Shown one piece after another: positions 1 to 64,000 of a stretch of DNA of 64,000 nucleotides (position 1 is its first letter; the number at the start of each line of letters is the position of its first letter). A program made the position numbers and the translations under genes. Below the pieces are notes generated by a model, which saw only the letters and a list, made by a program, of their open reading frames with translations, was not told the origin of the DNA and did not search any database. The DNA is from a virus (taxonomy: Duplodnaviria; Heunggongvirae; Uroviricota; Caudoviricetes), in IMG/VR virus record IMGVR_UViG_646311924_000007, positions 1 to 64,000 of that record, one strand, 5' to 3'.

Positions 1-17
1 ACATTATACGAAGTTAT
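1..17. other. loxP: partial loxP recombination site (last 4 nt of spacer plus right 13-bp arm TATACGAAGTTAT)
   Basis: Exact match to the right half of the canonical 34-bp loxP; cre follows downstream. Confidence 0.85.
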
Positions 18-29
18 CTTAAGGGTTAT

Positions 30-200
30 TGAACATGATCAATTTACCTGTAAATCCATACAGTTCAATACCTTATCAGGTCAAATAGTGATCACTTGAT
101 CATTTGATCAAGGTTGCGCTACGTAAAATCTGCGAAATGTTGGCAGTGTTAGTGCTCCAGATTTCGCGTAGCGCACTTAGCACCACCAATCAATCAGAGG
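30..200 (+). promoter_or_regulatory. lox-cre leader region with four GATC sites (37-40, 90-93, 98-101, 106-109) and an imperfect palindrome (about 117-180)
   Basis: GATC cluster and inverted repeat TGCGCTACG...CGTAGCGCA read directly; role inferred from position upstream of cre. Confidence 0.35.
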
Positions 201-206
201 TGAAAA

Positions 207-428
207 ATGGGATATTCAGCTGCTAAAGTGTCCACTCATCTTGAGCTTGAGAAAAACCGTGGTTACTGGCGGGCAAAATGGTTTGAGCGTGATAGTTACC
301 AACTGTCATTATCTCGCGGTGAAGAGAAAATAGAACGCACGCGCGGTCGCTGGCGTTTCTATGACGAGAACCATAACCAGGTAAAGGCAGAGCCAATCCT
401 GTACACTCTGCTGAAAACAATAATTTAA
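207..428 (+). CDS. hypothetical small protein (73 aa) between loxP and cre
   Basis: ORF with AGAGG-like RBS upstream; no recognisable domain. Confidence 0.4.
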   Translation: MGYSAAKVSTHLELEKNRGYWRAKWFERDSYQLSLSRGEEKIERTRGRWRFYDENHNQVKAEPILYTLLKTII

Positions 429-447
429 CTTGATCATGAGGTGATGA

Positions 448-843
448 ATGTTTAATGGCCTGACAGATGCCAAGGTAAACGCCTTACTGAACGACGCAAA
501 ACAAAAAGCTGCTAACCCTGGAACGAATGAAAATGAACGTGCTATGGCTGTTGCAATTTGGGAGTTAGCAGAAGAAGTAAAGCGAAACCGCTTACTATAC
601 ACTCGGGTTTACCAGCAATTTGATGGTGCGAGCTGGATAGATATCGAAGAGGCTGAATATGCAACATGCAAAAAAGAAAAAAAGATTGTTCGGATTTTGC
701 ATAAAGCAGCAACCCCAATCACTGTAGAAATCCCCGATCACAGATATTTCGAGAACGATGATCTACCAGGGGATGTGATTCGAATTATTGATGAGATACT
801 TCATGAACAAGGCTTAACTGTTAAAATTACGCATAATAAATGA
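448..843 (+). CDS. hypothetical protein (131 aa), stop codon overlaps the cre ATG (ATGA)
   Basis: ORF in an AT-richer patch; translational coupling to cre; no recognisable domain. Confidence 0.5.
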   Translation: MFNGLTDAKVNALLNDAKQKAANPGTNENERAMAVAIWELAEEVKRNRLLYTRVYQQFDGASWIDIEEAEYATCKKEKKIVRILHKAATPITVEIPDHRYFENDDLPGDVIRIIDEILHEQGLTVKITHNK

Positions 844-1871
844 CTAATTCGTTAACCGTTCACCAAAATTTGCCTGCATTGCCGGTCGATGCAACGAGTG
901 ATGAGGTTCGCAAGAACCTGATGGACATGTTCAGGGATCGCCAGGCGTTTTCTGAGCATACCTGGAAAATGCTTCTGTCCGTTTGCCGGTCGTGGGCGGC
1001 ATGGTGCAAGTTGAATAACCGGAAATGGTTTCCCGCAGAACCTGAAGATGTTCGCGATTACCTTCTATATCTTCAGGCGCGTGGTCTGGCAGTAAAAACT
1101 ATCCAGCAACATTTGGGCCAGCTAAACATGCTTCATCGTCGGTCCGGGCTGCCACGACCAAGTGACAGCAATGCTGTTTCACTGGTCATGCGACGGATCC
1201 GAAAAGAAAACGTTGATGCCGGTGAGCGTGCAAAACAGGCGCTGGCGTTCGAACGCACTGATTTCGACCAGGTTCGTTCACTCATGGAAAATAGCGATCG
1301 CTGCCAGGATATACGTAATCTGGCATTTCTGGGGATTGCTTATAACACCCTGTTACGTATAGCTGAAATTTCCAGGATCAGGGTTAAAGATATCTCACGT
1401 ACTGACGGTGGGAGAATGTTAATCCATATTGGCAGAACGAAAACGCTGGTTAGCACCGCAGGTGTAGAGAAGGCACTTAGCCTGGGGGTAACTAAACTGG
1501 TTGAGCGATGGATTTCTGTCTCTGGTGTAGCTGATGATCCGAATAACTACCTGTTTTGCCGCGTCAGAAAAAATGGTGTTGCCGCGCCATCATCCACCAG
1601 CCAGCTATCAACTCGCGCCCTGGAAGGGATTTTTGAAGCAACTCACCGATTGATTTACGGGGCAAAAGATGACTCTGGTCAGCGATACCTGGCCTGGTCT
1701 GGACATAGTGCCCGTGTCGGTGCCGCGCGAGATATGGCCCGCGCCGGAGTTTCAATACCGGAGATCATGCAAGCTGGTGGCTGGACCAACGTAAATATTG
1801 TCATGAACTACATTCGTAACCTGGATAGTGAAACGGGGGCAATGGTGCGCCTGCTGGAAGATGGCGATTAG
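840..1871 (+). CDS. cre: Cre tyrosine site-specific recombinase (343 aa)
   Basis: Translation matches P1 Cre almost residue for residue as I remember it (MSNLLTVHQNLPALPVDATSDEVRKNLMDMFRDRQAFSEHTWK...); adjacent loxP. Confidence 0.97.
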   Translation: MTNSLTVHQNLPALPVDATSDEVRKNLMDMFRDRQAFSEHTWKMLLSVCRSWAAWCKLNNRKWFPAEPEDVRDYLLYLQARGLAVKTIQQHLGQLNMLHRRSGLPRPSDSNAVSLVMRRIRKENVDAGERAKQALAFERTDFDQVRSLMENSDRCQDIRNLAFLGIAYNTLLRIAEISRIRVKDISRTDGGRMLIHIGRTKTLVSTAGVEKALSLGVTKLVERWISVSGVADDPNNYLFCRVRKNGVAAPSSTSQLSTRALEGIFEATHRLIYGAKDDSGQRYLAWSGHSARVGAARDMARAGVSIPEIMQAGGWTNVNIVMNYIRNLDSETGAMVRLLEDGD

Positions 1872-1888
1872 CCGTTTATTTGCGCTTG

Positions 1889-1905
1889 ATTGCTCTAATT
1901 ATTTG
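1889..1905 (+). promoter_or_regulatory. C1 repressor operator-like site (ATTGCTCTAATTATTTG)
   Basis: 15/17 match to the P1 C1 operator consensus ATTGCTCTAATAAATTT, immediately upstream of ORF 1922. Confidence 0.6.
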
Positions 1906-1921
1906 ATATTTATGGTGACAC

Positions 1922-2233
1922 ATGCGGAAGGATTTCAAAATAGACGGAAAATATGTGGTGCTGTCTGTAAGCTCTCAAATTCAGTCACCATCTGTCATGG
2001 TCACCGTAAAGTTGAGCGATAGGATGCCTGATATCGACTCGATATCTGTTGCGTTCCCCGTTAAAAGCATGCGGAGTGCTGAACATTTTGTGATGAATGC
2101 AACGGAGGAGGAAGCGCGGCGCGGGCTTACTAGAGTGATGGCGGAATTTGGCGAACTCCTGGGTAAGGTAAACAATGCCCTTTCAATCAGTTCAGCAAGA
2201 TCCAAAGCGTTAACAGCTTCCATGATGAAATAA
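1922..2233 (+). CDS. hypothetical protein (103 aa) behind a C1 operator
   Basis: ORF with ATG start; operator upstream; no HNH or other motif seen. Confidence 0.45.
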   Translation: MRKDFKIDGKYVVLSVSSQIQSPSVMVTVKLSDRMPDIDSISVAFPVKSMRSAEHFVMNATEEEARRGLTRVMAEFGELLGKVNNALSISSARSKALTASMMK

Positions 2234-2257
2234 AAAAAGCCTGGCAAGGAGCCAGGC
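2233..2257 (-). terminator. hairpin GCCTGGC-AAGGA-GCCAGGC with U-run on the minus strand
   Basis: Stem-loop followed by a T-run on the minus strand, downstream of the minus-strand ant-like gene. Confidence 0.5.
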
Positions 2258-2445
2258 TGCACAAAAGAGCGGGTTTGTATTCCGCATCCAATCAATCAAG
2301 AAGGAGTATAGCACACAGGTACTGAAGTAAAAATGTGATAAACATGAAATGAAATATCTTCTATTGCTCTAATTTGGAGGTATAATTGAGCCGCAGTTTT
2401 AGTCAACTACAAAAACATTGCCATTACAGACTCCGTGACATCATT

Positions 2446-2469
2446 GGCGGCCTAAAGGCCGCCTTTTTT
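2446..2469 (+). terminator. rho-independent terminator GGCGGCC-TAAA-GGCCGCC-TTTTTT
   Basis: Perfect 7-bp stem plus T6 run on the plus strand. Confidence 0.7.
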
Positions 2470-2471
2470 AA

Positions 2472-3587
2472 TCACTCAGCCGCTACAGGCTTTAATAAAC
2501 CAGCGTCAAGCAGCTTACGCGTCAACCACTGTTGGCCTTTCCCCGTTAGCTGGGGCGTCAACCGTATCTGGTAGCCATCTTCATCATCCAGTACCACTTC
2601 TTTCACCGTGAAATACCCGGCGTTGATGTATTGCTGGAACGGTACATTTTTACGTCCGCCAGACGCAATCAGGATGCCGTTCTCACGCAACCAGGCAAAC
2701 AGTGCGTTTTGCTTCAGTCCAACAACCTTTGCAAAATTCCCAATCAGGATCCCCTTAGCCACTGATACCCGGTCGGCAAAATCGACTTTAGGGGCTGCGG
2801 CCACCAGCTGCTGATTTAGCTGGTGGGCTTTCTGTTCCAATAGTTGCTTTTGTTCAGCCAGCTCGGCAGCCAGGCGTAGGGCTTCTGGTAATGTTTGGGG
2901 GATTGCGACCGGTTGCTGTTCTTTTTGTCGGAAGTAGCTGTCTTCCAGTTTTTCAAAGAATGCCCATGCCTGATCGGTTTCGAGCATTTTAGCGTGACGG
3001 GCAGCTCCTCGTTCTGTCCACAGGATGAGAGAGCGCGCTTTGGGGGAGACTGGATTTTGTGAGTAGTTTAAAGCTACCCGCAAATTTTTCAGCTCATCGC
3101 CAATAACCTTGAAAAAGTGCTTCCCTTCAACAAAGCGTACTTTGTTCTCATGATGATTTTGGCGAATACGGATTGTTTCTGTCCCATACCCTCTAGCAAG
3201 AGTCTCGGTTGTCACTACACGCACTCCCAGCCATTCCAGAACGGGAATTTCATCAGACTGATTCTGAACAACCACCAGCTCTGACTCCTGAACTGAAGGC
3301 GCATGAACTTTTTCTGATTTAACGTTAGTTGCTTTCATTCTGTGTGCCTCCTTGCGTGTTTCGGCTGCGACGGTTGCGTAATTCAGATGACCCTGTTCGA
3401 GCAGGTATTCGCGGATATCAGACAGCAGGATGCGGTGAACCGCGTTCTTGTCCTTTCTCCGGTAAAGTTGTTTGGTGATCATGAAGTAGTTGGCTATAAC
3501 GCCTGGTATATCCCTGGTACTGATACAAGCAGTGTGCTGTTCAATTGCCTCGATCATCTCTTCACGGGTGACTAATGACGTTCTCAT
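2472..3587 (-). CDS. antirepressor-like protein with Rha-like central domain and KilAC-type C-terminal domain (371 aa from the ATG overlapping the icd stop)
   Basis: N-terminal 90 aa and C-terminal 120 aa nearly identical to the ant product at 40942-41979; central part differs and resembles phage Rha regulatory proteins; ATGA overlap with upstream icd-like gene. Confidence 0.75.
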   Translation of the reverse strand: MRTSLVTREEMIEAIEQHTACISTRDIPGVIANYFMITKQLYRRKDKNAVHRILLSDIREYLLEQGHLNYATVAAETRKEAHRMKATNVKSEKVHAPSVQESELVVVQNQSDEIPVLEWLGVRVVTTETLARGYGTETIRIRQNHHENKVRFVEGKHFFKVIGDELKNLRVALNYSQNPVSPKARSLILWTERGAARHAKMLETDQAWAFFEKLEDSYFRQKEQQPVAIPQTLPEALRLAAELAEQKQLLEQKAHQLNQQLVAAAPKVDFADRVSVAKGILIGNFAKVVGLKQNALFAWLRENGILIASGGRKNVPFQQYINAGYFTVKEVVLDDEDGYQIRLTPQLTGKGQQWLTRKLLDAGLLKPVAAE

Positions 3588-3805
3588 AGTCCCTCCTGAG
3601 CACAAGCGTTTACAGGGAGGCACCAGTAACTGAGAGAATTGCGCAAATCGGTAGAAAAACGGGCGGAGAAAATGCAGGGAGCATCCGGAAGCTGAGAGCG
3701 AGCCTCATCTTCTGTCGGTGCAATAACGAAGTGATAGTGACGTTTCTGGCAGGAGTAGAAGCGCCAGATGAATTCAGGGCGTGCGCAAGGATTGGCATTA
3801 ACCAT
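3584..3805 (-). CDS. Icd-like protein (73 aa), second copy
   Basis: MVNANPCARPEFIWRFYSC... paralogue of the icd product at 40724-40945; same length. Confidence 0.75.
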   Translation of the reverse strand: MVNANPCARPEFIWRFYSCQKRHYHFVIAPTEDEARSQLPDAPCIFSARFSTDLRNSLSYWCLPVNACAQEGL

Positions 3806-3838
3806 AGTTACGGCCTCATGTACAGGTTTAACAACCTG

Positions 3839-3919
3839 CTACCCGCTGTCAAACAGGTGGCAGGACGTGACGGGGTTGACAGACTGGCGTACATGAAACC
3901 AGCAGGCCGAAGCCTCCCC
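3839..3919 (-). ncRNA. c4-like antisense immunity RNA, variant specificity (approximate bounds)
   Basis: Mirror image of the 40610-40690 region with substitutions confined to mutually complementary elements (CATGTAC vs GTACATG; stem CTGTCAA/TTGACAG). Confidence 0.55.
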
Positions 3920-4121
3920 ATCACGCCCCACCATAATTTGGGCGTAACGCGGTTTTACGGACATAAAAATACCGCAATATCGGAAATCTGCGGTTATCCG
4001 CATGTACATTCAGGCTGTCAAACCCGGTCGCAGAATTTGCTACGACGGTGGAACTATAAGCCTGAACGACGGGAAGATCAATAGTCTGGTGTCAATGGTA
4101 GTATTTTTGCCCCAATAAATC

Positions 4122-4138
4122 AAATTCATTAGAGCAAT
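4122..4138 (-). promoter_or_regulatory. C1 operator-like site (minus strand ATTGCTCTAATGAATTT)
   Basis: 16/17 match to C1 operator consensus, upstream of the c4-like/icd-like/ant-like module. Confidence 0.6.
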
Positions 4139-4246
4139 ACAAATCTGGTTGAATGTTTCCTCTCCGAGGTTGCAATGTGCACACTTATTGTTTTATTTGT
4201 ATGCACTAATAAATATATTATTTTTAATGATAAATGATTGACAACT

Positions 4247-4270
4247 GACAAGTGACTTCAGTCAGAATCA
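4247..4270 (+). promoter_or_regulatory. putative late promoter (GACAAGTGACT element plus -10-like CAGAAT)
   Basis: Same AACAAGTGACT-N5-TAnnnT arrangement recurs upstream of prt, lyz, pmgC-like and the capsid-like gene. Confidence 0.4.
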
Positions 4271-4398
4271 TCACACGCCCGGTACGGATGGATCCCTTTT
4301 CAAATATTCCATGGACGGCACAGTCTGAGTACCGGGCGCTACCTTCAGTTGTATTGCTAAGCCGCCGCTGGTGGCTTTTCTTTTTTGTAGGGGGCGCT

Positions 4399-5040
4399 AT
4401 GGATAAGAAAATATGCGTTGTTTCGATGAGCGTCGGCAAACCGGCGTCAATGACTGCTGCATGGATCAACAACGAGCTGATAATGGCTGAGCGGACCAGC
4501 TACCCTGAACGCCGCCGCGATATGGAACTCCAGCTGCTGCGCGAATTGCGAGAAAAAGAGGAAAAGGGTTTTATCGTGCTGGTGGAAGAGGAAAACAGCT
4601 TTATTACTGGTCGAGTTGGCCAGCGTGTAAGGTTGCGCGATCCCTTCATGAACGGCAGGCCGGTACTGATTGAAGCAATGCAGATTTACAAGGAGCTGGA
4701 ACGCCAGAAAGCGATCAAGTTACCGCGCAAGGAATCCGGCAAATACATCCTCCACCAAAGCATCTTCGATTCCGAACACGATAAAAAAGGCGATGAATTT
4801 TTCAACATCAACTGGAGTGAAATAACGACAGAGCATGTTCTGACGTTACTATGTTGCTTTGCGACGGAATACAACAACGTTGCCAGCGCCGACTACATCA
4901 GGGCAATGGCTGGAGAAGTTGAGGCCCGCCAGGAACCATCGTTACTAAGCCCTCTGATTAACATAATTCGCGGAACCCAAACACTGGCGCAAAAACAAGT
5001 ACCACGAGGGGAATTGACGGGTAAAGGTAATTATCTCTGA
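4399..5040 (+). CDS. hypothetical late protein (213 aa; longer ORF from 4252 unlikely)
   Basis: ATG at 4399 with GGGGG RBS; late-promoter-like element upstream; no domain recognised; could correspond to P1 mat by position. Confidence 0.45.
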   Translation: MDKKICVVSMSVGKPASMTAAWINNELIMAERTSYPERRRDMELQLLRELREKEEKGFIVLVEEENSFITGRVGQRVRLRDPFMNGRPVLIEAMQIYKELERQKAIKLPRKESGKYILHQSIFDSEHDKKGDEFFNINWSEITTEHVLTLLCCFATEYNNVASADYIRAMAGEVEARQEPSLLSPLINIIRGTQTLAQKQVPRGELTGKGNYL

Positions 5041-5079
5041 AAGATGCCCGGCGACAGACCGGGCAAAAGGGCGGAAAGT

Positions 5080-5328
5080 TTAATCAGCATTCAGGAGCAA
5101 TGCGTTATCTATGATGATCTGCTCCCATTCTTCGAATGCCCGATCGCGGACGCCCTGGGGAACGCTGTTAGTTTTGAAATCGACGACCGTCCGCCATTTC
5201 CCGTCCGGACGGTACATGCGCAGAGCTTTACTTCCCCCTTCCCTGCGCACCTCAACGTTATGCTTGTCAGCAAACTCTTGTAATGCTCGTAGCGTCCCAT
5301 GCTTTACTGTGTAGTATCGCTTTTTCAA
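5080..5328 (-). CDS. lxc: Lxc/Bof-like C1 co-repressor (82 aa)
   Basis: Size and position downstream of ulx-like and darB as in P1; assignment by synteny and length. Confidence 0.55.
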   Translation of the reverse strand: MKKRYYTVKHGTLRALQEFADKHNVEVRREGGSKALRMYRPDGKWRTVVDFKTNSVPQGVRDRAFEEWEQIIIDNALLLNAD

Positions 5329-5765
5329 GTTTTCTCTCCAGCCTGTGCCAAGGCTTCAACTTCCAAATCGTAAGACTCAAACTCATAGTCCTGGTCGTCA
5401 ACTTCTTCAGGCACTGGCAGTAAATGCCAGGCTGAGTATATCTGACCATTATCAAAACGCTCCTGGCTGTAGAGCGTCGCGGCTATGAGTGTTAGCGCCG
5501 GGCGGTCATAACGGTAAATTTTGCGAACGTCACGGTCAACGAGACGACCGAAATTACCATAACCGCGCTCCAGTAATAATTTTTTAATTTCCGGCCAGTA
5601 TGGGCCATAGCTGCGGTACAGGCGGGGATTTTTCAGTAATCGCCCACGTAGCCCTGACAGGAAGAAATCAACGTATTCGTCTTCTGTCTTTCCTAACAAC
5701 GCCGTACGCAGTACCGCCTCAAGATATGTTTTATTCGGTTTTATTGTATCAGATAGTGTGGCCAT
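5325..5765 (-). CDS. ulx: Ulx-like protein (146 aa)
   Basis: Position between darB and lxc; synteny-based. Confidence 0.5.
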   Translation of the reverse strand: MATLSDTIKPNKTYLEAVLRTALLGKTEDEYVDFFLSGLRGRLLKNPRLYRSYGPYWPEIKKLLLERGYGNFGRLVDRDVRKIYRYDRPALTLIAATLYSQERFDNGQIYSAWHLLPVPEEVDDQDYEFESYDLEVEALAQAGEKT

Positions 5766-5798
5766 ATTATGCGACGCCCGGCGAACCGGGCGCTCCTG

Positions 5799-8700
5799 TT
5801 ATGCGTATTGTTGGATGACGGCCAGAACGTCCGCCACGTTGTGTTTTGTCTCGATAATCCACCAGTTACCCGGGAAATCGCTGTTCTTCGCCTTCGCTGG
5901 CAGCCAGCGAGCGCCGAATTTCGCCTTGATTGCGTCTTTCGCACGGAAAAGAACGCCTTTCATGCCTGAGGCTTCCTGAAGCCCAAATACCTCGCCAGCG
6001 GCGAATTTTGGTGCGTACATCATCTTCAGGTCGGCGGTGGATACGCGATAATTCAGACCAAGAGACTGAGCTATGCTGGTGGCATCACCCTGTATTGATG
6101 ATAACTCTTCTTGTTTCTCGTTTCTGGCGGCAATTTCTTCCTCCGTGATGTTGCCAAGGGCCAGGTTTATCCGATCAGCGTCGGCCTGTTTCTCTTCATC
6201 GGTGCGCCCGGCAAGAACCGTGTTAATTCTCTGCAATATCTCCACATGATTCTTGCGCATGCTGAGCAATTCCGGCGTAACCTCGTTAAGATCCACCAGC
6301 CCAAGGATGGCAAGGTCGGAAAACATTGATACCAGGTTGTAGGTCATGCGATAGCTGAGTTGACCATAGGCTGATGGCAACTTCACCGCATCCATTTGAT
6401 AGGCATCCATAAATTTAGAGCCGTCGTTTACGACATCCGCAATTGCAGGTGTGATTTTCCCTGTGGTGGCGGCCTCCCTGATTGCTGTTACCCACGATTG
6501 AGTCAGTGCGGCGACTGCATGATTCAGATTGGCTTCCCGTTCTGCTGCGATACGCGCGCTTGCTGCGTCCATTGCCTGCTTGATCTCGGCTTTATTGCTG
6601 TAAATGCCAATGGTGCCAAACTGTGCTGTGGTGATCTCATAATCTGACGCCCGGAACTCATGGGTACCGAAAATGGCATTGGTGACCTCAAGTTCAGAAT
6701 CCCCGTTACGAGTAGCCCCCTGGCTTGTTTTCTCCGGCATTCTGGCGATCGCATCCGCTATTTTCTCCTGAATTGCTTCAGGGGATAGCGTATCTCCATA
6801 TGACGCGATTACATCGCCATAATTGGAGCCAAACAGTTCAGTCAGGAATACTTCTGCCAAACGGACCTGGCGGTTATTCCCTTCAGACATCATACCAAGC
6901 ACCCATTTTGCAATTGACGACTTCAGCGCGCCGTCACGGCGATCCGGGTAAACCGCATGCTTCAGTGGGTCCGTATAGGTACCAACAAAATCAATGCTAT
7001 AGCCTGACTCTGTAGTCTGAACGCCGTATGAGTCAGTGATTTTGATCATGCCGCGCTGCTGGAAACGGTAGAAATCGTCACAGGAAATGATGTCGTTAAT
7101 CCCGGCGATGGAGACGCCACCACTGATTTTCTGCATAACAGCATCTTCATCGGGAGTTACATCAACCTGTTTATCCAGCGTCTTCACATCCCAGTTACCC
7201 GATTTGGTACCTTTGAAGGTAAAGATAATCTCCACGTCTGCGCGCTGGCTGTCGAAGTCCAGCGACTTAATGCGAACGATATCACCGGCACAATCGTAGT
7301 ATTGGCCTACACGCCATGAGCGATCGCCGATAATAAGGAACTCACTCGCATGGTTAACCAGGTCAGGATCAACATCCAGAATGCCTTTATTTATTGCATC
7401 CTCCACCAGCGGGCGAAGGCGTTTGATATCCGTCGCGGCCTTCTGAGTACGGTTCAATAATTTCTCATAGCGGGAGATGGCTTGAGAGATATTAGCCTTG
7501 CGCTGAATGGCGCTTTTCAACGACGCGCGATACTGTGCTAACAACGTACGGTCTGTGTGATGGACGCTACCCCAGCGGGCTTTCCAGTCTGCGTTATCAG
7601 CTGCTTTGGCCATTACCGCCTGTTTGAATTTGGCGACGTCGGCGGTGGTCTTTTCGAGTTCCGCTTTTCTTCGCTCTAATTCAGCGGTAAGCACCTCCAC
7701 ATCCTCACCAGCTGCGTGCTGCGCCTTGATGTAGTTCTGAAGGTCGATAGTAGCCTGTTCTTTCTGGCGAGCGCGTTGCGCGGCTTTCGCCTTATCCATT
7801 TGAACCTGCATCATTGCCAGACGTTCGCCATCATCCTTAGCGGTATACATCTGCATTTCGATCATATCGTTGGCGTCGGCGTTCTCCATTTCTGACTTAT
7901 CTGAACGGAGGATATCGGAGATCCAGCCTGCTTTACGCTTCAGCGTCTTCAGTCGGTATTCATCGAAAGAACCCTTGCCGCAGTAGTAGTGAACGCGAAC
8001 GCTTGCACGGTTGGAACCAACTCGGGCACCGCGACCGTTACGCTGTGCGATACTGGCTGGTGTCCATGGCAACGTCAGATGATGGATGTCAGTCGTTCCT
8101 CGATGCAGGTTGATACCCACCTCTGCCTTTTTGTTGCAGATGATGATCGGAGTCCGGCCCTCCTGGAAGTCGGCAGCAATCTTTTCCAGCCCGCCCAGCG
8201 ACATTTCATTTTGCTGCGCGATATAGGCGTCATACAGAGCCATTTGCTCGTTGTATTTCGCTATCTGTGCATCTGTTGGTTCATCCGGTAGCTCTTTCGG
8301 CGGTTTAACCGCTTTCAGTTTCTTACCGGTTTTACCTGCCTCGGCAACCGTCTGAGCATTCAGTATCCCCACCTTTGAAGGTTCAAGGTTAAGAGCATTG
8401 CAGATAATGCGCTTGAGCTTCTGGTGCTGCGTTTTTTCATCGGTGAAGATGATTTGCTTACCTTCCGGGAAAAACTCCTTCAGCGTGGCAATCAGCTTCG
8501 CGTATTTGGGCGTAACGGGGTGAGTTACGGTCTGTTCGTCAATGCCAAACCTGGCCAGGCGCTTATTCACTTCCTGCTCGAACGCTTCCGGAACCTGCAA
8601 CTGAATAAACTCGCCCTTATCTATCAGGGAGTATTGCGATTGCTGCGTGATTGAATCATCACTGTCGTCGTCTTCGCTGGTGGCTTGTTTAGGCAAACTG

Positions 8701-11700
8701 TCCGCCAGCTGCTGCACCGCATCTGCGTACTCCGGCAGGAAACGATAGGTGATCCGGCGATAGTACAGGTCCATGTCAGTACATACGCGGTCCATATCCC
8801 TGATTATTGAGAAGATCGGACGGGCTTTCTCGTGCTCAATCACGCCGTCTTCATTGACCGAGGTCGTTACGCCATTGTTGGCTTTGGCCGCCGCTTCCGC
8901 CTGCTGACGCAATTCTTCATACGCCGCCAGTTGTTCTTCAGTAAGTGGTGCATCCTGCTGGTGTTCGTCCAGCTCCGGGATCTCCACGGTATCCTTAACG
9001 TCTTCCGCCGTTTTAAGCGTTACCCAGCGATGGAATATACCGCGCAGCGCATCAAGGTTTTCAAAGCCCACCAGCGCCATTTTTTCTTCAACTTCACCGC
9101 TGATTTTCTGTACCGTTTCCAGCCTGGTCTTGCCGAAGAATTTAACGAAGTCATCAGGACCGTAGATCCCCATCTTCTGCCAGTATTCCTTCGGCAGAAC
9201 ATGAGAAAGCATGTTGTATGCATCGATCGGGGTGTTAACGACTGGCGTTGCAGTCAGGAGAACCGGCCCGCGCCCGCCATTCTTTTTCATCAGGTACGCG
9301 TTTTTGATTGCCATATCCCGCGCCGATTGCGCCACCGCGCTGGTGGGCAGATAGGCCAGTTGTGACGCTTCGCGACCATTTTTATAGCTATTGCGGTAGT
9401 TGTGACCTTCGTCGGCGATCACACTATCGAAGCCCATATCCTCAAAGTACGGATACTTCTCTGCTTTTTCGGTACCGGTATCTGAATACTCCGACAATAC
9501 CCAGCGACGCGCCGCCTCTTTACGATGGGAGTCGGAATCCATTGCGCTGGCTACGCGCCCGGCGGCAACGAAGTCATAAAGCATGTCTTGTGCATGCTCA
9601 TCTACGGTGTCATCACGTAGCGGAATGCGGGCGTATTGTTCTTTGGTAAACACGACTGCACGGTAATTTGAGTGCGGGATCGCGTTCATCCGCGCCGTGA
9701 TAGTGGCTTCATCTGCCAGCTTAAGAGCATCGCGCATAACTGGAGTGCCATCAGTACCAAGAACAGGTTTACCGTTCTCATCGAGCACCGGCACCTGGCG
9801 AATCTGATCGCCATCCATCAGCACATCAAGACCGACGAACAGGTAGTTACTGAATGCCTCTTCACTCAGGAACTCTTTTGCTTCGTAATACCAGTTTTCC
9901 AGCACTGATTTAGGCACTACATAAGCAGTACGGGTGGAGCGACCGTTCTCATAGTTGAACGCCTCAAGCGCCAGCGCGGTCGTGGTTTTACCCAGCCCGG
10001 TGCCGAAGCCCAGGATGCCGCGCCCATCTTCGGACAGTCGGCGCACCTCGCTATTCTGGTAATCAAATGGCTGGCGCTTACCGCTTAATCCCTTCAACCC
10101 AAGCGGATCGCCAGAGTGTTCATACGGGATATTGCTATTGAACACATCGTTGTATTTGGCAACCAGCTCATCGTAGCGATCGTGCGTCTTGATCCACTTA
10201 TTGAACTGGTCCTCAAGCAGTGCCATCTGCTCGCGGTAGCCGTTCGCCGTCGCGCTATCTTTGCCACCGATACGCGCACCATTGAGATACTTTTCCAGCT
10301 GTGCCGGGAACCCGGTCGCGTTTTCACCTGATTTACGGTCCCACTCGTAGCGGATCTCGCCTGTTTCTTTATCCTTGCGCTGGACGACACCGTATCGGTG
10401 CCCGACGAACAGACCATCACCACCGTGATAGGTGTCAGAAACCATTTCGTCGCCTTCCAGCTGCACTGACTGCACATAGCGCAGATCCGGATAGCCGTTT
10501 TCCTGCAAAAACTCCAGAATGACGGAGCGGTCGAACCAACGGCTATTGAGCTTAAAGCGGATATTCTCTGCTGGCGTCTTGATGCGCTTCTCTTCGATCG
10601 CTGCCAGCTGATTAAGGACGTTGTTCTTTACTGGACCGTCGGGGAGCGTGGCGAGGAATTCCTGTTTTGGAGCCACTATCTCGTTAATGTCGCCGCTGGT
10701 GGCGCGGGCGAACGGAACAATCCCGCCATACGGTGAAACCACAATGCCAGGGGTGCTGGCCAATAAATTAAGCAACTCATCATCACTGGCTGGCAGTTCG
10801 CCGGTAAACGCAAGGCGGAAATCATCGAGCTGGATTGGATCGCGAGTGAGATCACTGTAGAGATAACGCAGGGTGTCCTGATAGCTGGTGGAGTCATAAC
10901 TGGCGCTGGAATCATGCGTAACCAGTTTTCCTGTCAGCTCGTCAGAAATAGTGCCATCCAGCTTAATTGCACCACGGAAAGCAAACCAGGCGCGCGCACC
11001 GCTCCCCGATAATTTCGCTATCGGACCGCGACCGGGGTTACCAAAACGGTCAATCTCTGCCTGCAAACGGGATACCAGAGAAAGGCGCTGCTGTTCGATT
11101 TGTTCAGCACTATGCCCGGCGGCCTTCATGTCCTGATATTCAATTAACATCCGGCCAATCATCGCCCCGCGATACAAGCGTTCACGGTATTTTTCAGGCT
11201 GGCTGTTAATCCAGTCCACCAGCTGCACCATATCGTCGCTGATTGATGTGGTGTACTTATCGCGGACATTTGCCATCTGGGTAAATGTCATGCCGAGACG
11301 GCCTTCTGTTGTAGTCAGGTTACGCTGAAGAGCCTCCCAGCTATCCGCGCCATAACTGGCAGCATCGATCTTAAGTTCCTTCCCGGCATCAGCTTCAATC
11401 CAGCGACCACCAGCATATTTTTGCCATACGCCATTAATCAGGCGCATTTCCCCTTCACCAACAACGTCTGCGGTCGGTGACGGTTCAGCCATATCGAGCA
11501 AAGACCAGTCGATACGGCTTTCGAAACGATGAATCAGCTTCGCTTTAAGAGCCTGGTTATCAATCTGACCGTCGGCACGAACCTCAATACGCCCCCGGAA
11601 GCCCTTTTCTTGGGTGCCATGAACAAACCGGCGGCCATCCTTTTCAAACCACTTGCCAGAAATAAACGTTGGCCAAAGCACATTTGCTGATTCAAGAGTG

Positions 11701-12566
11701 CTTTCATCCACCAGGGGGATTTTCTCAGCCATCTCTGCCGGATGTTTGCGCATCAGCACCACATCTACGACCGTACTGGTCCCGTTTGCGTCAAAAGTAC
11801 CGGTAGGCAAGCGGTGGGCACCAAGAAATTCTGCTTTCCGTGATAGGCGCAGGCGTAACCGCTTCATGTTTGAACCTGAAACAATGGACGGCGGCACAAT
11901 CACGCACATGAATCCGCCTGGCTTTATCTTGTCCAGCATGCGGAGCATGAAGTAAGAACCCATGTCCGTTTCTTCTGCGTAAGGCTTATCGATGTTGCGT
12001 GTGTTATCACGACCGCCGAACGGAACGTTACCCACAACATGGTCGAATGAATCGTTAGGTGTGCTTATAGCCAGCTGTTCGAACGGGGAAATCTGTACGC
12101 TGTCTTCCGGGTGTAACAACTGGTTTATACGACCGGAAACACTGCTGATCTCAGTCGCAGTCATCACCGTACCAACCGGTTTTGTCTCATTAAAAACGCC
12201 GGTGCCCGCCGATGGTTCCAGAGTGTTACCTACGTCCGCGCCGTAGAGCTTCATGATCTCCCAGACACCTTCAGCGATCGGCTTTGGTGTGTAATATTCG
12301 GAGACGGACCCGCCAATGCCGCCTTCACCGGTGTACCCAGCCAGGATCTGGCGCTGTTCATCTGTCAGTGTCGCGCCGTCCACCAGTGAATTAAGCAAAT
12401 CTATCGCCTTCTGATTCGCCTCCCGGCGCAGTCGGTCATAGCTTTTGCCTTCCACCTTTTCCACGCCGTATTTAATCGGCGCTCGGTGAGATGTTATTGC
12501 CCTAATGTATTTCAATATTTCGCTGACACTTGAACAGCGAAACACCCCCATAGATAGCTTGTTCAT
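5799..12566 (-). CDS. darB: DarB antirestriction protein (2255 aa) with N6-adenine methyltransferase-like and helicase (GFGTGLGKTT Walker A) regions
   Basis: Giant ORF of the length I recall for P1 DarB; helicase motifs visible; synteny with ulx/lxc and prt. Confidence 0.9.
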   Translation of the reverse strand: MNKLSMGVFRCSSVSEILKYIRAITSHRAPIKYGVEKVEGKSYDRLRREANQKAIDLLNSLVDGATLTDEQRQILAGYTGEGGIGGSVSEYYTPKPIAEGVWEIMKLYGADVGNTLEPSAGTGVFNETKPVGTVMTATEISSVSGRINQLLHPEDSVQISPFEQLAISTPNDSFDHVVGNVPFGGRDNTRNIDKPYAEETDMGSYFMLRMLDKIKPGGFMCVIVPPSIVSGSNMKRLRLRLSRKAEFLGAHRLPTGTFDANGTSTVVDVVLMRKHPAEMAEKIPLVDESTLESANVLWPTFISGKWFEKDGRRFVHGTQEKGFRGRIEVRADGQIDNQALKAKLIHRFESRIDWSLLDMAEPSPTADVVGEGEMRLINGVWQKYAGGRWIEADAGKELKIDAASYGADSWEALQRNLTTTEGRLGMTFTQMANVRDKYTTSISDDMVQLVDWINSQPEKYRERLYRGAMIGRMLIEYQDMKAAGHSAEQIEQQRLSLVSRLQAEIDRFGNPGRGPIAKLSGSGARAWFAFRGAIKLDGTISDELTGKLVTHDSSASYDSTSYQDTLRYLYSDLTRDPIQLDDFRLAFTGELPASDDELLNLLASTPGIVVSPYGGIVPFARATSGDINEIVAPKQEFLATLPDGPVKNNVLNQLAAIEEKRIKTPAENIRFKLNSRWFDRSVILEFLQENGYPDLRYVQSVQLEGDEMVSDTYHGGDGLFVGHRYGVVQRKDKETGEIRYEWDRKSGENATGFPAQLEKYLNGARIGGKDSATANGYREQMALLEDQFNKWIKTHDRYDELVAKYNDVFNSNIPYEHSGDPLGLKGLSGKRQPFDYQNSEVRRLSEDGRGILGFGTGLGKTTTALALEAFNYENGRSTRTAYVVPKSVLENWYYEAKEFLSEEAFSNYLFVGLDVLMDGDQIRQVPVLDENGKPVLGTDGTPVMRDALKLADEATITARMNAIPHSNYRAVVFTKEQYARIPLRDDTVDEHAQDMLYDFVAAGRVASAMDSDSHRKEAARRWVLSEYSDTGTEKAEKYPYFEDMGFDSVIADEGHNYRNSYKNGREASQLAYLPTSAVAQSARDMAIKNAYLMKKNGGRGPVLLTATPVVNTPIDAYNMLSHVLPKEYWQKMGIYGPDDFVKFFGKTRLETVQKISGEVEEKMALVGFENLDALRGIFHRWVTLKTAEDVKDTVEIPELDEHQQDAPLTEEQLAAYEELRQQAEAAAKANNGVTTSVNEDGVIEHEKARPIFSIIRDMDRVCTDMDLYYRRITYRFLPEYADAVQQLADSLPKQATSEDDDSDDSITQQSQYSLIDKGEFIQLQVPEAFEQEVNKRLARFGIDEQTVTHPVTPKYAKLIATLKEFFPEGKQIIFTDEKTQHQKLKRIICNALNLEPSKVGILNAQTVAEAGKTGKKLKAVKPPKELPDEPTDAQIAKYNEQMALYDAYIAQQNEMSLGGLEKIAADFQEGRTPIIICNKKAEVGINLHRGTTDIHHLTLPWTPASIAQRNGRGARVGSNRASVRVHYYCGKGSFDEYRLKTLKRKAGWISDILRSDKSEMENADANDMIEMQMYTAKDDGERLAMMQVQMDKAKAAQRARQKEQATIDLQNYIKAQHAAGEDVEVLTAELERRKAELEKTTADVAKFKQAVMAKAADNADWKARWGSVHHTDRTLLAQYRASLKSAIQRKANISQAISRYEKLLNRTQKAATDIKRLRPLVEDAINKGILDVDPDLVNHASEFLIIGDRSWRVGQYYDCAGDIVRIKSLDFDSQRADVEIIFTFKGTKSGNWDVKTLDKQVDVTPDEDAVMQKISGGVSIAGINDIISCDDFYRFQQRGMIKITDSYGVQTTESGYSIDFVGTYTDPLKHAVYPDRRDGALKSSIAKWVLGMMSEGNNRQVRLAEVFLTELFGSNYGDVIASYGDTLSPEAIQEKIADAIARMPEKTSQGATRNGDSELEVTNAIFGTHEFRASDYEITTAQFGTIGIYSNKAEIKQAMDAASARIAAEREANLNHAVAALTQSWVTAIREAATTGKITPAIADVVNDGSKFMDAYQMDAVKLPSAYGQLSYRMTYNLVSMFSDLAILGLVDLNEVTPELLSMRKNHVEILQRINTVLAGRTDEEKQADADRINLALGNITEEEIAARNEKQEELSSIQGDATSIAQSLGLNYRVSTADLKMMYAPKFAAGEVFGLQEASGMKGVLFRAKDAIKAKFGARWLPAKAKNSDFPGNWWIIETKHNVADVLAVIQQYA

Positions 12567-12577
12567 TGGTAATCCTT

Positions 12578-12600
12578 AACAAGTGACTAGTGTTAAATTC
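12578..12600 (+). promoter_or_regulatory. putative late promoter (AACAAGTGACT then TTAAAT)
   Basis: Conserved element about 45 nt upstream of the portal gene start. Confidence 0.45.
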
Positions 12601-12632
12601 CGTTCAAACACGATGCGAATTATTCTAATTAA

Positions 12633-15363
<2,731 letters not shown>

Positions 15364-15374
15364 CCATCAAAAAT

Positions 15375-15400
15375 AACCCCGGCGGCTGCCGGGGTTATCG
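15375..15400. terminator. bidirectional hairpin CCCCGGC-GGCT-GCCGGGG flanked by A/T runs
   Basis: Stem-loop between convergent pro (+) and the small minus-strand ORF. Confidence 0.6.
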
Positions 15401-15407
15401 TTAACTA

Positions 15408-15662
15408 TTATCGCCTTCGTCTGCGTGCCATATATTTGCGCACCGCGCGACGTGGGCAATCTGAAGCGGTTTCTTTCTGCTGCATCAATCTTGCAGCCAT
15501 GCTCAAAAATGTCAGGCACAGCCGAAGCCCGGCATATAATAGCGGTTCCAGTGGCCACGTCTCATTGAGCACATATACCGCCATGAAAATCGAGTCGAAA
15601 ACTATCGCCGCCAGCGATAACTTCATTGTCGAAAGTCGGCGGAGCTGCCGGAGTTTATTCAT
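15408..15662 (-). CDS. small membrane protein downstream of lyz (possible lysis accessory protein)
   Basis: Hydrophobic segment and Arg-rich C-terminus; overlaps the lyz stop by 8 nt; start uncertain. Confidence 0.3.
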   Translation of the reverse strand: MNKLRQLRRLSTMKLSLAAIVFDSIFMAVYVLNETWPLEPLLYAGLRLCLTFLSMAARLMQQKETASDCPRRAVRKYMARRRRR

Positions 15663-16212
15663 TGATCAGCCCCGTCAGGCAAAGCTGGCGTTCTTTTTCA
15701 CGGCGAATCTTTAAACCTCGCAGGGGCACGCCGTTACTGTTCACAAAATCAGGGAGATGGTTACACATATTCACCCATTCCCCTTTCTGCGCCCACTTGT
15801 GGATGGACGTTTCGACTCGCATGCCTCGCGCTTTGCTGTAGTAGGTCCGTAAGCTATTGCATCCCATATTGAATGCCGCGCTTGTCATTGCACTGAAGGC
15901 ATTATCGGGCATGTCTTTGCCCCGAAAGTGCTGATTAATACAGCGTTCAGCGATCAGGATATTCTTTTCCCAATCAGCGGCGATTTGCTGGTCGGTTTTT
16001 CGCACACCCGGCGTTACCCCGTGTGTATTACCGATCCCGTCAGTCCATACCCCCGCCGGGCACATGTATGGATCACGTCGGCAACCTTCAGCGTTACCAA
16101 TCAGCTCAAGCCCCGCCTGGTTGGTTCGCACATTGCCATTACCCATCACGATGGTAATCATCACCGCGATAGCGCAAATTGCACCGCCTCCTGCGGCTGT
16201 TTTTCCCTTCAT
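15655..16212 (-). CDS. lyz: SAR-type endolysin (lysozyme), 185 aa from MKGKTAAGGG
   Basis: Near-identical to P1 Lyz as recalled, including the N-terminal signal-anchor segment. Confidence 0.9.
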   Translation of the reverse strand: MKGKTAAGGGAICAIAVMITIVMGNGNVRTNQAGLELIGNAEGCRRDPYMCPAGVWTDGIGNTHGVTPGVRKTDQQIAADWEKNILIAERCINQHFRGKDMPDNAFSAMTSAAFNMGCNSLRTYYSKARGMRVETSIHKWAQKGEWVNMCNHLPDFVNSNGVPLRGLKIRREKERQLCLTGLINE

Positions 16213-16295
16213 AAAGACCTCATAAGCGAATTTTTTACGCTCCAGGACAAACACCCATTCACAGCCAATACCGACTGACTCGATCCCTTTAGAAG

Positions 16296-16322
16296 GCACA
16301 GGATAATGCAAATCACTTGTTA
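16296..16322 (-). promoter_or_regulatory. putative late promoter (minus strand AACAAGTGATT)
   Basis: Motif about 100 nt upstream of the lyz start. Confidence 0.35.
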
Positions 16323-16345
16323 GCTACGTTTCAAAGATATACATT

Positions 16346-16362
16346 GTTGCTCTAATTATTTT
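16346..16362 (+). promoter_or_regulatory. C1 operator-like site (GTTGCTCTAATTATTTT) upstream of ssb
   Basis: Match to C1 operator consensus core TTGCTCTAAT. Confidence 0.55.
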
Positions 16363-16381
16363 ATTTTATTAGGTAAGATAA

Positions 16382-16870
16382 GTGGCACAACGCGGTGTAA
16401 ACAAAGTCATCCTGATTGGCACCCTGGGGCAAGACCCGGAGATCAGGTATATACCAAATGGCGGCGCGGTCGGAAGACTCAGCATCGCAACGAATGAATC
16501 ATGGCGCGACAAGCAAACGGGCCAACAGAAAGAGCAAACAGAATGGCATAAAGTCGTTTTGTTCGGAAAACTTGCTGAAATTGCGAGTGAGTATTTACGA
16601 AAAGGTTCTCAGGTCTACATCGAAGGGAAACTTAAAACCCGTAAGTGGACAGATGACGCCGGTGTAGAACGTTACACGACGGAAATTATCGTCAGCCAGG
16701 GCGGCACCATGCAAATGATCGGCGCTCGTCGCGACGATTCACAGTCCACAAATGGCTGGGGGCAATCAAACCAACCTCAAAACCACCAGCAATACAGTGG
16801 TGGCGGTAAACCTCAGAGCAACGCTAATAACGAACCTCCAATGGACTTTGACGACGATATTCCGTTTTGA
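16382..16870 (+). CDS. ssb: single-stranded DNA-binding protein (GTG start, 162 aa)
   Basis: Strong similarity to E. coli SSB including the C-terminal DDDIPF tail; AGGTAAG RBS. Confidence 0.95.
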
Positions 16871-17067
16871 ATGTGTAAAAAACGACTGAAAAAAAAGCGG
16901 TGGTCCAGACGCCGACAAAAGCACGAACTCGCTCAAAAACGCCAAAGTTGGCAATGGCACGCGCTTTTAACGAATAGAACACCCCGAGATATTGCTTTCG
17001 CTGGTGGGAAAACATTCCTAACCAACCTGAAGGCGCAATACATCAGTTTTTAAGCAGAGAAAAGACT

Positions 17068-17856
17068 ATGACAGCACAAAATACTAAAACCATTCAATAC
17101 CGCCTACGTAATGGCCAGAGTGTCGAAGTGACCGTCAATAATGATGGAGTGCCAGGCGAAACGGTTTCTATCTCTGATCTGGCTATCGAAAAAACCATCA
17201 TGTGCCACCTTGGCTTTACTGAAGAAGTGAGCAAAAAGCATGGTGTAGCAATCTGGAGCGCAATGGATACTGGTATGCGCAGATTCATTACTGCTCGTAC
17301 CCCAGGGATGACCATGATGGACCTCATGCAGATTGCGCCGCTGTTTGAGTGTGAACCTTTGGATGTATTCAGCAATCCAGCTATCTGCCAGCAGTTATAT
17401 GGTGAGATGAAACTCGCGGTTACCCCCATTGTGCTGCATGAAGGATCGCTTGCTGGCGTATGGAAAGTAGAGCGAATTTCAAGCTACATGCCTTTCCATG
17501 TCAACGGCGTAATCACTGGTGAAAATCAACCTGTTTCCGTTATAAAGTCAGACCTCAAGCGCGCAATTCTTGAAGCAAGTTGTCGAGTTGTCGGCCTGGG
17601 CAAACAGTCTTATGTTTCCTTCCCGGCTGGCCCTGAAGGCCCGGCAGAAATTCTGATTATGGATGCCGATCTGCTCTGGCAAATACAGTTTCTGATTGGC
17701 AAAAGCATCATCCGCGATGAAGAACTAGATCAGTACATTACCTGCACGATGACGGATGAAGTCAAAAGTGTGGCTATAGCCAATGCCCGGAACCTATGTC
17801 GTGCTGCATTAACAGAACTGCAAGAAAACACCACGGGAGAAGTGGAAAGTGATTAA
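17068..17856 (+). CDS. hypothetical protein (262 aa) downstream of ssb
   Basis: Clean ORF ending at an intrinsic terminator; no recognisable motif. Confidence 0.55.
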   Translation: MTAQNTKTIQYRLRNGQSVEVTVNNDGVPGETVSISDLAIEKTIMCHLGFTEEVSKKHGVAIWSAMDTGMRRFITARTPGMTMMDLMQIAPLFECEPLDVFSNPAICQQLYGEMKLAVTPIVLHEGSLAGVWKVERISSYMPFHVNGVITGENQPVSVIKSDLKRAILEASCRVVGLGKQSYVSFPAGPEGPAEILIMDADLLWQIQFLIGKSIIRDEELDQYITCTMTDEVKSVAIANARNLCRAALTELQENTTGEVESD

Positions 17857-17860
17857 AAAG

Positions 17861-17890
17861 AACCCGCCAATTGGCGGGTTCTTTATTTAT
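17861..17890 (+). terminator. rho-independent terminator AACCCGCC-AATT-GGCGGGTT plus U-run
   Basis: 8-bp stem followed by CTTTATTTATT. Confidence 0.8.
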
Positions 17891-18102
17891 TGAATTAGCA
17901 TTCAACTCCCGATTGTTATAGCGAACACTATGTAACAGAATAATATTATTAACATTTTAGTAATAAGTTGATTATTCATCTTCTGTATTCGCAAAGCGTA
18001 AGTATTGCTCATAGTTTCTTATTCCAGTACATTGTGATTCGTTGAGGCAAAAGAATAGTGGCAATTCTACTGGCAATAAACTCAAGTAAGAGGTTGTAAA
18101 CA

Positions 18103-18390
18103 ATGGAAAAACTGAACAATTTCTTAGACAAAATATCCACCCCAAACACTCGCGCAGGCCACACTATTACCCGCATAGCTAAGCTAAGCGATGCGGGTGT
18201 CAGTGATGACGTAATCGCACTTCAACTGTCCAGTAACAGTGCAAATGGCTTCCGATATACAGCAGATGAAATAAAAGCGTATAAGAAGCTCCACAATGAT
18301 GTAAAAACTAAAGTGGGAATTACATCCAAACAAACAAAAGCATTAATCAAAGATCAAGAGCTGACTTTTGTTGCATTGCCTCAAAACTAA
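18103..18390 (+). CDS. hypothetical small protein (95 aa) in AT-rich segment
   Basis: ORF with GAGG RBS; flanked by AT-rich DNA. Confidence 0.45.
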   Translation: MEKLNNFLDKISTPNTRAGHTITRIAKLSDAGVSDDVIALQLSSNSANGFRYTADEIKAYKKLHNDVKTKVGITSKQTKALIKDQELTFVALPQN

Positions 18391-18418
18391 ATTTGTTTAA
18401 AGCTATAGCTAACAAAGA

Positions 18419-18464
18419 GTTATAAGAGCGATAGTGATAAATTTATCATTGTCGCTCTTATAAC
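18419..18464. repeat. 46-bp near-perfect palindrome GTTATAAGAGCGA-TAG-TGATAAATTTATCA-TTG-TCGCTCTTATAAC
   Basis: 13-bp arms plus palindromic 14-bp core read directly; lies between convergent genes. Confidence 0.8.
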
Positions 18465-18593
18465 CTTGTTAAAGATAAGAATATAACCCAAAAGATATAC
18501 ATGGGTTATTAAGGCCATAATTATCAGGCAAATAACATGAAGTCGTCTATGTGATGGATGAAATTTGAACAATCAATTCTATGCCAATTCCTG

Positions 18594-18914
18594 TCAATAC
18601 AAGAGTTGGTTTACTGTTTCATCACTAAAAACCTCTTCATCGTCATCATCATCCTCATCGCCACCATCTACTGCTGGCCAATCAACAAACCAGCCAGCGT
18701 AAAGATGCAGCGTTCGGAGAACATCACTTGCGGGAGCATCAAGGGTGTTAACGAATCCCATATAGCTATTGGGATTTGCCCCAGCTATGGCTTCAGCGAT
18801 CATGTCCTCGGTAATGTCACCGGAGATAATGCTCAAACGCCCGGAAACTTCTTCATTATCATCAAATTCGATAATGGCATCTCCGCCTAATGGCGCTGCG
18901 ATTTTAATCTGCAT
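18594..18914 (-). CDS. acidic hypothetical protein (106 aa) at the 3' end of the dar operon
   Basis: ORF overlapping the ddrB stop; Asp/Glu-rich tail. Confidence 0.45.
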   Translation of the reverse strand: MQIKIAAPLGGDAIIEFDDNEEVSGRLSIISGDITEDMIAEAIAGANPNSYMGFVNTLDAPASDVLRTLHLYAGWFVDWPAVDGGDEDDDDDEEVFSDETVNQLLY

Positions 18915-21891
18915 TATTTAGCTCCTTTGCCACACCTAATAACAGTTCCAGCAATCCGTCACCATTCATCAGTGATGCGGCAGCGGCCTCTTTGTCATGA
19001 TACAACTGAAGAGCCATAGAGAATACTTCCGTTGCTGACGTTTTGGAAATAGTCGGTGATTTCTGCCGAATTTTCCCGGAATTACTTACTGAGGCTGGCG
19101 GGTATACCTTCGCCATATAAATATTACTCAATCGAGATCTGAAGCACCATTCAGGCTTGCCACGCCCACCGATATTGACGAATGATGGCTTATCCCCTTC
19201 AACATTGGCCTTCAGGAATGACTGGGCTTTCTCTAACAAACCAGGGTTACTGTACTCAAGATGATGACCCAGCTCGTGCCACAGTGCACTTGCATTTTTA
19301 TCGTTCAAATTGACAGCAACAACACCATTTAGATTTGCATATGCCCTTCCCTGGTGGTGAACTACCTTTGATAAGGTCGATATTTTCCCGCCGGTCAGGC
19401 GATAAATATCAGCAAGTTCCTTGCGCAGGTCTATCCCACCATTCTGTCCAGCGCGGACTTCTTCCACTTCTTCTGTGATAAAAGAGTCGGCCCACTCAAG
19501 AGCTTTTTCTTCAGATACGGATGAGTTTGCGATCGCACTGTTCATGGCAGATAACACTTTCTCGTGGACCGAACCCATACTTCGCTGATTCATTTGCCAG
19601 CGTGTCTGCGGGTTATATGAGAATCGCTTAAGTAGTTGGTCAAGCTGCTCAAGTTCTTCTTCACTGACATACTTTTTAGCCTCACCAATAATGCCAGGGA
19701 GAATATTGCCGTTAGGATTAAACGCTCGCGAAAGGAAGAGTTTCAGCGCCCCCATGCCCTCCGATGCTTCAATATCACCAATAACCCGGTTAACAATGGC
19801 CGCACTCTTCGGATTAGCATCCGCCAACGCTCTGGCTACGATTTGCAGGGACGATACGACCTCACGCTGCATATCAGTCCTGATCTCATCAATAAACTCT
19901 GGCGTTATGCCGTGCTCTTTAAGGATATCCCGGCCTTCCGCCGTTACCCCATCGATATCACCGACATGTTTATTAACACGACTTTGCAATGCCTTAAATG
20001 CCTTCAGAATTCCACGGGCATCATCCGCTTTACTAACGGCCTTCCTGAATGCTGGCAAGAAGTCTGAGTTAACCTCATTTTGTTGATCGGCCCACTGAAT
20101 GGAGGCTTCCTTCATCTCGTCCAGAGTCAGATCACCCAACGCGGTATGGTCTGTGAATATGAGCGATAACCTCTGAACCATTTCTGCCAATGGTGATGCC
20201 GAATGCGCCGCGCTAAGGAATGCTTTCACCCTGGTTGGGCGAATGGAAAACCAGTCAATAGCTGGTGGCATATCTCCGTTTTTTATCGCCTGCGCTATCT
20301 CGTCAAAGCCATCGCGCCCAAGGGAGGATGCGTGATTTAACAAGCCGCGAAGTAACGAATTGCTGATACCGAATAATCGGCACCATTTTTTCACGTCGGC
20401 AACAGGCATTCGAACAAAATGCGCAAGCACTTGAACAAGCTGTTCATCCTGGGGATCTGTACGGGAAAGCAGCCTGATCAGATGAATAATGTCTTTGATG
20501 CCGGATGCCCGATGTAATAGCAAGCTGGTATATGGAGCAACACCGTTGTAACTACCGCCAGAAGCTGACTCGAAAAGACCGCCAGATATCCCTTGCATAC
20601 CTTCGTTTTCCAGTTCCTGAGATACCTGGCGAAGGATATCCTGTAACGACACATCGCCGCCGCCAAACATATCCCCGAGCGCCTGGCCCTGGTGCTGTAA
20701 CTCATCATTGATACGTTGCGCCATCAACTTAAAGGCGGTGGCCATACGCTTCGCGCTACGGTTATTCGCGACGATGAACAACGCGAGTGCTTTCACTTCC
20801 GGGGCCGTTTCGCTGAACATATCCCCCTGAGCAATAACATCGGTAATATGCTGGCCTGACTCCTTCGATTGCCTTACCAGGTCTACCGCATCTTTCAATG
20901 CCGCCAGCGCCTTTTTATCGAGGCTATCCGATGTCTCAATGCCATCAACAATAGTTGTCACAGCCTGCTTGTGCGCTTCTCCTGATAAAGCCTGCATCTG
21001 GACAAAATCATTGGCTGCCGCATTAAGCGCCGTCAGAACATTACGCATATCCGGATCAGGTTCTTCTGCAACCATCCTTACCAGGCGCGCATCCTTATAT
21101 GCCTTGGCAAAGATCGCGTTTTGTATACGGTCAACAAGTTGCCGTGTTGGTCGCCCATCTTCAGTTACAAGGCCAGCCGCCTGTGTGGCACCAACTTGCG
21201 TCATAAATCCGCGAATAAACGCGTCATTACTGCGGCTAAGCAGATCTCCGCTTTCTGACGGGTTAAAAAGCGCCATCATCGCCGGTGTTATGCTGTCGGC
21301 ATCAACAAAAGCCTTTTCACTGGCTGCCATTTCCTGAAGATCAGAAATATTTGAGTCCTTGGCAAACTGAACGCGGTCAACCTTAGTTAACCGGCGGCGC
21401 ACCAGTACCGGAGCCGTCATTGATTCAACCTTTTCAGGTCGTATGCCGAATTCGGTCGCATGATCAATCAGGTACTCACGATACCGATCCGCATTGCCGT
21501 CCTGATAGGCTTTGATGATCCCCATGGTCCGTCCATTACCTGACTCAACGGCATTGTCCTCACCAATTATCGGCGCGCCATGGCTGGATAAACCGGAATC
21601 GGTAAGCTGAGCAGGCCGCAAATCTTTGGATATCTGGTTAACCTGAAGAAGGCTGGATGCGCGGGTCCGGTCGCGCGGCTGAAGTTCCTGGGGATAGTCT
21701 GGATTAATTTTCCCATCCAGAGTATTGGATACCAAAAGAACTGAGGCATCGACGATATCAAACGCTGTTTTTACCTCGTCTCCCTTCGCTGTCACCACAT
21801 ACGAAACCCGCCCATAATCGGGCAGGTTCTTTAGCAGCTCGATCAGCGTTTCTATTCTGGTGGCCATTACCACCTGATCGCTTAAGCTCAT
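18904..21891 (-). CDS. ddrB: DdrB-like protein (995 aa)
   Basis: Large ORF downstream of darA-ddrA; contains HExxH-like WHELGHHLEY motif; synteny. Confidence 0.6.
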   Translation of the reverse strand: MSLSDQVVMATRIETLIELLKNLPDYGRVSYVVTAKGDEVKTAFDIVDASVLLVSNTLDGKINPDYPQELQPRDRTRASSLLQVNQISKDLRPAQLTDSGLSSHGAPIIGEDNAVESGNGRTMGIIKAYQDGNADRYREYLIDHATEFGIRPEKVESMTAPVLVRRRLTKVDRVQFAKDSNISDLQEMAASEKAFVDADSITPAMMALFNPSESGDLLSRSNDAFIRGFMTQVGATQAAGLVTEDGRPTRQLVDRIQNAIFAKAYKDARLVRMVAEEPDPDMRNVLTALNAAANDFVQMQALSGEAHKQAVTTIVDGIETSDSLDKKALAALKDAVDLVRQSKESGQHITDVIAQGDMFSETAPEVKALALFIVANNRSAKRMATAFKLMAQRINDELQHQGQALGDMFGGGDVSLQDILRQVSQELENEGMQGISGGLFESASGGSYNGVAPYTSLLLHRASGIKDIIHLIRLLSRTDPQDEQLVQVLAHFVRMPVADVKKWCRLFGISNSLLRGLLNHASSLGRDGFDEIAQAIKNGDMPPAIDWFSIRPTRVKAFLSAAHSASPLAEMVQRLSLIFTDHTALGDLTLDEMKEASIQWADQQNEVNSDFLPAFRKAVSKADDARGILKAFKALQSRVNKHVGDIDGVTAEGRDILKEHGITPEFIDEIRTDMQREVVSSLQIVARALADANPKSAAIVNRVIGDIEASEGMGALKLFLSRAFNPNGNILPGIIGEAKKYVSEEELEQLDQLLKRFSYNPQTRWQMNQRSMGSVHEKVLSAMNSAIANSSVSEEKALEWADSFITEEVEEVRAGQNGGIDLRKELADIYRLTGGKISTLSKVVHHQGRAYANLNGVVAVNLNDKNASALWHELGHHLEYSNPGLLEKAQSFLKANVEGDKPSFVNIGGRGKPEWCFRSRLSNIYMAKVYPPASVSNSGKIRQKSPTISKTSATEVFSMALQLYHDKEAAAASLMNGDGLLELLLGVAKELNNAD

Positions 21892-21903
21892 CCCTGTTAC
21901 GCC

Positions 21904-22269
21904 TTATGCTGCCTCTTTAATGTTGGCGGCTATCCATGCCGCCGTGTGCTGTTTAACCTGGTCCAGGTCGATGTATGTGCCAACATATTGACTCAAGTCC
22001 TGCAAGGTACCGATAAATGCATCTGTGCTCTGATCGACGAATTTATCAGCCAGGAAATCAGCAACCAGTTTTGGCACACCATCATGTACCGAAGGTTGTT
22101 TTTCCTCGCCACTACTGCCGCCGGACGCGCCGTACCCCATCTGTTGCATGATCTGGTCAATTTCATCGCTGATATCCAGCAACTCCATGCCACTCGCGGT
22201 AGCCGCTTTGGACATCAGAGCATCCAACTTATCGCTGAGATCCATTAACTCAATAGCTGATAGTGTCAT
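21904..22269 (-). CDS. ddrA: DdrA-like protein (121 aa)
   Basis: Synteny directly downstream of darA. Confidence 0.55.
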   Translation of the reverse strand: MTLSAIELMDLSDKLDALMSKAATASGMELLDISDEIDQIMQQMGYGASGGSSGEEKQPSVHDGVPKLVADFLADKFVDQSTDAFIGTLQDLSQYVGTYIDLDQVKQHTAAWIAANIKEAA

Positions 22270-24185
22270 GCCGCTACCCCCGCTTTCTGGATTGCTACCA
22301 GCAGATCAGCCAGGTGGCGAGCAGCGCCATTAACCAGCTCTTCGTTTTCCTCAAAACGTCCGGCAGCCTGAAGGGCTGCAATCGCTTCCCGGACATTGCC
22401 CCGGGCGTTACGGATCTCCGCCATGTCAGTGCTTTGCATATCCATCACGTTATTGAGATATTCAATGGCTTTATTAGCCTCTGCATCTGCTTCGCTAACC
22501 GTTTCATCAGGCTGTGCCGGGGCCGGTTCTGGCTGAGTAATCTCACCGACTTCGGCCTGCAATGCATTGATCATGCTCTGCACCATTTTCTCGGTGCCAG
22601 CGCCCCCCGGAAACGCAATATTGGGGAAAGTTTTTTGAAACTGAGTCTTCAGCATTACGCGGAACTCGTCTGGTGAGCTGGTGGCCAGCTCCAGAGCTTT
22701 TTGTGCATATTTGCCAAACGGACCATTAGTAAGTGTCTTCGCCAGGAAGTCGAAAGAATCCTCGCGAGGCAATAACTTCAGGTCGTACTCACTCATTTGC
22801 TGATCAGAAAGCGGGGTATCGTAAGTAGCAATGCCGTAGCGTGCATATTCATAATACGGGTCACCTTCATCAGGGCGCGGCAGAATTGCTTTGTTACCTT
22901 CAGGTATTGCGCCAGGGGCCGCCGGACGCATTTGCAGGGCATATCGATATGCACCTACAGAGACTTCTGGTTCAGGCGAAGAGCTACCGGTATCCTCCGC
23001 TGGTTCAGGTTCGACGTTTTCCGGTTTATGTTCTTCTGGTTGGACCAGGTATTCCGATACATTACCCGCTTTATAGGCTTTAAACAGCTTGCCGATCGCA
23101 TCTGCCATGTCCACACCCTGTATGGATTTAGCCTTGATCATGTATACGCTGCCATCCGGATCGGTTAACTGGATATACCCTTCGCCATCCCCAATGAATT
23201 GCTTCATTGATGCACCATTACTGAGCGTCGCTTCCCCGTCCATATGCATACGATTTTTGATACTGGCAAGGCGATCCGTCAGCGCGCGAGAGTGCCCACC
23301 AGTCATCCCCGCAGGAGCAATGGTATCGCGCCCACCAGTGCGATTGAGCTGATCAATCTCCGCCTGCAAACGCTCATTTTCTTGATAAAGAGAATCCGCT
23401 TCCGAAGCAACCACGTTAATTTTCTGCTCCAGATCTGCCTTCTGGCCTTCTACCGCTGCCACCTGATCCGCGAGGTCGCTCATGGCATCCTCTTTCTGGT
23501 CACTGTCAGCCTGTAGTTGGGTTATTTCATCAACCAGGGCTTTTTTCTTCTTCTGCGCACGCTGGAATTTTGCCGAGTTTTTCTCTGCAAGGTTGGCAAG
23601 TTTCATGGTGACCTGCGCCAGCGTCATATCACGTCCACTCATCGGAGCAACGGTATGAGTAACGTCTTTTTTATTCAGTAAGAACTGGAAAGCAATCAGC
23701 GTATCGCTATTGGTGATCCGGTTTTCCGCTGTCGGGCTATGAAACAGAATGCTGATAGTCTGACCATCACTGAGCGGAATAATGGCTGGCAGAACCGGCA
23801 GCCCGTTAACGTTACGCGCCCGGCCAATTTCAGCCCCGCCGATCGCGCGTGCACCGTTCTGGGCCACGTCCCCCGTTTTATCACTCCCCGCAGAGATTCC
23901 GGTACCATTCAGCTTCTGGTTCAATGCCCGGACAAATGCCTGCATGGTCCGGTGTAGCTGCAAACGAGTAGAACTAATCGCCTCCAGTAAATCCGTAGCA
24001 CACCAGTGGATCGGCGTGTCATAGAAGAACGTAGCCTCGATTTCCTCCAGGGTGTTGGATTCCGTCATCAGATAGCGGTCCTCACCGGCCATTAATGCGC
24101 GATATTCATCATCAGTCACTGGCGGGGGAAGCACGTCAAGCCCAGGCTTGATCGCCACCCCTTTATTGATATTGAACTGTTCCAT
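22266..24185 (-). CDS. darA: DarA antirestriction/head internal protein precursor (639 aa)
   Basis: Length identical to P1 DarA as recalled; synteny hdf-darA-ddrA-ddrB. Confidence 0.8.
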   Translation of the reverse strand: MEQFNINKGVAIKPGLDVLPPPVTDDEYRALMAGEDRYLMTESNTLEEIEATFFYDTPIHWCATDLLEAISSTRLQLHRTMQAFVRALNQKLNGTGISAGSDKTGDVAQNGARAIGGAEIGRARNVNGLPVLPAIIPLSDGQTISILFHSPTAENRITNSDTLIAFQFLLNKKDVTHTVAPMSGRDMTLAQVTMKLANLAEKNSAKFQRAQKKKKALVDEITQLQADSDQKEDAMSDLADQVAAVEGQKADLEQKINVVASEADSLYQENERLQAEIDQLNRTGGRDTIAPAGMTGGHSRALTDRLASIKNRMHMDGEATLSNGASMKQFIGDGEGYIQLTDPDGSVYMIKAKSIQGVDMADAIGKLFKAYKAGNVSEYLVQPEEHKPENVEPEPAEDTGSSSPEPEVSVGAYRYALQMRPAAPGAIPEGNKAILPRPDEGDPYYEYARYGIATYDTPLSDQQMSEYDLKLLPREDSFDFLAKTLTNGPFGKYAQKALELATSSPDEFRVMLKTQFQKTFPNIAFPGGAGTEKMVQSMINALQAEVGEITQPEPAPAQPDETVSEADAEANKAIEYLNNVMDMQSTDMAEIRNARGNVREAIAALQAAGRFEENEELVNGAARHLADLLVAIQKAGVAA

Positions 24186-24186
24186 G

Positions 24187-24798
24187 TTAATTTCCTGCTT
24201 TCAGTTGCTTAAGACGGCGTTTGAGTTCGCCATTTCGGGCCTTTTCGTTATTGAGTCGGCCTGTCTCCTTATCCAGCTTCGCCCGCAAATCAGTGATCTG
24301 CTGTTGATTGAAAGACACCGAGTTCTGCGCTGATTTATAAGCGGCAACCACCTGAGCATTCCGCTGTTTTGCCTCTTGCAGGCGCTGAAAGTTGGATTTT
24401 ACTGCCGGTTTCTTGTCTACCGGATTGGCAACACGTTTCGCTTTGGCGATCAGTGATTTCTGGAATTTTGCGGAGTTTTTGCGGGCCGCTTGCCCCATGA
24501 CGGTACCAAGCGTCTTGATATCCGGCGACTGAGCGTTAGGAATAGCTTTTCCATTCAGCCTCACAGACGATATATCGCCAGTATCGTTTACCTGTATGGC
24601 AAGAATTTGTCCGTCGTTAAGAACCAGCTTTGCGGTTTTAACTTTAACGCCATCTTTCGTTGTTGCGCGGTTGCTGGAGTCAACCTCAATTACCGTAACA
24701 CCGGTTTTATTGATCGCCGCGATAAGGGATTTCAGCCCCTTTTCATTAACCTGGTCAAAATCGACCGTTGCATACTTATTTTTCGTCATCTGACACAT
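24187..24798 (-). CDS. hdf: Hdf-like protein (203 aa)
   Basis: Synteny upstream of darA. Confidence 0.55.
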   Translation of the reverse strand: MCQMTKNKYATVDFDQVNEKGLKSLIAAINKTGVTVIEVDSSNRATTKDGVKVKTAKLVLNDGQILAIQVNDTGDISSVRLNGKAIPNAQSPDIKTLGTVMGQAARKNSAKFQKSLIAKAKRVANPVDKKPAVKSNFQRLQEAKQRNAQVVAAYKSAQNSVSFNQQQITDLRAKLDKETGRLNNEKARNGELKRRLKQLKAGN

Positions 24799-25219
24799 CC
24801 TGTGCGAGATTTATTACGTAACTTCTGCGGATTTGCTGAGTAACAGGGAAAATCCGATACAACGGGTTAATGAACGAGTCGCCATGCGTAACCATGACGT
24901 TGAAATGCCACAGCCGTTCTCCTTTACCCATATATTCAGTGGGTATGTACAACCATTCACTGTTTTCGCCCTGTTCAGCCGACGTCAGACAACGTTGTTC
25001 GCCTTCAATCACTGTCGTTGGCTTCTGAACATCGCGGATCCAATATCTGACCGTTGCGCCGCGCAAAAACGGGAATTTAGACCGGTATTTGAACGGCACC
25101 CGGATGAAACCCGGTTTAATTTCCACATCACCAAGTTCTAAATGCGTGATGTCCTTGCGTTTTAGCAAATAGCGATCGGCTAAGGCTAACGCAAGAGCGC
25201 ATACACCCCAGCCAATCAT
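24776..25219 (-). CDS. lydB: LydB-like antiholin (147 aa)
   Basis: Synteny downstream of the holin gene. Confidence 0.55.
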   Translation of the reverse strand: MIGWGVCALALALADRYLLKRKDITHLELGDVEIKPGFIRVPFKYRSKFPFLRGATVRYWIRDVQKPTTVIEGEQRCLTSAEQGENSEWLYIPTEYMGKGERLWHFNVMVTHGDSFINPLYRIFPVTQQIRRSYVINLAQDVSDDEK

Positions 25220-25545
25220 TTCCCACCTCCCTTTTTCACCAAACTTGTAAGAACATTCAGAATGCTATCGATATTCACTCGTTTCATCCCTGAAATCACC
25301 TCATGACCGTTATTGCTGGCTATCGTTACCATTAAGTACGTAATTGATAACTCCCAGCCCTCGTGTTGCCCCAATAGGTACGCCACCGCGCCAGCTGTCA
25401 CTGCAACAAAGATCTCCGTAACCAATCCCAACAAATTGCCAGACTGGCGACCGTCTCGGACATCCATCAGGAACGTGCCTATCCCACCAATTACTGAAAG
25501 CAGGAGCGCAATAGCAACTGGAGCTAATTCCTGTGTGTCAAGCAC
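25216..25545 (-). CDS. lydA: LydA-like holin (109 aa)
   Basis: Small protein with hydrophobic segments (LAPVAIALLLSVIGGIGTFLM; IFVAVTAGAVAYLLG); synteny. Confidence 0.65.
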   Translation of the reverse strand: MLDTQELAPVAIALLLSVIGGIGTFLMDVRDGRQSGNLLGLVTEIFVAVTAGAVAYLLGQHEGWELSITYLMVTIASNNGHEVISGMKRVNIDSILNVLTSLVKKGGGK

Positions 25546-26300
25546 AAGTTCCCTCCTACGTTGTCAGGAGGTAATGGTATGCAAAGTAACTTCTCAACCG
25601 GTCATGCAAAGACAACAAGCGGAAAAAGAAAAGCAAAGCCTGCTACAGCTCGTCAGGGATAAAACTCAGCTCTGGGACTCACAGTTACGGCTAGGCATTA
25701 TTTCCGTTCAGGGTAAACAAAAATTAACCGAGTGGATTCTCTATGCGCAGAAAGTCGAATCCACGGATACCTCCATCCTTCCAGTAACGTTTCCCGAAAA
25801 GCCGGAATGAGGAAAGGCCCGGAATCGGGCCTTAATTAATATCTATAAGCTCAACAAATAAGAGCTAACAATTTTGTTAATTTCCTCTGGAAATAATGCA
25901 TTGTGCTTATATATACCTGAAGCTATATTAAAGAGCGTCATGTAAAAAATAAACCAATCAATTAAATCTATTTTCAACAAACAAGTCAAAATTTTTAACA
26001 GATATGTATAGAAATGGCAAGCCATAAATTAATAATGACATCCTTAATAAGTCTAAAGAAACACTAAATAGATAAAATATAAATTATTACATCCAAAAAT
26101 ATAGAAAGTGTTGGCAATCTTGCAACTCATTATCAATACAATATTGACATCCCTTTAGCGCTCAGTTTAAAATTAACATTTGTGTTTACATTGTGCGTTG
26201 ATTTAGTTTAGCAGGAACGCAGTAACACACTGATGATTATTGTTTTAATTATAATGTCAATATATAAACATAGAAACCAAAAAATATAGGCAGTTGCAAT

Positions 26301-26873
26301 ATGTTATGTTACTTAATAGCTATTCACTTTGTCATCTTCGGGAATTCAAAAGCTCTATTGAGCTACTGGATGGCTGAAATCATCAGGCGTGAAAAAATGG
26401 ATGTTTGGCGACTATTAAGAGAGAAGAAGCAGCGCAATCGGAATTTCCTTTTCTGGTGGAGACTGGCTAATGAAATGTATATTAATGGCAATAAATTACA
26501 TAAGAAAGCAGCCAGAAAGTTAAACAATAATATAATTAACAGATTTGGTTGCGAAATTGGATTGGGCGCAAATATTGGAAAAGGTTTAACAATTCCCCAT
26601 CATACTGGAATTGTTGTTCATTTTGCTGTTGATGCTGGTGAAAATCTGGTTTTGCGACAGAATACTACCATTGGACAGGTAGATGGTGACATGCCTGGTT
26701 CAAGAGTAAAAATTGGTAATAACGTTGATATCGGAGCTAATTGTTGCATCATTGGATTATCACGTAAAATTGGGGATAATGTAAAAATAGGTGCAATGTC
26801 TTTTATAAATAAAGATATACCATCGAACTGCACATATATAACAAAAAAGAGCGGTGTTGTATTGTATAAATAG
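26301..26873 (+). CDS. hexapeptide-repeat acetyltransferase, serine-acetyltransferase/WcaB-like (190 aa; start may be 26370 or 26397)
   Basis: Left-handed beta-helix repeats (IGLGANIGKGLTI, IGNNVDIGANCCI, IGDNVKIGAMSFI); low GC. Confidence 0.7.
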   Translation: MLCYLIAIHFVIFGNSKALLSYWMAEIIRREKMDVWRLLREKKQRNRNFLFWWRLANEMYINGNKLHKKAARKLNNNIINRFGCEIGLGANIGKGLTIPHHTGIVVHFAVDAGENLVLRQNTTIGQVDGDMPGSRVKIGNNVDIGANCCIIGLSRKIGDNVKIGAMSFINKDIPSNCTYITKKSGVVLYK

Positions 26874-26881
26874 AGTACATG

Positions 26882-26920
26882 AAGCCATCAATATTTCTAT
26901 CGATGGCTTTATCCTTTTAT
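26882..26920 (+). terminator. terminator AAGCCATC...GATGGCTT plus U-run
   Basis: 8-bp stem and TTTATCCTTTTATT directly after the acetyltransferase stop. Confidence 0.65.
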
Positions 26921-27495
26921 TGCGGGGCGACTGGCCACTCAACATCCGATGCTACTGTTGTATCAACACGATTCAACAATACCCGATATGTCTTCCATGC
27001 AGTCAGTAACGATGCCTCTTCCTCCGTCGCAATATCCAAATCTACGGCATCCTGAAGTGGCGCAATATGCTCACTGGCCATCTGCATCAGGCTGTTTTTT
27101 GTTTCTTCCGCCTTCCGGATCCGGAACAGTTTTTCTGCTTCTGCATCTTTCACCCAGGCTGTGCCGTTCCACTTCTGAAACTCCCCTTCCGGGGATAACC
27201 AGGTGACATTTTCCGGTAATGGGCCAAGTTCAGAAATAAATAACGCGTCGCCGGAAGCCACGTCATAGACGGTTTTTCCCCGATGGTCTTCAACGAGATT
27301 CCACGATGCCTCATCACTGTTGAAAACGGCCACGAAGCCAGCCGGAATATCTGGCGGGGCAATATCGGTACTGTTTGCAGGCAGACCTGTATGAGGTGGA
27401 ATGTATGCATCACCTTCACCAATAAACTCATTGGTTCCGGTCAGTAGATTATAAATTTTTATGGTCCGTGATTGTTCACTCATTCTGAATGTCAT
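26917..27495 (-). CDS. U: tail fibre assembly protein (192 aa)
   Basis: Start overlaps the tail fibre stop (TAATG); typical Tfa size and position. Confidence 0.75.
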
Positions 27496-30344
27496 TATGC
27501 AAGCCTCACAATATAGTTAAATGCGATGTTTTTTACGGTGTTTTCTTCGTTACCCGTAGCGTTAACGGTGATGGTGTGTCCGTGGGGACCAATAATGACA
27601 GAATGGGCATGAGCACCAATGCCGATAGTGTGGTTATGGGCACCGATATATACATTGTGAGCATGCCCGCCTGCGCTCGACGTGGTACCAGTACCTAACG
27701 CAGCGTTAAAACCGGCTGATACACCATTCCCCGCGCCAGTGTGACCAACAGGTATATTGTGTGAATGATTTCCAGCGCTATTCGTAGTTTTTGTGCCGTA
27801 ATCAAATGAACTGGTCGTTTTAGTACCGTAATCAAACGACGATGTGGTTTTCGTCCCCAAATCCGTACTGGATGCGCTGGCGCTGTGGGTGTGCGATTTA
27901 ATGCCGTCCTGTTCCTGAGACAATACGGCACGACCACTGCCGGGCTTGCCCTTAATCGTCCAGCCACGCATATCAGGAATAACGCCTGACGGATAAGCCG
28001 CTGCAAGTTTCGGGTATGCAGATTTGTCAAAAGTCTGCCCCTGCATCAGGGCATAACCAGACGGAACGGTATCTGATGGCCACGGGATTGGTGCGCCGAC
28101 TGGGTAGCTTTCTGGTGGAAGATTTTTCGAGGTATAAACTTCTGCCCAGTCTTCCTCAAAACCATAACCGTCTCTTGAAGAACGGTAGAACAGACCACCA
28201 TTTCTGTAATGCGCCTTCATCTGCAAGGTCGGGCAACTTCCGACTCCGGTATAGAAGTTAACCAGAATATAGCTGTCGGCAGAGCGAATGACATTGTAAG
28301 CGCCTGATTCGGCATTCCAGGGAACGCCCCCATCCGCATCGGCATACGTATCCGTTGCTCTTCTGGCAAAAGCAGCAACATGCGCAGCGGTTAAAGTGAT
28401 ATCAGTAGAACCATCAAACGAGACGCCATTGATAGTACATGCTGTCTGCAACTTGGTCGCTGTAGCCGCATTACCAGAGGTGTCCTGATCCCCTTTGGCA
28501 TTGACGCCGGGAATTGAATCTTTTGACGTATAGACCTGCGCCCATTCAGACCAGTTGGCAGAATCAGTATCACGCCGCGAACGGATATGTACGGGCGCAT
28601 GGTCACCGCTCGTGCCACTCCAGCCAATGAATAACTCACCTTCGCCAGCAGCGGTGGCACCTTTAAGGTGAAGCACATTGCCATAGGTGGAAGGGTAGCC
28701 ATTGTTGTATGCCTCATACAGCTGAATCCCGGATGTTCCCTGTGCATTCGCCTCTAGGGCCGTTACGCGACCGCGAGATACCAGAGTATTGATATTAATG
28801 TCAGCCGAACCATCGAATCTGACGCCATTAATGTTTATGGCTGTTTTTAATTTCGTCGCGGTGTCGGCGTTCCCTGTCAGCGCCCCGGTGATCCCACCGT
28901 TGAAAGTCTGGCGTGCACTCCATTTGTTAGCCGTGCTCAACAGGGGGATCTTTTCACCGCTTGTGCCAAGTTCTCTTAAATCAAGGTATTGGATAACAGC
29001 AAGGACGCTTGTTTTGGCCAGAATATCGCGACCGACTGACGTTAAGTCAGTCTGAGAAATAGTGTCTGTACCGGTAAAGTACGGCAATTTATTTGCGCCT
29101 GTAGCAAGACCAGCAAGCGCGGTTAAAGTTGCATCCAGAGGCTGTTTGCCTGCCAGCGCATTTGTCATTGTTGTCGCAAAGTTCGGGTCATTACCAAGTG
29201 CTGCGGCAAGCTCATTCAGGGTATCAAGAGCTTCTGGTGATGAACCAACCAATGCGGATATGGCAGCTCTTACATAAGCGGTCGTAGCAATCTGCGTGTT
29301 ATTCGTACCCTGTGCAGCGGTAGGCGCAGTAGGTATTCCCGTTAATGCAGGACTTGCTAAAGGAGCTTTAAGAGCCAGAGCATTGTTGATAGTTGTGCTG
29401 AAATTCGGGTCGTTATTGATCGCAGCAGCTATTTCTTTAAGCGTATCCAGTGTGCCAGGTGCACCGTTGATAAGTGCCGTTATAGCTGCCTTAACAAAGG
29501 CTGTATTTGCGATCTGCGTGCTATTTGTACCTTGCGCTGCCGTCGGCGCGGTTGGCGTTCCTGTCAGACTCGGGCTTTCTATTGGCGCTTTGGTATCAGC
29601 AAGATCTTTTACAGACTTAACGGCTTTAGGGGTAGCCGCCATTGTTTCGCTGTCGCTGTTAGTTTCGCTACTGAGCTGAACTAATCCCTTTTGCGTTGTG
29701 CTTGCATCCTGCGCCGTATACTTACTGTTCGCCAGATCGTAGGCTTTTTTAACTGCCAGCGAACTTGCAGCAACATCACTTCTGCTACTGGTTACAGAGT
29801 CTGAAATATCAATGCCGATCGTGCGGTTAATACGCTCGGATGTATCAATCATCTCCTGGGTAATGGCTGATACTCCAGCAGGGATATTCACCGTACAAAC
29901 AAGCAGCTCCCCATCTCCTAACTGATATGAATCGGTATAGGTTCTGGTAACAAATTCAGCCGCATGAATATGTGACGCGGTATTAACCTGATAGGTATCC
30001 TCTCCAAGGAGGTATCTTCCCTTCAGCACAATTGCATATTTCTTGCCTGCACTAAGTGCAAGAGGAATATCCGTACATTGCTGAATAGTTACCTGGTAGA
30101 ATTCACCAATATCCACCGACGCCGCGCCTGCGGTTTTATCTCCATCCACTGAGGTGATTAACAGGTTCATCCCACCGCCAGGCTTAGGTAAGAAACCGGC
30201 ATAAAATCCCGGGTCAACAATCCCCCTGAATTTTCGGTTTAGCGCGGCTGACAGATATGGTTCGTGGTATTGCACATCAGCAACCAGAGCCAACGACTCG
30301 GGTGATGGGTAAGTAACCGATGTAACAACTGTAACGTCATTCAT
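27495..30344 (-). CDS. S: tail fibre protein (949 aa from MNDVTVV) with C-terminal His-rich GxHxH repeats
   Basis: Long fibrous ORF with Ala/Thr-rich repeats and HSHNIPVGH / [32 protein letters not shown] motifs; synteny R-S-U. Confidence 0.8.
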
Positions 30345-30355
30345 CAAGCATATCC

Positions 30356-30790
30356 TTATGCTGTAGTCGTGTTTATGGCCATAACTGCGGTATATGTTTT
30401 GCCCACATACAGCGAGTCTTCCTGGACACAAATAATGGCGATTGGCTTGTTCTCGTTATCCAGAACAACCAGAGTGTTGAATGGGTAGTTTTTCCCTTCC
30501 TGCAACTGGCTTTGATCAAGGTCCATTCGGACAGTAATTATCCCACCTGAGTAGGTTGGCACGAGGTTGATGGTACAAAATTGGCTGGTCAGTTCTGCCA
30601 GATCGAAAGCCTTTGGCAGTTCTCCAATCTCATAAGTGCCATCTCCTTTCTTAGTAACCAGAGAACTGGTACCGAAAACGGCCTTGCTGATTAAAAATCG
30701 AGAGCCTTTGTTAATGGACGATTCAGCGCGCCGCTGATAGTAATAGTCCAACAACTGACTCTTATAGAGGTTTGTTGAGACGTCAGACAT
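30356..30790 (-). CDS. R: tail fibre structure protein R-like (144 aa)
   Basis: Synteny immediately upstream of S. Confidence 0.55.
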
Positions 30791-30868
30791 GATTTTCCCT
30801 AATCACTGTTGTGAAGCCTCATTGTAAGAGAAGTAACTTGTCACCCCGCCCTGCGGACGGGGTGATTG

Positions 30869-31708
30869 TCAGGCGTCGCTATCCAGCAACAAATCATCTG
30901 CGCGGGTGCGATCAAACGTAGGTGTCGCTTTCACAATAGTGCCACCAGGCGTTGCGGTGATCGGGGCGCTAATCGACGTAACTCCAGTAAGCGAAGTTGT
31001 ATCCGAAGTTTCAAACCAGCAGAATGCTTTTTCGGTATCAGAAATCTCGTTCAAAGTGATCATGTCGGCCTGTTCATTTACAACAACCGACAAATAGAGC
31101 GTAAGCCCATCAAACACTATATGCAGTGGCAGTAGAGGCTTTACGAACTGATTAAACTTTCTGAGAATTTCTTCTGTAATTGCGGACTGATCTATCGTGC
31201 CAGTAATACCCATTGTCCGGGCCAGGTCGTTTATGGGAATACTGATCATCCCTCTGGAAGTCAGAAACATCTCGCCGAATGTGCCGCCGGTAGTCTCCAA
31301 TGTGCTTTCTGGTATTAGAACTGTGCCATAGGGATGACGCTCAAGGTCCACCGGTGCATATATCGGATCCCATAAAACAGAAATACCGTTAAATTCGCGG
31401 TAAATTGTCTGGTTTATAGGACGTTCAGTTCCCTTAAAGTGGATCTCATCAAGCCGCTGTTGTAACAACATCGGAACGGAAGATGAGTCCGAGGTTCTGA
31501 TAGTAAAGAACTGGCCAAGTTCATTTGTCCTGGTCTCCAGATCCTCCTTGCTCATGGAGAAAATAGACTTCCGGTTGGTAATTCGCTCCAACCATGGGTC
31601 AACAAAGGTGTCCATCATTGACTGAACCAAATCAGCCAATGATTTATAGAGCAATGACTTTTGCTTAGCTGATGTAAGCCGGTTATTAAACCAGGAACGC
31701 TGCATCAC
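30869..31708 (-). CDS. baseplate protein (279 aa; P1 gene 16-like by position)
   Basis: Synteny in tail/baseplate block. Confidence 0.45.
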   Translation of the reverse strand: MMQRSWFNNRLTSAKQKSLLYKSLADLVQSMMDTFVDPWLERITNRKSIFSMSKEDLETRTNELGQFFTIRTSDSSSVPMLLQQRLDEIHFKGTERPINQTIYREFNGISVLWDPIYAPVDLERHPYGTVLIPESTLETTGGTFGEMFLTSRGMISIPINDLARTMGITGTIDQSAITEEILRKFNQFVKPLLPLHIVFDGLTLYLSVVVNEQADMITLNEISDTEKAFCWFETSDTTSLTGVTSISAPITATPGGTIVKATPTFDRTRADDLLLDSDA

Positions 31709-33138
31709 TCCTCCTCATACGAAATATTAAAGGTGGAGTTTTCTGTATCCAGATAAACGAAATCGTAAAAGCCGTTGGACTCATTCCACTCGACAAATTC
31801 CAGATAAAAGTCGCGGAAATAACCCAGCGTTTCGATAAACGCCCAAACGTCTTTTTTCTTAATCAGGATGTACTTCCCGACGCGGTTCGGATCAAAGAAA
31901 GTTGAGTCGCGCCCAAATTTTGTTTCCAGTGCCGACTTCAGCTCATCGGTCACATTCTCAATGGTCAGGCTTGCCGATATCCGTCCGGTGATGGTTATCT
32001 TAAATGGTAGTTTTCTGACCTCTTTATACGAGAATTTCTTGTTCAACTCATTCGGCACCTTCTTAAAGGCAGCCAGGATCATTTCTTCAAGCTCTGACTG
32101 GCTTTTATTTGGATGCCACCCTGAAATAAATATCTTATTGATATTCCGAACATTATAAGCACCATCTAATTTCTCTTGCTGGCCTTCGCCCCATGCCTTT
32201 ACCCATGACAGTCCCGGGATGTTACGCACCAGAAAATACGTATAGTCCCCGCCCCATACGACCTGATCATCATAGGCAAGGTAATATTGTGCACGATTAC
32301 GTGTGATCTCCGTTGTTTCGGCATCGGTACCTGCGGTTATGGGTGTCGTTGTCTTAACTGAAATCAAATTAGCTAAATTAGCCGCAGAATCGACAGGCGT
32401 CAGATTTTGGCCAGCAACCAAGGTTATATCTCCGTTGGTGCACCATACCTTAAGTGTAATGGTCGAGCCTTCTGGCGGTATTTGCCCAATTAGCCCATCA
32501 CCGAATCGAACCCCCAACTGCTCGGATGGTTTATAAAACTCAACGTAGACCTGGCTTTTACTTCCGGCTAACCGGAACATAGTGCTGGAAGACCACTGCG
32601 TGGTCTTACCATCGGTCGTCACGAATACTTCCAGCTTATAGCAAACAGCAGTGAGAGCCTTTGATAACACGACTTCCAGAAATTCTTTAGCTGCCGTAAC
32701 GGTATATGTCACCTCCTGGATTTCCAACTGTGCCACTTCTACCGTACCGGTGCCGTCAACCAACCTGCATACATCCATAGTCATGTAAGGATACTGGTCG
32801 TCAGATATTAAAGGCATGTTTTTGGGGATTACCGCTGGGGCATCTTCACTTGTGGCGGTGATCTCAATCATCCCCGATGACGGTGTTGGCTTGGTACCAA
32901 CGTAACTATTCGTTTCTGCCGCTGCCAGGATAGAAGAACGCCGCGTCGCGGTCGATATAAAGCCTTCAGCCAGCGCCGCATCGGCATACTGAAAGCACCT
33001 GTAGACAATCTGGGTAATAAACAATGTCAGCATCGAGACAAATTGAGAGCCGACAAACTTCGACCAGAATGAATCTTTCTCGACAAGCTCTTCAAACTCT
33101 GCACGAATACTGTCTTTAGTAGGTGTTGTTTTACTCAT
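31705..33138 (-). CDS. baseplate protein (477 aa; bplA-like by position)
   Basis: Synteny; overlapping start/stop with neighbours. Confidence 0.45.
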   Translation of the reverse strand: MSKTTPTKDSIRAEFEELVEKDSFWSKFVGSQFVSMLTLFITQIVYRCFQYADAALAEGFISTATRRSSILAAAETNSYVGTKPTPSSGMIEITATSEDAPAVIPKNMPLISDDQYPYMTMDVCRLVDGTGTVEVAQLEIQEVTYTVTAAKEFLEVVLSKALTAVCYKLEVFVTTDGKTTQWSSSTMFRLAGSKSQVYVEFYKPSEQLGVRFGDGLIGQIPPEGSTITLKVWCTNGDITLVAGQNLTPVDSAANLANLISVKTTTPITAGTDAETTEITRNRAQYYLAYDDQVVWGGDYTYFLVRNIPGLSWVKAWGEGQQEKLDGAYNVRNINKIFISGWHPNKSQSELEEMILAAFKKVPNELNKKFSYKEVRKLPFKITITGRISASLTIENVTDELKSALETKFGRDSTFFDPNRVGKYILIKKKDVWAFIETLGYFRDFYLEFVEWNESNGFYDFVYLDTENSTFNISYEEE

Positions 33139-33494
33139 AGCACCACGTCCTGTGTGATAGTTATATCCCTGATACGAATGGATATTTTCAACTTATCAAA
33201 AGCATCTCCCTCGGCTACTGACAAGCCAGAAATCGGTATGTCGGGTAAATCTACCGTCAGTTTTTGCAAAAGCATTGCCTCAACCGCAATTTGAACATGC
33301 GACAAGTTGGTCGGTTCGTGTTTAAACTGCGGTAAAACATTGCCCCATGACGGATCTCCGTATACCTCACCCTGATAAGTGTTTAGCCACTCATATAAAC
33401 GAGCGCCCCAGGCCTCCTCCTGGGACTCATACGTTTTTACGCCGGATAACTCCAGCGTCAGCAAAGGATCAATTTCGTTATTGTTGGCCATCAA
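33135..33494 (-). CDS. morphogenesis protein (119 aa)
   Basis: Synteny upstream of baseplate genes. Confidence 0.4.
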   Translation of the reverse strand: MMANNNEIDPLLTLELSGVKTYESQEEAWGARLYEWLNTYQGEVYGDPSWGNVLPQFKHEPTNLSHVQIAVEAMLLQKLTVDLPDIPISGLSVAEGDAFDKLKISIRIRDITITQDVVL

Positions 33495-36400
33495 TCAACT
33501 CTCGCGTAGTCATTCATCAACGGATCATCAATTGACAGTGGTACCGTGCGCATAACGCCCGGCTGAGGCGTGCTGACCTTTACGACAGTTCCCTGGCCTT
33601 TCGCCGAGTCTTTGGTGTGCTCTTCAATCCTGGCAAGCAATGAGGTCATCTGCGCAAACAGCCGCTTCGTTTCACCATCAAGTGAAACGGTATTATCAGC
33701 CAACTGCATTGTCGGCTTGGCACCGGAACCGCCAAGGTCACTAATAACCTGCCCGTCTATCTGCATACGACCGGTTGGTTGCTGCAAATCGTTGGCGGCA
33801 GTCGTCACCTGGGACGTGGAGGCTGGTTCAGGCGCATTATTTTTCCGCATCCCCGGCGAGTTGCGGAGTTTATCGAATAGTCCATCAATCCCCATTTGTG
33901 CGCCGAGCTGGTCAAAGTAACTTGAGTTGTTGGCCACCGGACGCGCCTCTTCAACTGGCATCGGGGTATCAACATACACATTGCCAGCTGCTGTTGCGGT
34001 CCCCTTCCCTCGTGCACGTTCTTCTAGCGTTCCCTGAACGACTTCCCGACGCATCCCCCGGCCATTCATGAATTTGTTGACCAGATCGTTAACGCCAACA
34101 GCATTGCCGATTTTGTCTACCAAACCGCCTTTCTCAAACGGGCTATCACCAGGGGTAAACGCCAGACCAGTAGACTGATCGATAACGGCGTTATCAGGTA
34201 GTGGTTCCCTCACTCCATATTGCGCCCCACCCTGTGCTCCTGCCCCAGGTGTATAGATTTCACCACCTAAATAGCGAGCACGATGAGTATTGACCTTGAT
34301 CGCGTACTCACGGTTTTCCTTCGATAAGTCACCGGTGCCTTTTTTCCACTTATTAATAGTGCCAAACCCAGCGTTATATGCAGTGATGGCCTCGTTTAAG
34401 TCTCCATTGGCTTGCTTCAGATACTTGCTCATGAGAAGAGCCGCAGCTTCTGCCGATTTCACAGGATCAAACGATTCACCTTCAGCTAAGCCAGTCTCTT
34501 CACGAGCAATGCCCGTGAACTGAAACATTCCTAGAGCACCAGTTTGTGATTTTGCGTACGGATTACCACCAGATTCAGTTGCAGCAATCGCGTAAAGAGT
34601 GCCTTCAGGAAGACCATATTTATTCTCCAGTTCAGCAAAATACGGAGCTAACTTATCGAGATTTGCCTTACCTTCAGCGCCAAGGCTTCCGACTTTTACA
34701 TCTAAGTTGCCATTATTGTAGGTATCAGCAGCTTTCTGAATGTCATTCCTGGTGCCGGTGGTATTACGCGACGATGATGACGAGCTATTTTGTCCAATAG
34801 CTGAATCAATTTTCCGCACCGCGCTATTGCCCGTTTCTACGGCATTTGCATTGATAATCTGATTGGCAGTTTCTTTAACTGTTTTATTGCTATCTTTCGC
34901 CGTGTCCAGTGCCGCATTTATCACGCGGGTAGCAATATTAGTCTGTTTAGCATCGGATTCAGTTTTAGAATCAGATGTCTCCTGGTGGCTATTAACCGGA
35001 GCTTTTAACTCTGGAGTGATTTCTTTTGCATTAGCCTCGCCGATCGGATTGGGTATTTTTGATACAATCATTGCCGCAGGGGTATTTTTAACGGCATCAA
35101 CCGCTGCATCTAATGCTTTACCGGGTAAATTTTTAACCCCATCCCAAATATTACCAGCCGCCTCTTTAATGTGTTTTCCTGGGTTCTTAATGAAGTCAAT
35201 TGCACTATCAATTGCATCACTGAAAACCTGTTTCAGGTTATCGACAGTAAAGAAGTCTTTTATGGCATCCAGCTTTTCAAGCAACTTATTAGATGTATCG
35301 CTAAACCATGCTGAAACAGCATCACCAATCTTTGCTGTGTAATCATCGAACTTGGTAGAAATGGTGTCGCCAAGGTTAGAAATATATGTTTCTAAGTTGG
35401 TAACCCCACTATCAATGGCCTGGGCAATACTTTCCGTCGAAAATGATTGCAACATATTGCCGATATCCTCAAATCCAAGTGATTTGAGAACATCACCAAT
35501 AGCACTGCTAATACCAGATACCAGTCCCCCCATATCGAGAACATTGGCTAACGTATAAGCGGCTTTTTGCTGGAATGATGGATCTTGTCCTGATTTAAGC
35601 CCAAACGCTCGACGTTGCGCTTCTGTATCATTCCAACCGGTTACCGCATCATAAATACCTCCAGCCACTGTGCCGACTAGGGGAATTGCGCGTAACGCCC
35701 CTTTACCAACTGCCTTTAATCCAAGTTTACCTGCTGCCCGGGCAGCCAAATCTCCGCCTTCATGGGCGAGAGTCTTCTTGCCACCACCGCGTAGCATTCC
35801 TACAAGTTTCTTTGCCCCCAGAGCGCCAAAAGCGAGTGCTCCAGCTTTTTTCAGCATGCCACGCCCCATTAACAACGACGCGACGCCACCGGCCCCCTTC
35901 CCTAACAGGCTAAATAGTTTGGACAGCAAGCCGCCCTTCTTTTTACCGGTGTTTTTGGCTATCTGATCAAGGGCGCGGAGAATCTTGTCATTGCCCTCTT
36001 TAATTTCGCTGGTCTGCTCCTGAAGTTCCTGAACCGTCCGTTTTTGGGTGTTAACCTGAACGACATCGGCACTATTTTGCGATTTACGCCTAAAAAAACC
36101 TTTTCTACGGCTGTTATCGTCATTGCCACGAATCACATCGGCAATAGACTTTCTGGCACCATTAAGCGATCCACCAACTTCTTTTGATATCCCGCCAAGC
36201 TCCTTCCCTGCTGCCCACAATGGACCAGCAACGGCATAACCTAACGCATCGACAGCACGAGTCTCTGAAGGGTTGCCTATGCCTTCAGCTACTTTTGACA
36301 GTTTTTTTAATAAACCTGATTCAGCATTTAGACGCTCATCATCCTCTTTGCGCCTGGCCTTTTCAGCACGTTCAGCACGGGCATCTTCCGCTGCGGCCTT

Positions 36401-36883
36401 ACTCCCTGACTTTCCAATAAAACGACCACGCGCATCGCGTTGGTTTTGGCTTTTTTGCGCACCGCCTTTTTGACCGAACATTTCGCGAGCGTGTTCGGCT
36501 GCTTCGGTCCGTTGCGCCTTTACATCTTCTGTTATAGCCTTCTTGCGTCGTTTTTTACCCTTTCGCGTAGTTGATTTGGCCTGCGGTTCCTGTAGAGCAA
36601 CATCCTCCTGAACTACACGAGAAACGTCCCCTAAATTAAGCCGTTTCATTGCCTCAACAATAGGGTCCACTGATGGCGCATTGGCCACAAAGTCTGGCCG
36701 GGAATTTTCGATTGTGCGATTTAATGCCGACACACTACGAGAGACAGGATCAACTGTAGCAACTCGCCCCCCTTTCAAATCTTCAACGGCTTCCCGAATA
36801 CCTGCAAGCTCTTCCAGCTCTTTTGCGCTGGCGGTTTCAACCGTCCTTATCACATCGTCAATGTTGGCGTTTTTTCTTTCCAT
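33491..36883 (-). CDS. sit: tape-measure-like structural injection protein with lytic transglycosylase domain (1130 aa)
   Basis: SLT-type motif region (LYAIAATESGGNPYAKSQTGALGMFQF); Ala/Gly/Lys-rich central region; size as recalled for P1 Sit. Confidence 0.8.
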   Translation of the reverse strand: MERKNANIDDVIRTVETASAKELEELAGIREAVEDLKGGRVATVDPVSRSVSALNRTIENSRPDFVANAPSVDPIVEAMKRLNLGDVSRVVQEDVALQEPQAKSTTRKGKKRRKKAITEDVKAQRTEAAEHAREMFGQKGGAQKSQNQRDARGRFIGKSGSKAAAEDARAERAEKARRKEDDERLNAESGLLKKLSKVAEGIGNPSETRAVDALGYAVAGPLWAAGKELGGISKEVGGSLNGARKSIADVIRGNDDNSRRKGFFRRKSQNSADVVQVNTQKRTVQELQEQTSEIKEGNDKILRALDQIAKNTGKKKGGLLSKLFSLLGKGAGGVASLLMGRGMLKKAGALAFGALGAKKLVGMLRGGGKKTLAHEGGDLAARAAGKLGLKAVGKGALRAIPLVGTVAGGIYDAVTGWNDTEAQRRAFGLKSGQDPSFQQKAAYTLANVLDMGGLVSGISSAIGDVLKSLGFEDIGNMLQSFSTESIAQAIDSGVTNLETYISNLGDTISTKFDDYTAKIGDAVSAWFSDTSNKLLEKLDAIKDFFTVDNLKQVFSDAIDSAIDFIKNPGKHIKEAAGNIWDGVKNLPGKALDAAVDAVKNTPAAMIVSKIPNPIGEANAKEITPELKAPVNSHQETSDSKTESDAKQTNIATRVINAALDTAKDSNKTVKETANQIINANAVETGNSAVRKIDSAIGQNSSSSSSRNTTGTRNDIQKAADTYNNGNLDVKVGSLGAEGKANLDKLAPYFAELENKYGLPEGTLYAIAATESGGNPYAKSQTGALGMFQFTGIAREETGLAEGESFDPVKSAEAAALLMSKYLKQANGDLNEAITAYNAGFGTINKWKKGTGDLSKENREYAIKVNTHRARYLGGEIYTPGAGAQGGAQYGVREPLPDNAVIDQSTGLAFTPGDSPFEKGGLVDKIGNAVGVNDLVNKFMNGRGMRREVVQGTLEERARGKGTATAAGNVYVDTPMPVEEARPVANNSSYFDQLGAQMGIDGLFDKLRNSPGMRKNNAPEPASTSQVTTAANDLQQPTGRMQIDGQVISDLGGSGAKPTMQLADNTVSLDGETKRLFAQMTSLLARIEEHTKDSAKGQGTVVKVSTPQPGVMRTVPLSIDDPLMNDYARVD

Positions 36884-36964
36884 GATCTTATCGCCTACCG
36901 CTTCGGTTTAAGTTTTTCTTCCAGTTTCTCCAACAGGAAAAACGCATAGGATTCAGTGAGACTT

Positions 36965-37846
36965 TCAGCGTCCTGAATCGGTATACCCCCATACAAAACC
37001 AGGTTGGACACTAAGGTCTGATAGCTTTTCAATCCCCACCTGTGGAATGAAGTCGGTAGCCCGAAAGGGCACCCACAGACGGGTATACGCACCCTCTGTG
37101 GACTCCTTTGTATCCTGGTTTGGGCATTTGTGCGGCGGGAGACGAAGACGCATTTCGCCTTTATCGATGTAGCACGGTAAACCATGTTCGAGCTTTTCAT
37201 GAGCCAGCCGGATGTGTGCCGCCAGCTTCATAAATTCAGTATCAATGGCCATCCGTTTGATCGTTTCATAACGACGCTCAGCCTGCTCTTCACGAGTACC
37301 GCTAACATCGTTATAAAGTTCACACTGATAAGCGAATTCCCAAAAACGCAAATCAACGATCGCTTCTTTGAATTCCGCGTCGTCTTCAGGTGGCAATGCT
37401 GCACGGCGCATCTCCAGCATTTCCATTGCCCAACCATCAAGCGGCACGATACGCCATTGATAAGGCACGCCCTCTACAGACACCTCAATATCGTCAATGA
37501 ACGGTTCCACTTCCAGGACCTGGATATCTTCAGCCAGAGCATTCATATCGCAATCGTAATAATGCTCTTTACCGCAATGTTTACAGGTGTAGGTGAATGT
37601 CTCGACCGGTGTTTCACGGGAGCCAGTAAATATCCACCATAACGCGGTAATCCGGTCCTGCGCCGTCCATGTCAGGGGATCATATTTCGCGGGTTCAGCC
37701 AGCAAGGCTTTTAAATACGCCGTTGTCTGTTGTTCTTGTTCCTCCGGTGTTATCGAGTTGAAACGCATCGCATCAGCAATATTTGGCTGACGGAACTGGA
37801 TCAATTCAGTTGGCCGCGATGGTAGCGGGAAAAGAGGTAAAAGCAT
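36965..37846 (-). CDS. morphogenesis protein (293 aa)
   Basis: Synteny (pmgB position). Confidence 0.4.
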   Translation of the reverse strand: MLLPLFPLPSRPTELIQFRQPNIADAMRFNSITPEEQEQQTTAYLKALLAEPAKYDPLTWTAQDRITALWWIFTGSRETPVETFTYTCKHCGKEHYYDCDMNALAEDIQVLEVEPFIDDIEVSVEGVPYQWRIVPLDGWAMEMLEMRRAALPPEDDAEFKEAIVDLRFWEFAYQCELYNDVSGTREEQAERRYETIKRMAIDTEFMKLAAHIRLAHEKLEHGLPCYIDKGEMRLRLPPHKCPNQDTKESTEGAYTRLWVPFRATDFIPQVGIEKLSDLSVQPGFVWGYTDSGR

Positions 37847-37860
37847 CCTTGCTCCTTAAT

Positions 37861-38472
37861 TCAAAGAGAAAAACTAAAGCCCAGAAGGGAAGCTAAAGAA
37901 CTTGAGGATTGGTTAAACGTGCTGTGCAATGCGAAGGTCATTGGGAATGACTTAAATTCCGTAACCTGATCCCGCGCATAGGTGACATCGCCGGTAGTGA
38001 CTGGGAATACCGTCATCTCATTTTCCAGTTTGGTTAAACCGGAGGACAGCAACCGATAAATACGCACATTGAGCAAATATTTAGACGGTATATTCCCGGT
38101 ACCGTCCGGATTGATCACCCGACCTTTTGCCGTCTTAAACCAGTCCAAAACGAGGCCATCAACGGTATCCCTGACCATCATTGTTATCTGCCCAGGCGAA
38201 CGCTCCGTTGGCTGAAGGATATTCCCTCCGCCGATTTTAATCGTTTCATATTCGATGCTGTAATCGTGGTAGGTAATGTCTTTAGCAAAGAAGTCTGCCC
38301 CCTCCAGACCATCAACTTCGACAGAGAACTGCCATCCTTGCGCGAACAGCATTTTGTTCATGATGATTGACGTCAGCTTACCAACTTCCCGCTCACCAAC
38401 GCCGGAGCCAAATAATGTCGTCGTTAATGCCGAAGATACATAAGACTTTACTGAAGCAACATTAAGCCCCAT
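37861..38472 (-). CDS. tail tube-like protein (203 aa)
   Basis: Synteny (tub position). Confidence 0.35.
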   Translation of the reverse strand: MGLNVASVKSYVSSALTTTLFGSGVGEREVGKLTSIIMNKMLFAQGWQFSVEVDGLEGADFFAKDITYHDYSIEYETIKIGGGNILQPTERSPGQITMMVRDTVDGLVLDWFKTAKGRVINPDGTGNIPSKYLLNVRIYRLLSSGLTKLENEMTVFPVTTGDVTYARDQVTEFKSFPMTFALHSTFNQSSSSLASLLGFSFSL

Positions 38473-38482
38473 ATCAGCCCCC

Positions 38483-39073
<591 letters not shown>

Positions 39074-39077
39074 TTAA

Positions 39078-39102
39078 CCGATTCTACGAGTAGTCATTTG
39101 TG
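39078..39102 (-). promoter_or_regulatory. putative late promoter (minus strand CACAAATGACT-N5-TAGAAT)
   Basis: Motif about 30 nt upstream of ATG at 39049. Confidence 0.4.
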
Positions 39103-39107
39103 ACAGG

Positions 39108-39611
39108 TCATTTTGCGCGCTTCAGGCAGCCATCTTCAGGTGCCGCGTTGAAAAGCTCTGCGGCCTTACGTAGCGTAAATGTTGCGATTTTTTTTCCGTC
39201 TACGTATGCATCGAATGTTTTAACTTCCATATCAGGGGTATCTGACCAAAAACCATACCAGTAACTATCACCCACAGAGGAACCGATAGAACTGATAGGA
39301 TATTCATCATCACCAACTTTCAGCGTTATTTGTTCTTTTTTAGCATCAAATGACTCACCACCTGGTTCTGTTTTCATGAGTGTGAGTAGTCGTGTTCCTA
39401 CTTGATTGGGATCCGTATTATTAAATCCAACATCGCACTCAAATGTAAGCGTATAATTATCTTTGCTGGAAACAGCATAAGAGCGAACACCATGAGTCTC
39501 GCTGGTGGACCATTTGCTTACATTTGCCATTGACGAAAAAGGAGTAAGCAAAGCAAGAATTAGAAAAAATCGTTTGATGCGCATTAATTTATCTCCTTTG
39601 TATATTAACAA
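39108..39611 (-). CDS. secreted protein with signal peptide (167 aa), sim-like position
   Basis: N-terminal signal sequence RFFLILALLTPFSSMA; located between tail block and immI. Confidence 0.5.
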   Translation of the reverse strand: MLIYKGDKLMRIKRFFLILALLTPFSSMANVSKWSTSETHGVRSYAVSSKDNYTLTFECDVGFNNTDPNQVGTRLLTLMKTEPGGESFDAKKEQITLKVGDDEYPISSIGSSVGDSYWYGFWSDTPDMEVKTFDAYVDGKKIATFTLRKAAELFNAAPEDGCLKRAK

Positions 39612-39648
39612 TTATTATCAATATTTTAATTAATTACCCATCATATAT

Positions 39649-40296
39649 TTACCATTCATAGGGTAAATTAAGCGCTTTTAAACCTTGCTGGAAGGTATTA
39701 AGTGAGCCGTTCTTTTGTTGTTCCATTTTTTCGCGTGCCGCTTTCTCATACTGCTCCATCCGTTGGTTATACTCTTGCAATTCTTCTGGAGAGAGGTTTC
39801 CCATTGGGGAGTTTGTACCCGGCCCCCTGGCCCGCTCTTCAAGCGTACCCTGAACGTTTTGATAGCGCATTCCTGGGGCATTTCTGATTGAGTCAATGCC
39901 ATTTCTTCCAACATCTTCTTTATTAACGGCATTGCTCGCCACCAGCACCCCCCAGCTAGGGATAGCAAAATCAGGAGCGGTTTCGCATGCCTTTACCATA
40001 TAATCGAAAGAGCTTCGATTGATCTCGTTTGCGTCGGGATTTAATAGGCGAGAATATTGATATTTAGCATTTTCGTTGGTTGCGACTTTATACAGTTCTT
40101 GCTGCACCATCGCTTCAGAAAGTTTAAGGCGTTTCATATCTGACAGTAACTTCTTGCGCATGGATTCGTCTTGACTGACAGCAAAGCCGTAAACGTGCCC
40201 AAGGTATTTCGTATAATCGGTACAAATCTCCTTTACGCTTGATGCTGCATTAACAGTCCCAGCCATAAATAATAACGGTAGTAATAGTTTTCTCAT
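39649..40296 (-). CDS. secreted protein with signal peptide (about 215 aa from MRKLLLPLLFMAGTVNA), sim-like position
   Basis: Signal peptide; internal segment GMR..VQGTLEERARG shared with Sit. Confidence 0.5.
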   Translation of the reverse strand: MRKLLLPLLFMAGTVNAASSVKEICTDYTKYLGHVYGFAVSQDESMRKKLLSDMKRLKLSEAMVQQELYKVATNENAKYQYSRLLNPDANEINRSSFDYMVKACETAPDFAIPSWGVLVASNAVNKEDVGRNGIDSIRNAPGMRYQNVQGTLEERARGPGTNSPMGNLSPEELQEYNQRMEQYEKAAREKMEQQKNGSLNTFQQGLKALNLPYEW

Positions 40297-40392
40297 TATA
40301 ACCTCACCTGCCTTATAACCCATTTAGGGTACATATTTTCGCCTTTAAAAAAAAGAGGTTATTAGATCCAATTGTGTATTTATTAAGCATAT

Positions 40393-40409
40393 AATGCTCT
40401 AATAAATTT
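40393..40409 (+). promoter_or_regulatory. C1 operator (AATGCTCTAATAAATTT) upstream of immI
   Basis: 16/17 match to consensus. Confidence 0.7.
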
Positions 40410-40609
40410 GTATTTTTAAGTCGCGAATGCTATCTTTTCGCATCATATTGACCTTTTAATCGTTCAGGCTTATAGTTCCGCCGTCGTAGCAAATTCTGCG
40501 ACCGGGTTTAGCAGCCTGAATGATTGTGCGGACAGCCGCAGATATCCGATATTGCGGTATTTTTGTGTCCGTAAAACCGCGTTACGCCCAAATTATGGTG
40601 GGGCGTGAT

Positions 40610-40690
40610 GGGGAGGCTTCGGCCTGCTGGTTTCACAATCGCCAGTCTGCTAACCCCGTCACGTCCTGCCACCTGTTTAGCAGCGGGTAG
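40610..40690 (+). ncRNA. c4: c4 antisense immunity RNA (approximate bounds)
   Basis: Lies directly upstream of icd; contains CACAATC complementary to GATTGTG at 40522-40528 and 40706-40712 (overlapping the icd RBS); internal stem CTGCTAA/TTAGCAG. Confidence 0.6.
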
Positions 40691-40723
40691 CAGGTTGTTA
40701 AACCTGATTGTGAGGCCGTAACT

Positions 40724-40945
40724 ATGGTTAATGCCAATCCTTGCGCACGCCAAGAATTCATCTGGCGTTTCTATTCCTGTAAAAAACACCACTATCACTT
40801 CGTTATCGCAGCAACAGAAGACGAAGCACGCTCTCAATTGCCTGATGGCCCCTGCATTTTTACTGCCCGTTTTTCAACTAACTCGCGCAATTCACTTAGT
40901 TACTGGAACCTCCCCTTCTCTGCCGACGTTCAGGGGGGTTTATGA
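40724..40945 (+). CDS. icd: Icd (interference with cell division), 73 aa
   Basis: 73-aa ORF between c4 and ant with ATGA overlap to ant; matches P1 icd organisation. Confidence 0.8.
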   Translation: MVNANPCARQEFIWRFYSCKKHHYHFVIAATEDEARSQLPDGPCIFTARFSTNSRNSLSYWNLPFSADVQGGL

Positions 40946-41979
40946 AAAAACCTCTCGTCACCCGTAATGACATAGCCGAAGCTATCGCCCTGCATACTGC
41001 CTGTATGCCGACACGGGAGATCCCCGGCGCAATTGCCAACTATTTCATGATAACCAGACGTTTTTATACCCGAACAGATAAGGCTGTGATCAACAAGCTA
41101 CTGATAGCCGAGATCAGGGATTATTTGATTGAACAAGGACGTCTACGTTACGCAACAGTGGCAGCAGAAATGAGAAAGGAGGCACATAGAATGACCGGTA
41201 ATAATTTGAATGTTGAAAAAACAGCACCTGTTACGTCAGCTACGCCAGCACCAGCCGTGAATATCATCCCCAACACCGGAGACACAATCGACAGCCTGAC
41301 ACTGTTAAAGATGGTCAATGAAGCGCGTAAGTTATGTGGGGAACCAGAGGTTCGGAACAACAAATTCATAGAAAAAATACTCGATGAGCTTGATGGTGAG
41401 CACTACACAAAAAGTGTAGTGGAAAAAATGAACAAAACATCAATGCTTGTCATAACCATGACCTACAAACAAGCCCTGCGAGTCGCCGCACGCGAATCAA
41501 AAGCCGTCCGCCGTTCGCTGATCGACAAACTGGAAGAATTGCAGCAGGCAAACTCCCCTACCCCATCGATCCCCCAAACATTACCAGAAGCTCTACGCCT
41601 GGCTGCCGAGTTGGCAGAACAGAAAATGCAGTTGGAACAACAGCTGGTGGCCGCAGCCCCTAAAGTCGATTTTGCCGACCGGGTATCAGCGGCTAATGGA
41701 ATCCTGATCGGGAACTTTGCAAAGGTCGTTGGACTTAAGCAAAACGCCCTTTTCTCATGGTTGCGCCAGAACGGCATTCTCATGGCTTTTGGTGCGCGCA
41801 AAAACGTACCGCGCCAACAGTACATCAACGCCGGATATTTCACGGTGAAAGAAGTGGTGCTGGATGATGAAGATGGCTACCAGATACGGCTGACGCCCCA
41901 ATTAACGGGTAAAGGCCAGCAGTGGTTAACTCGCAAGCTACTTGATGCTGGTTTGTTAAAACCAGTAGCAATAGGTTAA
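40942..41979 (+). CDS. ant: antirepressor Ant (345 aa) with KilAC-type C-terminal domain
   Basis: Synteny c4-icd-ant-kilA-repL; C-terminal AAPKVDFADRV...GKGQQWL motif. Confidence 0.8.
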   Translation: MKKPLVTRNDIAEAIALHTACMPTREIPGAIANYFMITRRFYTRTDKAVINKLLIAEIRDYLIEQGRLRYATVAAEMRKEAHRMTGNNLNVEKTAPVTSATPAPAVNIIPNTGDTIDSLTLLKMVNEARKLCGEPEVRNNKFIEKILDELDGEHYTKSVVEKMNKTSMLVITMTYKQALRVAARESKAVRRSLIDKLEELQQANSPTPSIPQTLPEALRLAAELAEQKMQLEQQLVAAAPKVDFADRVSAANGILIGNFAKVVGLKQNALFSWLRQNGILMAFGARKNVPRQQYINAGYFTVKEVVLDDEDGYQIRLTPQLTGKGQQWLTRKLLDAGLLKPVAIG

Positions 41980-41991
41980 CAAAAGAAAAAA

Positions 41992-42018
41992 ACCTGCCAG
42001 CAAACTGGCAGGTTTCTG
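41992..42018 (+). terminator. hairpin CCTGCCAG-CAAA-CTGGCAGG after ant
   Basis: 8-bp stem, weak U-tract. Confidence 0.45.
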
Positions 42019-42057
42019 AGCAGATCGACCAACCCGATCTGGATCGAGTCAGAAAAA

Positions 42058-42074
42058 TTTGCTCTAATAAATTT
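42058..42074 (+). promoter_or_regulatory. C1 operator (TTTGCTCTAATAAATTT) upstream of kilA-repL
   Basis: 16/17 match to consensus. Confidence 0.7.
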
Positions 42075-42143
42075 CGTTTTCTAAGTGCAAAGAATCACCA
42101 TTTCGAGCTGGTGATTGAAGGTTGATGCAAATTTGGAGAAAAA

Positions 42144-42944
42144 ATGCAACAAACATTCAATGCGGATATGAATATATCAAACCTTCATCAAAATGTCGAT
42201 CCTTCAACCACTCTGCCCGTTATTTGTGGTGTTGAAATTACGACCGACCGCGCTGGCCGTTACAACCTTAATGCTCTACACAGAGCGAGCGGACTCGGTG
42301 CCCATAAAGCGCCAGCTCAATGGCTAAGAACGCTGTCAGCTAAACAGCTCATCGAAGAGCTTGAAAAAGAAACTATGCAGAATTGCATAGTTTCGTTCGA
42401 AGGCCGTGGCGGCGGCACTTTTGCCCATGAATTGCTCGCAGTGGAGTACGCTGGTTGGATTTCTCCCGCGTTTCGGCTGAAGGTAAACCAGACATTTATC
42501 GACTATCGAGCTGGAAGATTACAACCTGCTATTCCGAAGAGCCTCCCAGAAGCTCTCCGTTTGGCTGCCGACCTGGCAGAGCAAAAGCAACGGCTGGAGC
42601 AAAAAATGCTGATGGATGCACCTAAAGTCGAATTCGCCGAACGCGTTGCTACCGCCAGCGGGGTTCTAATCGGCAACTATGCCAAAGTGCTCGGCCTGGG
42701 CCAAAACTATCTCTTCACCTGGTTGCGTGATAACGGAATTCTGATCGCAACCGGTGAACGCAGGAACGTCCCCAAACAAGAATACATATCCCGTGGGTAT
42801 TTCACCCTTAAAGAAACCGTGATCGATACAAGCAATGGAAGCAGGATTTCTTTCACGACTCGTATAACCGGCAAAGGTCAGCAGTGGCTGATGAAGCGAT
42901 TGCTTGATGCTGGTGTGCTGGTACCTGTCGCGGCAGCGCGCTAA
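42144..42944 (+). CDS. kilA: KilA (266 aa; KilA-N plus KilAC domains)
   Basis: Size and domain order as recalled for P1 KilA; GGAG RBS. Confidence 0.85.
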   Translation: MQQTFNADMNISNLHQNVDPSTTLPVICGVEITTDRAGRYNLNALHRASGLGAHKAPAQWLRTLSAKQLIEELEKETMQNCIVSFEGRGGGTFAHELLAVEYAGWISPAFRLKVNQTFIDYRAGRLQPAIPKSLPEALRLAADLAEQKQRLEQKMLMDAPKVEFAERVATASGVLIGNYAKVLGLGQNYLFTWLRDNGILIATGERRNVPKQEYISRGYFTLKETVIDTSNGSRISFTTRITGKGQQWLMKRLLDAGVLVPVAAAR

Positions 42945-42973
42945 CAGACGTAGTAAGAACCACCAGCATTGTA

Positions 42974-43819
42974 ATGCTGGCTAAAGTCACTTTCCTGAGC
43001 TGTATAACGATGAGCGATTTTACTTTTTCTGGCTATGAATTGGCCTGCTTTGTAACACACTCCGGTCTATCCCGTAGCGCCGGGCATATCCTGTCGCAAT
43101 GTGCAAATCTCGCGGCAACAACCAGTGAATACTTCATTCACAAGCCTCACCGCCTGATCGCGGCAGAAACTGGTTATAGCCAATCAACCGTCGTTCGTGC
43201 ATTCCGTGAAGCTGTAAACAAAGGAATCCTGTCAGTAGAGATTGTTATCGGCGATCACCGTGAACGTCGCGCTAACCTGTACCGGTTTACACCATCCTTT
43301 TTGGCCTTCGCACAACAAGCAAAAAATGCGCTGATTGAAAGCAAATTAAAGATCTCTTCAGCGGCAACCAAGGTTAAAGCTGTTCTCGCTAAGACATTGG
43401 CTTTATTTAATTTTTTATCCACACCCCCATGTCAAAATGATACCCCCTCCCCCTGTCAGGATGACGTGGCAATAAAGAATAAGAAGTCACAATTTAAAAA
43501 AACAAAAAGATCAGTTTCCGGCGCTGCCGGAACGACCAAACTCAAAAAATTGACTTCATGGATCGCTGAGGCAAAAGCAAAGGCTGACAATCTGCGGTTA
43601 TCCAAAAAACGCGCTCAAAAACATGAGTTCAAGCAGAAAGTAGAGGCGGCAGCGCGGAAATATGCTTACCTGAAGAACAAGCGTTCTCCTGATATTGGCG
43701 GGGTATCAAACTTCGATAATCTGCCGCATTGCATGACGGTAAACGAAGCTCTTAATGCGGTTTTAGCCAAAAATAAAGATAACGAACAATGGGGTATACC
43801 GGCAGGATTCAGAGGGTGA
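42974..43819 (+). CDS. repL: RepL lytic replication initiator (281 aa)
   Basis: Length as recalled for P1 RepL; synteny after kilA. Confidence 0.85.
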   Translation: MLAKVTFLSCITMSDFTFSGYELACFVTHSGLSRSAGHILSQCANLAATTSEYFIHKPHRLIAAETGYSQSTVVRAFREAVNKGILSVEIVIGDHRERRANLYRFTPSFLAFAQQAKNALIESKLKISSAATKVKAVLAKTLALFNFLSTPPCQNDTPSPCQDDVAIKNKKSQFKKTKRSVSGAAGTTKLKKLTSWIAEAKAKADNLRLSKKRAQKHEFKQKVEAAARKYAYLKNKRSPDIGGVSNFDNLPHCMTVNEALNAVLAKNKDNEQWGIPAGFRG

Positions 43820-43822
43820 TAG

Positions 43823-43839
43823 ATTGCTCTAATCTGGAG
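43823..43839 (+). promoter_or_regulatory. C1 operator-like half match (ATTGCTCTAATCTGGAG)
   Basis: First 11 nt match consensus; same variant tail TGGAG as the site at 2363-2379. Confidence 0.35.
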
Positions 43840-43869
43840 TCACCTGGCGTTTTCAGTTTGAGGTCGGAG

Positions 43870-44115
43870 ATGCAATCTGATTTTTTACAGTTAGCGATCG
43901 CTTTTGCAGGATATGTTTGTATTGGCTTCTGTGTATACATGATCAGCCGAAAAATGCTTGTCGATATCGACCGCAAAGAACAAGCAGAGGAGATCTTAGT
44001 ATGGATTTTCTTTGGCGCGGTCTGGCCATTAGGGATCATGTTTGCTGCAACATTTCTTCTGATGTGGATATTCACCCTTCCAGGTGATTTCTATAGAAAA
44101 AAAGCCAGACATTGA
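43870..44115 (+). CDS. small membrane protein (81 aa from MQSDFLQL)
   Basis: Two hydrophobic helices; position after repL. Confidence 0.4.
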   Translation: MQSDFLQLAIAFAGYVCIGFCVYMISRKMLVDIDRKEQAEEILVWIFFGAVWPLGIMFAATFLLMWIFTLPGDFYRKKARH

Positions 44116-44238
44116 TACAATCGTTGCGGGTGCTTGAGGCTATCTGCTTCAGGCATTACCCGAAAAGCAGATAGAAGAAAGCCCCAGATAACATTACGCG
44201 TCCTGCAAGACGCTTAACATTAATCTGAGGCCACATCT

Positions 44239-44445
44239 ATGCTTAGCATACGTAGATTAGCCTCTTACCGACCAAAAGGTCAAGGAGAAGCAGGCTATGA
44301 AGCAGCAAAAAGCGATGTTAATCGCTCTGATCGTCATCTGTTTAACCGTCATTGTGACGGCACTGGTAACGAGGAAAGACCTCTGCGAGGTACGAATCCG
44401 AACCGGCCAGACGGAGGTCACTGTCTTCACAGCCTACGAATCTGA
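44239..44445 (+). CDS. mok-like overlapping reading frame
   Basis: ORF overlapping almost all of the hok-like gene in another frame, as in hok/sok loci. Confidence 0.35.
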   Translation: MLSIRRLASYRPKGQGEAGYEAAKSDVNRSDRHLFNRHCDGTGNEERPLRGTNPNRPDGGHCLHSLRI

Positions 44446-44452
44446 AAGGTAA
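44297..44452 (+). CDS. hok: Hok/Gef-family membrane toxin (51 aa: MKQQKAMLIALIVICLTVIVTALVTRKDLCEVRIRTGQTEVTVFTAYESER)
   Basis: Clear similarity to E. coli Gef/HokC as recalled; AAGGAG RBS; too short to appear in the ORF track. Confidence 0.8.
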   Translation: MKQQKAMLIALIVICLTVIVTALVTRKDLCEVRIRTGQTEVTVFTAYESER

Positions 44453-44531
44453 GAGACCTGGCGGGGAGAGATCCCCGCCACTCTTCGTGTGTCAGGTATC
44501 CTCAATGCACCCTTTCCTCTCCAAATAAAAA

Positions 44532-44550
44532 AGCTCCCGAAGGAGCTTTA
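44532..44550. terminator. bidirectional hairpin AGCTCC-CGAA-GGAGCT flanked by A6 / T-rich
   Basis: Stem-loop between the hok locus (+) and the convergent minus-strand structural genes. Confidence 0.6.
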
Positions 44551-44568
44551 AAATACAAGGGATTACTA

Positions 44569-45078
44569 TTAATCCCACTCAATCCAGTTGTAGACGATAC
44601 GAAGTGACGGGCGCACAGCGGCAGTCACATCTTCGGTACTAAAGTCGATTGCATCACTGTAGATTTTGCAGTCCAACATTTCAATTGTTGTAGCAGCTTT
44701 TGTCACAGCGTTAACCCCGGAAGATTTGGATTCAGGGGTAGCAGCCATCGTGATATCAACATAGTCCTTCGCCGCAATGCGATCCTTGATGAACTGAAGA
44801 ATATCGCCTTCGATAGTCTCCACGCACTGGACCTGGATTTCCCCAGAGTTTCGAATTGGTCCGTGCTGGTTGAACTTCACACCATTCGGACCATAGTCCT
44901 CCACATCCTCGCGGGTCATTTCAGGAATTTGCGACGTGCGAACCAGTACGCTGATATCTTCATGGCCTGCAACAGTGAGCTGGAATTCAGAAGATACCAG
45001 TCGTTCGCCTTTGGCCGCGTTGGCAGTATAGCGGCCCTTAATAAATTTACGGTTTCCCTTAGTGTTATTGTGCCCCAT
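44569..45078 (-). CDS. phage structural protein (169 aa; possibly tail tube-like)
   Basis: Operon position downstream of the sheath-like gene. Confidence 0.35.
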   Translation of the reverse strand: MGHNNTKGNRKFIKGRYTANAAKGERLVSSEFQLTVAGHEDISVLVRTSQIPEMTREDVEDYGPNGVKFNQHGPIRNSGEIQVQCVETIEGDILQFIKDRIAAKDYVDITMAATPESKSSGVNAVTKAATTIEMLDCKIYSDAIDFSTEDVTAAVRPSLRIVYNWIEWD

Positions 45079-45089
45079 ATAAAATCCTT

Positions 45090-45671
45090 TTACTGGAACG
45101 CCCGAACAATATCGGAGCTGTTATATATCGAAGAACCGGTCAACTGGAGGTTGACGGTGTTTTTCAGGAAATGCCCATTGCTGTCCCTGGGCGCATCGAG
45201 ATCGAAACTTATGTCCTGGATAGCGACATCAATGATGTTGATCTGGCGACCAATGTTTAGCGTCACACGCTCCGGGATTCGACCACCAATACTGGCATCT
45301 TTAAGTTCCGGGCTAATCATCGCTGACAATGCGGCGATAGCTCCTGAAACCTCCGTGAATGGATCAAACAAAGCGATGAAAGTTACTGGCAGCGTGAAAG
45401 TTGGCGGTGTTCCCCCCTCCCAAACCATTAAGCTGTTCCAACGGGCCACCGACGTTGTTTCAGTACCAACCTGCGCAAAACCACTGAAGGCACCAGCAAC
45501 AGACCCCATGGACATACCGGTAAACGGCGCTTCCCAATTCTGGGCCATGTTCATTGCTGCCCCCTGGCTGATATATCCGGTAACCTGGTACTGAGAGTTC
45601 GTTAAAGTAACTTTCAGAAATGGCGATACACCGTCAGCCTGGCTGTAAACCCCATAAGGTATAGGTGCCAT
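45090..45671 (-). CDS. phage structural protein (193 aa)
   Basis: Operon position. Confidence 0.35.
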   Translation of the reverse strand: MAPIPYGVYSQADGVSPFLKVTLTNSQYQVTGYISQGAAMNMAQNWEAPFTGMSMGSVAGAFSGFAQVGTETTSVARWNSLMVWEGGTPPTFTLPVTFIALFDPFTEVSGAIAALSAMISPELKDASIGGRIPERVTLNIGRQINIIDVAIQDISFDLDAPRDSNGHFLKNTVNLQLTGSSIYNSSDIVRAFQ

Positions 45672-45706
45672 TCAAGTTAAAGGCCGGAGTTCTCCGGCCT
45701 CCTCCT

Positions 45707-46522
45707 TTAGCCAAGGCGCTTACGGCGCAGTTTCATTGACTTTTTGCGGGCAAGTTTTGCCGCACCCGTCTGGGCTTTTCGACGCGCTTTTTTCAGCGCC
45801 GATTTTTGAGCCGCAGTCAGACGTTTTTTACGCAGGCGTTTACGGATGAGTTTGATCTCACCGTTACGAACAACCTTCTTAAATGCTTCAGTCAGCATTT
45901 CATCAGAAGTGCCAGCAACAACAAACGCCGCTTCCAGTTCGTCACGGTCGTCGCTATCTAAACCAGCGATAGAGGCACCAACATCAGCAGCTGCGTCGTC
46001 GTCTTCATCGTCAGCCAGTGCTTCGATCAGGTCATCATCTACACCGCATGCTGCGAGGAAGTCAGCAACATTTGCCCATGCTTCGTTATAGGCATCGTCC
46101 TGTTCTTCTGTAACTTCGGAGTCGTCGTCATCAGAGATACCAGCGATAGCCTGAACGAAACCATCAAGGGAGTCGAAAGTCAGATCACCGCTATCAGCCC
46201 AGGCGAAAACGGCGTCGGCCGCATCACTCAACGCATTCTGCATAGCACTTCTATTTGCAGCTTCCAGAATCATCTGGTGCGCCTGTTCGACGGTCCATTC
46301 TTTACCGTCTTTCCCTTCCAGGATTTGCTCAGGAGCCGGGGCAGATGGAACGTTATCGTTAGTCTGTGCCGCCGGTTCCGGATTATTATTAATAACCGGA
46401 TCTGTTGGCTGTTCGGCGCTTGCTCGGGCAGACTCCATCAGCTGCACAGGATCAGAGTTCAAAGCGAAACGAGACAGTCCATTCCCCAAAAATGCCCCGG
46501 ATTGAAAAAAGTTTTTGCTCAT
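45707..46522 (-). CDS. acidic protein with basic C-terminal tail (271 aa)
   Basis: Asp/Glu-rich core and Lys/Arg-rich C-terminus. Confidence 0.4.
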   Translation of the reverse strand: MSKNFFQSGAFLGNGLSRFALNSDPVQLMESARASAEQPTDPVINNNPEPAAQTNDNVPSAPAPEQILEGKDGKEWTVEQAHQMILEAANRSAMQNALSDAADAVFAWADSGDLTFDSLDGFVQAIAGISDDDDSEVTEEQDDAYNEAWANVADFLAACGVDDDLIEALADDEDDDAAADVGASIAGLDSDDRDELEAAFVVAGTSDEMLTEAFKKVVRNGEIKLIRKRLRKKRLTAAQKSALKKARRKAQTGAAKLARKKSMKLRRKRLG

Positions 46523-46531
46523 TGTATTCCC

Positions 46532-48121
46532 TTACTTAATAAGCAGCGGTACGCCCTGGATACGACGGGCTACGCCAGTCGGGCAGCAGGCCCAGACTAC
46601 TTCCCATTTATCGAATTCCGCCTGCGTAACTTTCAGCACATACGGTTCTGTACCGTCAGCATCAGGATCACGAGGAGCCACCAGAGCGCCGGAGGCGACA
46701 AAGCGATCTAAAAGTTTGGTCATCCCTTTAGTCAGGCCAGCCGCAGTAATACCGTCCGGGCTATGCTTCATCTGTCGGGCTAACTGGACAAAGAAACGGC
46801 TGATTGCATTCATCAGGGATGGGACGTGCTGGAAGTGCAGATAGTTATCCTGCGTGCAGCAAGTTAAAGCATCGTCGATGATCATCTGGCCAGAGGTGCC
46901 AACAGATACTTTATTGAGACGGCCCTTGACCATTGCTTCTTCGTCCGGGGTATCTTCCGGATACAGCGGTTGAATTGACGCACGAGCAATGACGGCACGT
47001 TCTTCACCAGCCGGTGAGTAATGCCAACCGCCGACATCAGAGTTTTTCTTGACGCCACGAGCTTTCGCCGCATACGCCACGCCAGACAGACCAAAGACCA
47101 CACGGGATTGGGTCCATTTGTCTTTGCAGGAGAACGGGTAGTGATAGACAGCACAGCTTACATAATCGGTACCAAGTAAACCGGTATCTTCAACAGCAGA
47201 GAGCGCTTCCGTATACGTCAATGTCGGTTTGACATCAAAGAAGCCATCAATCAGGCGATCAGAACAGATATTACCTAACGCGGTGATCGCCGCATTGTCA
47301 TAGCAACCCAGGCCGAGAACAGCGGTGTACATGTACGGCGCATTGTTCAGCACCTTAACCGCACGCAGGTACGCAGCGGTTGAGATTTTCGACTGATCAC
47401 CGTTGGTACCACCAGTGAACGCCAGCGATTTTTTATTTGTTACTTTCGCCGTCGAAATCAGCTCTTCATTAACAACCGCGCGCAGATATTTAGAACGGGC
47501 TTCCAGAGCCGTAGGCAGATAACACAAGCGGCCCATGTCATCTTTCGCTTCTTCCGCCAAAGACACAGTGTGTGTCTCCAGGGTCGTTACCACGCCGAGC
47601 GAAGTCGTCTGGGTCAGTTTTAAGAGGAAGCGTTCATTACCCGCGCTGTCCGCTGTTGCCGTTTCGATGGTTAACTCACGGGTAGGTGAAATACACGGAT
47701 CACCATCATCAACGTAGATAGCAAAGGCTTCGCCACTATCAAGTTCAATTTCAGAACCGTATGGCAACGCACTGTAAGCCGGTTCGCCTGATTCATCGAA
47801 CATAATAATCGGGAACTTCGCATCATCCGGAACAGCACGAACAACATAACCTGACGTTTGCTGAATAGCTTCGTATACATGGCGAATTGGTTCGAACTGT
47901 GAGCCGGAAGACGGCTTCAGCGGTTCGCCGAGAACATCTTTGTAATTGGACTCAGTAACCGCAAGAACAGTAAACGGCTTGCCACGCGCAAATACGCCAA
48001 TACCAGCCCACAAGCTGCTATTTAATGCAACACCGGTAGATAACGTCGCATCGGCATTGATCGGGCTAACCGCGACGCCGGATGCATTACCTAATGACTG
48101 TTGAATTGAATATTGAGACAT
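46532..48121 (-). CDS. putative tail sheath protein (529 aa)
   Basis: Size and position in a myovirus-type late operon; assignment tentative. Confidence 0.4.
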   Translation of the reverse strand: MSQYSIQQSLGNASGVAVSPINADATLSTGVALNSSLWAGIGVFARGKPFTVLAVTESNYKDVLGEPLKPSSGSQFEPIRHVYEAIQQTSGYVVRAVPDDAKFPIIMFDESGEPAYSALPYGSEIELDSGEAFAIYVDDGDPCISPTRELTIETATADSAGNERFLLKLTQTTSLGVVTTLETHTVSLAEEAKDDMGRLCYLPTALEARSKYLRAVVNEELISTAKVTNKKSLAFTGGTNGDQSKISTAAYLRAVKVLNNAPYMYTAVLGLGCYDNAAITALGNICSDRLIDGFFDVKPTLTYTEALSAVEDTGLLGTDYVSCAVYHYPFSCKDKWTQSRVVFGLSGVAYAAKARGVKKNSDVGGWHYSPAGEERAVIARASIQPLYPEDTPDEEAMVKGRLNKVSVGTSGQMIIDDALTCCTQDNYLHFQHVPSLMNAISRFFVQLARQMKHSPDGITAAGLTKGMTKLLDRFVASGALVAPRDPDADGTEPYVLKVTQAEFDKWEVVWACCPTGVARRIQGVPLLIK

Positions 48122-48181
48122 AACTTTCCCTGTTATGCGCCCCGCACGGGGGCGCTATGTTAAACGGAGAACTTCCCCTGA

Positions 48182-49909
48182 TTACTCAGAGTCACCGGCA
48201 TCAATCGTGTCGCCGCTTATGAAGTTAAGCCCGCCTTTTTTGGCCATTGTCAGCGTTACACGAGTGAAGTAATCAGCGCCGTTGCGTGGGTGCATATCGT
48301 TGATAGCCGAACCCCACAGTGTGGTACGGTTGACCAGCGCCGGAGTGGTCGGATGCTGGAACGGGATAGCCGGGACAGCATCACCAGTCACGAAGCCTGC
48401 TTTACCCGGATTTTCATCACGGACGTAGCACAGCACATCCATCGAGCTGAACTGAATGTTCTCTGTCGTTAAGTTCTTACAAATACCAGCAGGTACTTCG
48501 TACACTTTCACGTTACCGAACAGGGTACCGATGTAGTGAACATACGGAGTCTGGATATAGTCTTCGGCTGGCTGGAAGAAATCCTTCGGCAACTGTTTGA
48601 AGAAAGATGCTGCATCAGCACCAGCAAACATCCCCATCGCACCAGAAGATTTAACGCGCTCAATAATGTCGCGATATACAGTCTGGAATTTGCCACGAAT
48701 GATGGTTGCCCATACATTAAAGGACTGGTTAACCGGCAGAGCGATGTCAAAGGTGTCGGTCGCAAGAGTACGCCAGATCATGATGCGAAGACGCAGCATA
48801 TCCTGTTCATGAGACAGGTATTCCTTCAGGGTGCGGAACTGTAGGGAACCCAGGTCCAGACCAAATTCACGCTGTGCTTCATACGCCGCCTGTACCGTGT
48901 GCTCAGCCGCGATAACGAACTGACTTGGGAACAGGGTGTATTTCTTCATTTCGTGGTTGATCAGCGGGATCAGCTCAGGTGCGGCTTCAATATTGATTTC
49001 CGTCTCAATTGCGATCTCAGTGCCTTTATCCGGCGCTTTGGAGAACGACAGGGCAATCTGACCAATGTTGTAGTTCAGAGAGCAGGTAACAGTGATTTGC
49101 TCACCAGCAGCATTAGTAAACGAGTGAAGTAGGCTGCCGGAACCGTTATCAACAACAGACTTAATACGGTTAACGTAGATGTTAGTGCGACCTTTTCGGA
49201 TTGGTACATTCTGGCCTTCGAAGTCTTCCATCTTGAAGGTTGCGGTTTTGCTGGTGCCATCGGAGCTTGCCACCAGCACATAGCGGCGACGTAACTGGCT
49301 GTACACACCAACGGATTGCATGTCCAGAACATCACCAGCAGCATAAGAACCAAAAGAGGAACCTGCCACGTTAAAGACTTCATAGATGTCGGACTGGTCA
49401 CGCGTAACCGGAATGAAGGTACACGCATCAGCGGTAGCTGCCCCCAACTGAACAGGCAGGATCATCGCGAGGAATAAAGGCAGACGCATAACACCGTCAG
49501 AAACGCTCATCATCTCTGCTGCGACGGATTCCAGCATCGCTTTATTAGTGGCATCCATGCTATTGCGGGTGGACTCAATCAGGCAGTTTTCCAGCGTCTG
49601 GTGGCAGGAGGCCAGAATTTCCGGACGCGGCATAGATTTATGTGCTGCGGCGTAGTCAGCCAGTGCACTTGCCCACGCTGTAGCGATTTGAGCGGTGGCA
49701 TTATCAGAGATACCCGCAAAAACCGGGTCTTTACGTGCAGCTTCAAGGATAGATGCGGCACGCGCGGCATCATCTTTAATGAATTGGTTATCAGTACCGA
49801 ACTGCGCAGTGCTTGCCCAGCCAAGCACAGCTTTAGAGCGTTTTGCGATATCTGCAATACGATTCTGGTATTCGCGTAAGTTACTCAATTTACTCTTCCT
49901 TAAACACAA
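48182..49909 (-). CDS. putative major capsid protein precursor (575 aa; P1 gene 23-like by position next to parB)
   Basis: Late promoter upstream; size near the roughly 62-kDa head protein precursor recalled for P1. Confidence 0.4.
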   Translation of the reverse strand: MCLRKSKLSNLREYQNRIADIAKRSKAVLGWASTAQFGTDNQFIKDDAARAASILEAARKDPVFAGISDNATAQIATAWASALADYAAAHKSMPRPEILASCHQTLENCLIESTRNSMDATNKAMLESVAAEMMSVSDGVMRLPLFLAMILPVQLGAATADACTFIPVTRDQSDIYEVFNVAGSSFGSYAAGDVLDMQSVGVYSQLRRRYVLVASSDGTSKTATFKMEDFEGQNVPIRKGRTNIYVNRIKSVVDNGSGSLLHSFTNAAGEQITVTCSLNYNIGQIALSFSKAPDKGTEIAIETEINIEAAPELIPLINHEMKKYTLFPSQFVIAAEHTVQAAYEAQREFGLDLGSLQFRTLKEYLSHEQDMLRLRIMIWRTLATDTFDIALPVNQSFNVWATIIRGKFQTVYRDIIERVKSSGAMGMFAGADAASFFKQLPKDFFQPAEDYIQTPYVHYIGTLFGNVKVYEVPAGICKNLTTENIQFSSMDVLCYVRDENPGKAGFVTGDAVPAIPFQHPTTPALVNRTTLWGSAINDMHPRNGADYFTRVTLTMAKKGGLNFISGDTIDAGDSE

Positions 49910-49937
49910 GGCACTTGTGTGAATCCCTTTTCGGAAG

Positions 49938-49962
49938 AGATTTTATTGAAAGTCACTTGTTG
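49938..49962 (-). promoter_or_regulatory. putative late promoter (minus strand AACAAGTGACT-N5-TAAAAT)
   Basis: Motif about 25 nt upstream of ATG at 49909. Confidence 0.45.
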
Positions 49963-50025
49963 ACTTTCTCGTGACAAGCAATTTTTTTATTTTTTCGGGA
50001 GTAGGGGAGGAAGGTAAAATCCAAG

Positions 50026-50110
50026 GTGAAATCGTGGCGATTTCACCTTGAAATTTTAGATGGATTTACTTTAAAAACAGTAGGTTAATAGTGAAATTTG
50101 AATGGCGAAA
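50026..50110. other. parS: parS-like centromere: inverted heptamers GTGAAAT / ATTTCAC around TGGCGA box, AT-rich IHF-like spacer, second GTGAAAT...TGGCGA set
   Basis: Box motifs read directly, immediately downstream of parB. Confidence 0.6.
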
Positions 50111-50112
50111 GT

Positions 50113-51114
50113 TTAAGGCTTCGGCTTTTTATCGAGGCTCTTTCTAAGGATATGCCCAATCATCCTGTCGAGTTCTTCCTGTAGCTCTTTTGAAAGTCGA
50201 TTAAACTCATAAGAAAATGCACGGCCTTTCACGCGCTTCCTTGCAAAGCGATCCTTGTCCTCAAATTTCCATAATTCAGTAACTACGGACTTATCTTTAG
50301 AACCTTTATCCGTGAGTAGTGAGGCTTCCTTTGTTATCAAGCGCAGGATTTTATTTTTAACTTCATCTTCGGCCATTTCTTCAATGGATAAGATGTCGTT
50401 TATTTCCGGGGATATGTTTTGAATAAGCTGATCAAACTCTAAATTCTTGTTCCCCATTTCGTCGCCAACAGCACAAAGCGTTTTGTAGTCCGAAAAGGTT
50501 AATTCCGACTGCACAGGGAAAAGGGCGACTAATTCTTCCGGAGCACTCGCTGCCTGGAGAGCACGCGTGACCTTAGCCTGAGACAGCCCTTCTTTGGCTG
50601 CAATATCCTTCTGACTCATCCCATCATTTTTCATTCGCATCAAACGCAGACCTATTTCTCGAATGCTGTGCTGCAATGCTGTCTGAACGTCTTTCGCTAA
50701 ATTTTGCGCTTCCTGAACGCTGATCTCCTGGTCCGTGACTAAAACCCGCAACCCTACGTTCTCTAAGATGGCAGAAGCTCGACGCCGGGAACCATCCAAA
50801 ATTTCAATTTTCCCTGTACCCCGTCTAACACCTATTGCAGGGTAAAATTGCTGATGCTTAATAGTGCTTCGGATACTTTTTAATGATTTTGGCGTAAGAG
50901 ATGCCTGGTCACGCCCGTTGTTATGCTGATCAACAAAGGTATCGCTTTCTACCTGGTTCGGAGGTATTACCTCTTCAATAAATGTGGCCTGGCGACCAGT
51001 TGATAACTTGAATACCTGCTCGACTCGATCGCCAGAGGCTGAAGAACTATCAAATCCGCTTAATATTGAAGGATTAAGGGTTCGCCCAATTGTTGGTCTG
51101 TTTTTCTTTGACAT
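50113..51114 (-). CDS. parB: ParB partition protein (333 aa)
   Basis: Length and sequence character of P1 ParB; follows parA. Confidence 0.9.
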   Translation of the reverse strand: MSKKNRPTIGRTLNPSILSGFDSSSASGDRVEQVFKLSTGRQATFIEEVIPPNQVESDTFVDQHNNGRDQASLTPKSLKSIRSTIKHQQFYPAIGVRRGTGKIEILDGSRRRASAILENVGLRVLVTDQEISVQEAQNLAKDVQTALQHSIREIGLRLMRMKNDGMSQKDIAAKEGLSQAKVTRALQAASAPEELVALFPVQSELTFSDYKTLCAVGDEMGNKNLEFDQLIQNISPEINDILSIEEMAEDEVKNKILRLITKEASLLTDKGSKDKSVVTELWKFEDKDRFARKRVKGRAFSYEFNRLSKELQEELDRMIGHILRKSLDKKPKP

Positions 51115-51130
51115 GGGGGTTTCTTACTCC

Positions 51131-61339: not shown

Positions 61340-61526
61340 CACCTCAATGAATCGTGATTTATAGAGCGATTTAGCTGTTAGCCGCGACAGGCGCGGCGGT
61401 AAGCATGGCTGGGCCTAGTCCTCCCAGACAAACCACCGAGTTGCCAGGTTGACCATGCGCCTAAGTGGCAACGCCGAAGTGCGTTACGAGCGTCCAGTTT
61501 GCCCATCTTCGGGTGGGCGTTTTTTT
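61340..61526 (+). ncRNA. candidate structured RNA ending at an intrinsic terminator (GCCCATC-TTCG-GGTGGGC-T7 at 61501-61526)
   Basis: Several internal hairpins, strong terminator, no credible ORF. Confidence 0.3.
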
Positions 61527-61991
61527 CAGGGTTTTCGTCATGGTTAGCGACTTTGCGGCGGTTTAGAAACTGACCATTAAAGTAAATGCAAACGATGATC
61601 TGATGATGGTAGCGGCCTAAGAAGCCAGATGCCATGGGGTATGAGTCGTCCCCCGTCAAAAAATCGACCGCAGAGTGTCCCCGTCTGTGTATTAGGGAAC
61701 GGGGAGGCACAACAGGTAAGGGCGCTGGTGTGATTAACCAGATGAACGAGAAGGGGCCATCTGTTGGTCAGCGTCCTTTCCTGTTGCGTTTTCTTTTCAG
61801 CGTAACAGCGGTGCTTAACAGCACTTTGGGTACAGTTCCACGAATTTACGGGTATATCCCGTCATGCTGAAGGCGCTAATCACGCTGGAAGCCAGGGTTA
61901 TGCATCCCCTGTTACCGAATTGCAGCCAGGGCGCGGTGCGCCGAAAAGCATACGGAGGTGGAAGCCCTCGCCGGAGACGTACCCGGCAAGT

Positions 61992-62066
61992 GATGGTGTA
62001 GCTCAGCGGTAGAGCAGTTGGCTGTTAACCAACTGGTCGGTAGTTCGAATCCACCCACCATCGCCA
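61992..62066 (+). tRNA. tRNA-Asn (anticodon GTT)
   Basis: Cloverleaf folded by hand; anticodon loop CTGTTAA; CCA encoded. Confidence 0.8.
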
Positions 62067-62071
62067 CTTTA

Positions 62072-62158
62072 GGGGAGTTAGTCCGTAGGGGTAGCGGGGT
62101 AGACTGTAAATCTACTGTCATTGCGACTCGGGTGGTTCGACTCCATCACTCCCCACCA
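62072..62158 (+). tRNA. tRNA-Tyr (anticodon GTA), class II with long variable arm
   Basis: Anticodon stem-loop GTAGA-CTGTAAA-TCTAC, 15-nt variable arm, T-arm GGTGG-TTCGACT-CCATC, CCA encoded. Confidence 0.7.
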
Positions 62159-62162
62159 CATT

Positions 62163-62238
62163 GCCGATTTAGCTCAGTTGGTAGAGCAGTCGCTTTGTAA
62201 GCGAATGGTCAGCGGTTCGATCCCGTTAATCGGCACCA
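62163..62238 (+). tRNA. tRNA-Thr (anticodon TGT)
   Basis: Cloverleaf with acceptor GCCGATT/AATCGGC, anticodon loop TTTGTAA, T-loop TTCGATC, CCA encoded. Confidence 0.75.
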
Positions 62239-62239
62239 A

Positions 62240-62990
62240 CATAACAGGTAAGAGCATTCTCCCTTATGGGGCCTGGCTTAAATGCATCGAGTGCTCTTAC
62301 CGTTGTGATGAAGTGCAGATCTTAGAAGCAACCAGAAGATAAGCATCTGGCTTCACAACATAAACCGCAGGAACGACCAATAAACGGTAGTCCGTATGGA
62401 GAACACCCCGTTGAGGAAGAGGCCTGGCCGGAACCGTAACCGGCGACTGGTAATGTGTGTAAATGGAGCGAAATATGTGGGCGTTTAACGGGATACGGGT
62501 TGTAACAGCGATTATTAACGGCGAACTTAAGTATTCACGTTTCGAGACAAATGAACGTGATGGGAAATGTATTGGTGTGCGGTTAGTAAGAGAATACGCA
62601 TAACAACTACAACGTTGAGAACACTGGCGTAACGGGGTCATATCCCAATCTACGAATAAATGTTGCGTTGCCGCGTGACAACCAGTGTTCTCAACATTGT
62701 GGTGAATGCACAGGCTGATGTGCCGCAACTACAGTAGTGCGCGCTTTGCGGGGCTTGCTACAACCCTGTGTCGGAGTTCAGCACCGACCATCACAGTTTG
62801 ATTCTCTGGCATGAGCATAACGCTGAAATAAGTCCAGTCTGGTGCGGTCTGATCACCCGCCGTTAGCTCCACGAAACGGAGCACGTAACAGGTAAGAGCA
62901 TTCTCCTGTAACGGGTTCATATCCCAATCTACAGGTCCACCAAGAATGCTCTTTCCGTTGCGGTGAATGCGGCTAAGCGCACGCGGGGAA
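62240..62990 (+). repeat. repeated stem-loop modules (CAGGTAAGAGCATTCTCC arms; GTAACGGG-TCATATCCCAATCTAC cores; 14-bp inverted repeat GTTGAGAACACTGG/CCAGTGTTCTCAAC)
   Basis: Repeats and inverted repeats read directly; ORFs in the interval look non-coding. Confidence 0.5.
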
Positions 62991-63111
62991 ATGGTTATAT
63001 CTGTCCATTATTTCTCCTTGTTTCCACGTCCACGGTGGATAACCAGCCAAAGGACACCGGGAGGAACCCGGCACCGCAGCTTTTTTATTCGTTAAATAAT
63101 GGAGTGAGAGG

Positions 63112-63348
63112 ATGCAGAACAATCCGAACAAATGTCGAACGCTATGGGTGCGGTTATATATTTATGCCGTCCTCTGTTTGATTGTGTCACTGGTTCTGTA
63201 TGTTTGGCTTTTGCCAAATATGATCTCATCTAACAGCACAATACTTGTATTGTTGGGAGTCCTTCTCGCGCTCATTTACCCGGCTTTCGCAGTAGTCTTT
63301 TTTCGTGAAAAAACCAGGAAATTAATTAATGAAAAAAACGTTGATTAG
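63112..63348 (+). CDS. small membrane protein (78 aa) upstream of the lipoprotein gene
   Basis: Two hydrophobic helices; overlaps the start of the following gene. Confidence 0.4.
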   Translation: MQNNPNKCRTLWVRLYIYAVLCLIVSLVLYVWLLPNMISSNSTILVLLGVLLALIYPAFAVVFFREKTRKLINEKNVD

Positions 63349-64000
63349 TGCAGCGATTATTTTGGGTTCTTTATGTCTGACCGGATGCGATCGGGTAGAG
63401 CCAGGTAACGTAGGGATCAAAGTAAATAAGCTGGGGGATGATAAAGGTATCGGTGAAGTAGTTGGCGTTGGTCGCTACTGGACAGGCTTGAATACTGAAG
63501 TTTATATCTTCCCGACCTTTAAGCAAATGAAGACATACGATGAGCCGTTCAGCTTCCAGATGAGCGACGGAACAACCATTGGTTACCACATCGGCGTAGC
63601 CTACAAGGTTGATCCAGCAAAAGTCACAACGGTATTTCAGACCTATCGCAAAGGTGTAGATGATATTACTGATACCGATCTACGCCAGAAGGTTGCAGAT
63701 GCTCTGAACCGATTAGCCAGCAAAATGACCACCGACAAATTTATCGACGGTGGCAAATCTGAATTGCTTGATGCAGCCCTTAAAGACATTCAGGAAGAAA
63801 TGACGCCAATCGGCATTCAGGTGATGAGCCTCTCTTATGTAGGTAAGCCAGAATACCCGCCAACAGTTATTGACAGTATTAACGCCAAAGTCACGGCAAA
63901 CCAAAAAACCCTGCAACGCGAGCAAGAGGTCAAACAACGTGAAGCAGAGGCCAACATGCTGCGCGCGGAAGCTGCCGGACAGGCTGATGCTATTCGCACA
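63329..64000 (+). CDS. lipoprotein with SPFH/band-7-like region, truncated by window end
   Basis: Signal peptide with lipobox (SLCLTGC); continues to the window edge. Confidence 0.6.
   Translation, partial: MKKTLISAAIILGSLCLTGCDRVEPGNVGIKVNKLGDDKGIGEVVGVGRYWTGLNTEVYIFPTFKQMKTYDEPFSFQMSDGTTIGYHIGVAYKVDPAKVTTVFQTYRKGVDDITDTDLRQKVADALNRLASKMTTDKFIDGGKSELLDAALKDIQEEMTPIGIQVMSLSYVGKPEYPPTVIDSINAKVTANQKTLQREQEVKQREAEANMLRAEAAGQADAIRT

What the first reader, a model, noticed from the sequence alone, without database searches (positions are those of the whole stretch)
44120..44550. hok/mok-type type I toxin locus directly downstream of repL
A 51-codon gene encodes a clear Hok/Gef-family toxin with the expected overlapping mok-like frame (44239-44445), an upstream leader with inverted repeats (about 44140-44180) and a 3' hairpin terminator. 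I know P1 for phd-doc addiction and do not recall a hok homologue, so this would add a second post-segregational killing or abortive-infection module next to the lytic replicon. The gene is below the ORF-track length cutoff and easy to miss.
Basis: partly seen in the sequence, partly recalled or inferred. Interest (0 to 1): 0.5.

Follow-up and report, generated by a model that had tools for sequence, protein, structure and literature searches.

The report
Hok/Sok toxin-antitoxin cassette in P1-like plasmid
The window, from a P1-like phage-plasmid of E. coli, carries a complete hok/mok/sok killer-gene cassette where textbook phage P1 has three other genes; it is real, but it is already annotated as hokD in hundreds of database records, so it is an ordinary finding.

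Summary
Window 44128-44512 is a complete hok/mok/sok type I toxin-antitoxin unit.

- **Toxin:** a 51-aa Hok (44297-44452) scores Pfam HOK_GEF E 2.4e-22.
- **mok:** a 68-aa overlapping frame runs 44239-44445.
- **Leader:** it matches Rfam RF01794 at 114.8 bits against a cutoff of 59.
- **Antisense Sok:** a Sok gene lies on the minus strand (about 44247 to 44177), with promoter boxes at the positions seen in R1-type loci.
- **Fold-back:** the 5' end (44128-44139) pairs with a 3' fbi box (44500-44512). This pairing holds in all 60 relatives and changes compensatorily in distant plasmid loci.

The unit lies in a 693-bp cassette (43834-44526), together with an 81-aa membrane-protein gene. That cassette replaces rlfA-rlfB-pmgF of reference P1.

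The arrangement is not rare. It occurs in 215 PLSDB plasmids, against 99 with the P1 arrangement, and in 198 of 5426 complete E. coli genomes. RefSeq calls the gene hokD, and Venturini 2019 noted an "antibacterial toxin" at this spot.

The most likely role is stabilisation of the plasmid prophage, and possibly phage exclusion. Neither was tested. The locus belongs to the chromosomal/prophage Hok clade, whose tested members failed to give post-segregational killing.

Novelty is low.

The parts
43834..44526 (+). 693-bp cargo cassette (orf81 + hok/mok/sok) that replaces the 1826-bp rlfA-rlfB-pmgF segment of reference P1
   Evidence: BLAST against NC_005856: homology ends at window 43833 (P1 51585) and resumes at 44527 (P1 53412). 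The right boundary 44527 is also shared by SJ46 and RCS47.
43870..44115 (+). orf81, a small predicted membrane protein of unknown function that neighbours the hok unit. The 108-aa ORF from 43789 is probably an over-extension.
   Evidence: phrog_3772 at 7.9e-54 matches residues 28-108 only. RefSeq annotates the 81-aa version. Homologues occur only in P1-like phages, including hok-less SJ46 at 44% identity.
44094..44121 (+). Predicted hok promoter: -35 TAGAAA (44094-44099), a 16-nt spacer, then an extended -10 TGaTACAAT (-10 at 44116-44121)
   Evidence: Promoter scan. The -10 aligns with TAGAAT of 933W. It sits 7 nt upstream of the conserved mRNA 5' end.
44128..44549 (+). Predicted full-length hok mRNA. 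The conserved unit is 44128-44512; the 3' end itself is inferred.
   Evidence: The Rfam alignment starts at 44128. Homology to lambdoid hok loci spans 44116/44126-44512 in about 60 loci. Fold dG is -168.7 kcal/mol, z -8.85.
44128..44139 (+). tac-like 5' end GGGUGCUUGAGG, which pairs with fbi
   Evidence: MFE fold; duplex dG -21 kcal/mol; invariant in 60 relatives.
44140..44174 (+).
   Evidence: Rfam structure. Helix 2 has two pairs with compensatory changes: A-U to G-C in 8 sequences and C-G to U-A in 9.
44177..44247 (-). Predicted Sok antisense RNA, about 71 nt: a 5' tail, a long hairpin and a U-rich tail
   Evidence: The annotated sokW of phage 933W (L003:1554-1624) maps here. Fold dG is -31.9 kcal/mol, z -5.45.
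44254..44283 (-). Predicted Sok promoter: -35 TTGACC (44283 to 44278), an 18-nt spacer, -10 TAATCT (44259 to 44254)
   Evidence: The same CTCCTTGnnn-17/18-GGCTAnnCT arrangement sits at the same place in 933W and in five distant plasmid hok loci. The generic sigma-70 scan did not call it.
44232..44253 (.). Hypervariable patch covering the mok start codon surroundings, which is also the 5' tail of Sok
   Evidence: Entropy is 0.70 bits per column, against 0.167 overall and 0.05 in the adjacent hairpin. There are 19 alleles among 60 sequences.
44239..44445 (+). mok-like ORF, 68 aa, out of frame with hok; its SD GAGG is at 44227-44230
   Evidence: ORF list. The same ATG is used in all relatives. 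In 61 lambdoid-type loci it is in frame with hok; in 19 sequences with the P1-like allele (the window included) it is out of frame because of a T at 44280.
44262..44269 (+). CUCUUACC box, which pairs with GGUAAGAG at 44448-44455 across the hok stop codon. I take this to be the ucb/dcb pair described for R1 (from memory).
   Evidence: Helix 7 of the MFE is 89% paired in 60 relatives.
44297..44452 (+). hok toxin gene, 51 aa; SD AGGAG at 44283-44287
   Evidence: Pfam PF01848 at 2.4e-22; PHROG 251; RefSeq 'HokD' on identical DNA.
44435..44440 (+). Tyr47-Glu48 codons UAC-GAA, a TACG motif reported as a TadA A-to-I (Tyr to Cys) editing site in Hok mRNAs
   Evidence: Read from the sequence. The motif is described in bioRxiv 10.1101/2025.08.07.668861. 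Editing was not tested here.
44459..44480 (+). Conserved G+C-rich hairpin just after the hok stop codon. It contains the IS186 target GGAGAGATCC (44465-44474).
   Evidence: Helix 16 has one compensatory pair. IS186/IS421 is inserted here in L009, L012 and L018.
44500..44512 (+). fbi-like box CCUCAAUGCACCC, complementary to the mRNA 5' end
   Evidence: 100% paired in 60 relatives, and all six substitutions convert G-C to G-U.
44530..44549 (.). Hairpin AAAGCUCC-CGAA-GGAGCUUU belonging to the P1 backbone. It is the bplB terminator on the minus strand and a possible but weak 3' end for the hok mRNA.
   Evidence: Shared with reference P1. Called terminator-like only on the minus strand.

Best explanation
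This is an intact hok/mok/sok type I toxin-antitoxin cassette of the HokC/HokD/HokW (chromosomal and prophage) clade. It is carried as interchangeable cargo in the repL-bplB variable region of a P1-like phage-plasmid.

**Shown by sequence.** All of the following are present: a Hok toxin ORF, an upstream mok ORF that reads through the hok start, a conserved leader, an antisense Sok gene with its own promoter and hairpin/U-tail opposite the mok ribosome-binding site, and a long-range 5'/3' (tac/fbi) helix.

**Inferred by analogy with R1 hok/sok.** The stable full-length hok mRNA is kept untranslatable by the tac/fbi fold-back. Slow 3' trimming removes fbi and refolds the leader. The abundant but short-lived Sok RNA then pairs with the mok start region, blocks mok and hence hok translation, and triggers cleavage. 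When the Sok supply stops, through plasmid loss or transcription shut-off, Hok is made and depolarises the inner membrane.

**Most likely biological role.** It stabilises the low-copy plasmid prophage alongside phd-doc. Exclusion of other phages is a possible side or alternative role.

My confidence that this is a structurally intact hok/sok unit is about 0.95. My confidence that it actually gives post-segregational killing is about 0.45. The figure of 0.8 below is for identity plus mechanism.
For: **Protein.** Pfam HOK_GEF scores 78.7 bits and PHROG 251 scores 4.9e-32.

**Leader.** Rfam RF01794 scores 114.8 bits against a gathering score of 59.

**Sok.** The annotated sokW of 933W maps to 44177-44247 on the minus strand. 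The promoter boxes lie in the same positions as in five distant plasmid loci, including an R1-type one. The hairpin plus U-rich tail folds with z -5.45.

**Fold-back.**
- The MFE pairs nucleotides 1-12 with 44500-44512.
- Plasmid loci have GGCGCUU paired with AAGCGCC at the same distance, whereas this clade has GGGUGCUU paired with AAYGCACCC. That is a compensatory change.
- In 60 relatives the helix is 100% paired and every substitution converts G-C to G-U.
- The whole structure is 93% paired, against 36-43% when the 3' partners are slid.

**Selection.** The hok ORF has entropy 0.06 bits per column while the DNA is about 88% identical to lambdoid alleles.

**Context.** The cassette sits on a low-copy plasmid prophage. 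A 99.3%-identical relative also has phd-doc. The arrangement is kept in 215 plasmids and 198 E. coli genomes.
Against: - No expression or killing data exist for this allele.
- It belongs to the chromosomal/prophage clade. Native hokA, hokB and hokC loci of that clade were reported not to mediate post-segregational killing or rifampicin activation (as summarised in bioRxiv 10.1101/2025.08.07.668861).
- Unlike the plasmid loci examined, the conserved unit has no terminator of its own after fbi. The nearest hairpin is P1 backbone and is followed by only UUU on the plus strand.
- The Sok -10 (TAATCT) matches consensus at 3 of 6 positions, has an 18-nt spacer, and was not called by the generic scan.
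- Most E. coli genomes carry related loci, with a median of 2 matching places per genome. Their Sok RNAs might neutralise this hok.
- The wide conservation among P1-like plasmids is at 99% identity or more, so it may reflect recent common descent and not selection.
- The structure used for the pair counts was derived from the window itself, which inflates the percentage paired.
Confidence: 0.8

Rival explanations
1. The same molecular device is kept mainly as an abortive-infection or phage-exclusion module. A superinfecting lytic phage shuts off host transcription, Sok decays, Hok kills the cell, and the lysogen population and its P1-like plasmid are protected.
For: The locus sits in a cargo hot spot that holds at least four alternative gene sets. 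Its closest relatives lie in lambdoid and Stx prophages and not in plasmids. Hok genes are reported to be enriched in prophages, with a phage-defence role under discussion (bioRxiv 10.1101/2025.08.07.668861). R1 hok/sok was reported to exclude T4 (own knowledge: Pecota and Wood 1996).
Against: The same preprint found no enrichment of hok next to defence systems. No defence genes are seen beside it here. There are no experimental data for this clade.
Confidence: 0.25
2. The locus is structurally complete but functionally silent: a selfish hitch-hiker that neither stabilises the plasmid nor defends it. This is what was reported for chromosomal hok loci.
For: - It belongs to the HokC/D/W clade, whose tested native loci were inactive in post-segregational killing.
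- It has no terminator of its own after fbi.
- IS186 repeatedly splits hok from fbi in P1-like relatives without loss of the element (PMC6906374).
- Hok-less P1-like phages exist in which only the leader/sok part remains.
- Tyr47 may need A-to-I editing for full toxicity.
Against: Every regulatory element is intact and base-pairing is preserved across relatives. The Hok protein is under clear constraint. HokD peptide was reported toxic on expression. The cassette is twice as common as the P1 arrangement.
Confidence: 0.2
3. The locus has a lytic-cycle function. On induction, read-through from the C1-controlled kilA-repL operon crosses orf81 into hok and yields a 5'-extended transcript that escapes normal control. 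Hok then helps kill or permeabilise the host.
For: The locus has the same orientation as repL and lies 309 nt downstream of its stop codon. Only a weak terminator-like hairpin lies between them, at 44072-44087. The cassette junction truncates the C1 operator Orlf.
Against: The unit has a promoter of its own and the same boundaries in unrelated phage contexts, so its position next to repL looks incidental. Reference P1 lyses without it. There is no evidence for read-through.
Confidence: 0.05

Closest known systems
hokW/mokW/sokW of Stx phage 933W, with the equivalent loci of Rac-type and other lambdoid prophages
   Same: The DNA is 87-92% identical over the whole unit, window 44116/44126-44512. 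The tac, fbi, leader hairpins and Sok region are the same. The Hok proteins are 94-98% identical.
   Different: - The P1-like allele has an extra T at 44280. This puts mok out of frame with hok and changes the Sok -35 from TTGCCT to TTGACC.
- It has its own sequence in the hypervariable patch, differing at 4-11 of 22 positions.
- It resides on a plasmid prophage, not an integrated one.
E. coli K-12 hokD (relF) of the Qin prophage
   Same: RefSeq/PGAP names the window's protein HokD. The commonest relative...EVAVFTAYEPEE, differs from the window's Hok at 3 of 51 residues. That this variant equals K-12 HokD is from memory.
   Different: The window's locus keeps the complete leader, mok, sok and fbi. 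From my own knowledge (Pedersen and Gerdes 1999), K-12 hokD lacks the upstream regulatory part; this was not tested here. NCBIfam Hok models score below their cutoffs (49.5 against 73), so the name rests on close identity and not on an equivalog model.
hok/sok (parB) of plasmid R1 and the flm, srnB and pnd loci of F and other conjugative plasmids
   Same: The architecture matches element by element: promoter, tac 5' end, leader hairpins, mok, Sok promoter abutting the hok SD, Sok hairpin with U-tail, and fbi about 370-390 nt downstream. Like these, it sits on a low-copy plasmid.
   Different: Hok identity is only about 40%. The plasmid loci have a strong terminator of their own directly after fbi, which the window's unit lacks. 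Post-segregational killing has been shown for R1 and not for this clade.
phd-doc of phage P1
   Same: It is the addiction module of the same kind of plasmid prophage, and it co-resides with this hok in the relative NZ_CP027443.
   Different: It is a type II system (protein antitoxin, Fic-family toxin), is unrelated in sequence, and lies elsewhere on the genome. It is not in the window.

Membership tests
[quoted passage not shown] | A toxin ORF of about 50 aa in the Hok/Gef family | tested here: met
   PF01848 scores 78.7 bits against a cutoff of 22, E 2.4e-22, covering profile positions 1-42 of 42. PHROG 251 scores 4.9e-32.
[quoted passage not shown] | A mok ORF with its own SD that starts upstream of the hok start codon and is translated across it | tested here: met
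   ATG at 44239, GAGG at 44227-44230, 68 codons ending at 44445. The same start is conserved in 80 relatives, in either frame.
[quoted passage not shown] | A conserved hok mRNA leader that reaches the curated Rfam score | tested here: met
   RF01794 scores 114.8 bits against 59, full model 1-157, on the plus strand at 44128-44302. Although the family is named 'sok', the match is in the hok-sense direction and ends at the hok AUG. It therefore attests the leader, not the antisense RNA itself.
[quoted passage not shown] | An antisense Sok gene (promoter, about 65-70 nt RNA, terminator hairpin) opposite the mok translation start | tested here: met
   The position is homologous to the annotated sokW. 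The promoter boxes are conserved in place across seven loci. A hairpin and U-rich tail are present. Caveat: the generic promoter scan did not call it, and transcription was not tested.
[quoted passage not shown] | Long-range pairing of the mRNA 5' end (tac) with a 3' fold-back-inhibition box (fbi) | tested here: met
   44128-44139 pairs with 44500-44512 in the MFE. The change is compensatory relative to plasmid loci. The helix is 100% paired in 60 relatives.
[quoted passage not shown] | Hok toxicity, Sok instability against hok mRNA stability, and 3' processing to an active mRNA | not testable with these tools
   This needs expression, Northern or RACE analysis and half-life measurements.
Plasmid-type, PSK-proficient hok loci (R1 hok/sok, F flm/srnB, pnd) | A strong rho-independent terminator belonging to the unit directly after fbi | tested here: not met
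   L084, L085, L087, L088 and L091 all have AAGGGG...CCCCUUUU after fbi. The window and 933W do not. In the window, homology to other hok loci stops at 44512, and the next hairpin is P1 backbone.
Plasmid-type, PSK-proficient hok loci (R1 hok/sok, F flm/srnB, pnd) | Close protein relationship to the R1 Hok, Flm, SrnB or PndA toxins | tested here: not met
   Hits to conjugative-plasmid Hok genes are 35-45% identical. Hits at 90% or more are the HokD type on P1-like and related plasmids.
Plasmid-type, PSK-proficient hok loci (R1 hok/sok, F flm/srnB, pnd) | Demonstrated post-segregational killing | not testable with these tools
Chromosomal-clade loci were reported negative.
HokD (NCBIfam / PGAP naming) | Reaches a curated NCBIfam Hok model cutoff | tested here: not met
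   NF007279 scores 49.5 against 73. The NF007290 (HokA) model scores 38.1 against 89. The HokD name in RefSeq must come from near-identity to a named protein.

The most novel reading that the evidence does not exclude
The P1-like hok/sok allele may be one player in competition between related elements. Its private sequence in the hypervariable Sok-recognition patch (44232-44253) would make it blind to the Sok RNAs of the chromosomal prophage copies that most E. coli carry, so it can still kill after plasmid loss. Hok-less P1-like phages such as RCS47 and SJ46, which keep only the leader and sok half of the locus, would express an orphan Sok that disarms it. That would be an anti-addiction device among incompatible phage-plasmids.
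Probability: 0.12. Interest if true: 0.5.

Novelty: already known. Interest (0 to 1): 0.18.

Why it matters
The finding matters mainly as a correction of perspective. The textbook P1 genome is the minority arrangement at this site. About twice as many sequenced P1-like plasmids carry orf81 plus hok/sok (215) as carry rlfA-rlfB-pmgF (99). P1-like phage-plasmids spread resistance genes (ESBL, mcr), so a second maintenance or exclusion module could affect how hard they are to cure and how they compete. This is a routine member of a very well studied family, however, and it opens no long-standing question.

Tried and rejected
- **Chance ORF.** Rejected on the Pfam, PHROG and Rfam scores.
- **108-aa ORF from 43789 overlapping repL.** Rejected in favour of the 81-aa gene from 43870, because the PHROG match covers only residues 28-108 and RefSeq annotates the shorter form.
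- **Rfam 'sok' hit as proof of the antisense RNA.** Rejected. The match is on the hok-sense strand and covers the whole leader up to the hok AUG. The minus-strand 'sok' hit (21 bits) and the ceN48, CRISPR-DR46 and sbrA hits are all below their gathering scores and are treated as chance.
- **Distal hairpin at 44530-44549 as part of the hok unit.** Rejected. It is P1 backbone.
- **Covariation for tac/fbi within close relatives.** Uninformative, because the 5' end is invariant. It was resolved by fetching five distant plasmid loci. L086, L089 and L090 lacked the conserved 5' motif and were dropped.
- **A second hok, or phd-doc, in the window.** None found.
- **Literature on hok in P1-like elements.** The searches found no dedicated description. 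They found only a table entry, '2 orfs including antibacterial toxin', and the listing of rlfA-rlfB-pmgF as a variable region.
- **Not checked.** The rest of the reference P1 genome outside 50000-64000 was not scanned for hok. That P1 has none elsewhere rests on my memory of Lobocka et al. 2004.
- **Heavy tools.** Protein database searches and structure prediction were not used because the answer did not need them.

Full report
**What the window is.** The kilobase around the finding is 100% identical to several E. coli plasmids of 90-100 kb and 99.3-99.9% identical to phage records labelled P1 or P1-like. Over 47.6 kb the window is 99.3% identical to plasmid NZ_CP027443, which encodes C1 repressor, Cre-type integrase, DarA, ParAB, RepA and the P1 structural genes. 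The window therefore comes from a P1-like phage-plasmid of E. coli.

**Checking the observation.** The 51-codon ORF lies at 44297-44452 and the overlapping 68-codon ORF at 44239-44445.
- The 51-aa product matches Pfam HOK_GEF over the whole profile (78.7 bits, cutoff 22, E 2.4e-22). It also matches PHROG 251 'MokW-like host killing' (4.9e-32).
- Rfam RF01794 ('sok') matches 44128-44302 at 114.8 bits against a gathering score of 59. The match is on the hok-sense strand, spans 175 nt and ends at the hok AUG. It documents the conserved hok leader and not the antisense RNA as such.
- A promoter-like site with an extended -10 (TGaTACAAT, 44113-44121) lies 7 nt upstream of the conserved 5' end GGGUGCUUGAGG at 44128.

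All the claimed parts are present and far beyond chance.

**The antisense gene.**
- *Position:* phage 933W has an annotated sokW RNA. Aligned to the window, it covers 44177-44247 on the minus strand.
- *Promoter:* upstream on that strand are TTGACC (44283 to 44278), an 18-nt spacer and TAATCT (44259 to 44254). The same CTCCTTGnnn-17/18-GGCTAnnCT arrangement, with the -35 box abutting the hok Shine-Dalgarno sequence, occurs at the same place in 933W and in five distant plasmid hok loci, one of them R1-like.
- *Structure:* the predicted RNA has a free 5' tail, a long hairpin and a U-rich tail (dG -31.9 kcal/mol, z -5.45). It is complementary to the mok SD and start codon.
- *Caveat:* the generic sigma-70 scan did not call this promoter, so it rests on positional homology.

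**The fold-back.**
- *In the window:* folding 44128-44551 gives -168.7 kcal/mol (z -8.85), and the first 12 nucleotides pair with 44500-44512.
- *In distant loci:* five plasmid hok loci with about 40% Hok identity have the 5' end GGCGCUUGAGGC paired with ...AAGCGCC 371-391 nt downstream. In the window and in 933W the partners are GGGUGCUUGAGG and CCUCAAYGCACCC, which is a compensatory change.
- *In close relatives:* in 60 distinct sequences from viral contigs this helix is paired in every one, and all six substitutions convert G-C to G-U. The 5' hairpin has two pairs with double changes. The whole window-derived structure is 93% paired, against 36-43% when the 3' partners are slid by 1-3 columns. 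These relatives are close and the structure came from the window, so the percentage is inflated. The cross-clade compensation is the stronger evidence.
- *A second long-range helix:* CUCUUACC (44262-44269) pairs with GGUAAGAG (44448-44455) across the hok stop codon. I take this to be the ucb/dcb pair of the R1 literature (from memory).

**Where the unit ends.** Homology to lambdoid hok loci runs from 44116/44126 to 44512 in about 60 loci. Plasmid-type loci have a strong terminator of their own right after fbi; this clade does not. It scores as a terminator only on the minus strand, downstream of bplB. It may still serve as the hok 3' end, but that is inference.

**Relation to textbook P1.**
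- *The replacement:* against NC_005856, homology stops at window 43833, inside the C1 operator Orlf, and resumes at 44527. In P1 the 1826 bp in between carry rlfA, rlfB and pmgF. In the window, 693 bp carry an 81-aa membrane-protein gene (43870-44115) and the hok unit.
- *Prevalence:* the hok arrangement is the commoner one. It is found in 215 PLSDB plasmids, against 99 with the P1 arrangement. It is also found in 6 phage records and in 198 of 5426 complete E. coli genomes.
- *Other cargoes:* SJ46 and RCS47 carry yet other genes in the same interval.

**Is it known?** Yes.
- RefSeq annotates the gene as 'type I toxin-antitoxin system toxin HokD' on identical DNA, and GenBank MH422554 labels it MokW.
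- Venturini et al. [quoted passage not shown]
- PMC9603915 names rlfA-rlfB-pmgF as one of eight variable regions of P1-like phage-plasmids.
- A 2026 preprint (10.1101/2025.08.07.668861) catalogues thousands of Hok genes and reports enrichment in prophages and large plasmids.
- I found no paper that dissects this particular locus or tests it.

**How it most likely works.** By analogy with R1, Sok blocks mok and hence hok translation while the element is present. Loss of the Sok supply lets the processed hok mRNA be translated, and Hok kills the cell. On a low-copy plasmid prophage the obvious pay-off is stabilisation, in addition to phd-doc, which the close relative NZ_CP027443 carries but which lies outside the window.

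Three points temper this reading.
1. The allele belongs to the chromosomal/prophage clade, whose tested native loci did not give post-segregational killing.
2. It has no terminator of its own after fbi.
3. Related loci, and therefore related Sok RNAs, are present in 4747 of 5426 E. coli genomes.

Phage exclusion and a functionally silent hitch-hiker are the live rivals.

**Details seen along the way.**
- The P1-like allele has an extra T at 44280. This puts mok out of frame with hok, whereas mok is in frame in 61 lambdoid loci, and it improves the Sok -35 box.
- The most variable stretch of the whole unit is 44232-44253, which is the 5' tail of Sok and the mok start region. It has 19 alleles in 60 sequences, which suggests diversification of antisense specificity.
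- IS186/IS421 is inserted in the hairpin after hok at GGAGAGATCC (44465-44474) in three P1-like contigs. This is the same target repeat reported for pSvP1.
- SJ46 and RCS47 have no hok ORF but keep 44000-44259: the promoter, the leader and the complete Sok-coding part, with the break exactly at the Sok -10.
- Tyr47-Glu48 (UAC-GAA, 44435-44440) is the TACG motif reported as a TadA editing site in Hok mRNAs.

**Verdict.** The locus is a real, complete and correctly interpreted hok/mok/sok unit. It is already annotated and is a routine member of a well-known family, so interest is low.

Noticed in passing
L095:1501-1760 (RCS47) and L094:1328-1580 (SJ46), equivalent to window 44000-44259: Two P1-like phages without any hok ORF keep the hok promoter, the leader and the whole Sok-coding part. 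Homology breaks exactly at the Sok -10, and the new DNA offers a possible substitute -35 (TTGCTC with an 18-nt spacer). This looks like an orphan sok remnant.
   Followed up: partly
window 44465-44474; L009, L012 and L018 at about 1679: IS186/IS421 is inserted in the G+C-rich hairpin just after hok in three P1-like viral contigs, at the target GGAGAGATCC. This is the same direct repeat reported for pSvP1 (PMC6906374). The insertion separates hok from its fbi box.
   Followed up: partly
window 44232-44253: This is the most variable stretch of the hok unit among 60 relatives: 0.70 bits per column against 0.167 overall, with 19 alleles. It is flanked by near-invariant hairpins. It covers the mok start region and the 5' tail of Sok, so it is a likely antisense-specificity determinant.
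   Followed up: partly
window 44280: A single extra T, specific to the P1-like allele, shifts mok out of frame with hok. The result is a 68-aa separate ORF, in place of the 70-aa N-extended Hok seen in 61 lambdoid loci. The same T changes the Sok -35 from TTGCCT to TTGACC and lengthens the spacer to 18 nt.
   Followed up: yes
window 43823-43839: The left junction of the cassette (43833/43834) cuts the P1 C1 operator Orlf (Op55) after ATTGCTCTAAT. Whether the remaining part still binds C1 is unknown.
   Followed up: no
window 43870-44115: orf81 is a small predicted membrane protein (phrog_3772) found only in P1-like elements. It has a 44%-identical homologue in hok-less SJ46, so it is a resident of this variable region and not a partner of hok. 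Its function is unknown.
   Followed up: partly
window 44435-44440: Hok Tyr47-Glu48 is encoded UAC-GAA, the TACG motif reported as a TadA A-to-I editing site that recodes Tyr to Cys in Hok family mRNAs. Editing might be needed for full toxicity.
   Followed up: no
window 43834-44526 compared with L002, L094 and L095: The repL-bplB interval holds at least four different cargo sets in P1-like genomes. They share a right boundary at window 44527, next to the bplB terminator hairpin, which suggests a recombination hot spot.
   Followed up: partly
window 42974-43819: RepL gets no Pfam or NCBIfam hit at E 0.01 or better. RefSeq variously labels it 'MarR family transcriptional regulator' or 'helix-turn-helix domain-containing protein', so its annotation is inconsistent across records.
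   Followed up: no
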